Positions 1-64,000 are shown, counted from the stretch's first letter. The stretch is 64,000 bases of DNA from Balanoglossus misakiensis (GCA_040954595.2 CM082576.2:13209129-13273128); one strand, 5' to 3'. Made by a program: numbers and translations. The notes: a model not told the origin generated them from the letters alone.

Positions 1-2519
1 TGGCTGAGATTTGCCACTACACTTACTTGTTGACATTTACAGGATATTTCGGGGGGAAAAGAAATGAAGGAACTGTTTCTTTTCAGCCCATTTTTCCTTG
101 GTTTTTGTGGAAATGTTGAGAGAACCAAAGCAGCTGATTGGAGAGAGAGAGAAAGAGCGAGAGGGGGAGGGAGGGGGGCCATCCAGAAACTGCCAAAGAC
201 AACTGCCCAAACTTGAGTGCATTATTTACATTTTTGATGATGTGAGAGATTGTAGTTGTTTGGCAGAGTGTGTACGGTGATTGTGACTGGCTGGCAGTTG
301 TGGTGTGTTCAAGTTCTTGTCTACTGCAATTACAAGAACATCAACTGTAATATAGGACAGTAACCAAATTTGTCAGTTTTTTTATTTGAGAGTTGAGAGA
401 AAGTCTAAAGATGTTACGTTTGTATGTTATTGTTGTAAAGAGCTTATGTGTTGTTTGATTTTTGGAACCCCAAGGCCTGTAGGCCGATCGGGCCCTATTG
501 GTATTTTCCTCCTTATTTCTGTTCCATGTTTTGTATGTCTCTGTAACAACAATGCATTACTGTGATATATGGCATTGTTTACAGCAGCCTAACCATTGCC
601 ATGCAAGTTTGCAAGCTGTGGATAGTTTCCATGGTTATAGTACCCTGAGCACATTGCAAAATATCGTACTTTTTGCTGTAAACAAAATTCTTTTAAAATA
701 TGCAGGACTGCTGCATAGCAAGTTTAGCTTCAGATTTTTACTAGATCCGAGTATCAAAAATGCAGTTCAATTTTTTTTTTTACATTTTGTATTTTACTAG
801 ATATTAAGAATACCATGCAGCAAAATTATCAAACAGTACCTAATATAATTACAGGGGTGATAATGCTACATGTCTACTATGAAAGATGTTTGATTTGGCT
901 GTCAAATGCGAAAAATTAATGAAACTATGCAGCTACCAGAGAAAATTTTATGATGCAGTTTTTCTTGCAAGACTTAATTCTGTGATGTTTTGTTTTTTGA
1001 AAACCCCTATGGATTTTGTGGCGTAATTTTGGTGTGTGCAGGACATACACTCATGATCAGTGCAACCTGTAATATTTTTTGGCAAATTAACATAATTTCT
1101 GGTTGTCGCGCAAATAATCTCCAGTGGCAACTCGTATAAATTAATTGTGCCATATTTGTTCCCCAGTTCTGAGTTCAACTTTGTTTATATATTACATGTA
1201 TATATGCAATGATTGGAGCGTGTTTTTGTATGTGCGTGTGTGTTGATTGTGAAGGCGGGCATGTGAAGTTTGTATGTTCAGGTATTCCTCAATGTTGACT
1301 GAGCAGTGTCTCAATTTACAATCTGAGAAGTCTGAAATATCCACACTAGTTGTCACAGCTGATGAGAAAGCAGATTTTCGTCGCATGATCATCCCAGCGA
1401 ATTTGGGTAAAAAACCAGCTCACCTGATTAAGTATTTATGCCGTCAGTATAGGCCTTTGATTTGGCCGGTTATCAGTCATGTGATCATTCAAGTCTGCGA
1501 TGTGTTCGCTTGATTTGATTTTTGTCGTACGAGTACAAAAGCTGCTTCTAGTGCAATAGACAGGAGCAAACACACGCGTGAAAATCAAAGATGGGGAATG
1601 TTCATTAATTTTGAAATGAGCCTTTTGTTCTTTGTCATCCCAAATATGGTTGTTCATACTTACTTTGTTGTATATGGTTTAAAGCACGTGGTGCTATTAT
1701 TAAATAGTGAAAAAGTAATAAAGTTTATTTTAAAGAGAATTGGAGGGTTTATGACTCGCTGAAATCGTGGCATTATTTCTTGGCTCTTGGAGCATATACA
1801 TTGGTTGGATTCCCATGAGGCATCAGTAGAAGTCTCTAGCTTCACAGGTAGACTACAAAATTTTATGGAAGAATCTAATGGCTAAACATCCTAGCCTACA
1901 TAATAGCATGTGACTGCTACCAATTTCAGAAGTGTTCTCTTGGTTCTGGAACAAGCATTTTTCTGCCAAAAACCCCAAGACGTTAAGTGTCATTTGTGAA
2001 TCATTTCCATGCACTTATTTACTAGTAACAGGAAGCAAGAGTGCCATGATGAAAAGTTTAATTTGACGTTTTTACATCCACGCAACTAAATTTTGTCAGT
2101 AGCTGTTTCTTCTGTACATAAACAACAGTGTGATATGAGAATCAAAGCAATTGTGCACAAGATCCAGTTTATGTATGATGAAAGAATTTTTTTTTTCCTT
2201 TATTACATGTACTTGTCTACAAAAAAACTTGAAAGTGATCTGCATACAATTGTAACTGTTAAGAGTGCACAGCAGCTGTTGCCCTGAAGTGCAAAAAAAT
2301 AAACAAGATGAATGGACTAGCCATATCTGGTCTGCAAACTTGAAAACAGCTGCAATTTTGAACATACAATTTTCACCTCTTGTGGGCAGTTTCCACACAA
2401 ACACGGAATGCTATGCAACCAAACATCACACATTCATCACTCTGTGACATCCTCTCACAAACTTGCGGCTTCTGCGTTGTCTGACATGTAAACGTACCAA
2501 CACAATATCAAAGAATTCT

Positions 2520-2875
2520 CACCACCTTAAATAGTTTTTTGCTACCTAGGTAGGGGATAAAATTCACATGCGGTCGACCGAATTTCAAGATGGCGGATAT
2601 CTTAATCTGCCATGTTTTAATAACAAATGTGAGTTCAGAAGCCATGTGATACTGAATTTTGTAGCAGAAAAAAAATGTTGAAAAGTTGAATAAGGTCTGT
2701 ATACTTATTACAATTGCAAAGACAGAACTCACAGACAGAGAAGCCATGAAATCCAGGTAATACACCTCTTCAAATTCTTATACAGTGAGCTGTTGACCTT
2801 TTACCCACAATGCAATTATTTTAATGTGAATTGACCCCCTAGCACAAAGTAAAATCTATTTAAGGTAGCAAGAAT
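2520..2875. mobile_element. Dispersed interspersed repeat (MITE-like); inverted copy at ~53040-53395 and fragments at the end of each ZNF unit (~36320-36488, ~42770-42940, ~50380-50530)
   Basis: Shared motifs ttttgctacctagg(t/g), aatttcaagatggc(g/c)ga and short terminal inverted ccttaaata...tatttaagg recur at these positions. Confidence 0.6.
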
Positions 2876-3870
2876 TGCCGTGGGTGAAAAAAGACTCATG
2901 GAGTCTCAAAAAAAGGAATTATTTACTGGAACTCTGACATCATCAATGAAATGAATAAAGATCACTTCTGTTGGCACAGAAGAGACTTCCCAAAGAAAAA
3001 TGTGTGTTTGGTCGTCTCCGCATACAAAATATCCAGACGCACAGACTTCAAACATCAATGAAAACAAGACAGCCCATACAAATGATGGCAGTCTTGGGGA
3101 TACAAACATTGCTAAAATACAGCACATTTTAAGCAGGTTGCACAAAATTCAACTCGGTTTGCATATCTGACATCTCCAGTATACCAGATTAATATTTCAG
3201 CACAAAAAGGAAACATACCCATATTTACGTGCCGATTTTAAACCCCCATCCCATCCCAAATGCTCAATACTGAAAAAAATGAACATTAAATAAACTAACA
3301 ACAAGATCATTTCTACAAGCTACAGTTGTAAAAAAAAACAAATCTCTGTTTGATGGAATGTAATAATCTATGCTGATAAGATGAAATTTTTTTAAGACAA
3401 TTGTTAACCACATGAAAATAATTATTTCATGAAAATGAAATCTGTACCAGTAAAGTCGAAGATATAATTTTTTTCATTTTTTTTCTTACTTTATGACATA
3501 ATTCAGTTTTTAACCTTAATCTCTATCTCAAGACAGAATTTTGATAGCCACAGTTTATATGCAGCAGGGTAATGACTACAGATTTTTTTACAGAGACTGG
3601 AAAGGTAGTCTGAAAAAATACTTGCCAACAAGGCCAAAACAGTAAATATTCAAAGAATACAAAGAAAGAGAATGCTATCAAATTGAAATACGAACATCTT
3701 TCCATCAAACAAGAGTTTGTTTTTTATGCATTTTTTCCAATATCACATAACGAACATGGCGATTATATACCGGTATTTCTTTTCATTTCAGATTTACAAA
3801 GTAACATGTTTCGTTGCTTTAACTTCCGTTATATATTTTTTTTCAACAATTTTTGAAATGCTATCTACAA

Positions 3871-6800
3871 TCAACGTAGGGCTATGAGTCCAACATCCAG
3901 CAATTTCTGTATCTTAGATGCAATGTGAGGATTCTTCATATGTCTGTCAAAAAGAAAAAAAAACAATAAGATATTTGTTAGAGAAATTTCAAGTCATCAA
4001 AGTCTTCATGTTAAAGGGAGAAAACGGAGAAAGCTGTCATCAAACTCTGAGTAGAAGAGAAAGTCATGTTTTCCCCCATTCCCAGACCAAAAATAAAACC
4101 ACCAAGGCACAGAAACCATAAAATAACCCAACATGGAATCCTGGATGAGTGATGTCTCATAAAATATAGACGCAACCACTAAACACCCCATTCACAGCCA
4201 CAGCTGAAAGAACCCTGACTGCTCCCAACCCCAAATGAGCAAATCACAGAAATACGAAATATGATTGGTCGAACAGTGGATTACTCTGATTGGCTGTCAT
4301 ATTTCTGTGTGAAATAAGGGCACAATATTGCACATACTGGTCATAGCGTGTGAACATTATGTGCATAAATGCTTAAAACTTGGCCCATGAATGTAAAAAG
4401 ACATGTTTATCAATGCTTGGTTCTAAGCGAGAAAAAACAACCACAAAACAATCGTTCGCAACAAAACCACACCAGTACAACAAAACTACTTACTCTCTGA
4501 GTGCCTGAGGGTTGTCTTGCATTTGTTCAAGAATGAGTCTCATCGCCGGATCGGACATGATCTGTTGCACTTCTGGGTTCTGCATGGCTCGGTTTCGTAC
4601 TTCCTCCGGATCACTGCTTTGCGCCGACACACATTTCATGTAACCAGCCTTCGCTTCCTGTGCATTGGGAGGGGTGGGGGAGAAAGAAGTGACATTTTAG
4701 CTGATTGGGTACAAGCATTGCCTTAAGATCTGTCATACACTGATTCGAGTATGATTCGCGGATTGTTTTTTCACAAATTTGCAGCAATACCCAAAATGAG
4801 GGCAGCCTCTGTTTCTTATTCTCTTTCTAAAGTCAGCATTGACGGGGTCCTTTATTTATCTAGTATCTGAAAGTTGCATCATCATCTACTTTTCCTGTTT
4901 CTGACTTGAATAAAAGAAACTGTAAATTTTTTATGTTCATGTTCATGTTCTTATGTCTTTTACACCGACATGTCAACTGGTACATGCAATATTTTCATTT
5001 CAAAGAACACTTAGTTCCTGCTAACCAGCACTTGCACACAAATGACTGTCATTATGGCTCTACTACAGGCCAATAAACCCATCACCTCTGGGACAACACA
5101 TCCCAGCCCTGGCTTACCTGATTGTTTTCATCAAGTTCAATGGCCTTTTGATATGCTACCATGGCTTTGGAGGGTTCTTTCAACGCGAGTAGAATACCAC
5201 CTTTACGTGTGAAGCCTTTGACTGAGAATGAGAAAAGCAATTCAATATTTATCTTCAGCTGTCATAATTTGCCTTCATTATTCATCTCACTCCTCATTTA
5301 CATCAAAATGTTTAATAAATATGTAAATTTCTCATGCATATGTAAATTACTCATACATATGCAAATTACAACATCAAATACTCAGATAAATGCTGACATG
5401 CTTCTGGTTGCACACTTACTGAAAGTCGGGTCAAGCTTGATGCATTCGTCGCAGTCTTTCAAACCTAAATTGAATTCAGCTAATTTCATGTAGCACGCGG
5501 CTCTGTTGCTGTAGAGTTTGGCGTCCTCTGGATTTCTTAAGATAGCTTCTGTGTAACACTTGAGAGCACGAGGGAAATCTCCTGAGATACACAAACATAA
5601 AGAGTAGGAATTAAAATCTGGACACACTGCACATACTGACGTAGCTAATATCAAGTGGCTGATTGGGCAAGAAGACATCACATGACCACAAACTGACCAT
5701 CCAGAGGCTAATACACTGTATGATACTATAAAGCAGCCGATCATCCAATGAGATAGTATGTTACAATTTTTCAACTTACCACTCTGGAAAAATTCATTTC
5801 CTTTATTTTTCTCATCAAGTGCTTTCTCTGGATCAATGTACTCGAGCCTTTCCCTCTCTTTCCTAAGTTTTTCTAACTGTGAGTGAAAAATTAAGTCCAA
5901 AATTAAGTTCAAAACACGGAGAAAATCTAGTTGACAGAAACAGATCTTTCAAAATGATATCCACATGAGCTTTATACTTTGACATTAGAAATATCTCAGA
6001 CAGACCAGCGCTGTCAAGTTCAGAAGTTCTTCTCCGACATGCATGACTACCTCAACAGAGAGTTTATACTGTTCCACTACAACCAACTTACATGTTGAAG
6101 TTTCTTGAGAACGTCTGGTGTCCTGTGTTCAGCCAGTGACTTGTTGAAAAACTCAACAGCATTCGGGTAATCTTCCATCTTCATGTGTGCATTGCCAATG
6201 CGAGCATAAGCTCTGAAGAAAGAAACAGGGCGAACATTAGCAGGGAAGTTTCACGTTGTTCAGGTCACGTTTTTGCATCCGTCAGGTGAACCACTACTGC
6301 TTGCCAACTGAGTATAATCTACTTCACCCTGGCCTCAAAAACAATCAGCCATCTTGGATTGTACTGCAAAACCAATCAACGTCCATGTGTTGATTATAGT
6401 GCAATGTCTGAGTCACAGCCTAGCAGGCAGACAGACTAACACATTTGGCAGGCAAACAAATTATTATAAAGTTCAGGTATCTGAACCTACTCAGAACTTT
6501 TTTCAAAACATCAGTGTAAACTACGACACTTACTTCGCTATATGTTTGAAGTCCGCTCTGTTCTCGCGTCCCACTTCAATCGCTCTCTCACACGTTTTTA
6601 TACACTCGTCAAAGTCGCCTTTCTCAAAATACACCGCTGAAAAATAAAAATTGGTGAAATTAGGATTCTGACAATAATCACAACACATTTGCAGGGCAAG
6701 TGATTCCCAGATATTATAAAACATACTCCAAAGTCACAGTCAAAAGCTCTTATAGAAAAATCCGAACACAATTAACAAATTACTGCAAGAACTACACCAT

Positions 6801-9800
6801 GACTTTATCTATGATGGCTGCTACACTACAATCACTTATTTCATTTACATTTAACCCCAGAAGTTTTCAAATCCACTCCATCCTACAAAGTCTGTTCTCC
6901 GACCCGCCACCACAGTACTCTCCACATGTGACACATTAACCCTTTCACCCCCCCATTTCCCTCTTCAGAGGTCCAACCTTTCCATAGAAAACAATGGGTT
7001 TGGACTGAACCATGGTGGTGAAAGGGTTAAACCATACACTGGCAGCTCTACTCACCAGCTTTGTTGGTGAAGAAAGTGATGTTGCCACCGTCCAATTCGA
7101 TGGCCTTGTCGTAACATTCTATGGCTTTGTCAAAGTCCTTCTTCTTGTATGCTTCATTGCCTTGTTCTTTCATTTCAAGTGCCTGTGTAGGAAAAGACGA
7201 CAGGTGAAAAAACAGGGACTGACAAACAATGCTCTGTGTGAAGCATTGTAAGAAAATGATACAAGTTTTTATGTGTGGGCTACAGCCTTGGTATTTTTCA
7301 CTGAAAAAAAAGCGAGTTCCTTCTGATGGATCGAAAAATTAAGTACTGGCTTCATCTACTGCAGCTGTTAGCAGTTTCTAGTTCAGAATTCCATGGCTGC
7401 CAATTTTCAGTGATGCGAATTCTCACAACTGATTACAATCAATATGAGATCTGGCTTCCAGAAGAATTCCATCACTCCAATCTGACAAGCCAGAAACCAG
7501 AACTGCACTCGCAATGCAACGACCAACCAATACCAGCAACGCGACATCTCATCAGTAAACTTCTCCCCTCACCTTCTTTTTCTCTGGAGGGGTGTCGTCG
7601 GTCTCCATGGGTTCGGGTTCGGGTTTCTTCTTGGACGAGGTGGGCTTGGAGTTTCTTGTCGGTGCGGCCGGCGGGGGCTCAAAGTTGCCATCTTCATCGG
7701 CCGTCATTAGATTGATTCCTAACAGCACACTCAGGGAGGTCATGACTCGCGGGTCATTCAGTTTGCTGAAAATCATAAAATCATACAGTAACATAATGAG
7801 AATTTTCAAGTGTATTTGGTTTCATTGGTTTTCATTTTGGCTATCCACTGTTAGGATACCACTTCGAGTATGGTTAAAATTATATTTGAGCCGATTTTTT
7901 TTGTAATTGTGATATGTGTGATTGGGCCCAGTTCACAGAAATAAACACTACTGGTAGATGTATTTTCATGTAAACATTAAAGAGGGAACATTGATGGACG
8001 GGCACTAATGACAAATGAATTACAGGTAACCTACAATCTGTGTAGAATGGATTGTTTCACTTGAGCTTTCAGATTTGCCACAGCTCAAAACACACACACA
8101 AGGGATCTTCCACACAATCAACCATGAGTCACATCTGGCATTACCTTCCAATAACACCTGGGTTCTTCTGAAGAGCCTGAATGGTAGCCAGATAGCTGGG
8201 ATCACTCATCCAATCCTTTGTCCTCGGATCGGAGGCCAATTTCTCCATCACTCCCGGCATTGCAAACGGATTATCTAAACCCCTTTCTTTACCTGCAGAA
8301 GACAAACTCAAAAACATCAATCTCTCTCACTCTCTCACACACACACATCACTTGATGTAACATCATCAATCATCATCTATCTCACCTAGATTAAGTTCAG
8401 TATCTTTTAAACCATCCTTCAGTTGTTGATTGTTGGGATCAAACTTCAAGCCTTCTTGATACGTTGCCTTTGCTTCCTCATAGCGTGACAAAAACGACAG
8501 TGCAGCACCCTTCCTTGAGTAGCCCTGCAAGGTGAAATATTGGCAGAGAATGTTTTGGGGCAAGTTGAAAGGTGACTGTTAGATCAGGTAACTTTACCGC
8601 TATACATTTTATCAAGAAAGTTTACAAATTAACATTTTAAGCTTGATTTCCATGTTTCCAACCTTACCTTTCCCCAGTCAGGCTTGATTTTCACAGTTTT
8701 GTTACCATCTTCCAGGGCTTTCTCATAGTCCCCCAGTTTTGCGTACGCTGCGGATCTGTTGCTGAACAACACATGGTTGCTGGGATCTACCTCTATGGCA
8801 TCTGTGTAGAACTTGACAGCTTCCTGAACCTTGCCACTCTGTAGAGCCTTGTTGCCTTGTACTTTCAGTGAATCCGCCTGACAGATACAAGAAAGCGGTG
8901 ATCATGGTTTGTTCTGCTTTTTTGTTTTTTAAACTTCATAATAAAAACTCCATGGTTAATAATTTCTCCTGCTACCTCATGGTTTATGCCGCTTATGTTT
9001 GATGGTCTCCATCTTTACCAAGAATGGCTTTTCAAAACTTTACCTCGAGTAATTTTGAGAATTTCATTGTGTCGATCAGCCCTATATCTTTGAATTGTAT
9101 GAATTTCACCCCAAACCCACGGCCGTACAGAACAATGACATTTCCCTGAACGTGGTTTTAACTAGATTTTATCGATAATTGGTACTTCTGTTGGCTTTAC
9201 ATTATTAAAAAGGACGTACAATGGAATGAAAAGCAAATGATCGGGAAAGACCGAGAAAGTCCCTGTCAACACAAGCTGGCACCTGTAAAACACTTCACAC
9301 GTCTGACAACAATTAACACCTATTCACAATAACAGTGAATATAACTGTTCAATAAACTGGTTTGTTTTTAGCGGAACATGATTACTGGGAATCATTGATT
9401 TCTTTCCATGCAATGGGCCCAGCTCACCACAACTTTGTTTTAACCTGTGAAGTTTATAAATAACTTTAGATCGTGAAAATCCAAGCTATGTGTGGTAAAC
9501 GGGAAGTTCACCGTGACATTGGAATAAAACACACGTGCGATCAACAGAAAATAGGAGTTCCCATGGTCGTACATGAAGGTCTACCATTCCTTGGTGAATC
9601 AAATCTATAATACGTCGGAGAAAATACAACATTTTCATACAAAGTGGAAACCGAGTCAGAGATTTAACGCTAAATGTCACGAAAGTCTCGGCATTTGTCA
9701 ATTAATATTGAATTGACCAGAAGTAAAGTGTATACGTCTGAGTGACTTGCGCCCCATCCATGTACTAGGGCTAGCATGCGGAAAGATCGGTTTGAAACGG

Positions 9801-9936
9801 TTCGAGATTTCGATTTACAATTATTTCAAAGAATCTTTAAAAATACAAAATCTTAGTGTGTCTGATCACTTCAGTACCAGCATATCCACCAGAAATCAAC
9901 CTTAGACAATCATACCTTTGCCTTGTCGTCCGCCAT
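3871..9936 (-). CDS. STIP1: Stress-induced phosphoprotein 1 (Hsp70/Hsp90 organizing protein, Hop), 13 exons, ~553 aa
   Basis: Exons 9916-9936, 8668-8877, 8386-8524, 8145-8292, 7573-7765, 7056-7182, 6534-6636, 6092-6212, 5780-5876, 5420-5581, 5118-5221, 4494-4657, 3871-3943 splice in frame with GT-AG. TPR motifs include [50 protein letters not shown] and [17 protein letters not shown]. The C-terminal DP2 domain reads [46 protein letters not shown]. Confidence 0.97.
6940..7026. mobile_element. TTAA-flanked piggyBac-like MITE in STIP1 intron
   Basis: TTAA|CCCTTTCACC...GGTGAAAGGG|TTAA. A related copy in the opposite orientation lies at 60449-60533. Confidence 0.7.
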
Positions 9937-9939
9937 GAT

Positions 9940-9954
9940 GGAAACTTCGCGAAA
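9940..9954. promoter_or_regulatory. Heat shock element (nGAAnnTTCnnGAAn) just 5' of the STIP1 start codon
   Basis: gGAAacTTCgcGAAa is a perfect three-unit HSE, and STIP1 is an established HSF target. Confidence 0.65.
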
Positions 9955-10250
9955 GCATGAGTTTGTAGCACCCCTAAGTTGATGAACAAAAAGCTCTTAT
10001 ATGTCAAAGGTCACAAGCTACGTAAGTCGGTGAGTTTGAAAATAATGTACTCACTCCTTCAGCCGCGCCCGCATCCCAACTCGGAAACGTCTTTATTATA
10101 GGTCTTTCATATTAGTACATGGGCAGTAAAATTGAAATAAACCATTTTCCAACCAACACCACCCTCAGTTTTGAACCGATCATTTCAATTTTGTATTTTT
10201 GGTGTTTTGCATTCGTCGTTCAAGGGGCGACAGAAAGTGCATCAAGCGAC

Positions 10251-10373
<123 letters not shown>

Positions 10374-10757
10374 GACTGAATCAGCTGAGCTTCCCCGTGT
10401 GTTTTATATTCTAAAAACGCAAAAAAAATGTACTTGAAATGTGTGGGCTTGAAGCGCGAGCGTCATAAAACCCTTCGTTTCGAACACAGTGTGAATGAAT
10501 GAGAAGGATGCATTTTGATATATCAGTGGATTAAATGATTTGCAAATGCAAATAATATCACCAGCTGAGAACATCTGTTACAGTAACGGTTTGCAAACTG
10601 CCGTAACACCATACACATAGACTCATATGCAAGAAAACTCTGCTTGCGTGGCTGGTATCGGACACAAAATAATTTACACGAATTTTAATAGCAAGGATAT
10701 CTAGTTTAGATTGCGATGTGAGGATTTTGGCTGTTTCAAGTGAGCGATTCCGGAGAA

Positions 10758-13700
10758 ATGGCTACCGCTATTAATATAAAGCCGACGAGTACAACAACAG
10801 TGAGTACAGCTGATGGGTTAGAATGCGAGCTGACGTGTCCCATTTGTATGGAAATTTTCAACCAGCCGCTGAAGCTGCCCTGCGAGCACGACCTCTGTCG
10901 GAACTGTGCCGTCAATCTCCTCCAGTCGCAGACCGTCGTCCGGGGCAGGAAGCCCCGCGCCTTCCGATGCCCAGAATGCCGCGAAAAGATCGAGGTGGAC
11001 GGGAGGGGCATCGACTGTCTGAGGAGGAACGTGCGTCTGCAAAACATCATCGACCGCTTTGTTGCCTCCGACAAAGATAGTATACGTGGAAGCGCTGATG
11101 CGACGGGCGTTCCTCAGGCAGCTGCAGGTGGATGTGAGAATATTTACCGAATCATTTTGCCCGATTCGTTGCCTGTAAAGAACGGTTGCGAAAATCAAGA
11201 AGAAAGATCACCGCATCAAGAAAGGGTAGGTACGAATTAATGTTTGTCTTTTATATCAAAACCGAATTATCCGATACCGTATAGTAATTATAAAAATCAG
11301 TGCGATTCATAGTCCATCCACATTGCACAAACTGTTTATATTTTTATATAAAAATATGTGTGGAGTGACCGTGGTTGTATTAATGGGAAAAAGATGGGCG
11401 TTTGGGATTTCAAATGCATTTGCATGTACACCACATCCAGCCAAAAAGAAGACTTTAGGTCTATGTACCAATATGAAGGACGTATTCAGGATATGTACCT
11501 GTTAGGTTATAAATCCCTCTGCACAAAAATCACATTTCCCAAAGAAATCAGCGAAATTCACACAGACTTTGTTGCACACCAAGGGCATTTAATCCCTGGG
11601 CCGAGTATATGTGGAGATGACGTTTGTCAATTGCCTGTATCAGGCATGTTAAGATGATCCCGATATCCCGACTGCGTTGGTCGCAGTGAACAAATCGGCC
11701 GACCTACCAATCGTCAACATTTGGTTTGTCTGCAGGAGACCCTGATAGCTGCGGTCGACGAACTATGTATCGCTAATAATGAACTGGAAGACTTTCTGGA
11801 AGAAATGAACAACCTTCGCTCATTAATTAAAGTATGTTAAATATAATTTTTGTCCGTCTCTCTGCATGCCTGTCTAATCCCTTCTCTATCGCGGGTAACC
11901 ATGTATATACACTGCATGCCCCACTGATGAGAATTCTAAGATTCCTAACAATTTGAATCGCTGCTGTCGAAGTTTTCATTTGGATAAAATTTCAGCAACC
12001 GAAGTTAAACGAAATCTGGTCAGTCAGTGCAAGCCAACAACTTAGAAGAAACTGTCGACTGTAAAATTTTACAAAGAGGCGTGGTCGTCATTGTAAACGA
12101 GAGCTGCTGTAACTCCTGAAAAAGGTTATGCCATAATAAGTGCGAGATGATAAAAGTGACAGGTACATTACGTGACTCAGTGATTTTATAACACGAAGGT
12201 TGCTAAGTTACAGTGTCTTTCAACAAAACCAATATAACATTTGCGGTTATACAACAATCGTTTATATGATACTAGTACTTTAATAGTGCAAGTGCTTACT
12301 TATTGTCGTTCGTGTGAAAGTGTTCATTGCATCTCACTTCTAGGAAGACGCGGTCAAATGTAAACGTTTGGTGGACAGCGAAATAGAGAGCTTGATATCC
12401 ACTCTCAAACAGCGCCGCAACGCTCTCGTGGAGAAAATCGCCAGGCAGGAGCTAGAAAAGACGCGGTTGGTGGATGACCAAATGAAGACAAGGCAACACT
12501 TGTTACAGGAGGGTCTGAACACCGCTCTTGATGTCGAAGACATCGTCGAAAACTTAGACGACGACTCGATTGTGCAGGTAGGAATGATTGGTAATGGAGT
12601 GATGTTGTACCACAGCCTTTGCACTCAGCTCAATCGACCATGCAAAAAAGTCACTTAATAGTCAACGGACCATTTGTGTGATGGCGGCCATGTTCTGGAC
12701 TTGCTGCAATGCTGAAGCATGGAGTAGATTGGTCGTGGGTGAAGAATAGACAAATATCTGTTGAATGCGCTATTACATGACATATATACATAAAATAATT
12801 GAACTTTCTTCGTTTATTCTTTTTTCTTTCAATGCAGAATTCGCAAACCTTGGAAAACCGGTAAGCAAAAACAACCATATTCCAACTCGAGTTTGTTGAT
12901 ATGTCATTAGCCCTTTCAGAAAACATCGTCAGCTTCTCCAGCTATGGTTTTGGCCACCATGTTAACTTTCCAGAAGTTGCAACCAATATACTTTCAGATA
13001 ACATAGCTTGTGACCCTCCGCCTTCCACTACGACTTTGTTGACGTGGGCATTTTATAACACAATAATCAATCAATTGTCTACGCACAGAACTTTTTATTG
13101 GAGACAAAAAGGGAAACCAAGGGTCAACTGTGCATGAAATTTAAAATGATTCACTCTGCCGTTATAAAAAAAATCTGGTATGGTACTCAATAACTTGCAT
13201 GGATTCTGTGTAATATGCTAGTCTTCAAGTCCCTTTTTATGCTTTGCAGCATCGTCCAGGTGAAGCGAAGAATCTACGCGTGTCTCCAGGAGCCAATGGT
13301 CGAGCCAGAGTTGGGATTCGTGGTAGACTTCAAACTACAGAAGAACGTTTTGGAAATGTTGGACATCATCTCGAGCAAACCAAACATCAGGATTCAAATT
13401 GGCGAAGTGCTGTCCTCGGTGATCGCGCCTGCGTACATCCAGGTTCCGCAGATCCCCTACGTTCCCATGGTAACTCTCCGAAACGCATCCATTCCCATGG
13501 CAACAGCGTCGTTTCCCGCACAGGGGAGTTTAAAGATCAGGTCGTCACCGGAGCTCAGTTCACTTTTGGCAATGACGACACCAATGTCGGTCGAGAGCCC
13601 GATGACAGCTCAACAGATCAATCATGGACAACTCGTTGCTACAGAAACCATTGCAACCAGGTCATTATCACCCATCGCGTACCACAAATATCCACGTCAA

Positions 13701-14105
13701 ATGGACACCAAACCCAAAGATTACACACCGTCTCCGGTAAAATACTCGAGACCGATATTCTCGTTGGGTGAAATGGCTGTGACGAATCCCGTGCCAGCGG
13801 ACGTTACCAGGGCGACGGTTGTGGACAGAGGTTGCCGGGGCAAACCCCCACCACGTAACACCACATCGTCGACAAGAAGGACTGGTAGCGGGCCATCGAG
13901 ACGAAAGTCGGACCACAATAGACGTGGCGGAGACACAGCAAACGCTTCCGACGGTCAACTTCGTGTCTTCAACCCGCGGTTCCCCGCATCATTGCCCACT
14001 TTATACAGCCGCGATTCCGACAACTCGTCGCGCACAGACAATGCCCAGAATCGCGATAGAGCGACCGATCTTGTGGACGATAGGCGACGGGAAACTTTCA
14101 TCTAA
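10758..14105 (+). CDS. TRIM-like RING E3 ligase: RING, coiled coil, COS-like box, low-complexity tail; no B-box; ~558 aa, 5 exons
   Basis: Exons 10758-11225, 11736-11831 (96 nt), 12344-12577 (234 nt), 12838-12860 (23 nt), 13250-14105 are in frame. The RING reads ELTCPICMEIF..PLKLPCEHDLCRNC..FRCPECR..LRRNVRLQNIIDRF, which is TRIM-type. The COS-like segment reads EPELGFVVDFKLQKNVLEMLDII. Confidence 0.85.
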
Positions 14106-16110
14106 ATACAACCATTTGTATAAAACTTGCACAATATGCCAATATACCGATTTGTCGAAAATTCTGATTCATGTACTGGTGCACAGTCTGTTTGGAACGA
14201 CTATGACTATAGAGTTGAACAACTCACCTGCTCAAATCTTTATGGCATATTCATGATGCCAGTTGACTTCCACCTCACATATGCTATGTCTGCTGTGATG
14301 ACCATGCGTATAAATTTGACAAAGGAATTAACACATCACTCAGACTTTGTACAGAATAAAATACTTTTAGAGCATATGATACCCGCTCCTATAGCATGTT
14401 TACACCCCATTGCATGTGTATACATATTCATTGTGTAATAAAATTCCTATCCCATTGGAAATAGTAGGCCTACCAGCCATCAATTTATTGTTCTGTGTGC
14501 GCACAAAAAGCTATTCTCACGTATGCATTCTGTCAACCTATCTAGTTGTTATCTTATGGATTGGAAGTATTGGCTGTACCTTACCTATATGACGCATTAT
14601 TGGTTTATAAAACATGAACATGATTACATCGCCCATTCCACGGTTGTAGCGGCGCGCGTGTAAATGTTTCCTGCCGTTGGAGGCGCTCATTTGCGACGCC
14701 CTTTAAACTTTAAATCACACAAAGGCATAAATTATCATTTCGCGGGGTTCCAGATACAGAAGTTGATCAAGCGTTCGGATTGACATTCAAGCGAATCCAC
14801 ATGACAGATGCAGACTTTCGTCGTTTTGCTGGAAACGCAGTCCCTATAGTTGCTGCAGTTTTGTAGCCCCACGACTCTCCTTGACGATTGTTGTTTTGGA
14901 TGGGGATCGTCAAGGAGAGTGGTGGGGGGCTACAAAACTGCAGCCAATTATAATAATTATGCAAGCCTGCAGTGTTCCGGTTAGAATCGTAAGACACGGT
15001 TACTACTTCTTCTAGTAACCGTGCGTAAGAGAAAGGCAGAAGAAGAAAAACAAGGCTGTGAAGACAGCAAAACTTATACAGATTCTATAACATTAATGTT
15101 TATCAACTTTCTCTGAATAAATCCCCCGTGGTGAAATAAAAGAAACGTGAAAGTGAGAGCCAAATAAACTTCACGCCGTGCATCCGAATCCCATTCTTAT
15201 TCCCAATTTGAATCTGAATTCACTCGAAAGATAGCGTCGTGTATGTCCGATTTGATTGCAGCGAGGGCCGGGAGCCACAAGGTTGGTAAGTGACGTTTGC
15301 AGACCGATATTTGTGAATTATCAGTCATGTTTGATGAAAGGTTCTGTGCATGAGGTAGGACAAAGCAACACGCCGTGTGTGATTGTGCATAAAATCATGC
15401 AAGCTGTCTCGATCGGCTTGGCCGGGTACGCTGCTAACTCTTCTCGTTCGAAGCGTACGTGTGAGTAATCCCATTTCGAAGGCTGGATTGATTATTCAGC
15501 AGCGTATACACATGGATACTGTCGATGAATGGAATCGTGCCCTCAGTGTAGTCGCATTTTACCATGCATTTACCAAGCGTTTGAACGTGACCACGTGTAG
15601 ATGTGATAGCTGCCGGAATAAAACACCCGGTTACTTGTCGATTTCATGTCAAACAGTACAGCTGTGGCTGACAGTAGATTTGCATGAAATATACACACAT
15701 CGAGATGTCAGACATCTGCGTGTTGTGCTGGGAGCTGTTTTCTTGGGGGGGGGGGGGGGGACGTGCTTGTCGTTTGTAAATTTCCCGGAAATTTCCAGCC
15801 TTTCCATTTCTTGTAATTACATGTATATTGTCAGAAAGTTGGTGTAGCATGCGAGAAAATGATTAATTTTGTTTGTTTATATGAGGACAGTGGTCCAGCA
15901 CTGCACTGGTGACAGAGACCCTTCGTTCACACTGAGTCACTGTTATATACGCAGGGAAATTACGGTCTGCATTACAATGTAGAGCTACAAACGTGTAGCT
16001 GAGATCAATGTTTGCCGTAAGATGACGTCACAAAATTGTTCGGTAACTCTATAAATTGATAATTCCAAATGATCATCAATTATGCAAATTGTGCCTTGCA
16101 GAGATCAGTG

Positions 16111-19100
16111 ATGGAAGCGGTTGATGATGAAGCATATACTCCGTTTGCATTCAACAGAGCCATGAGAAGAGATGTCAGGACATGTCTGACAAGGTATTTA
16201 AAGGGACAAAGTCTCTCTCTCTCGCTGCCCATTTTCCATCGATACAAGACACTGTTTATGTTATTCTACATGTGGATACATAGTGACTCAACGTTCGACC
16301 TCGCACAACTTTCATCCCACTTGTAGACACGAGAGTGAAAAAATCGCCAAAATGAATAATCACTTCTGCTAATCCAGGAGCTAGTGGCTAAAATCAGGAA
16401 TAAAGTGCTCACATTCTTGGAATCTTTTTTTTGCAGCATTATAATAAAGTTACTCTTCGAACACAACCCAGAGGGTCTTGTCACAACCTCACATGCTTAC
16501 TCATCATTCAAGGCCACCATAGATCATGTCTTCCCGACGGTTGGAGAAATGAACCCTGCTAAATTTGGAGGCAAGCTTAAGTTCTGTTTCCCGGATGTCA
16601 GACGGTGCCGTAGAACAAGTCAGAACGTGTATCCTTTCGAAGCAGTGCAGATGTTGTTGTCGCTTCTGCACCAAAATTAAGCTTCCAGATCCTTAGGTTT
16701 AAAGGGACGAAGTCTCTGTCTTGCTGCCCTTTCCCATTAATTATGTTTGATACGAGACACTGTATTGTTTGGGGAGGGGGGGGGGGCACATTTTATATGA
16801 CAGACCAACATTTCTGAAAGCTCTCTGGGAAAACAATGAGCTTAAATGCAACAGACAACATTTGTGTAAGTGAAAATGTGTCGTTGGAATTTTTCTTGAC
16901 CAGTCTTTTGCAGATGGCACTACATAAACGTCAGCATGAAGCCAAAGGATGTACTTATGGAGGACAGTATTCCCACACTGGGCAAAATTCAACAGCTGTT
17001 TGCAGACTGTAACTGCAATGGTTCTCTGTTTATAGTCAAGCATGTGGTATTTTTGAGGGTAAGTGTGATTTATTATTCATTGGAGTATTGTTCAAAGTCT
17101 TAATTAGAAAAAGTATCAATACTGAGGCCCTGAAAAGTCACCTATGGATGGTCTAGACTGGCATGATCAATTTAGAGATAACAATTTATACAGAACTGTT
17201 TCTATACAACCGAGACTGACAAAATTTATACTGGATGTTATCAACTAAACTGATGACAAAATCAACGGTCGGTATATTCCTTCTGTGCAGCTTAATCTGT
17301 TTTCATTGTAGGAGATAATGGATGTTTTCTTTTCAATGTTTATTTTAGGATCTGTTATGCAGAATGAGGGACTCGAACACCACAGACAAGGAGTCGGCTG
17401 AGGAGTCCAAACTCAGAAGAGTGATCGACGGCCAGCGCGACTATCAAGAGGCCTTTTCATTTCCTTTCTCTGGGTCAAGCAGTGGAGCTGCAGACGTCAT
17501 CGAAATCAGCGACAGTGAGACCGATTCACAGGACGAGGTGGATGTGGAGAGTGCGGCCACGACGTGGTGTGTGGAAGACGGCGTTTTAATGCAGAAAATT
17601 GCGAAGGACACTTCTGGTGGAGCGAACGACTCATCACATCATAACTGGAATCAGGTCTCTGGTAAAGAAGCTGGTGGTGGTCCTACCGATGGACAAAGGA
17701 ATGAGGTTGCCGGGGAACGATGGAACGCCCCTCCCAGTCAGCAGTGGAATCAGATTCCGGGTGGTGAAGTCAGCACAGCTCCCGGCAAGAACGGGCATTC
17801 TATTCTGTCGACCGTAGTCGATAGTGTCATCAGTCAGAGATTGAATAGGCTTCCCAGTGGTGTTGTACCGACTGCTCTGTCCGCCGGAAACTTCAACGGT
17901 CTCAGTGCGACGCAAGCGAGTGCCCCTCCTCCTCCAGGCAGTGCCCGGCCGCAGACTCTCATCTGGAATCAAATCCCTGAGACCGGATATGTGCCTGGGT
18001 CTGCTCCAGTCAGCAGTCAATTCGACCGTGGCGCCCCAACTATCGGGGACTTGGTGTTGCCAACGCCACCACCACCACCATTTCCTCGACCTGAGCAACC
18101 CGGTGTCGTTCTTGGAACCAGCGGTAACCATCCGAGACAGAACTGGCCGTCAAATATGTCGGCTCCGGCTGCAAGCTCCGGGCAGAGCGCTGCTGGTACG
18201 CAAAGTTTTCTGCTGAGTATTTCTCCAGACCAGAGGAAGGTTTCAATGGTGAGGCTTGACCAGGCCCTGGGTATGGATGGAAACGGTCAGCTGGGGACTG
18301 TCAATCGGTCAGGGTTTCACAACAGTAGTGGCAGAGACAGTGGCGTTGGCACAGACTCTGGTAAGTCCTCATCACGTTTCATAGCTTATTGCCGAATGCA
18401 TTAGCCTTGAGCTCTGCTACAGCTGCACGAGGGCGCTTTTATTGGCATGTGTTAGTCTGCGTCATTCTTACATGTAGTCTTTACTATCAATCATGTGATC
18501 TGACCATGTGACCAACAGCGTTGTCATTTCCTGATGATGGGCAAGCAATATTAGGCATCCAGTAAAAGTTTTTTTCGAGTATGTTTTTACTTTGGAACCG
18601 CCAAACATGTAACATGTATCAGGTATGGTGCCTTATCAGCCTCATGGCGTTTCTTCTGCACTGTCTTTGTCTGCACCATGTAAGTCCACGTTGCTGAAGT
18701 TGCCCGTCATCTGGAAATTTGAATGCCAACGTAACTGCGCCTGAGCGCATCTGACGTTATCTGATATCGAAGAATTGTGATAGTATCACTTACCTTGGTG
18801 TGGTGGACACGTGCATACAAAACGTACCAAAATCCGAATCATGCATGCTTCATGAACATTTTCTCCTTTGTCTTGTCAGCATATAGCACCCCGGAGCCCA
18901 AGCGGAAGACCGAGACGAAAAGTCAATGGAAAGAGAAGAAGGCAAAGAAGCACAAAGGAAAACATCAAAGTAAAAAAGACAAGAAACAACGCAAAAGCCA
19001 GAAAAAGAAGCGTATGGAAGAGCAGCAAAATGACAATGAACACATCCCGGAGAGTGTTATTTGTTTGAACAAGGCAAAATTCAAACAAACTAAATGCAAA

Positions 19101-20162
19101 CACTGCTTTGCGAAATTCCCGTCCAAAATGACGCTGCAGATGCATATGCAAGTCGTCCACCCGAAGCACATCCTGAAACAGAGCAGGCCATTCCCGGGCT
19201 CCAGGAAGTTGTTCGTCCCCAGGATTGCAGAAAATGCACCGGTCTACGAGTGCGCTGTGTGCCAGCGGTCCTTTGGTGGCAGCTCAGGCTACAGAAGCCA
19301 CATGCGTATATCCCACGCCAAATGCCACCAATACGTTTGCCAGCAGTGCAACCGCCTGGCTTTCGTCCGGAAGTACGATTTCCTGGTGCACAGGAAACGA
19401 GTGCACGCCAGGAGGCCAATCAGGAAAGCAAAGGAGGGGACGAGAGCAGACGACGGGAGCGGCAACATCACCAGCGACGGAGAACTGTGCAGCGATGGGG
19501 ATGCGACCTCCAGCGGGGAAGATTTTGAAGGCGACCGCTCCGGGTGGAGGCCCTGTGTGAAAAGGGCAAAGGTCGTGCACCGAAGGAGAAAGATATCGCA
19601 TGGAAGTGAGACCACGACAGACACTTCAGATGAGGAGAGTTCGCGCGAGAGTCTGTTGAGGAAAGGGACTTACGCAGATGGTCTCGTGAAACCGTTCAGT
19701 CTGCCGGAGTCCTGCCTGAACTTGAGCATCGACCAACTCTACCCAGCGGTGTCCCTGACGAAAATGCCACTCATTGCAAAAAAGGTGGTCAGGGCTCAAG
19801 ATGGAGGCAACACCAAGCAGGGCGTGGGCAGCTGTCAGGCTGCTGGTGTTCCTAGCAACGCCCCAGCTGTACCGGCAGGTGACCATCAAGAAGGAGACAC
19901 CGGCAGCTGCACCTCGGATGACGACGAGGCTCCCTGCTCGTTTCAACCCCGAATCAAGCGTGAGGCAGGGGTGGACGCATATCAGGGCTTGTACCAGTGT
20001 CCCTATTGCGACATCATTTTCCCCGATACGACCATGTATCTGACCCACCGCAACTTCCATAGCTACGATAATCCCTTCAAATGCCGCATCTGTCAGGTCA
20101 TGTGTGCGGACAGATACAGCTTCCAGAAGCATAGGTGTGAAATTCCTGAGTACAATGTTTAA
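16111..20162 (+). CDS. Putative transcription factor: RFX-like winged helix, 3 C2H2 fingers and an Ikaros/Hunchback-type C-terminal finger pair; ~904 aa, 5 coding exons
   Basis: Exons 16111-16193, 16437-16628, 16914-17058, 17349-18360, 18880-20162 splice in frame. The start codon is tentative because an upstream exon may end near 15285. Motifs: MNPAKFGGKLKFCFPDVRRCRRTSQNVWHYINVSMKP; CKHC..H..H, CAVC..H..H, CQQC..H..H; YQCPYCDIIFPDTTMYLTHRNFHSYDNPFKCRICQVMCADRYSFQKH. Confidence 0.8.
16629..16913 (+). other. U12-type (minor spliceosome) GT-AG intron
   Basis: 5' site GTATCCTTT; branch-site-like TTTTCTTGAC (16891-16900) 13 nt before the 3' end; the splice restores the reading frame (V-WHY). Confidence 0.8.
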
Positions 20163-23100
20163 AAGCGTAGCAAACTCTAGCAAACATTATGGTCAGGTAA
20201 AATTGTATCTGTTTTATGGGTTATACTAATTTTCCTTCTACCTATTTTTTTCTCTCTCAGTCTCAGACTTGAATCATAAGGAAATGTAAGTTTGTGCGCG
20301 TCGCCCGTCTGTATTGGATCAGTTGTAGTATATACATCAAGTGGTGACGTGTGATTGTCAACTGTTGACTGTTTGTGGGTTGACTCACTGCTTTTAAACA
20401 TAAATTCTTAATCTTGAATAACATGTTCCATACCTGTGCCCCTTTAGGCGGAATCCTCCTTTCATTAAACCATTTATACTCTAATATTCTATTCACACAA
20501 GCTATACATCTGAAATATTGAATTCTTCTCATCTACTGAAATAAATACATCAGTACTGGTATTTCACACATAAATATTTAACTTATTTCCTGATACAATG
20601 ATAATACTATTTTATATGCTATATTGCTTGTAGACACAGAAAAGCTTAACAGTTCTTTGGAGGTTTATGAATTTTGTCCTCCATTTCCTGAAAATTCCAT
20701 AGGAAAACGATCACCTACAGAACTGTAGAGAACATATTTTGGAACAGTATTATTGATATTTGCTGTGTTATTGAGCTGAACCAATCTGTTGTTATAGCAA
20801 CAGTCATTTTTGTGGTAATGTCTTGTAAATATGGGCAAAACTTGGTCAGTTCCGAACCGCAAAGACTTAGAAAAAAATTTGGGTTTTCAAATCTCTATTA
20901 TTTTTGCCAGGTTGGGTAACTTTTTTTGTTTGTTACAACTAACTCAGGGCTTGTCTGAGGCTATCAGGTGTATGATCAGAATATTTCAAAAAACTCAAAA
21001 TTATTGTACCTTTATCCCAATACTAAAATGAGCACTTTTTTCTTCAAATCCTATTCATAATATCCAAACAAAAGTACTTTTGTGTATAATATCTCTGCAC
21101 AAACTCAGGACTTGTGTGAAACTATGGGCTTCAATAATAATAATAATAATAATATTGATAATATTTATTTCTTATACTCACATTACATTTTAAAAAGATC
21201 TAACCGTGCTTAACACAACATTAAAAATAAATGAATAAAATAGTTGGATAAATGCTTGAAATGGCAGGATGTAAATTGAGACTGTTGGTCGATCCAGGGA
21301 TAAAACAACCTAAAATGGTATGTTTCCATAAGTGTGTGTGCGCCAGAAATTTTTCATGCAAACCTGATCAAACTGTTGCGGTCACAGAATTAGCAATTAC
21401 TGAATGCAATAATTGCTGTAATTTTTTAAGTTATTCTATGGCAGGTTAATTTATTTGTCTCTGTGTGTGCAAACTCAGGACTTGTTTTCACATTGAGTGT
21501 ACATGTACATCCATTTTATTTCAAGCATCTTTACTTAACGCAGTTTAATTCATTGTTTGTGTTGAGTTTACAATGTAGTCTTAGAAACAGTTTGAAATAA
21601 TGGATAGTTTTCCTATTTTGTTTCTCGGAATTGTGACGTTCTGTATGTATATTGGTGGTTTTCAGGAAGTTCGAACCACACTTACAGAAAGTTTTAACCA
21701 TACAGAAATTTTAATCGTGCATTTTGTGTTTTGTGAAGTTACCCACAAATGAATACCAATGCAGCATTTGGACGGCAGAGTTGATACCATTATGAAAGTT
21801 TCTCATACACAGTTTTGAAGCAGTTTAATTAGACAGACATGCAAACGTAAACACCACTCAGGATTGCACATCATGTTCTATCAGCAAGAAACAAAACAGG
21901 ATGGTAGCAATTACTGTAGTAATTAGTTTTAAGAAATCTTGCTTATGAATTTTATTATTCAGAGAAACCATTTTTCACAAACACTTAACAATGGCCATGG
22001 AGGCCATTTAACTACTTAAATAGTCTACGCTGGATCAAAATTTAACCAATATGTTCCGTCTACAGTATTGTATCAGCTCTTTGTAATTATTACAATATTC
22101 CTGTTATTGAAATAGTATGTTTTATGAGTGAAGACTGAATAGGGAAACTAACCACTGAATTGTGTGCTTTCAGATTGAGTTCTGAATGAAGTTTTTAAAG
22201 ACACGTAGTTTTACGCAAGAGAACTTGACATGTGAAGGTACATTCTAACATTTAGAGTTTGATTTTGTGCCATCAATGCAAAGTTAAAAACGGAAAACTA
22301 AACATTCACCTTAACATTAAAGAGACAAGCACCGGTGTATATTTTGAGGGTGCAATGTGGTTGCAAGATTACCCAGTAGTATTGTTTTCCTAATTCATTC
22401 TTGCCCAAACTTTAAATGTATTTTTTTGCACAAAGTGGGTGGGGTATTTACATTTTACATTGATGAATTTTATATCACTTTAATATACATGTCTGTCTTT
22501 GGTATATTTATATGACAGAATATTTTATAGTAGAAAAGATGATTATTTAATAATTTTTATACATTTTAATACTTAGTACTCAGCAAAGTAGTGATTGACA
22601 GAATTTGAAGTATGGCTTGTGTGCTAAAGTGTGCAGCGGCAAAGTTTAGTCTCCTTTTATGGGACTGTGCATCATGCGTGTAGGCTTTTAACGTTCACAC
22701 AACTTCATGTACTTATCTTATCCTGAGGTACTGGAGGGACCAGACTAGTGGATTTCTACTGTGATTTTTATGTACTGCACAGTGTGCTTGTAGGATCAAT
22801 GTTTTAACTCAGATGTAAACTTGCCGTGATGGCATCATTTCTTGTGAACTTAAATAGTCAGCCAGTCATTTTTAATGAAAAAGGTAATTTCAACTTTGTA
22901 GTGAGGAAAATGGGGGGGGGGGGGGAATCCTTGTTATCAGATACATGTACTATTACGATGGTGTAGAAGAACAGTAATTTATGTAGTCTTGTCATTTTGA
23001 AGATTTTCCTGTATGTAATGTTTATGTCAAATTGTAGATTGGTTGTGCAACATGTCATTTTCAGTGGATTGCTTGAACAAAAGACAAAACACGAGAGCTG

Positions 23101-23771
23101 AATTTATTTCCCTTTTTGAAAATTATAAATACTGCCTTCTGTTCCGGGTTCAGACTGGGATATACAATATATATATATTTTGCAACTTGTGGATAAGTCA
23201 CTGTTCCCATCAGGTGTTTACAAAGAGACACATTGGTCTAATAGAGACAAATGAAATGTATTGATATTTCAATCTCTGTAGAAATTATTTTCCATGCCTG
23301 AGTCGAGAGCAAGACATATTGGTGCTAGTAGAAAGATGTTCCTTTGCAATTAGTCGACAAATTACTTTGCAAAAAAAAAATATTTTTTTTTTAGTTTTGA
23401 CTAGCAAATGACCAGTACATATATGTGCATTTATGTAGATTATGCTTAGACTGTTGCTGTAATAAAAGTGTCATGTTTCACGACTGAATTTACTGTATGT
23501 AAATACTCTGTGCATTGACAGCATTTTGGCAAATGTTCTGAACCCCCCCCCCCCCCTGCTATTTATGAATGCAGCCTCAGCCCTGCCATACAGCATCCAT
23601 ATCTCAGTGAGAAAGGTGGTGGACCATACAAGGAAGATAGAAGAATCTGACTTGGTCACTTTCATGACCCCTTTGTGACCTTTTCATTATGGCATTTCGT
23701 TGGTATGGGTTTACCATTTTGAGTTTGAACTCTGAATAGTCTACCTCATCCCAGAACATCTCCAGTCTCCC

Positions 23772-23832
23772 TAGTCTGGTTCCCTGCCCCAATCCCACCG
23801 CTGGCTGCGCTACGGGGCAGGGAACCAGACTA
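23772..23832. mobile_element. 61-bp TAG...CTA hairpin mini-transposon with 9-bp TSD, ~107 bp upstream of the BCKDHA ATG
   Basis: CAGTCTCCC|TAGTCTGGTTCCCTGCCCC...GGGGCAGGGAACCAGACTA|CAGTCTCCC. Confidence 0.8.
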
Positions 23833-23939
23833 CAGTCTCCCCCCCCCCCCCCCAATATCAAATGGGTTACCCCTAATCGTGGCTTAATACCATCGTAGAC
23901 GGCGCTGTTTACATGTAAATACTGCGCAGTGCAAGAAAG

Positions 23940-26900
23940 ATGGCGGCTATCAGGGGCATAGCTGGTGTGAGCAGAGTCCTCGGGTCGTCTTCCAGAGCCT
24001 ATTTCGCAAGAACAAAACCAGTGCGAACGATTTCTTGCACGGTAACGTACCAGTTATTTCTGTATTCTTCAAACTGATTTTTGCAATCTGATATCCAAAT
24101 CAATTCTGTTTTCTTTTGCACATGGAATCGCGAACGTGATCGATTTGATCATACGGCCTGTGGCATACATGTACCACATGTAAATGTGCTAAAATTGGGT
24201 CAGTAATATTCAGTGACTGTGTGCTACGCAAAATAGAAATTTAAAATGTCAGTATTGGAAATGAGGAAACAGCCCTTCCCAGCGTCCTTCCATACAGATA
24301 TTTCACTGAGGGTGTGTTCTTTTTCAAAACAAACCATGATTGAAACTATGGATCATAAAAGTGAAATGACTACATACGTCATGTACGTGTCTGGGACATT
24401 GATGGATTGTCTGTCTCAAAGCACTCTTATCAGGTTCTTTCCACTTTCGACGTTGGTAGCATAGGCATGCGTCTCTTGTGTACACTATAGCCCAGATGAC
24501 CTAAAGCACCACCATCAGTTTTCAATTGATTTACTACATTGCCATACTGTAGTAATCATTCAGAAGCACAGAGCCAAACAGACAATGTATAATCAGACCC
24601 GCAATTAAATGAAAACAATTTTTCTTTCCAAATTCCAGGCCAGACGCTTGCAGCAATATGCCGAGGAAGACAAGGCCCATTTCCCGGGTGCCAAGACAGG
24701 CTACACAACCAAACTCGAGATCCTGAGGCCAGACGTTTATGACGGCATTCCCACATACAGAGTCTTGGACAGGAAAGGGGAGGTCATCGACCCCGACCAT
24801 GATCCGAAACTTGACAAAGATTTTGTGATCCGGATGTACAAAGCTATGACCACATTGAACACCATGGATAAAATATTATACGAATCACAGCGTCAGGTAT
24901 GCAAATTACTGTGATAAGAAATACGCCCTTTCAAATCGAGTGTTTTCTTACAACGAGTGTGCTCCCTATAATTACTGGAAAGTAGAGATAATATGTTTAG
25001 TAATGCAGTTGGATACATTTTGCTGCCATTATTTACACAAGAGTGTATCTACAAACTATCTACAAACCACATCAAAAATCTTTTTCCTGTGTACAACAAA
25101 ATACTACAGGATTTCTGGCCGAAATTATTTGATATCAGACAATTGTTATAAGCTTTAAAAGTGTGTCGCTGACTTTTAGTTTCCATTCAGTGTGTTTTAT
25201 TCATGAGAGTGCGGTGTCCATGATGCTACTGGCAGACATTTTCATGATTCAATATCTACCAGTATATCTGAGTAGATTAACCCTTTGCAGCCTGACCCCT
25301 GTTGACCTGTGACATCATTCAGTAGCTGGATCAAAAAGGGTTAAATTTTATTCAAAAACTTCAAGAAGACGATAACTCTAAAAATAGCAATATGAAACAT
25401 TACAAGTTGTAATAGATAAATAATAACAAATTTTCGGTGTGGATATCAATCAGAAATAGATTGCAGCGCTTTCCCAGGATAAGCTAAACATTTACTTTTG
25501 AAATTTTTTTTACATAACCCTCATGATACATGTAATCATGACAAAGAAATCTCAACATCTTAGTATCAAAACTTCAGGTTTTTCAGCAATATTACAACTT
25601 GAGGGGTTTCTACCAAAATGTGATTCCTATATTCTTTTACATGTAGTATTTCATAATATTACAACTTACAAGCCTCCTGTCAATCAAGAAAAAGGGTGAA
25701 AAACAGACAACAGCCTTTTGTATATAAGCCGCTGTCATTTCAAATCCGCCTATAAACTATTCCTAATCCTTTGTAAAATTTTTGGAAATGCCTTCTTAGC
25801 GTGGCATCATAGATACATGTAAACTACCGGTAGTTCCATCACCTCGAGCAATGTTTACATGTATGTTGCCGTGGCTACCTTTTGTACCAGTTCTGCATGA
25901 CATATCCAATTGTTCTCAAGAGGAACCCCATGACTCTAGCTTCACCTGTTCATTTACATTACAAACATGTTCCCCTTACGTGTCCTGCTGTAAAATGGAG
26001 TGTATTTTTCTAGTGAAGCAACAGCCTTTGCAATGACGTCGTGTGAACGGCAATATAAATAAAAGCCTTTTTTGTCTGACAGGGCCGCATTTCATTTTAT
26101 ATGACAAATTTTGGGGAGGAAGGCACCCATGTTGGAAGTGCTGCTGCCTTGGATCCGAGGGATTTGGTGTGGGGACAGTACAGAGAAGCTGGTAAGTCTG
26201 TGTGTGTGTCTGTCGGTCTTTGGCTGTGTTTTGGGAGAAGGTGTTGTGTAAATGCAAGTTATATTTCTACAGTACAACTCTATGAAGAACAGGTGCTTGA
26301 TGTATTTTCGAGGGTAGCTTGGTTGCATCGTTCCCGTACATTATACCAATATTGTATTCTTTCTGATTTTTTTGAGCTGTGGAACTCTACACAAGGATGT
26401 TGACATGAGATAAATATTAAATTTAGTGACTTGTCTGTTGTATTGCAGGCGTCCTCATGTGGAGGGGCTTTTCGCTTGAAAATTTCATGAACCAGTGCTA
26501 CGGCAACGATTTAGATTTAGGGAAAGGTCGCCAAATGCCCGTCCACTACGGAAGCCGGGATCTGAACTTTGTCACCATTTCATCAACTCTTGCTACACAG
26601 ATGCCACAAGGTGAGAAATGTCGGCTGAATCCTTTGAAATTACAGATTTAAAAAATGAAATAGAATTTATTTATAAACAGGGTACAATCAACTGACTTGT
26701 GCTTGTGCAGTTTTAGCCTTTTTAATTCCAGAAAAAAAATATTTTGCTGATGTAAATATGCTGACTCATCAGTCATTAGGGCTCCACAGTGGTTGTGGTT
26801 GTCGAGAGGGAAAATATCAATACTTTTGTGACATACCATAAAATAAATTATAAAGTAATGACTGAGATTTTTCGTGTTCTCATAACTTCAGCTGTTGGCA

Positions 26901-29122
26901 GTGCTTATGCCATCAAGAGAATCAGCCAAGACAGATGTGTTGTCTGCTATTTTGGTGATGGCGCTGCCAGCGAAGGCGATGCTCATGCTGCTTTGAACTT
27001 CTCAGCTACTCTGGATGCTCCAATCATATTCTTCTGGTAAGTAACCTTCACCCCATAGATGTGGAGTCTGCACAGTATTCTGTATTATGTAAACAGAGCT
27101 GGTGAGCTTTGAAATGTGAATGCTTGATTTGACAAGCGCCCTCAGTGGTGATCACTTGCATGACGCAGTGAAAACCGTCCTAACTCTTTTGATACAAGTT
27201 GACCTTGATTTCTTCGAACATGCACCTATTCTGCTAGAATTTTTAACATTTTTGGATCTCGGACGGATAGATGTTCACAATGACTTGTGTCAAGAAGGTG
27301 TTCTGGGCAGACAGGTTTTTGATGTAATTCTGGTTTGATTTGCGCAGGCTTCATGACATATTTTATTATTTATCTTCAGTCGCAACAATGGCTATGCAAT
27401 CTCAACCCCTACGTATGAACAGTACAGAGGTGACGGTATCGGTAAGTACTTCAGTTTCAAACTGTACACCATCAAAGACAATGGGCTGTTTGCATGACCC
27501 CATTACATGACCTTGCAAGCCAACTTGAAAGGCGCAAAGTTGGCAGGCAGGAGTATCCAATATAAAAACATACCGGCATTAGTATAAGGACCACATAAAA
27601 TGTTTGGCCGTTAAAAAATCATGAGATGTTGGTGTGGGTGTGGAATTTACTATGGCGCAACCTATCAATTTTTTGTGAAATACTGTTTTAATGTTTTGAG
27701 AATATGTTCTTAATATGTTCATGAGCATGTACCTGAATTTGTGTGTTTCATAGCAGTACCATGATGTACAGTGCTTCCTCAATCAGAGACTCAACCATAT
27801 CTATCTATTTGCTCTTTGTACAGCTTCCCGGGGCCATGGTTACGGCATGTGCACCATCAGAGTGGACGGAAATGACATCTTTGCCGTCTTCAACGCTATG
27901 AAAGCAGCAAGAAGTGTAGCCGTCAAGGAGAGCAGGCCTGTTCTGGTGGAAGCTATGACATACAGGTGAATGCTGTTGGTTTTGGAAAGAGACTCTACCA
28001 CGTTATACAGAATTTGCTTGTTTTCAGTGTTAGTGCATTCTTAGTAACATAGTATTAGTAACACATCACTGACTTGTGTTTTTTTCTGTTGTGTGTAGAA
28101 TCGGCCATCACAGCACCAGTGACGACTCCTCAGTGTACAGATCGGTGGACGAAGTCAGCTACTGGGACAAGCAAGACCATCCTATCAGCCGACTGCGGAA
28201 GTACATGGTGAATCAGGACTGGTGGGATCAAGACGACGAGAAGGCATGGATGAAAGAGACCAGGATGAATGTAAGACCCTCGTCGTCATTGGTTCACTTG
28301 CGTGGTGTCGCTTTGAAAGCATTGTTCTCATTGGCTGGTGCTTTGCTCGGTCTTCCGCTGTCGAATGTTTAGCCACTGATCCACCACAGAATCACATCTG
28401 TTTGTTTTGGTCCATCATAAAAGGATTTACATTTGTTCAAGTCACTTCCGAGTAGATAAATTGTCATTAGCCCGTGTAGATGTTGGATTTGTCAAAAAGT
28501 GTCATTGGTAATACCTCATTCAAATAATCTGGAGTATGAAAAAAAAGCAATGTTTTTGACATCACAAATATTGATTTCATTTAGTAACATCAATGGTGTA
28601 CACAATTTTTAATTCAGGAAATTCCATTGTTCAGGTCCAGTTTTACTTAGAAAAAGTTTGTCTACAGAGTATACTAGCTGGCTAGTTTCAGTATTGTGAA
28701 CCCCATCCCCTTCTTTGATATGTCCAAATATAGCCTAGTATCTAGCCGTAGTTTCGGAAGCAAAGCGGACAAAAAACGGCTAGATACTAGGCTAGTCCAA
28801 ATATTGCTTTTCCACTCCACTTCATTGTGTTGTGTCGTGTTGTGTTGTGTCGTTTTGTGTTTACTGAACTGATTTGAGATGAACTGTGTTCTGTGCGTTA
28901 ATTACCGTCCATCCTAACGTATTTCCTTATGACTTGATGTCACAGGTGATGCAGGCCTTCCAGAAAGCAGAGAAGACCCTGCGGCCAAACCCGAGGGAAC
29001 TTTTCAACGACGTCTACGACGAACTTCCCCAGAATCTCCAAAGACAGCTGGATCTTTTGAAGGAACACGTTGACCAGCACAAGGATCAGTACCCTGTCGA
29101 CAACTACAAGAAATTTGAATAA
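23940..29122 (+). CDS. BCKDHA: Branched-chain alpha-keto acid dehydrogenase E1 alpha subunit, mitochondrial; 9 exons, ~442 aa
   Basis: Exons 23940-24041, 24639-24896, 26083-26191, 26449-26610, 26892-27036, 27380-27441, 27824-27965, 28099-28270, 28946-29122. Motifs: [33 protein letters not shown], ThDP-binding [23 protein letters not shown], phosphorylation loop [17 protein letters not shown]. The Arg-rich N-terminus resembles a transit peptide. Confidence 0.98.
25281..25340. mobile_element. Short TTAA-flanked CCC...GGG element (piggyBac-like MITE remnant)
   Basis: TTAA|CCCTTT...AAAGGG|TTAA in BCKDHA intron 2. Confidence 0.45.
28731..28794. mobile_element. 64-bp TAG...CTA hairpin mini-transposon with 9-bp TSD in BCKDHA intron 8
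   Basis: GTCCAAATA|TAGCCTAGTATCTAGCCGT...ACGGCTAGATACTAGGCTA|GTCCAAATA. Confidence 0.85.
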
Positions 29123-32100
29123 GTCAGCCCTGATTGAAACATTGTATATTTATATTTTTGCCTTTACTACCGAGTTGTCAATGCAAGTGTGTGAACTTGT
29201 ATACCCAGTATTATTTCAGCGTTTATCCTGCGATGTAGCAGTTGAGACAAAAAAAAAAATTCAACTGAAAGTTTGATCTGATAAAGAGTCTGTGTCTGGA
29301 AGTTTATCACAGACGTTGCCATGGTTTCTTAGCAGCCATGCCTTGTATATACTTGCCAAAAGATACTCTATTGCATGTTGTTGACCACTCCAAAAGTTGG
29401 AATCTTCAAAACATACATCATTGTCCAAAGGCCTTGTAGTGTATCTTAACCTAGGTGTAACATAGACATGTGTGGCTACCATAAAAGGGCAGTGGCATGC
29501 ACACACCTGCATTTTGAAATAGGTTATAAAGACCAGTTACAATGTTTATAGTTAATATTGAGTCCCAGACTTGATGTGGAGAAACACTCACTCTGGTGGA
29601 GTTTTTTTTTTTTTGTCCACTTGTCCACCATGATTAAGAATAATCATTAAGAAAAAAGATTCCTTTGAAAGAATAATTATATTATGTGCTCACTTAACCC
29701 CCGGGTTTCTGTCAAACTGCATTTACAAAATCCCACCTTTCACACACGCAGTGACTCGACAAGTGTACAGTGTCTCCTGTACAAACTGAAAATTGAAGAG
29801 GCTATTGAACAAAGCTGTTCGGTTTACAGAGATGTTCAAATTTACTTTCCAACATTGTCTTATTGTGTAGTGTGGCAGAAATCATCCACTCTATGCAGGG
29901 CTTGGTTCTGGCCAGTTTCACTGTTTATGAACATGACAACAATGCACAAAAATTTGCTATCTTTTGAGGTTTCTCTTCTGTACAGATAGATACAAACACG
30001 TGTAAAGCTGTTGATATTTGACAAAAGCCAGTGTATAGTTTTTGACCTTCTTTATGATATTATAATGTGGATGGACAGAGACGTATTGCAAGGTATTTTG
30101 TGGTTTGCAGTCAATTTTCAAGTGTTGGTACCAGCCAGCTTTTATTTTGTGTTTTAGGTGTTGGGGAGTGCCGTGTACAATATAGCTGGACGTGGTATAG
30201 TGGTTATTACAAAAGTGTGAAAAAAACTATACAGAATGAAAAATACATTGTAAATCACCAGGGGTCAATTTTGTAGTGAGAATAATCTTTGAAAAGAGAC
30301 GGTTCAGAGCCTCTGTATAATAAATGGCTAAAATTTATACTCTGTAATAGAAAAAATTGCAAAACTTTGTTACCTCATCCCCACTGAGGTTCATCATGAC
30401 ATTATTCAGATCCAATTCCTCCTGTGTTGGGCATTCTGAAAAAAAAAATCATCACTCTAAAACTACGAAATTCTGTAATTAAAGCACCAGGTGAACTTTT
30501 GCATTTATGTATCCAAGTCGGTTTTATTTTGCGTTTTCAGTTATTGTCTATTGTACAGTATTTATGTGTGCTTTGTGGAGGTGCTGGTTTTGACCATGTA
30601 TGTAGTACTACATGTAGTAGGTACATGTGCTATCAGAAATTGCCCAGTTGATGCAATAGTGGTTTTTTTCTGGCACGGGATGTGACTATTGTCAAGGAAG
30701 TTGCATCTGGAAGTCTGGATGACAGTGGTGGAGTGACCGTGCCCAAACTGAGGTGTGAGAACAGTGCTGTGTCAGTAACATTTGTTCATGCTTTGAGAAT
30801 TATGCATAAAGTTTTTTAATTAAAAATTATTGACAACTTGCAATAATGTGTGGAATTTGCAGCTGAGGAAATGGTGAAAAATTTGTTTGACGTGGTTGAT
30901 TTTTTTTTTTTTTTTTTGCAATCTTAAGCTTTATCGGCATTCATGTGATACTTGCATATATCGTTTTGATGCAGATTTTCCTTTATTGTACATCCGAGTC
31001 AGGAAAAAGTGCCATTGAAACAGAACACAGTGATGTTATAAAACGTCTTGTGAATATTACCCCAACCCACCCTCAGTATTTTGAATTACCAGTATAATAT
31101 CCACAATGACATGATTACGTTGCAAAATAGAAGATGATGATTTGTTCTATATAATGACTAGATTCTTTCTTGGCAAATAAAATGATACCATGCAATACAC
31201 ACAATACAAGTTTCATTTTTTTCCCTGTGGGTTGTAACACACTCAGGGCCAATGATATTACAGTTGTTATTGCTGGAATGTTATTGTTAATGTTGATCAT
31301 ACATTGGGGAATTCGTAGCGACGGGGTAACGGGCTCTGACGAGAACATGAGGAGACACATCTCTAAGTCACACTCATTTATTACAGAGAATTATTATAGT
31401 ACTGTACTACAGTAAAGTAAGAGGATGGGAACGAGCTCAGTAGCCTGAGGTACTCCCATCTCCCGTGAGAACAAAGTTCTTATCATTACTTTTCTCAACG
31501 CATGGTTAAAGGTGTACAGTAACCTATGCAAATATAGCTACAGTTACCATGGCAAATTGAGATCCAGCCAATCACATATTTTCAGTGGGTGGCTCATGCA
31601 AAAAGAAGAGCGCCACCATTTGTTCTTTAGAGCACAGAAATGCTCCATAGCCATATATGGGCGTATGTAATTTGGAGGTGACCATAAACATGTAAAATAA
31701 ACATCGCCTCTATGCAAATAAGTTGACATTTCCGGTGAGATTTGATCTTTATACTGATCGTAACAGTATTTTTGGGGGGGGGGGGTAGGTCAGGGTAAGA
31801 AAATGGCCAAAATGGATTCATAGTGTACATCATTGAAGAAACCTCACGAAAAGGATACAATAAATCGCATAATAGTAAATAACTAATAGAACCTATAACT
31901 TCATATATAGTCACTAAATTAACGGTCAATGAGGCAATGTTCTGAGCGCGAAATATGCAGTGCACCCTTTCGTGGATTATCAAGTGGTTCAAATTAATGA
32001 ACTAATTAAAACTTAACCTTCGTAATAATAAACAGTCACTAATTACCGCTGTCAGTGAGACTACAATGTTCTGGGAATAAGAAATGTTCCATCATGGTTG

Positions 32101-33680
32101 GATTCAGATATGCAGTGCACCCCTTTGTGGAATTATAAAATGGTTCAACCCAATTCTAGTTTTATATTCTGATTGGCTGATTGTCTACTTCGCGCTCTTT
32201 TTACAGATCTTCGGCCACCGCATACAAAAGAGTCGTCTGTGTTGCGTCAGGGCGTGTAGTCTCACAAGAACTGGGTACAGGGGGTTTGTCTTCCGCGAAT
32301 TTGAGGTTAGTCCTGCGTCAAACCACGGTTGTGATATCTGGGGAGTTATGGTCGGCCGGCCGGCCTGCTGTGTTACAGAAAATTTTAATGTATGGCCTGG
32401 TGTGAGTGCTCTGCAGGACAAAAAGCGATTTTGTATCAGACGATGTGCTTGTGTGTCGCGTGGCTGAATGCAGCAGTTTGGTCGCGACGCATATTTACAC
32501 CAGGAGTCAAACTCTGCACGGAGCACAGGAAAAAATTCAGGGACTTCATAGAAAAAGTTGTCGGTCAGCCTTTTTTTCTTCTGCCTTTCTCATACCCTTA
32601 CAATTTTAACCTCTTTTGGTGAACTCTTCCTACCGCCTCCGACTGACCTCCTACCTGGCCTTACTAGTAAAGTAAGGTAGGTCAGGCAGAAGGAAGGGTT
32701 CACCAAAAGAGTGCGCATTTTATCATGCATATAATTACTGTGCCATTGTTTACAAGGAAGGGTTCACTAAAAAAGGACGCATTTTATCATGCATATAATT
32801 ACTGTGCCATTGTTTATACTGTGCACGAGCAGAGAAGCCTTGGTGTTCTGGTTATCGTATTGGTAAGAGAAAGACAAGAGTTGACAGACAACAAACTTGT
32901 CAGTTTCTATCATTTAATTATAACTAAACTTCCCTGAATTTCTCCCTGTGCACAGAGGGCGTATGAGACGGGTTGCTAGTCGTTTGACAGTAACCTTTTC
33001 AGCCAAGGTAATTTTGGCCCCCAGCTGTTTGGTCTGTAACACTTAAGAGTATTTAATTAATGCATCTATCAAGGTTCCCTAGGGGGAGTGCAAGCCTAAC
33101 AAAGGAATGTGACATTTTTGTTTTTAGTCCTCTCAAATTCCCCACCCTAAGATTAGAAGGGAGGTTTGGCATGAAAACAACATTTATGTGTTCTTCAGAC
33201 ATTTTATATTAATTAAAGGTATATTGTGTAGTGTGGAAGGATTAAATGTACAAATTCTACAGTAAAATGATGATGTGGTAAGCAAAATTGAATAAAAGGT
33301 AAATCTGCAAATGTTTTGTTTTGCAACATTGTCAAATTCTCCAGTGTCGGGCGGAGTGGCGATCAAATTTCCGAGTGTGGGGACACTACGTGTATAGTGT
33401 TTGGTATAAAATTCGACCCATGTTGCCCCGCACTCTACCAGGGGAAATCATTGATACGTGTATAGACTTATGGCATAAACCCTCGCTTGAGGTTCTATGA
33501 TAATGGTAATGGATGAGGAGGCTCACTGTATCTGTATGTCATCACGACTTTAATAATACATTTACTCCCTTTGCAGTAGTCGAAGAATAACATCTTGCGA
33601 TTTGCCAAGGATCAAAGACAACGGCACGACGTACCAAAAGAAAGTTTTCAAGATATCTACTTCATAGACACTTACTACAA

Positions 33681-35174
33681 ATGACTAGACGGCGAAGATT
33701 AATGAGGGTGGAAAGTAAAAGTCGTACTGATAAACAGCCACACGAATGCAGAATATGTGGAAAATGTTTCTCTCTGGGTTCAAGTTTAAAAGAGCATCTA
33801 CGAATCCATACCAAGGAAAAGCCATATGAATGCAAAACGTGTGGGAGATGTTTCTCCCGGAGTTCAAGTTTAAAAAACCACCAACGGCTCCATACCAATG
33901 AAAGACCATATAAATGCGAGACGTGTGGGAGATGTTTCTCCCAGAGTTCAAGTTTAAGTGTCCATCAACGGATCCATACCAAGGAAAAGCCATATGAATG
34001 CGAGACGTGTGGTAAATGTTTCGCCAGGAAAGGCTCCCTAACGGAACACTCGAGGGTTCATACAAAGGAAAAGCCATATGAATGCAAATCATGTGGGAGA
34101 TGTTTCTCCTATGGTTCAAGTTTAAGAGCTCATCAACGGCTCCATACCGGCGAACAGCCATACGAATGCAGATTTTGTGGTAAATGTTTCCCCCGGAACG
34201 ACTCCTTAACACTGCACTTGATACATCATACCCATGAAAAACCATATGAATGCGAAACATGTGGTAAACGTTTCTCCCATGGATCAAGTTTTAAAGTTCA
34301 TCAACGAATCCATACCAAGGAAAAGCCATACGAATGCAGAGTTTGTGGTAAACGTTTCCCCCGAAAATACTCCTTAACACTACACATGAGGCTTCATACC
34401 AATGAAAAACCACATGAATGCAAAACATGTGGTAAATGTTTCCCCCGGAAAGACTACTTAGCACGACACATGAGACTTCATACCAATGAAAAACCATATG
34501 AATGCATAACATGTGGAAAATGTTTCACTCTGAGTGGGATTTTAAAAGCCCACCAAAAAATCCATACCAATGAAAAGCCACATGAAAAACCATATGAATG
34601 CAAAGTATGTGGAAAGTGTTTCTACCAGAGTTCAAGTGTAAAACGCCATCAACGGATCCATACCAAGGAAAAGCCACATGAATGCAATACGTGTGGTAAA
34701 TGTTTCTCCCAGGGTTCACATTTAAAAGTCCATGAACAGCTCCATACCAATGAAAAACCATATGAATGCAAAATATGTGGAAAATGTTTCTCCCATGGTT
34801 CAAGTTTAAAAGTCCATCAACGAATGCATACCAATGAAAAACTGCATGAATGTGAGACGTGTGGTAAATGCTTCCCCCAGGGTTCACATTTAAAAGTCCA
34901 TCAACGAATCCATACCAAGGAAAGGCCATATGAATGCAAAACGTGTGGTAAATGTTTCTCCCAGGGTTCAAGTTTAAAACGCCATCAACGGCTCCATACC
35001 AATGAAAGGCCACATGAATGCGAGACGTGTGGGAAATGTTTTTCCCAAAAGGAAAACTTAAAAGTCCATCAACGCATCCACCTGAAAGAGAAGCCATATG
35101 AATGCGAGATGTGTGGTAAAGGTTTCTGCCAGAAGTCGCTATTAAAAAACCATCAACGAATCTATGCCAAATGA
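33681..35174 (+). CDS. C2H2 zinc-finger array protein, copy 1 (16 intact fingers plus 1 degenerate)
   Basis: 497-aa ORF of 28-aa CxxC-x12-HxxxH repeats with HT(K/N)EKPYEC linkers. A splice acceptor ttactccctttgcag lies at ~33576. Confidence 0.9.
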   Translation: MTRRRRLMRVESKSRTDKQPHECRICGKCFSLGSSLKEHLRIHTKEKPYECKTCGRCFSRSSSLKNHQRLHTNERPYKCETCGRCFSQSSSLSVHQRIHTKEKPYECETCGKCFARKGSLTEHSRVHTKEKPYECKSCGRCFSYGSSLRAHQRLHTGEQPYECRFCGKCFPRNDSLTLHLIHHTHEKPYECETCGKRFSHGSSFKVHQRIHTKEKPYECRVCGKRFPRKYSLTLHMRLHTNEKPHECKTCGKCFPRKDYLARHMRLHTNEKPYECITCGKCFTLSGILKAHQKIHTNEKPHEKPYECKVCGKCFYQSSSVKRHQRIHTKEKPHECNTCGKCFSQGSHLKVHEQLHTNEKPYECKICGKCFSHGSSLKVHQRMHTNEKLHECETCGKCFPQGSHLKVHQRIHTKERPYECKTCGKCFSQGSSLKRHQRLHTNERPHECETCGKCFSQKENLKVHQRIHLKEKPYECEMCGKGFCQKSLLKNHQRIYAK

Positions 35175-35231
35175 AAAAAAAAAGCCATATGGATGTAAAA
35201 TGTGAGGTAAATGTTCGCCCAGAATGGGAGC

Positions 35232-35460
35232 TTAGGCCAAAAAAAAAAATCTGTGCTGTTCTGATTACCCAACCTACCCAATCTGATTAAAATCAGATGT
35301 AGGGAAGGGCGACTTAGTTTTTTTTTATGCTGTGAGGCGACAGCATAAAAAAAAAAACAAGTCGCCGTTCCCTACATCTGATTTTAATCAGATTGCCGAC
35401 CTACCCTAATTTTAGCCCGCCGACCCTAAACTTTTTAGAGCTTCGTAAACCGGAAGTAAA
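35232..35460. mobile_element. Repeat-element end (Kolobok-like, tentative) interrupting the decayed last zinc finger; also at ~41817 and ~49443
   Basis: Finger-like sequence ...cccagaatgggagctta switches abruptly to ggccaaaaaaaaaaatctgtgctgttctgattacccaacctaccc..., and all three units have it. The right boundary is not defined. Confidence 0.4.
35279..35395. mobile_element. 117-bp palindromic insertion (CA...TG) unique to unit 1, with ~10-bp TSD
   Basis: ccaacctacc|CAATCTGATTAAAATCAGATGTAGGGAA...TTCCCTACATCTGATTTTAATCAGATTG|ccgacctacc; it is absent at the equivalent sites in units 2 and 3. Confidence 0.8.
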
Positions 35461-38400
35461 AATATACAAAATTTATGAAAATTGCAAGAATCATGCAAGA
35501 ACTATGACGTCATTCTTCTACAGGACGGTGGCCAAAGATATATAAAAAATTGCAAATAAAAAATATTTTTGTTTATTTTACAATTTTCTGTCAAATATGA
35601 CATTTGCATGGATATATAGAATTATCGTTTTCATTTGTTCAAGATGTTCGTTCTTTCGAAATGTGTTTTACTTTGGTGATTGAAGTAAGATATTGTACAA
35701 TTTTGGTGATATTTGCATGTATTCGTGTTTTTGCCACTTTTTAAAAATATTGATTTCTTTGAAAATGCTTATCGGATTGCTTTGAAATTTGGTAGGAATA
35801 TTTCTATGAGTAACCCAAGATTTTGTCTTATTGCGTTGGAATTTGCGATGCAGGTTCATAAAACATGTAATATGCAGCTTTTATGAAATTCTGATGTGTT
35901 CAATATTTAGCGAGTGTTCATTAAAAAATATAAACTGATATGTTTTTTCTCATTATTTTGTAGATTATTGTCAAATTACCGTTACGTGAATATTTCCTAG
36001 ATTAATGATGTTAAATATCTGTAAATTTTAAGAATCAGAATTCTACAACGAGACCAGAATGGGTTTTATCATAAAACGAAAGACTGATATTTTACTAAAC
36101 GCTAAATATTATTAGGGTGATTCGTTCCCACATCCGAAATGCATGATTAGCATTGAATTGAGTGTGAGGCCTCATACGACGCTACTTGTAACTATGGTAG
36201 TCCTAGTATATGGAAGGTGTATACCCCATCATCGGACTATTATCTGTCAGTTTACATTTGTTTTACGAACCATTACAGTGACTTGCATATTTGTTGGCAG
36301 GTTAAAATGGTTGCACACCAATTCTCCCTTGAATGGGGTTTTGCTACCTAGGTGAGTGTTAAAAACCTCACATGGTCGACACAATTTCAAGATGGCCGAT
36401 TTTTGCCATGTTTAAGAAATGGGAGTTCATAAGCTGAAGTGATATTCGGTCAATCTGATACTTTGTAACAGAAAAAATATCAGAAAGTTATTTATGTATC
36501 CAAGTTGGTTTTATTTTGCGTTTTCAGTTATTGTCTTTTGTACAGTATTTATGTGTGCTTTGTGGAGGTGCTGGTTTTGACCCTGTATGTAGTACTTGTA
36601 GGTACATGTGCTATCAGTAATTGCCCAGTTGATGTAATAGTGGTAAATCCTGGCACGGGATGTGACTATTGTCAAGGAAGTTGCATCTGGAAGTCTGGAT
36701 GACAGTGGTGGAGTGACCGTGCCCAAACTGAGTGTGAGAACAGTGCTGTGTCAGTAACATTTGTTCATGCTTTGAGAATTATGCATAAAGTTTTTTAATT
36801 AAAAATTATCGACAACTTGCAATAATGTGTGGAATTTGCAGCTGAGGAAATGGTGAAAAATTTGTTTGACGTGGTTGATTTTTTTTTTTTTTTGCAGTCT
36901 TAAGCTTCATCGGCATTCATGTGATACTTGCAGATATCAGTTTGATGCAGATATTCTTTATTGTACATCTGAGCCAGGAAAAAGTGCCAAGTATTGAAAC
37001 AGAACACAGTGATGTTACAAAACGTCTTGTGAATCTTACCCCAACCCACCCTCAGTATTTTGAATTACCAGTATAATATCATCAATGACATGAGTACGTT
37101 GCAAAATAGAAGGTAATAATTTGTTCTATATAATGACTAGATTCTTTCTTGGCAAATAAAATGATACCGTGCAATACACACAGAATACAAGTTTCATTTT
37201 TTTCCCTGTGGGTTGTAACACACTCAGGGCCAATGATATTACAGTTGTTATTGCTGGAATATTATTGATAATGTTGATCATACATTGGGGAATTTGTAGC
37301 AACAGGGTAACAGGCTCTAACGAGAACAGTATCTCTGAGTCACACTCATTTATTACAGAGAATTATTATAGTACTGTACTACAGTACAGTAAGAGAGGAT
37401 GGGAACGAGCTCAGTAGCCTGAGGTACTCCCATCTCCCGTGAGAACAAAGTTCTTATCATTACTTTTCTCAACGCATGGTTAAAGGTGTACAGTAACCTA
37501 TGCAAATATAGCTACAGTTACCATGGCAAATTGAGATCCAGCCAATCACATAATTTCAGTGGGTGGCTCATGCAAAAAGAAGAGCGCCACCATTTGTTCT
37601 TTAGAGCACAGAAATGCTCCATAGCCATATATGGGCGTATGTAAATTGGAGGTGACCATAAACATGTAAAATAAACATCGCCTCTATGCAAATAAGTTGA
37701 CATTTCCGGTGAGATTTGACCTTCATACTGATCGTAACAGTATTTTTTTTTTTTGGGGGGGGGGGGTAGGTCAGGGTAAGAAAATGGCCAAAATGGATTC
37801 ATAGTGTACATCATTGAAGAAACCTCACGAAAACGATACAATAAATCGCATAATAGTAAATAACTAATAAAACCTATAACTTCATATATAGTCACTAAAT
37901 TAACAGTCAATGAGGCAATGTTCTGAGCGCGAAATAGGCAGTGCACCCTTTCGTGGATTATCAAGTGGTTCAAATTAAATGAACTAATTAACTTAACCTT
38001 CGTAATAATAAACAGTCACTAATTACCGCTGTCAGTGAGACTACAATGTATGTTCCATCATGGTTGGGTTCAGATATGCAGTACACCCCTTCGCGGAATT
38101 ATCAAATGGTTTAACCCAATTCTAGTTTTATATTCTGATTGGCTGATTGTCTACTTCGCGCTCTTTTTACAGATCTTCGTCCACCGCATTTGGAAGAGAC
38201 GTCTGTGTTGCGTCGGGACGTGTAGTCTCACAGAACTGGGTACAGGGGATTTGTCGTCCGCGGATTTGAGGTTAGTGCTGCGTCAAACCACAGTTGCTTG
38301 ATATTTGGGGAGTTATGGTCGGTCGGCCGGCCTGCTGACCTCCTACCTTGCCTTTCTAGGGTTCACCAAAATAGGTCGCATTTTATCATGCAGATAATTA

Positions 38401-38599
38401 CTGTGCCATTGTTTATACTGTACACGAGCAGAGAAGCCTCAGAATCGTATCGGTAAGAGAAAGACAGAAGATAAATTATAACTAAATTTTCCCTGAATTT
38501 TTCCCGGTGCACAGAGGGCCTATGAGACAGGGTTGCGAGTCTAGGTAGTAAAGCTTTTCGGCCAAGGTCATTTTGGCCCCCCAGCTGTTTGGTCTGTAC

Positions 38600-39153
38600 T
38601 AGCTCTGCGTACAGGTCTGTGTGTTCCCGGCGTTACACGGCCTCCACCCACAGCCCTGCAAGGCGCCATAGAAAAAACTGGTGCTTCTGCGGTCCGGATC
38701 CGGACCGCAGCTTTTTCGGCCGAAATTCGTTTTTATCGAAGCAAAATCCTTTCCCTGTCTACTTCTGCCCCCTAACCGACTCAAAATATGATGCGATTAA
38801 CTTGTCCTAACGTCCGAACCGCTCGCTTTCTAAAACTTTTATGTTTACCCATGGAGATAAACTCGCTGTAAGCCTTATATTTAATATGGCGATCTCAACA
38901 TGTAAACACACAAAAATGAATCAAACGCGAGTGGTTCGGACGTTAGGACAAGTTAATCGCATCATATTTGGAGTCGGTTAGAGGGCAGAAGTAGACAGGG
39001 AAAGGATTTTGCTTCGATAAAAACGAATTTCGGCCGAAAAAGCTGCGGTCCGGATCCGGACCGCAGAAGCACCAGTTTTTTCTATGGCGCCTTGCAGGGC
39101 TGTGGGTGGAGGCCGTGTAACGCCGGGAACACACAGACCTGTACGCAGAGCTA
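38600..39153. mobile_element. 554-bp non-autonomous TIR element (TAG...CTA, ~220-bp TIRs, 9-bp TSD), unique to unit 2
   Basis: GGTCTGTAC|TAGCTCTGCGTACAGG...CCTGTACGCAGAGCTA|GGTCTGTAC. The empty site is seen in unit 3 (~46670). A solo end of the same family lies at ~62991-63048 and a degenerate hairpin at 55851-55947. Confidence 0.92.
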
Positions 39154-39705
39154 GGTCTGTACACTCTGAGTATTTTATTAATGCATCCATCAATTTTCCC
39201 TCGGGGGAGTGCAAGCCTAAGAAAGGAATGTGACATTTTTGTTTTTAGTCATCTCAAATTCCCCACCCTGAGATTAGAGAAAATGGAGCTTGGTTTTTTT
39301 CCAGACTTCACCATAATGCAGAGTCCATGCTCGTACATGTAGACATGATGAATCTGTAACCGTTTTGTTTTACAACATTGTCAAATTTTCCTGTGTCGGG
39401 TAGATTGGCGATCAAATTTCCGAGTGTCAGGACACTACATGTATAGTGTTTGATATAAAATTCGACCCATGTTGCCCCGCACTCCACCAGGGGAAATCAT
39501 TGATACGTGTATAGTTATGAGGGTCTATGATAATGGTAATGGATGAGGAGGCTCACTGTATATCTGTATGTCATCACGACTTTAATGATACATTTACTCC
39601 CTTTGCAGTAGTCGAAGAATAACAGCTTGCGATTTGCCAACAAGGATCAAAGACAATATCAAAAGAAAGTTTTCAAGATATCTAGTTCATAGACACTTGC
39701 TACAA

Positions 39706-41619
39706 ATGATTAGACGGCGAATATTAATGAGGGTGGAAAGTAAAAGTCATACGGATAAACAGCCGTACGAATGCAGAGTTTGTGGAAAATGTTTCCCCTG
39801 GAAATACTCCTTAACACTACACATCAGACTTCATACCCATGAAAAACCATATGAATGCAAAACATGTGGTAAATGTTTCTCCCTGAATGGCAACTTAAAA
39901 GTCCATCAACGAATCCATACCAACGAAAAGTCTTATGAATGCAAAGTATGCGGAAAATGTTTCTCCCAGAAAGGCAACTTAAAAGTCCATCAACGAATCC
40001 ATACCAATGAAAGACCATATGAATGCAAAGTATGTGGAAAGTGTTTCAACCAGAGTTCACATTTCAAACACCATCAGCAGATCCATACCAAGGAAAAACC
40101 ATACGAATGCGAAACGTGTGGTAAATGTTTCTCCCAGGGTTCAAGTTTAAAACGCCATCAACGGCTCCATACGAATGAAAAGCCACATGAATGCGAAACG
40201 TGTGGTAAACGTTTCTCCCACGGATCAAGTTTGAAAGTTCATCAACGAATCCATACCAAGGAAAAGCCGTACGAATGCAGAATTTGTGGTAAATGTGTCT
40301 CCCGGAAAGACTCCTTAACACTACACATGAGACTTCATACCCATGAAAAACCATATGAATGCAAAACGTGTGGTAAATGTTTCTCCCTGAATGGCAACTT
40401 TAAAGTCCATCAACGAATCCATACCAAGGAAAGGCCATTTGAATGCGAGACGTGTGGGAGATGTTTCTCTCAAGGTTCAAGTTTAAGAGTCCATCAAAGA
40501 ATCCATACCAAGGAAGAGCCATATGAATGCGAGACGTGTGGGAGACGTTTCTCCCGGAAAGACTCCTTAACACTACACATGAGGATTCATACCCATGAAA
40601 AACCATATGAATGCAAAACGTGTGGTAAATGTTTCTCCCTGAATGGTAACTTAAAAGTCCATCAACGAATCCATACCAAGGAAAAGCCATTTGAATGCGA
40701 GACGTGTGGAAAATGTTGCTCTGTGGGTTCAAGTTTGAAAGTTCATCAACGAATCCATACCAAGGAAAGGCCATATGAATGCCAAACGTGTGGTAAATGT
40801 TTCTCCCAGGGTTCAAGTTTAAAACGTCATCAACGGCTCCATACGAATGAAAAGCCACATGAATGCGAGACGTGTGGTAAACGTTTCTCCCACGGATCAA
40901 GTTTTAAAGTTCATCAACGAATCCATACCAAGGAAAAGCCATACGAATGCAGAGTTTGTGGAAAATGTTTCCCCTGGAAATATTCCTTAACACTACACAT
41001 GAGACTTCATACCCATGAAAAACCATATGAATGCAAAATGTGTGGTAAATGTTTCTCCCTGAATGGCAACTTAAAAGTCCATCAACTAATCCATACCAAG
41101 GAAAGGCCTTTTAAATGCAAAACGTGTGGTAAACGTTTCTCCCACGGATCAAGTTTGAAAGTTCATCAACGAATCCATACCAAGGAAAGGCCATATGAAT
41201 GCAAAACGTGTGGTAAATGTTTCTCCCTGAATGGCAGCTTAAAAGTCCATCAACGAATTCATACCAAGGAAAGGCCATATGAATGCAAAACGTGTGGTAA
41301 ATGTTTCTCCCTGAATGGCAACTTAAAAGTCCATCAACGAATCCATACCAAGGAAAGGTCATATGAATGCGAAACGTGTGGTAAACGTTTCTCCCACGGA
41401 TCAAGTTTGAAAGTTCATCAACGAATCCATACCAAGGAAAGGCCATATGAATGCAAAACGTGTGGTAAATGTTTCTCCCTGAATGGCAGCTTAAAAGTCC
41501 ATCAACGAATTCATACCAAGGAAAGGCCATATGAATGCAAAACGTGTGGTAAATGTTTCTCCCAGGGTTCAAGTTTAAAACGCCATCAACGGCTCCATAC
41601 GAATGAAAAGCCCACATGA
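39706..41619 (+). CDS. C2H2 zinc-finger array protein, copy 2 (22 fingers, then a frameshift)
   Basis: The ATG equivalent to copy 1 is at 39706, inside ORF 39634-41619. After 22 tandem fingers, out-of-frame finger remnants continue to ~41816. Confidence 0.88.
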   Translation: MIRRRILMRVESKSHTDKQPYECRVCGKCFPWKYSLTLHIRLHTHEKPYECKTCGKCFSLNGNLKVHQRIHTNEKSYECKVCGKCFSQKGNLKVHQRIHTNERPYECKVCGKCFNQSSHFKHHQQIHTKEKPYECETCGKCFSQGSSLKRHQRLHTNEKPHECETCGKRFSHGSSLKVHQRIHTKEKPYECRICGKCVSRKDSLTLHMRLHTHEKPYECKTCGKCFSLNGNFKVHQRIHTKERPFECETCGRCFSQGSSLRVHQRIHTKEEPYECETCGRRFSRKDSLTLHMRIHTHEKPYECKTCGKCFSLNGNLKVHQRIHTKEKPFECETCGKCCSVGSSLKVHQRIHTKERPYECQTCGKCFSQGSSLKRHQRLHTNEKPHECETCGKRFSHGSSFKVHQRIHTKEKPYECRVCGKCFPWKYSLTLHMRLHTHEKPYECKMCGKCFSLNGNLKVHQLIHTKERPFKCKTCGKRFSHGSSLKVHQRIHTKERPYECKTCGKCFSLNGSLKVHQRIHTKERPYECKTCGKCFSLNGNLKVHQRIHTKERSYECETCGKRFSHGSSLKVHQRIHTKERPYECKTCGKCFSLNGSLKVHQRIHTKERPYECKTCGKCFSQGSSLKRHQRLHTNEKPT

Positions 41620-44339
41620 ATATGAGACGTGTGGGAAATGTTTTTTTCCAAAAGGAACACTTGAAAGTCCACCAACGCATCCACCTGAAAGAAAAACCAT
41701 ATGAATGTGTCGTAAAGGTTTCTGCCAGAAGTCGCAATTAAAAAACCATCAACGAATCTATGCCAAATGAAAAAAAAACCATATGTATGTGAAATGTGTG
41801 GTAAATGTTTCTCCCAGAAAAAAATGTGTGCTGTTCTGATTACCCAACCTACCCTAACTTAAGCCCGCCGACCCTAAACTTTATAGAGCTTCGTAAACCG
41901 GAAGTAAAAAATACACAAAATTTATGAAAATTGCAAGAATCACGCAAGAACTATGACGTCATTCTTCTACATGATGGTGGCCAAAGATATATAAAAAATT
42001 GCAAAATAAATAATTTTTTTGTTTATTTTACCATTTTCTGTCAAATATTATTTGCATGGATATATAGAATTATCATTTTCATTTGTTCAAGATGTTTGTT
42101 CTTCTTTCGAAATGTGTTTTACTTTGGTGATTGAAGTAAGATATTGTACAATTTTGGTGATATTTGCATGTATTCGTGTTTTTGCCACTTTTTAAAAATA
42201 TTGATTTCTTTGAAAATGCTTATCGGACTGCTTTGAAATTTGGTAGGAATATTTCTATGGGTAACCCAAGATTTTGTCTTATTGCGTTGGAATTTGCGAT
42301 GCAGGTTCATAAGACATGTAATATGCAGCTTTTATGAAATTCTGATGTTTTCAATATTTAGCGAGTGTTCATTAAAAAGTATAAACTGATATGTTATTTC
42401 TCATGTATTTTGTAGATTATTGTCGAATTATCGTTTCGTGAATATTCCCTAGATTAATGATGTTAATATCTGTAAATTTTAAGAATCAGAATTCTACAAC
42501 GAGACCAGAATGGGTTTTATCATAAAACGAAAGACTGATATTTTACTAAGCGCTAAATATTATTAGGGTGATTCGTTCCCACATCCGAAATGCATGATTA
42601 GCATTGAATTGAGTGTGAGGCCTCATACGACGCTACTTGTAACTATGGTAGTCCTAGTATATGGAAGGTGTATACCCCATCATCGGACTATTATCTGTCA
42701 GTTTACATTTGTTTTACGAACCATTACAGTGACTTGCATATTTGTTGGCAGGTTAAAATGGTTGCACACCAATTCTCCTTTTAATGAGGTTTTGCTACCT
42801 AGGTGAGTGTTAAAAACCTCACATGGTCGACACAATTTCAAGATGGCTGATTTTTGCCATGTTTAAGAAATGGGAGTTCATAAGCTGAAGTGATATTCGG
42901 TCAATCTGATACTTTGTAACAGAAAAAATAACAGAAAGTTATTTATGTATCCAAGTTGGTTTTATTTTGCGTTTTCAGTTGTTGTCTATTGTACAGTATT
43001 TATGTGTGCTTTGTGGAGGTGCTGGTTTTGACCCTGTATGTATTGCCGAGTTGATGTAATAGTGGTAAATGCTGGCACGGGATGTGACTATTGTCAAGGA
43101 AGTTGCATCTGGAAGTCTGGATGACAGTGGTGGAGTGACCGTGCCCAAACTGAGGTGTGAGAACAGTGCTGTGTCAGTAACATTTGTTCATGCTTTGAGA
43201 ATTATGCATAAAGTTTTTTAATTAAAAATTATCGACAACTTGCAATAATGTGTGGAATTTGCAGCTGAGGAAATGGTGAAAAATTTGTTTGACGTGGTTG
43301 ATTTTTTGCAGTCTTACATTTCATCGGCATTCATGTGATACATGTACTTGCAAATATCGTTTTGATGCAGATATTCTTTATTGTACATCCGAGCCAGGAA
43401 AAAGTGCCAAGTATTGAAACAGAACACAGTGATGTTATAAAACGTCTTGTGAATATTACCCCAACCCACCCTCAGTATTTTGAATTACCAGTATAATATC
43501 CACAATGACATGATTACATTGCAAAACAGAAGATGATGTTTTGTTCTATATAACGACTAGATTCTTTCTTGGCAAATAAAATGATACCATGCAATACACA
43601 CAATACAAGTTTCATTTTTTTCCCTGTGGGTTGTAACACACTCAGGGCCAATGATATTACAGTTGTTATTGCTGGAATGTTATTGTTAATGTTGATCATA
43701 CATTGGGGAATTTGTAGCCACGGGGTAACGGGCTCTGACGAGAACATGAGGAGACACATCTCTGAGTCACACTCATTTATTACAGAGAATTATTATAGTA
43801 CAGCAAAGAAGAGAGGATGGGAATGAGCTCAGTAGCCTGAGGTACTCCCATCTCCCATGAGAACAAATAAGTTCTTATCATTACTTTTCTCAATGCATAG
43901 TTAAAGGTGTACAGTAACCTATGCAAATATAGCTACAGTTACCATGGCAAATTGAGATCCAGCCAATCACAGATTTTCAGTGGGTGGCTCATGCGAAAAG
44001 AAGAGCGCCACCATTTGTTCTTTAGAGCACTGAAATGCTCCATAGCCATATATGGGCGTATGTAAATTGGAGGCGACTGTAAACATGTAAAATACTATAT
44101 GTACAATACCAAACATCGCCTCTATGCAAATACTACCAATTTCAAAATACCTTGGAAATTCTTTGTGTTCGAGTGTTACAATAAACGTCTCGCACGATAA
44201 GAAAAACGTCTAAGTTCATGAAACTGAATACATTGTACAGCACTTTGTTTATTTTGCAACAAAGTTACCGTTTCAAACGTTCGTAATCCCACTGTGAGAT
44301 TGTCTGTAGTCTACTCTGAACCTTGTATAAGGATGTTTT

Positions 44340-44540
44340 GCACTGACAACCAAGGAAACTTCGTAATGATGAAGAGCAATATATCGAGTATTTAAAACGA
44401 CAAACTCCTTCGATTTTACACGAAGAAATTCAACAAAAATTGGCGGAATTTTCGCAAGCAGACGTGTCTATACCCACCGTCTGTCGAAACGTCAGAAATC
44501 GTTTGTCCGACAAAACGGGGACTTGGAAAAAATGGCGTGT
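44340..44540 (+). pseudogene. Degraded IS630/Tc1-like transposase N-terminal HTH fragment within a unit-3-specific insertion (~44133-45640)
   Basis: Translates *QPRKLRNDEEQYIEYLKRQTPSILHEEIQQKLAEFSQADVSIPTVCRNVRNRLSDKTGTWKK, resembling the paired-type HTH (PRKL..P....EI...L....VS..T..R). No DDE domain is present. Confidence 0.55.
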
Positions 44541-44628
44541 TGCAAACGACGAGAGTTTAGCGTGTCGAATGCTGCTCTACGAAGCTCGTAGTTACCTTCT
44601 GACCGGGATATTTACGCTTGAACGGACT

Positions 44629-45222
44629 TAGTCTCGGTTACCCAGACTCTCTTACTCTTTCTCTCGTCTCAAGAGGGCGCTGCGGAGAAAGAGAGTCTGG
44701 GATCACTGCACGTTAAATTTTCCGCGAACCGGAAGCATCTTTTAGTAATCGAGCGGTGCACCATGGATCCAATAACAAATCGCAGGGAATAGAGGAATGA
44801 ATCGTGTTGTCGTTGTTTATGATGATAAAAACATTTTAAAAAAATTAATGTGTCATTTCCTGCTACCGTAATCGTGGAAAACACGGCCTAGGTCGCCCAG
44901 CGTCACTCGTGGAAAACATGACCTAGGTCGGCCAACGTCTACGAGTGACGTTGGGCGACCTAGGCCGTGTTTTCCACGATTTCGGTAGCAGGAAATGACA
45001 AATTAATTTTTTTAAAATGTTTTTATCATCATAAACAACGACAACACGATTCATTCCTCTATTCCCTGCGATTTGTTATTGGATCCATGGTGCATCGCTC
45101 GATTACTAAAAGATGCTTCCGGTTCGCGGAAAATTTAACGTGCAGTGATCCCAGACTCTCTTTCTCCGCAGCGCCCTCTTGAGACGAGAGAAAGAGTAAG
45201 AGAGTCTGGGTAACCGAGACTA
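44629..45222. mobile_element. 594-bp near-complete palindromic TIR element (TAG...CTA, 9-bp TSD) nested in the unit-3 insertion
   Basis: GAACGGACT|TAGTCTCGGTTACCCAGACTC...GAGTCTGGGTAACCGAGACTA|GAACGGACT, with inverted arms of ~280 bp. Confidence 0.92.
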
Positions 45223-46987
45223 GAACGGACTGGGTTCCCCCCCCCCCCCCCCCCACTTCAGGTTGGTATATTCCTCTGAAGCAGAGACGTGAATTGCTAG
45301 TTCCGCGGGTTGCAGTGTATCCCGTCTGTTGAACTTTCTTTTAGAAGAATCGACATATTGCAAAGAGAGACGATTGAGATGAGAATTAGCGGTGTAGGAT
45401 AGAGACGACGTACCAAACTGCCATGTTGTATTCTGAATTTGTGTTGTTGAAATAAATACAACGGAGTGAAAGCAAAATATATGAACTCAGCGTGACAGGT
45501 TACTTTGTTTGAAAAATAAGGTCGGCGCGTCATCGCGCCCAGCGGATTTTTTTTTTCAGATCTGGCTTTTCAACGTTTGTTTGGCGTTCACGATTAGTAT
45601 AAATCCATGTTCTTGTTCCGCTATTTCCATAATAAACTATTTCTAATAAACCTATAACTGCATAATAATAATATAAAGTCACTAATTAACAGTCAATGAG
45701 GCAATGTTCTGAGCGCGAAATATGCAGTGCACCCCTTCGTGGATCATCAAATGGTTTAAATTAATGAACTAATTAAAACTAACTTCGTAATAATAAGCAG
45801 TCACTAATTACCACTGTCAGTGAGACTACAATGTTCTGGGAATAAGAAATGTCCCATCATGGTTGGGTTCAGATATGCAGTACACCCCTTCGCGGAATTA
45901 TCGAATGGTTCAACCCAATTCTAGTTTTATATTCTGATTGGCTGATTGTCTACTTCGCGCTCTTTTTACAGATCTTCGTCCACCGCATATGAAAGAGTCG
46001 TCTGTGTTGCGTCGGATAGTCTCACAGAACTGGGTACAGGGGATTTGTCGTCCGCGGATTTGAGGTTAGTGCTGTGTCAAACCACGGTTGCTTGATATCT
46101 GGGGAGTTATGGTCGGCCGGCCTGCTGTGTCACAGAAAATTTTAATGTATGGCCTGGCGTGAGTGCTCTGCAGGACAAAAAGCGATTTTGTATCAGACGA
46201 TGTGCTTGTGTGTCGCGTGGCTGAATGCAGCAGTTTGGTCGCGACGCATATTTACACCAGGAGTCAAACTCTGCACGGAGCACAGGAAAAAATTCAGGGA
46301 CTTCGTAGAAAAAGTTGTCGGTCAGCCTTTTTTTCTTCTGCCTTCCGCATACCCTTACAATGTTAACCTCTTTTGGTGAACTACCGCCTCCAGCTGACCT
46401 ACCTCGCCTTACTAGGTCACCAAAAGAGGACGCATTTTATCATGCATATAATTACTCTGCCATTGTTTATACTGTGCACGAGCAGAGAAGCCTCGGTGTT
46501 CCGATTATCGTATTGGTGAGAGAAAGACAAGAGTTGACAGACAACAAACTTGTCAGTTTCTATCATTTAATTATAACTAAACTTCCCTGAATTTTCCCCT
46601 GTGCACCGGGGGCGTATGAGACAAGTAAGTAAGCTTTTCGGCAAAGGTAATTTTGGCCCCCAGCAGTTTGGTCTGTACACTCTAGAGCAAAGGCAAACGA
46701 TTCCCACTGACTTTAGCCTGATAATAGAAAAGACTTGTCAATGTTCCTTTGGGGGAGTGTAAGCCTAAGAAAGGAATGTGACATTTTTGTTTTTAGTCAT
46801 CACAAATATTCCCCACCCTGAGATTAGAGAAAATGGAGCTTGAGGTTTTTTCCAGACCTCACCATAATGCAGAGTCCATGCTCGTAGACATGATAAATCT
46901 GTAACCGTTTTGTTTTGCAACATTATCAAATTTTCCTGTGTCGGGCAGATAAGCGATCAAATTTCTGAGTGTCGGGACACTACGTGT

Positions 46988-47629
46988 CAGGGTTCTCCCC
47001 AGGAAAAAATCATAGCGTCGGGGCTAATTTGCATGCTAATTTGCATATTAATTTACATAAAATTTACATATAACATTAACTTCTATTTGACATCACTGTG
47101 GCCCCTCAATTATGCAGTCTGCTATCCTGCGTGTAGTGTACAAGTATTCTGCAGACTTGTGGACGCATAGCATGACCTCCAACAAAAGTCTTTTGACAAG
47201 TTTAGATAAGGTGTTGCAAAATGCGTACGCTCACTTGTTGCCATCTGTGGTGCGTGCATGTTACTAGGGCTATGATGCTATTTATAGGACGCCTGTCTAA
47301 AGATAACTGGTGCACTGAATGAAATGGGCAGCAGCGTACTGCTCTTGACAGTGTGCAGAGCTGCTTTGCTTCTAGGGTGATTAAAGCCGTGATTAACACC
47401 GTGAAAGGTGTGAAATGACTCAGTTGTGTTCACTATTCATCAAGAATTGAAAGGAAGTAGCAAGTTATGGTAAAAACAAAAGCGGACATAAGGCAAAAAT
47501 ACGGGAGTTGACAATAACACGTTAGCATAGCGGGCAGACATTATAGCGTCGGGGGGAAAGTCATAGCGTCGGGGCTGTTAGTGATAGCGTCGGGGGCCCC
47601 GACGCTGTTTGGGCCTGGGGAGAACCCTG
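46988..47629. mobile_element. 642-bp hAT-like non-autonomous element with 5-bp TSD, unique to unit 3
   Basis: CGTGT|CAGGGTTCTCCCCAGG...CCTGGGGAGAACCCTG|CGTGT: 16-bp TIR and subterminal ATAGCGTCGGGG repeats. The empty site acactacgtgtatagtg is seen in unit 1 (~33383). Confidence 0.9.
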
Positions 47630-47925
47630 CGTGTATAGTGTTTGGTGTAAAATTCGACCCATGTTGCCCCGCACTCTACCAGGGGAAATCATTGATACGT
47701 GTATAGGACTTATGGCATAAACCCTTGCTTGAGGGTCTATGATAATGGTAATGGATGAGGAGGCTCACTGTATCTGTATGTCATCACTACTTTAATGATA
47801 CATTTACTCCCTTTGCAGTAGTCGAAGAATAACAGTTTGCGATTTGCCAACAAGGATCAAAGACGACGGCACGACGTACCAAAAGAAAGTTTTCAAGATA
47901 TCTAGTTCATAGACACTTACTACAA

Positions 47926-49323
47926 ATGACTAGACGGCGAAGATTAATGAGGGTGGAAAGTAAAAGTCATACGGATGAACAGTCATATGAATGCAGAATA
48001 TGTGGTAAATGTGTCTCCCAGAAAGACTCCTTAACACTACACATGAGGATTCATACCCATGAAAAACCATATGAATGCAAAACGTGTGGTAAATGTTTCT
48101 CCCTGAATGGCAACTTAAAAGTCCATCAACGAATCCATACCAAGGAAAAGCCATTTGAATGTGAGACGTGTGGAAAATGTTGCTCTGTGGGTTCAAGTTT
48201 GAAAGTTCATCAACGAATCCATACCAAGGAAAGGCCATATGAATGCAAAACGTGTGGTAAACATTTCTCCCACGGATCAAGTTTGAAAGTTCATCAACGA
48301 ATCCATACCAAGGAAAAGCCGTACGAATGCAGAGTTTGTGGAAAATGTTTCCCCTGGAAATACTCCTTAACACTACACATGAGACTTCATACCCTTGAAA
48401 AACCATATGAATGCAAAACGTGTGGTAAATGTTTCTCCGTGAATTGCAACTTAAAAGTCCATCAACGAATCCATACCAATGAAAAGCCATATGAATGCAA
48501 AGTATGTGGAAAGTGTTTCCACCTGAGTTCACATTTAAAACGCCATCAGCGGATCCATACCAAGGAAAAACCATATGAATGCGAGACGTGTGGTAAATGT
48601 TTCACCAGGAAAGGCTCCCTAACGGAACACTCGAGAGTTCATACAAAGGAAAAGCCACATGAATGCAAAACGTGTGGGAGATGTTTCTCCCTTGGTTCAA
48701 GCTTAAGAGTTCATCAACGAATCCATACCAAGGAAAAGCCATACGAATGCAGAGTTTGTGGAAAATGTGTCTCCCGGAAAGACTCCTTAACACTACACAT
48801 GAGGATTCATACCCATGAAAAACCATATGAATGCAAAACGTGTGGTAAAAGTTTCTCCCTGAATGGCAACTTAAAAGTCCATCAACGAATCCATACCAAG
48901 GAAAGGCCATTTGAATGCGAGACGTGTGGTAAATGTTTCCCCAAGAGTTCACATTTAAAACGCCATCAGCGGATCCATACCAAGGAAAAGCCATATGAAT
49001 GCGAGACGTGTGGGAGATGTTTCTCTCATGGTTCAAGTTTAAAACGCCATCAACAGCTCCATACCAATGAAAGGCCACATGAATGCGAGACGTGTGGTAA
49101 ATGTTTCCCCAAGAGTTCAAGTTTAAAAGTCCATCAACGAATGCATACCAATGAAAAACTGCATGAATGCGAGACGTGTGGTAAATGTTTCCCCCAGAGT
49201 TCAAATTTAAAAGTCCATCAACGAATCCATACCAATGAAAGGCCACATGACGTGTGGGAAATGTTTTTCCCAAAAGATAAACTTAAAAATCCAACGCATC
49301 CACCTGAAAGTAAAACCATATGA
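47926..49323 (+). CDS. C2H2 zinc-finger array protein, copy 3 (15 fingers, then a frameshifted tail)
   Basis: 465-aa ORF; a small deletion at ~49250 shifts the frame within finger 16. Confidence 0.88.
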
Positions 49324-50779
49324 ATGCGAGATGGGTGGTAAAGGATTCTGCCAGAAGTCGCTATTAAAAAACCATCAACGAATCTATGCCATGTGAAAAA
49401 AAAAGCCATATGTATGTGAAATGTGTGGTAAATGTTTCTCCCAGAAAAAAATATGTGCTGTTCTGATTACCCGACCTACCCTAACTTTAGCCCGCCGACT
49501 TTTTAGAGCTTCGTAAACCGGAAGTAAAAAATATACAAAATTTATGAAAATTGCAAGAATCACGCAAGAACTATGATGTCATTCTTCTACATGATGGTGG
49601 CCAAAGATATATAAAAAAATTGCAAAATAAATAATATTTTTGTTTATTTTACAATTTTCTGTCCAATATCATTTGCATGGATGAATTATCGTTTTCATTT
49701 GTACAAGATGTTCGTTCTTCTTTCAAAATGTGTTTTACTTTGGTGATTGAAGTAAGATATTGTACAATTTTGGTGATATACATGTATTCCTGTTTTTGCC
49801 ACTTTTTAAAAATATTGATTTCTTTGAAAATGCTTATCGGATTTCTTTGAAATTTGGTAGGAATATTTCTATGGGTAACCCAAGATTTTGTCTTATTGCG
49901 TTGGAATTTGCGATGCAGGTTCATAAGACATGTAATATGCAGCTTTTATGAAATTCTGATGTGTTCAATATTTAGCAAGTGTTCATTAAAAAATATAAAC
50001 TGATATGTTATTTCTCATTATTTTGTAGATTATTGTCAAACTACCGTTACGTGAATATTTCCCTGATTATTGATGTTAATATCTGTAAATTTTAAGAATC
50101 AGAATTCTACAACGAGACAAGAATGGGTTTTATCATAAAACGAAAGACTGATATTTTACTAAACGCTAAACATTATTTGGATGATTCGTTCCCCCATCCG
50201 AAATGCATGATTAGCATTGAATTGAGTGTGAGAAGGCCTCATACGACGCTACTTGTAACTACGGTAGTCCTAGTATATGCAAGGTGTATACCCCATCATC
50301 GGACTATTATCTGTCAGTTTACATTTGTTTTACGAACCATTACAGTGACTTGCATATTTGTTGGCAGGTTAAAATGGTTGGTGAGTTTTAAAAACCTCAC
50401 ATGGTCGATACAATTTCAAGATGGCCGATTTTTGCCATGTTTAAGAAATGGGAGTTCATAAGCTGAAGTGATATTCGGTCAATCTGATACTTTGTAACAG
50501 AAAAAATAACAGAAAGTGGAAAAAGTTGATTGACTTTAATATGTCAACTACTTTTTTATCATTTTAATGTTTACATATAAGCATTTTCATTGATTTGCAA
50601 TTTTATTGTTCACTTCAACCAATCACTGATAAAGAGACCTAGCTAACATTTCCCATTACAGAACCAAATGGGATCTTCATGCACGTGTTGAACGATAACC
50701 ATCGCTATCGGCGCTACTGTAAATGTCAAAACGCAATTTTCTGGTAATACATGTATAAATTGCAAGAGTAGTTCTTCCG

Positions 50780-53700
50780 TCAATAACTCTCGCGTTTCGC
50801 CAGCCGCAGGTGCATGCCGTCCACAGTTTGCAGCACCAGACCCAGGATTGGCTTGACGGGTTTGGCGTCATCCAGTGAGAATTCGAAGTGGTGCAACAGC
50901 GAGGAGAGCACGATCTTCAGCTCACTCATGGCAAAGTTCTGCCCGATGCAGTTCCTGCAAAATAGCCGTGAAACATAATCTGTAAGAGAGTGGCTCAAGG
51001 GATTTCTGAACCTTGCTAGCTGTGTAGGTCGACTTTTTATTTTATTCGGCAAAATCATATGCAATGATTCGGTTCGAAACATATCCGAAATTTAAAACAC
51101 GTGTATACAAGAAAATTATTTGCCAAGTTCAAATGTGTCATTTTCGGACATCATTGCTGACAATGCCCTTACTTTTGGCACAGAAAATATTGTACACCAT
51201 CAATTTCTTACAGTGATAGCGCAGCGATTGCAGCTCTGTAAAAAGTTGTAAGCTTCGCCAGGCACCTACCTTGGACCAGCAGAGAAGGGCACAAATGCAT
51301 GCGGCGACCTCTTCTGCACATTTTCGGGAAGAAATCTGGAAGGGTCGTACACTTCCGGGTCATCCCACACATGCGGGTTGTGGTGTAAATTGTAGATGTT
51401 CGCGCCAACCTGCATGCCTGAACAGAAATGACTAAATTACCAGAAATGGATTTATTACAATACTACCCACCCGGTTTAAAGGTGACACTGCACATGCTGC
51501 AGTATATATGTGGTCAAGCCTTGAAAATTGAATATTCATGAGTCACGTGATACATTGTATTAGCATATTTAATTTGTAGCTGTCACTTACACGAAACTTT
51601 CGCCTATAGTATATAAAAATATATATATAAAACTGCAAATACTAAAATGCAGTAAAAATGGTATTGAAAATGACAACACAATACCCACAAAGAAGTACTC
51701 ACCCTTGGGGAATTTTCGTCCATCAGGTAATTTTATAGGTTTAGTAAGAATGCGTCCAAGAAAGGGCACGGCTGGTGTGATACGCAGACTTTCTTTGATA
51801 CACATAGTTAGATAAGGGAAATTGTTGAGATCATCCCTGTCAATGTAAAATAAAATAAACGGAAAGTTGACGTAAAACCCGAATTTATACTTATTTTATA
51901 ATTAACAAAAAATGACGATTGTGTACGTGTAGGCCTTAATGATCTCCTTGCAAACCGTGAAACCTTCAGCATTATAGGTTGCAGAATGTTCGCTAACCAT
52001 TCAACGACTGCGCCGCCGCCTTTTGCACTGAAAAACTCGTCTGTTTCCTGGTGACATTTCCTCTGATATTCTGGGTTTGTAGCCAGGTTGTAGAGACACC
52101 ATGATATTCCCGCCGCCGTGGTGTCGTGTCCCTCGAACATGAAGGTGTCCACTTCGTCCTGTATCTCCTGCTCCGTCAGACCTCTGCCTTCTTCGTCCTG
52201 TGGTGTTTGATCAGGGAAATTCCACGCATCACGGTACACCATATACCCATTTTATGAAAGGTAATATATTTGGAGGGCAAATTTTACTTTGGAAATTAAA
52301 ACCCCACAACGGTAGTTTGCTATCCAAAGTTTTCTATTTGAAAAAATGAACATTTTTTGTTTTGCTTTTGTAGCTTAGCTGCGCAACAATATTGAAATAC
52401 ATCTTTAGTGTTTAGCGAAAAAAAAGTATATTACCTATATTGTTTTACGTTTTTGCTTGTTTGTTTGCTTTTCAACATACTGTATATGTAAAATGTAACA
52501 TCAATTCCTTTTCCTTACCCTAACGGACAATAATATATCAAGAAAATCGATGTAGTTCCTTTTCTTGACATGCTCACTGCTCTTCTCCAACTCCAACGAT
52601 GCCTTCCGCTCCTTGATAACATTTCTTGAGTAGTCGTGAAGACAATCGATAGATCGTTTAAATTTCCTTCCGTCTGCCGTCAAGTTGTAATATATCAGAT
52701 CACTGTGGTGGAATACGTTCAAGAATCGTTTGGCGATCAAATCAGAAGCGTCATATACAGCTTTGACGTACGGATTGAACTCCCTATTAAAGACAGAGAA
52801 AAAGTAAACATGTTTCATGTTCGAAAAATAAAACACTACACTGTAATGTTTGTAATTTTTTCGAAAACTCTGCACACGTTTTGGATGTGTTTAATAAATT
52901 TGCCTGCCAGTTTATGCTACCTGTTACAAGTCAAGCTAGAAATCCATCATCATCATGGAGAAGATCCACAAATCCCCGTTATACGAAAACGTAATAATGA
53001 ATTTAGCATATAGTGCCCGAATAATACCATCTCAATTCTGGCTGCCTTATAAATAGGTTTCCACTTTGTGCTAGAGGGTCAAATAACATCATAAGAATTG
53101 CATTCTGGGTAAAAAGTCGACAACTTACTGTAGTTAGAGATACATGTAGAAGAAATAATTTGTTGACTGTATTTCATGACTTCCTTTGGTCAAAAATTTC
53201 TGTCTTTGTAGTTAGCATATTGAACTCATACAACTTTGTTCACATTTTGTTATTTTTTCTGTACCAAAGTTTCATTATGACTGAATACAACTTCAGCTTA
53301 TGAAGTCTCATTTGTCGGTCATCTTGAAATTGTGTCGAATATATGAGATTTTCATCACTCACCTAGGTAGCAAAAACCTATTTAAGGTAGGGAGAATAAT
53401 GTATTGTACTTAATAATTACGTTACTGTCTGACAGTTGTTTTCCGAGCTGAATATGCACTTCATTAATGAATCCAAGGTCATCAATCGGACATGCTGCGA
53501 TATCTCTATGGAACCCTTATCACAGAGGCCGGACCACTTGTTCTGAAATGAGCGATGGATTGGAAGAAATTTGTCACTCAGAAACATAGCGATATAAATA
53601 CACGTCGTGTAGTTCAACACCATCCACAATCCATACACTGTATGTAGAATAGTTACCTATCGTGCTGTATCTTGTCGTTCGTGTGTCGCCGTGAGCGAAT

Positions 53701-55437
53701 ATCAGGCGACTGACTACAACACTCAAGTTTGCTAGGTACTCCTGGATGGACGTGTTACTTATTTATAACACTCTAATTGGAATTCTAGCATTAATATCAT
53801 GTCGCTGTTGTTATGAATTCATTCTTGAAAATAACGATTATTGGGATAGCTCAAAACCAGATGAGTAAGGCAAAATGAGATTAAATGAAAACGCAAACTT
53901 TAAATTCGACACAATATTACAATCTCCAAACTGCCACTTGTAGAACTAAAATTGGCCAATCTTGCCTTAAACAAATCCATTCAAAAAGCAAGGCATCTTT
54001 TTGCAAACTTTCTCCATGAATGAAAGTATGACAAATTTCCATCCTCAATTTTATTTTGTGCACCTACCACAAGTACATTGACACAGTCGTTGAATACGTT
54101 TGCATATGGTTTCAAAATCTCGAAGTGAAATCCCGGTGTTAACAGTTTCCGATTTCTTGTCCATTTTGGTCCATTGCTGATCAGTAGACCGTCGCCGAGC
54201 CAGGGTTTAATGAAGCCGTACGCCCACTCGTCTTTGGGCTCTGTCAAGTAAATTATTGTATGTGTATCAGAATTGTGGTCATGAGTGATTGGACAATGAA
54301 TGGGTCAAGAGCAATTAAGACCATGATTGGGAAATTTGATGATGGTGACGATGACGACGATGATGGTGGCGGTGGTGGTTATTGTCGCCGTCCTTTATGT
54401 TGTTGTGGAATGCATGGGTGTGAACGTGCTCTTCTCCTTGTTTGATATTTTATTGTAGATTGGGATTTATATAGGTGTAGTTTGAGTGGACATTTTGAAG
54501 TTTGAAATTTTGTCTAGAACTTGGAGCCAGTTTAGCGTGTGCAAAATTGAAATCGGCCGCTTTCTTCGGTGTGTCTCCTACCTGCTGTTGATAATACTGC
54601 TTTTATTGTCTCCGGGTGACAGCATTCGAATCCGCCCCTGAATGGTCCATACCAGAACGGGAAACCATATTTATATTTTCTGGTCCACTCAACACCAATT
54701 TTCATGTATGATCTGGCGTCCACCTGTACCGACATGCAAACATGTAAGCGCAAAGTTGCCTTCCATCAATCCATCTATAGCCAAGTTCCAACTTGCCAAA
54801 TCCGATGATTAGTGCCACCTTCATATTATACAGCAGGAAGGCTTGGGGGGTGGGTGGTTGCAAGTTGTGAAATAGGCACAATTACATCTTTGCCCAGTAA
54901 TTTTGCCAGCCCTTTTTTTCTTGGCGGTATATGTCGTCACGATTCCTCTGTTCATAGCCTAGCGATTTCTTGGACACATGAGTTTAGGCTTATAATAGGC
55001 CAGGCTATTTCAACTACTTCACCCAGTTTGGTTGTTTCTTTACATGATACCAGGTTCCGAAACCATGTCAATCATATTAGCAAAGTTGTAGATATGTGTC
55101 TTCACCGTCTGTGGGAGGCCCTAGCAACTGTGTATACATCATTAGTCAGCAGTGATTGGGCGATATAGCCCTTTCGAAATCGACAACTCACCAGATGCAG
55201 GTGGCCGAAGAGCCAATGCTTCGGCTCGCACGGGAACGGCTCAAAGGCTTTAACGAGGCGTTGTCTGACCGCCAATTCCTCAACCAAAACAGAACACAGT
55301 TTCTTGAGCAGTACTGCAGAGATGAACAACAAGGCGCCGACTATGACAAGTGTTTGGTTTGAGGAATAGGTCGAAAACGGGAGTCGACTCAACAGTTCCT
55401 TCGAGGTATTTATCAAATGATTCAATAAGGCAGCCAT
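50780..55437 (-). CDS. Cytochrome P450, CYP4 family (CYP4F/4B-like); 9 exons, ~534 aa
   Basis: Exons 55192-55437, 54582-54723, 54068-54240, 53421-53542, 52519-52783, 51998-52197, 51703-51836, 51270-51417, 50780-50954. Motifs: [29 protein letters not shown]-helix [14 protein letters not shown]-helix KESLR, heme motif [17 protein letters not shown]. Confidence 0.96.
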
Positions 55438-55850
55438 CCTTCAACTGGCCCTGGACTTTTGAATCATCAACCTTTGAACCGACAGTTAGTTCGTGGACCT
55501 GTCTACAAATAGCCGCATCTGTGTGTATGTGGTATGGTCTATATGCACTACTCAACTTTACGACGGGATAGGCGGATAGTGCACGATGTTCCTTGCGATC
55601 ATTGGTTGATTGAGGGACTATGCGAGTTGTCACATCAAATAGAGCCTACTATTGACACTGATTGCATTATAAATTGGTATTGAAGTGACAAACTCCATGC
55701 TCATGCTTGTTGTTTTTCTTTTCGTGTGTGTCTTACGGAAATGTAATGCGCAAATAAGGTGCGTTGCGCATCTCACATGAGTACATCCACGTCTTATTTC
55801 ATACTCTTCAAAAACAGTTATCGAGAAATGTCATCATGTCACCAGAAACC

Positions 55851-55947
55851 CAGCCCTGTGGCTGCGTACAGGTGTGTGTGCTCCCGGTGTTACGCGCCCT
55901 CCACGCGCGTAACACCGGTAGCACACACAGACCTGTACGCAGGGCTA
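55851..55947. mobile_element. Degenerate hairpin relative of the 38600-39153 element, upstream of the CYP4 gene
   Basis: ctgcgtacaggtgtgtgtgctcccggtgttacgcg...cgcgtaacaccggtagcacacacagacctgtacgcagggcta matches the TIR tip. Confidence 0.65.
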
Positions 55948-57523
55948 CCACCATAAACCACGCCACGCCTGTCTCTCTCGTTAGCTGTTAGATGCAGTTC
56001 ATTCTATACCTGGAGCTACTGTCCCGGGCTAACTAAGATAAACGTGCCGCAGCTAAAATTACAAGTAGGTACATGCACACGTAGACGTAGTACACTGTAC
56101 ATGTATGAACTGGTATGCCATTATGGTATATGTCTATAAAGTTGACATTGTACAAGCGCCCTCATCTATTTTCCTTGTTGCCGGGCATTGACCCGCTTCA
56201 ACATTCAAAACCATTCACCATCCATTACTGCAACCGGAATCATTACCGGAGTACAAATTGCTCGACATCGTTGCAATTTCCTGCACACAATCACGGTGGA
56301 GATAGAGGTAAATACCATTTACACAAGCCTTTCTAACGTAAATAATGTGTAACACTTGCGGTATTAGACAGTTATGCTTTCAATTCTCAGTGATCGTGAA
56401 TCGCATATGTCAACATCATTGAACGCCAAGGACAAATCCTGGGACAAATATGTTCATCATTGATCGTCTCCTACGATACAGACGGGCGACCATCGCTGCA
56501 ATGTTTGAGTCACAACCATATGGCACGCACGTATGCGACTCCAACACCATGACCGCTTAACGTACGCCGCTCCCGTGGCCCACAATCGTCATTTGTTGTA
56601 TGTGGGGTGTGTGTGTTTTTTTTGGGGGGGGGGGGGGGCACGCCCATTCAAAACAAACAATACAGGCATACACAGTACAGCTCTGCGATTCTGACTGCAA
56701 AATAAGCCAACGTGCGCCCATAGACTCAGGGCTATTCTAGCCTGCAGTCTGAATATTTCTTGTTCAAACTGATTACTCTTTTTATCTCTTAAGTCATTGT
56801 TTTCTTCAATGCATTTTGACTAATTCCATTGTACTCACAAACTACTATTCTAGCATTTCAAACGAACGGTGACATTTCACCCTCACTTTTCATGATGGTT
56901 CTCCCTTGAGAAATTCACTACTGCAAAACATATTCATGGAGAGACAAAACTATGCGAATGCCAAATAATACTGGGTGATCAAATCTATTTTGTAGGATCT
57001 AAATGACTTATTTTATTAAAGAAAAAGAAATACTACGTGTAGTGGGTTTGCTGACAATTCTCAATGTAATCCCGTGGAAAGAGAGCAATACCATGCACTC
57101 TTGGTGTATGTACACCCTAATTTTAGTTACTTCTAAATTCAAACCATGCAAAAAAAAGATCTGCTAATGGGTTTATTGAACAGCAGTGAAGAGAATGCAT
57201 TTTACTATTTTTGCATGTACTGTGTTTTAAACCATTGTAAACATAACTTTTCTAAAAAAAATCTGTTTTCTATAATCGGGGCCCCAAGGTCTGTGGGTCA
57301 GTAAGTCCCTATTGGTATAATATGGCTTGAATTCTTCTTCCTATTCATACGAATTATTTGTCACTCAAAAACTGCTATACTTACACATATCATAACCTAG
57401 ATTCACGTACCTGTGTAACTCTATAGGAAAAGGCGCCCTAATACAACCTGGCAGTTCCACAACCAAAGACAAAGACCAACTTTTTCTTTCTTTGTTCCAG
57501 CCTTCGCTAGTGACATAAACGAA

Positions 57524-58204
57524 ATGGCAGAAAACACGACAGCATCATCAGATAGTATCGTTATACGAGAGATGACACAGGCCGATGTCGAAGAGGCAAC
57601 GGAGATCATCAGCTCCGCCTTCACCCAGCGTGAACCCTTAACAGCCTGTCTCGCCATCCCACCGCATTTAGACCGTGTCGAGTCCGGTTACGTCTGCACC
57701 GTTGCGGCCAAAGATGGTTTATCGGTGGTTGCCGTGGATACGAACACCAATAAAATCGTAGGCGTTGCTACATCGCGTGTTCACGACGGCAGCGGAGACC
57801 AAGACGACACGAGCGACATAGACGAGGTTCTGAAACACTACAAACCGATCTACGCTCTTTTTGATACAGCCGCCAAAGTATTTGCTGACTACCCAGATTA
57901 CAAAAACAATCCAGAGTCCAAGGTTACCATGGCAATGAAGTTAGGCGTGCATGGTAGCTATACGGGAAGGGGACTCGGCACGAAACTCAGACAAGCCACG
58001 ACGGATCTGGCCGAGAGAAAGGGATTTGATTTCGTCGTCGCTATAGCAACCAACAAAGGAAGCCAACGCCTGTATGAAAAGTTGAATTACACAGAATTGT
58101 CTGAGGTTAAGTACGGCGAATTTGAATACGACGGGCAACACCCATTTGCAGGCATTACGGCGTGTACATCAGCAAAGCTTCTTATGAAGAAATTGTCCCC
58201 ATGA
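57524..58204 (+). CDS. GNAT-family N-acetyltransferase, arylalkylamine/dopamine N-acetyltransferase-like; single coding exon, 226 aa
   Basis: F..REPL motif, LSVVAVD..KIVGV strand, acetyl-CoA loop LGVHGSYTGRGLG, and ATNKGSQRLYEKLNY. A splice acceptor at ~57500 lies in the 5' UTR. Confidence 0.85.
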   Translation: MAENTTASSDSIVIREMTQADVEEATEIISSAFTQREPLTACLAIPPHLDRVESGYVCTVAAKDGLSVVAVDTNTNKIVGVATSRVHDGSGDQDDTSDIDEVLKHYKPIYALFDTAAKVFADYPDYKNNPESKVTMAMKLGVHGSYTGRGLGTKLRQATTDLAERKGFDFVVAIATNKGSQRLYEKLNYTELSEVKYGEFEYDGQHPFAGITACTSAKLLMKKLSP

Positions 58205-59040
58205 GAAATTTTGAACTTGAAAGGAGAATGGTACGAACTAGAATGGGTCGTGGGATATCTTCAGTACTAAGTACTGTGTTAAAGTAGAAAGACTAGTATG
58301 AAATCAGAAAGACGCATACACTAAGATGTATGGAGATAATCATCAATTTATAACTTACCAAATCTCCAGTAAATGTCTGTTACAAACAATTGTAATTGAT
58401 CAAAGACATTCAATAAAATTGCATCATGGGAATTAAATCATGTGAAGTTGAAAAACAGGCATAGTACAGAGAATCATGGACTGTTCATCATAAAATTGAC
58501 ACTTGTGAAATATAATCCTTTTTTCGGAGCTTGCAGCATCTTTTCATTATGCATAATTTTGCTAAATTCATTGAATACACTATAGAAGTGTTCCAATTAG
58601 CAAATCTGACTAGCACCTGGTCCAGACTGAAATAATCCTCGCTAGCAAAGAGATTAACAGCATGCAAAACCTTACAGTGTTTTGCAATCTCTGATCTATC
58701 AAAGTTCAATATGGTGGATTTGATCAACAGAGTTCCATTTCTACTGTTCACGCTTTTTGTAGGGTTTTGAAATATATCTTTGTACAAGGCAATTTAAGGT
58801 AGATTTTTGCATTAAATAAACATCCTTTCATGCAGTTGTTTTATAACGGCTTTTGGAATTTGAACGAAGTCTAGTCTGGTTTACAAGTATTTCGCATTTG
58901 TTTGCTTGTTTACGGTGCAGGCTGCTATATCATCAACATTAAAGTGATCTTGACACACAACAAACTGATGCCTGACCACTCCCTTCTCAAAGTCCTAGTA
59001 ACTCCAACTGTTGTCATCATTTTTAGTCTCCCACATCCTC

Positions 59041-62000
59041 TCATTCACCATCTCCAATCATGTCTAACAACTTGTTCACAGTTTTCTTCAACTTCGACAC
59101 CGGTTTCTTCTGCTTCTTGGCGTTTTCCAAAACGTGCAAGGTTTTGTTGCCGGCCTCGAGGAACTCCCCGCTATGACAGTGCACCAAATGCGAGTTACTG
59201 CCGGTGGTGATGATCTCCATGGTTGCGGAGAACAGGGTTTCCATGTCGCCTGCCAGGTCCACCTTTCTTTCCAACTTCTCAATTACATCTGCATTCGACG
59301 GCTTTCGTTTTGTGTCTTTGGCTTCAGCGTCCTTTGGTTTTCCTTTCTCTTCCTTTTCCGCAGTCATTTTATCAGGTGCATTCGACTTCCTGACTGTCTT
59401 TTTCTCTGTCAACTCAGATATTGTTCTGTCCTTTTTCTCAACTTTCACATCGCCAGTACGTTCAGTCGATCTTTCTGACTTGCTGCTGTCGCGATCCTCA
59501 GCCCCCTCCGATTCGTACACAGAACTAAACACATACTTCTTCAACTTCTTGACAAACTTGATGGCCTTAGTTCTCGTGTTTTTCACTTCGTGTTTTGGAG
59601 TCATCGCTGCCTCTTGCGACTTCAGAGTCTGAGTCAGCTGGTCCCTCTCCTTCTGCAAACTTTCAGTCAGCTCCATTTTCTGGCATATGCCTCTGATATC
59701 CGTTTCCACGATGCTTCGCAGTTCCTCCGTCGTCTGGCACCGCCTCGACATTCTCAGAATTTTCTTAAATTCGGCAGCTTTGACTTTTGGGCCGCCGCCT
59801 TTCCGTCTCGGTTTCCCGCTGTCGTGCCTGGCTTTCTTGGTGCTTGGGAGGGAAAACCCAGACGGCGCCTCTTTCCTTTTCCTGGCCGTTTTTAATTCCT
59901 GGGCAGAAATCGGTTCTGGAAGACCAAAAAGAAATATCAACCAGAATGTTAATAACACGAAAAATATCTTGGGTAACGACAGACACTGAAATGACAAAAT
60001 TAAATAGTTATTAAACATATTTGCCTGTATCGAAACCAGTAGAAAACATCTGCTGTTACGTGTCTTGCAATCATACCCAATAGATGAACATGTGCCAACG
60101 TACCTCCTATGTCCATCAGAGAACCACAGCCTGCACCTACAGAATTTCCAGCAGTTTGTGCACCGCTGTCGGGTCCATTGGATTTTGAAGACACAAGGTC
60201 ATCAGGTGCAGAAAACAGTTTGTCCAGGTAGCACGGTGACTTGTCTTCTTTGTTTAATGACAGTCCACATGAACGACTTTCAAGAATACAAACAGCATAC
60301 ACAGGATTAGAATGTAGGATTATTGGTACAAAGCAAAGAGAGACAAAATTTATGATGATTTCAAGTCTTCTCTGAGTTTAGGAAGTATCCATGATTCTGT
60401 GTTTCTGACCACATAGTGTGTAATGGGACTTATGTAAACTCTATTTAACCCTTTCACGACCATGTTTTGGTCCATCTCCATTGTTTTCAATAGCCATTTT
60501 GGACCTTGATACAAGCAAATGGGGGTGAAAGGGTTAAACACCAACAGTAGTAACCTTGACATTAGACAGACACATGCATGCTCTAAGACTATTAACTTAT
60601 ACAAACTAACACACTGATTCTAACATTTCACACATGAGAATTTTTATTATTTGACATACCGGTTTATCTTTGGCTGAGGATTATGTTCAGGTCCCAGCCA
60701 CTCCATGAGATTGTCTGGTAAGTGTTCATCAGTCGGTAGCTAAAGAGTGCCATAAATACAAATTTTAAAATTGATGTGTGAGAGAGACAGAGATGATGAC
60801 TACAGGTATACTGTGAGTTTATTACCATGACTTTATGCAGAATTATGAAAAGGAATGTTTTGTTATTCCTTCTCATGTCCGGCATACATTTTGTATTTCC
60901 CCCGTGTACATGGAGATTTAACTCACCCATTCAACTGCATTGCTGCGAAGCTTTTTTCTCCATGGCAACGATTGGCTGTACCAAGAACAAACTTCAACCA
61001 GTAATGCTTTCAGTAGTAACCTATAGAAACAACCAAAAAGATTTATTAAATAAATATTTATGAAACTTATTGCAGTTACATTTTGCCTGGTCACGTTACT
61101 TTATTCTGATCTGGATATGAAGGGGGAATATGATGACTAATGGTTCATGTTGAAGATTTGTTACTTACCACACTCTACTGATAATGGCTGCAAACATCAG
61201 GTTATAACCCATGAAATCTCCAGAAGAAAGTTCTTGTCGCAAACAACTTTCTGTGTCAAGGAAAAAATAACTGATACTGTGCTCATGTACATGAAATCAA
61301 ATTATTTCTGTTCATAAGTTTGGTGTTGACCTCGTTACACCACGAGGGGCACTGCTGACATCGTGCATTTTGCAACCTGGCATAATACACTATTCCTGTG
61401 TATAAACTTTGAAGGATGACTATCTTGCTTGGTAGAGCTTTATACAGCCAGCATAATAAACTGTAAAACGGAAAGTTTTCGCGAAAGATAATTCTTTTTT
61501 CGCAAACTATGGTATGCGAGAGCCAAAAAACGCAAAAATAAAAAAGTCGCATAAAAATGTTTTTCAGAGATAACGATGCAGTGAAATACGAGAACGCGAA
61601 AATTAATAGTCGCATAACAGTTGCCTCTTTTGATATCGTGAAAATTTCCTGTTTAACAGTACTTTCACCCACCCATTTCATACTCTATTAATTAAAGGAT
61701 ACTCAAAGGTGATGACTGATTGTTTTATCAAATACGCACACAGCTGACTGAATGCCATCAACTTGACCAGAATGTATTCTATCATCTGTTTACTTGGCAG
61801 TTGGATTTGGTTACTTAGTACATCTTTCCTGTGTGGGGAGGGGGAAACAAAATGGGAAAGTTATTAACACAAGACAGAGGTGTACAATCTGTTGAAATAA
61901 AAGGACAAGAAACACTGGACGTAGAACAAGGGTAAACTGTCTCCTTGTACGGTATTATGAGATTTTCTTTGAAAACGGTGTATATTAACCATTCATAAAG

Positions 62001-63289
62001 TGAAGTGCAATCTTCTTGAGAAACAAATCAAGCGATGTGTGCGAGAAAAACTATACTGTATACAAACATGCTAAAAAGAATATGTTCTTGAGCTTTGTGT
62101 TTTTTCTTGAATTATACATGTGCTCAATTCCAAACTTACATTTTAGCTAGGTGTACTTACTTTTCAATGCATTTCATAATTTCTGTAATCTCTCTCTGTA
62201 AGCAAAACTTTTTGATTCTTCTCAAACTGTGTTCAAACTGAAACGAAAAAATGATACATTATTAGTATGAGGCGATCACAAAATATATGACAAGTTGCAC
62301 ACAAACACTGTATTGACCAACGTGTAAAGGACATGATGCATGGCATGTCAGAGTACAGACTTCACTGTATATTCATAATAACCTTATTATACAGCTGATA
62401 TCTTTATTGTGGTTTCTGTGCACAAAGTTATCATGCTGATTTCAGAGGCCAGTATGCTCTAGGCCGACTAGATGTTTCTTACCCAAATACTTGATTATCA
62501 CACTCTGTAATTGATTATTCAAGGGTATGCCAATTACATCATCTCTATGTCCCAAACCTTCCATAATATCTAATTTCAAAGTTCAACATGCAAGGCTAGA
62601 GATGCCTGACATCACAAGGAGCTTCAGACTCACCCTTTTTAAGTACTGCATTGATTTCTTGTGGCGCCACTGATTGTTGAGTTTATACACCATACGTGTA
62701 TATGTGAAATGCTCCGCCTCTAGCCCCCCACTGTTCAAATACTGAACTGCAGACTGTAGCTGCTTCGTCCACTTGTCAGGCTCACCTGTTGAGAAGATAT
62801 ATTCAGGACATAGGAAATAACTCTGGTACGGCTGTGATATGGACCATATTAAATTTTTTCAGTGTTATGCTTATCCATAGACCTAGAGCGAATGATTTGT
62901 CCAGGTAGAACATGGCATTTCTGCGTGGCGTGACTGCAGGGGCTGTGTGTTGTTAAACGGCTGGTAGTGCCCCCCCCCCCCCCCCTCACCACAGGCTGTG
63001 GTGGAGGCCGTGTAACGCCGGGAACACACAGACCTGTACGCAGAGCTAACATGTGGGCTACCACAACAACGTTTGTAGGCCTACATTGCCTATGGCAATA
63101 ATATCGAGTCGGAAATCATTGCAGAGGTCACGTAAATGCAATCGACAACCTCAAAACATACTGCTAATGAGTTAAGATGGATGTCGAATACGTTGTCGAG
63201 TACAAACCTTGGCTGAAATCTGCTCCCCGGTGTCCGAAAGTGATCGTGACTGGGCGACCAAGCTCTTCCAGCTTCGTCCACGCCGCCAT
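59041..63289 (-). CDS. NEPRO: Nucleolus and neural progenitor protein (C3orf17/DUF4477 family); 9 exons, ~578 aa
   Basis: Exons 63208-63289, 62634-62785, 62161-62237, 61703-61828, 61169-61246, 60927-61020, 60660-60739, 60104-60276, 59041-59915 are all phase-consistent. The N-terminal domain reads YKLNNQWRHKKSMQYLKRFEHSLRRI..LPSKQMIEYILVKL..FMGYNLMFAAIISRVW..LPDNLMEWLG, followed by DIGEPI and a Lys-rich tail. Confidence 0.8.
60449..60533. mobile_element. TTAA-flanked piggyBac-like MITE (inverted copy of 6940-7026)
   Basis: TTAA|CCCTTTCAC...GTGAAAGGG|TTAA; the interior is the reverse-complement relative of the STIP1 copy. Confidence 0.7.
61247..61702 (-). other. U12-type GT-AG intron in NEPRO
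   Basis: Minus-strand 5' site GTATCCTTT and branch site TTCCTTGAC followed by acagaaAG. Only the distal AG keeps the frame. Confidence 0.85.
61461..61659. mobile_element. CTGT...ACAG MITE-like element inside the NEPRO U12 intron
   Basis: Imperfect TIRs ctgtaaaacggaaagttttcgcg / cgtgaaaatttcctgtttaacag, followed by TA, with internal cgcaaaa/cgcgaaa repeats. Confidence 0.55.
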
Positions 63290-63536
63290 TTTCCCCAACC
63301 CAGTGAATAGTGCGCCGCCACCGGCGAGAAGATAAAACCGTTCATGAACGTCAACTTTTTGGGAGCTCTCTCTCTCATTTTATTTTCAAAACAAAAAAAT
63401 ATCCCCGCAAGACTTCTCCGTGGTGTGTTGTCTGGGATATTACATGTATTTGGAAAACGTAACGTGAATGTGCAAGTGCAGTTTGACTGCAGTAGAGGCG
63501 TATAGCCAATCCATCACTTGAAGCACGAGTTTCACT

Positions 63537-63725
63537 TTACGACGTCGACGTCATTTGATGGTTTGCAAAATGCACAATCAGCATGAATATAAACCAATGT
63601 GTTAGCTTGGTATCTCCTGCTGAACTGACAGCGCGGTCTATCATATCGCTGACATTGTCCAGTGAACCATTGTTCGGGGCGGGCTTTATTCCCAGGATCT
63701 CACACATCAGTGGATATATGTCTAC
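63537..63725 (-). CDS. Last exon of an ectonucleotide pyrophosphatase/phosphodiesterase (ENPP4/5/6/7-like); the rest of the gene lies beyond the window
   Basis: Acceptor ...ccctgaacag|GTAGAC, then VDIYPLMCEILGIKPAPNNGS (the ENPP C-terminal motif) and a hydrophobic tail (GPI/TM-like). Confidence 0.8.
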   Translation of the reverse strand, partial: VDIYPLMCEILGIKPAPNNGSLDNVSDMIDRAVSSAGDTKLTHWFIFMLIVHFANHQMTSTS

Positions 63726-64000
63726 CTGTTCAGGGAAAGAATCAGGGAAAAATATAAACAATCATTTTGGCAATTCTGGTTCTACCTTATCAAGCAACAT
63801 CATTTAATACAGCAAGGAAGCGCTAGCCGATTGTGGGTATAATCTTCGGATGAAAACACACCTACGAATATCGATGGATTGCGCTTGCGTGGATGCAGCA
63901 AAATGGGTAATCGGTCGTTTGTTGGAATTTTAGTTTGAATTATGGCCCCTACTGCCCGAATGAAAGGCGGGTTTCGCATACTAAGCTGAGGCTTAGCGCT

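Follow-up and report, generated by a model that had tools for sequence, protein, structure and literature searches.

Gene structure and genomic setting

How did an RFX-type winged helix come to stand at the head of a zinc finger protein with an Ikaros/Hunchback-type terminal finger pair, and what could such a protein do? The question is raised by a predicted gene in a 64,000-nucleotide window of Balanoglossus misakiensis DNA (G000:C1:13209129-13273128), which was analyzed together with searches of the genome (319.5 Mb in 72 contigs). The initial annotation had joined five exons into one frame of about 904 aa, and this model holds. Splicing via four GT-AG introns (243, 285, 290, and 519 nt; phases 2, 2, 0, and 1) gives 2715 nt in one frame, encoding 904 aa plus a stop codon, and both the N- and C-terminal peptides quoted earlier are present in it. 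Retention of any single intron terminates the protein 14–44 aa downstream. The five-exon chimeric gene is confirmed at the DNA level, with splicing predicted; the joins of exons 3 to 4 and 4 to 5 are predicted from splice signals and frame. The features are as follows.

16111..16193, + strand, exon 1 (aa 1-28), starting at the first ATG of the model
16194..16436, + strand, intron 1, phase 2, GT-AG
16437..16628, + strand, exon 2 (aa 28-92), the part of the RFX-type domain with three predicted helices and the wing's first half
16441..16941, + strand, RFX-type winged-helix domain (about aa 30-101), exons 2-3
16629..16913, + strand, intron 2, phase 2, GT-AG, predicted U12-type
16914..17058, + strand, exon 3 (aa 92-140), last strand of the wing followed by 40 aa whose origin is unclear
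17349..18360, + strand, exon 4 (aa 141-478), acidic, then Pro/Ser/Gly-rich low complexity
18880..20162, + strand, exon 5 (aa 478-904), stop codon included
18897..19016, + strand, lysine-rich stretch (aa 484-523), from sequence
19089..19406, + strand, three C2H2 fingers (aa 548-571, 600-623, 629-653)
19992..20141, + strand, Ikaros/Hunchback-type terminal finger pair (aa 849-898)
20464..20545, + strand, candidate polyadenylation signals (ATTAAA at 20464, AATAAA at 20540)

A splice acceptor lies in frame 9 nt before the ATG (16101/16102), so that an earlier exon or a longer N-terminus is possible. Exon 2 is single-copy in the genome. A Pfam scan of exon 4 gave zero matches. The lysine-rich stretch at aa 484-523 is likely a nuclear localisation signal, judged from its sequence. 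The three internal fingers lack canonical TGEKP-type linkers, with the first two about 28 aa apart, and an acidic linker joins them (aa 548-653) to the terminal pair. Neither AATAAA nor ATTAAA is found between 16449 and 20463.

A dispersed repeat (16198-16361, about 165 bp) makes up most of intron 1. Also in the window, as neighbours of the gene, are three long C2H2 arrays, genes of the TPR, P450, and GNAT types, and a RING gene whose end is at 14105. An upstream 303-aa frame (13194-14105) was rejected as part of the gene; it has its own stop and resembles the last exon of the RING gene. Orthologues were searched for with exon 2 (one candidate, none scored; zero matches in 1.84 billion representatives) and with the terminal finger pair (none found), both searches being weak for short divergent domains.

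The RFX-type N-terminal domain

The Pfam scan of exon 2 covered the domain up to its last strand, which sits in exon 3. The sole match was RFX_DNA_binding (E 0.011), at 16.8 bits against a cut-off of 27. The domain joined across exons 2 and 3 scored above 1998 of 2000 shuffles with a profile of five host RFX domains, and above all 2000 with a profile of the six transposase domains described below. [quoted passage not shown] The gene keeps 8 of the 25 columns that are invariant in host RFX domains. Changes affect most of the wing motif and the lysine that follows the helix-3 Phe-Gly, and the wing is still arginine-rich. Only 6–10 of the same 25 columns are kept in the transposase domains, indicating that low identity is normal for this group. 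Since contact residues are largely invariant among RFX proteins and only a minority of invariant columns is kept here, X-box binding by this domain appears unlikely, and the earlier description of an "RFX-like DNA reader" was overstated.

An alignment-based fold of exon 2 (12-row alignment) reached a pLDDT of 69.7, with helices at 2-9, 17-31, and 40-50, the RFX positions. In a structure search with this model, the RFX1 domain 1dp7 ranked fifth of 48,161 chains, among other winged helices (Z 5.2, rmsd 2.9, 61 residues aligned; tied with the top Z of 5.8). Six of the 12 alignment rows were host RFX or ARID2 sequences, so the fold match is partly circular, and we regard the predicted resemblance as modest, weak support. 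Foldseek with the alignment-based model returned nothing at E 0.001. The single-sequence fold (pLDDT 46) was uninformative, and the one match of exon 2 to PDB sequences was judged to be chance. In an ESM Atlas feature search, which covers large clusters only and provides leads only, the top matches (score 0.94) were to small clusters in which Pox_D5 members make up 18% and 43%. All matches in further Atlas searches were below 0.9.

A predicted U12-type intron within the wing

Intron 2 has the donor GTATCCTTT and a branch-like motif, TTTCTTGAC, that stops 13 nt short of the intron's end, which together we take to fit the U12 consensus. Of the 7783 GT sites in the window, 3 have the donor sequence GTATCCTT, and 18 of 3258 YAG sites are preceded by a branch-like motif of this kind. 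In the RFX5/7 gene of this genome (C24:5586849), an AT-AC intron interrupts the identical codon in the identical phase, immediately ahead of the closing strand's aromatic-x-Tyr. At the intron 2 codon, three RFX4/6-like genes carry an ordinary donor, and RFX1-3 have one four codons earlier. Position alone is unspecific, given the ordinary introns at this codon in the RFX4/6-like genes. The U12 donor is absent at this site from the genome's copy of ARID2. The position of intron 2 is broadly RFX, and the predicted U12 type is common to the gene and RFX5/7. Gene labels were given by sequence resemblance; that of RFX5/7 is backed by an RFX5 alignment, and the RFX4/6-like, Ikaros-like (L008), and ARID2 genes are presumably what we call them.

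The exon 2-3 junction had originally been taken from a peptide in the initial annotation. The U12 signals at the RFX5/7 codon and phase support this junction as well as RFX ancestry. By its signals, the predicted U12-type intron in the wing agrees with descent from the RFX5/7 class. In vertebrates, RFX5 and RFX7 are minor-intron genes without the RFX dimerization domain, according to the accessible part of a preprint (bioRxiv 10.64898/2026.08.20.745718).

RFX-headed P-element-like transposases and the nearest relative

Genome searches with the RFX family and with alignments retrieved six divergent loci (C6, C9, C17, C15, C29, and C2), each with an RFX-like domain ahead of P-element-like transposase-type sequence. 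A transposase core was identified over the cut-off in C9 (PF21787, 34.6–37.1 bits), and weakly in C6 (PF21787, E 7.7e-4; PF21789, E 8.3e-5) and C2 (E 3.9e-4). C17, C15, and C29 are truncated and were assigned to transposases by shared motifs. Three of the six loci (C6, C29, and C15) contain the U12 intron, which is lacking in C9, C17, and C2. In C6 (C6:2914096) it is an AT-AC intron at the codon and phase of intron 2, in C29 a GT-AG intron at the same codon, and in C15 it lies one codon off. C6 carries another intron, of phase 2, close to where the domain begins, at a distance of two codons from the gene's own. Degenerate RFX-headed transposase fragments are dispersed through the genome. None of 17 stretches covering further P-like transposase matches (25 matches, near-identical copies partly sampled) carries an RFX-like head. 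A search with the transposase N-terminal alignment scored 7996 candidates, none at E 0.001, and is weak for short divergent domains.

Among the 12 domains compared, that of C6 is nearest to the gene (24% identity). The gene's domain scores 17.0 bits with C6 and 10.4 bits with RFX5/7, and the corresponding z values are 11.2 and 5.1, with all others besides C6 at 5.2 or below. In the phylogenetic tree, the gene is sister to C6 with 91/89 support; the C6 branch carries no star, and the gene itself sits on a long branch. RFX5/7 has a further mid-domain intron that is missing from the gene, C6, C15, and C29. C6 is thus the nearest relative of those compared, yet a host origin was not rejected in AU tests (p about 0.1; grouping with host RFX genes 0.097, with RFX5/7 0.095).

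The window contains no transposase remnant besides the domain, including any match to a catalytic core, and no long inverted repeat brackets the gene within 14100-23500. Exon 3 was considered as a remnant of the second domain of the transposases and rejected, because the resemblance failed its control, in which equal or higher scores came from 150 of 2000 shuffles and 56 of 1037 background fragments. Its one other genomic match (C19, E 1.3) looks like chance. The initial interpretation is supported in its architecture; it missed the U12-type intron as a mark of the domain's ancestry, and also that a P-element-like transposase head, as opposed to a host RFX factor, is the nearest relative.

The terminal finger pair and dimerization

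A genome search with the finger pair gave 61 matches, of which 15 were fetched. A pattern scan found 20 pairs. The gene's own and 13 others were kept as dimerization-type, and six were dropped (five ordinary pairs and a second pair in L014). With a profile built from the 13 other pairs, the terminal pair reaches 65.6 bits, compared with at most 42.9 bits for 50 ordinary pairs of the window; the 13 score 51–92 bits when each is left out. The proposal that the C-terminus follows the dimerization fingers is borne out by this separation. The pair keeps all nine columns invariant among the 14 sequences, as well as a near-invariant Phe. Its nearest paralogue is L003 (41–49% identity, no tree support), and it shares 32% identity with the pair of the Ikaros-like gene L008. 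Both this pair and the RFX-type domain are on long branches.

The first finger is an intact C2H2 finger. The second ends in His-Arg-Cys, with Cys one residue after His replacing the second His. In 12 of the 13 other pairs the second His lies 3–8 residues on, and L003 ends in His-Ser-His-Ser-Cys. Zinc-ligand spacing in the second finger departs from the normal Ikaros/Hunchback-type arrangement. Ikaros and Hunchback dimerize through such terminal fingers, as described in the accessible text of PMC5393059. The HBL-1 protein of C. elegans has such fingers and showed no pairing with itself or five relatives in the portion available of a preprint (bioRxiv 10.1101/2024.11.11.623063). Given these opposite precedents, pairing through the gene's terminal pair is plausible by analogy, perhaps at even odds, and a partner would not necessarily be an Ikaros orthologue; the suggested heterodimerization with Ikaros factors went too far on account of the Cys and of HBL-1.

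An RFX match near finger-pair genes on C29, considered as a second RFX-plus-pair gene, proved to be ARID2. No RFX-like frame was found at most of the other pair genes (about 10 kb each, 3 kb at L008), the best of 7751 frames having E 0.062.

Origin of the chimeric gene

On balance, we lean slightly towards the reading that an Ikaros/Hunchback-type zinc finger gene took over its RFX-like N-terminal exons from a P-element-like transposase, giving a single-copy gene for a predicted 904-aa nuclear DNA-binding regulator. A doubtful but credible alternative is that a duplicated host RFX5/7 gene directly donated the domain through exon shuffling and that the domain then evolved rapidly, its resemblance to C6 being shared drift. 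The U12 intron common to the gene and RFX5/7, the rank of RFX5/7 as second-best match, the unrejected host grouping (p about 0.1), and the absence of transposon ends or core nearby are all consistent with such a direct origin. C6 is nevertheless clearly ahead in three measures, and the mid-domain intron of RFX5/7 is missing from the gene as it is from C6, C15, and C29. We put capture via a transposase against direct shuffling from RFX5/7 at about two to one. Descent from the C-terminal winged helix of a D5-type primase-helicase (of a virus or Polinton-like element) rather than from RFX is extremely improbable. The Pox_D5 members of the top ESM Atlas clusters (18% and 43%, score 0.94) point that way as a lead only from a search of large clusters; the U12 intron at the RFX5/7 codon largely refutes it, and the sole Pfam match is RFX.

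The locus could also comprise two units, a fragment of an RFX-headed transposon in decay (exons 1-3) and, just downstream, an ordinary finger gene (exons 4-5, with its own Met), their in-frame join being accidental or rare. Degenerate fragments of this kind are scattered in the genome, exon 4 has a Met six codons in, and GC content is 42–45% in exons 1-3 vs. 53–55% in exons 4-5. We consider this arrangement rather improbable, because the strong donor at the end of exon 3 (AGG|GTAAGT) has a strong in-frame acceptor 290 nt on, 140 codons run without a stop, the U12 signals are intact, and no AATAAA or ATTAAA intervenes from 16449 to 20463. In a further reading, which we judge very unlikely, the gene is real but its winged helix and terminal pair are partly decayed, so that it works via the three fingers in its interior or acts without dimerizing. 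The 8 of 25 invariant RFX columns kept, the abnormal last ligand, the long branches, and HBL-1, which in the available part of that study did not dimerize through such fingers (bioRxiv 10.1101/2024.11.11.623063), would fit partial decay. Against it, transposase domains with only 6–10 of those columns make low identity normal, the wing remains arginine-rich, and the pair keeps nine of nine invariant columns and the near-invariant Phe.

Comparison with known systems

In TRPS1, a GATA finger occurs together with C2H2 fingers and a terminal pair of the Ikaros type. Like the gene, it combines a non-C2H2 DNA-binding domain with C2H2 fingers and such a pair; the gene differs in having, instead of GATA, an N-terminal winged helix that is likely transposon-derived, and an abnormal last finger. 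ARID2/BAF200 has C-terminal C2H2 fingers. It (PDB 7vdv, 7y8r; genome's copy at C29:576-584 kb) shares the combination of RFX-type domain and C2H2 fingers with the gene, which in contrast lacks the ARID and armadillo region, has a predicted U12 donor at a site where ARID2 lacks one, and has an Ikaros-type pair. The P element and THAP9 transposases carry THAP at the N-terminus. The six genome loci resemble them but start with an RFX-like domain in place of THAP, and the gene, unlike these transposases, has no catalytic core. RFX5/RFX7 (PDB 8zjr; RFX1 1dp7) share with the gene, for which both are predicted, a winged helix and a U12 intron at identical codon and phase, and like the gene RFX5/7 have no RFX dimerization domain, whereas the gene has about 20% identity to them, has lost most invariant positions, and has added zinc fingers.

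As in Ikaros, Hunchback, and Pegasus, a low-complexity region sets the dimerization-type terminal pair off from the internal fingers (PMC5393059, accessible text). Unlike them, the gene has three fingers without canonical linkers instead of a linked four-finger DNA-binding array, and an added RFX-type domain. KRABINER-type host-transposase fusions have the DNA-binding part of a transposase spliced to host regulatory domains, as is likely for the gene; the gene differs in being invertebrate, in its RFX-like N-terminal donor domain, and in the Ikaros-type pair as host part. In the main text of the preprint on such fusions, P/Kolobok types are common donors (21.3%), and neither "RFX" nor "Ikaros" is mentioned; similar fusions could be in its supplements (bioRxiv 10.1101/2020.05.07.082677).

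The initial annotation had proposed an unfamiliar chimera of RFX-type winged helix, C2H2 fingers, and Ikaros/Hunchback-type pair. This architecture is supported, and a literature search (most subscription journals, Repbase, and supplements outside its scope) found no paper that describes RFX-headed P transposases or an Ikaros-type pair combined with an RFX-type domain. Each ingredient has precedent in TRPS1, ARID2, and host-transposase fusions. The apparently new elements are the predicted U12-type intron 2 matching the RFX5/7 intron and the putative RFX-headed P-like transposases in the same genome.

Proposed history and significance

Under the transposase-capture reading, an RFX5/7-class DNA-binding domain, U12 intron included, would have entered a P-like transposon. 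A copy of this transposon would then have been spliced onto a host finger gene, with its catalytic part and element ends lost. The winged helix is predicted to read a non-X-box sequence that is most likely related to the donor transposon's ends, and the three internal fingers may contribute DNA or protein contacts. The terminal pair is predicted to tie the protein to itself or to some of at least 13 other pair-bearing proteins of the genome. The transposase-derived winged helix would thereby supply a new DNA specificity, and the Ikaros-type tail would supply pairing. KRABINER, a host-transposase fusion that regulates transcription and binds to its donor transposon's ends according to the main text cited above (bioRxiv 10.1101/2020.05.07.082677), is a precedent both for transposase capture and for a DNA target at donor ends.

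A fuller round trip is conceivable and, taken as a whole, unlikely: an RFX5/7 domain moved into P-like transposons, replacing THAP, was re-specified for transposon ends, and was recaptured onto an Ikaros-type dimerization module. Such a protein would steer an expanded network of at least 13 Ikaros-like partners to transposon-derived sites under minor-spliceosome control.

The reach of the finding is that of a single gene in a single genome. If the capture is true, it would represent a traceable move of a transcription factor domain from host to transposon and back to host, with a rare intron as marker. The protein would be the second case of a non-C2H2 reader on an Ikaros-type dimerization module, after the GATA finger of TRPS1. 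It would also mean that RFX-like matches in invertebrates can be transposon-derived and are not necessarily ciliary regulators.

RFX-headed transposases and RFX4/6-like genes

Six loci of a P-element-like transposase lineage with an RFX-like N-terminal domain were identified in the B. misakiensis assembly:
C6:2913900-2918200, RFX-headed P-element-like transposase locus
C9:3502000-3505300, same type
C17:7973700-7975000, same type
C15:8316500-8318200, same type
C29:7818500-7824000, same type
C2:16629300-16634400, same type

A U12-type intron, as judged by its signals, is retained in three of the six, one of them AT-AC. By their sequences, all the copies examined seem to be damaged (broken, cut short or interrupted), with the possible exception of that on C6, for which no element ends were found. 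Upstream of the C6 transposase, in divergent orientation, lies a frame with a RAG1 N-terminal-like domain (PF12560, E 5.9e-8) and a RING (L042:2469-3515 in the fetched stretch, C6:2910469-2911515, minus strand); a PIF1 helicase frame and a second transposase-like frame lie downstream. Three RFX4/6-like genes share one contig (C8:10.8-13.2 Mb) and carry an ordinary intron at the codon of the RFX5/7 U12-type intron, possibly through U12-to-U2 conversion.

Genes and repeats in the window

A dispersed repeat of ~165-180 bp, also present on C17, C15 and C24 (70-92% identity), has copies within the gene studied:
16198-16361, intron 1
16699-16763, intron 2

A long hairpin (14852-14944; arms 22-28 nt), probably a small mobile element, separates this gene from a RING gene (10722-14105). 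The RING gene has exons that resemble coiled coils and ends in an exon of low complexity; it is TRIM-like, but no B-box was seen. A recent local expansion is seen in three C2H2 arrays that lie in tandem, each encoded by a single exon, and whose leaders are nearly identical:
33591-35174, C2H2 array
39589-41619, C2H2 array
47833-49323, C2H2 array

Finger-pair genes

Genes with the Ikaros/Hunchback-type terminal finger pair were L003-L012, L014, L015 and L077 (fetched stretches), plus C29:603519 and C27:2678348. In some (C29:600873-603689 and the C22 pair), the exon examined appears to encode few further fingers, or none. A tandem array of ~555-bp units (L081/L082, C26:4059300-4066200) precedes the finger gene of L003 and adjoins an endonuclease-like frame. 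In all, at least 13 genes of the assembly besides the gene studied end in such a pair, a large expansion.
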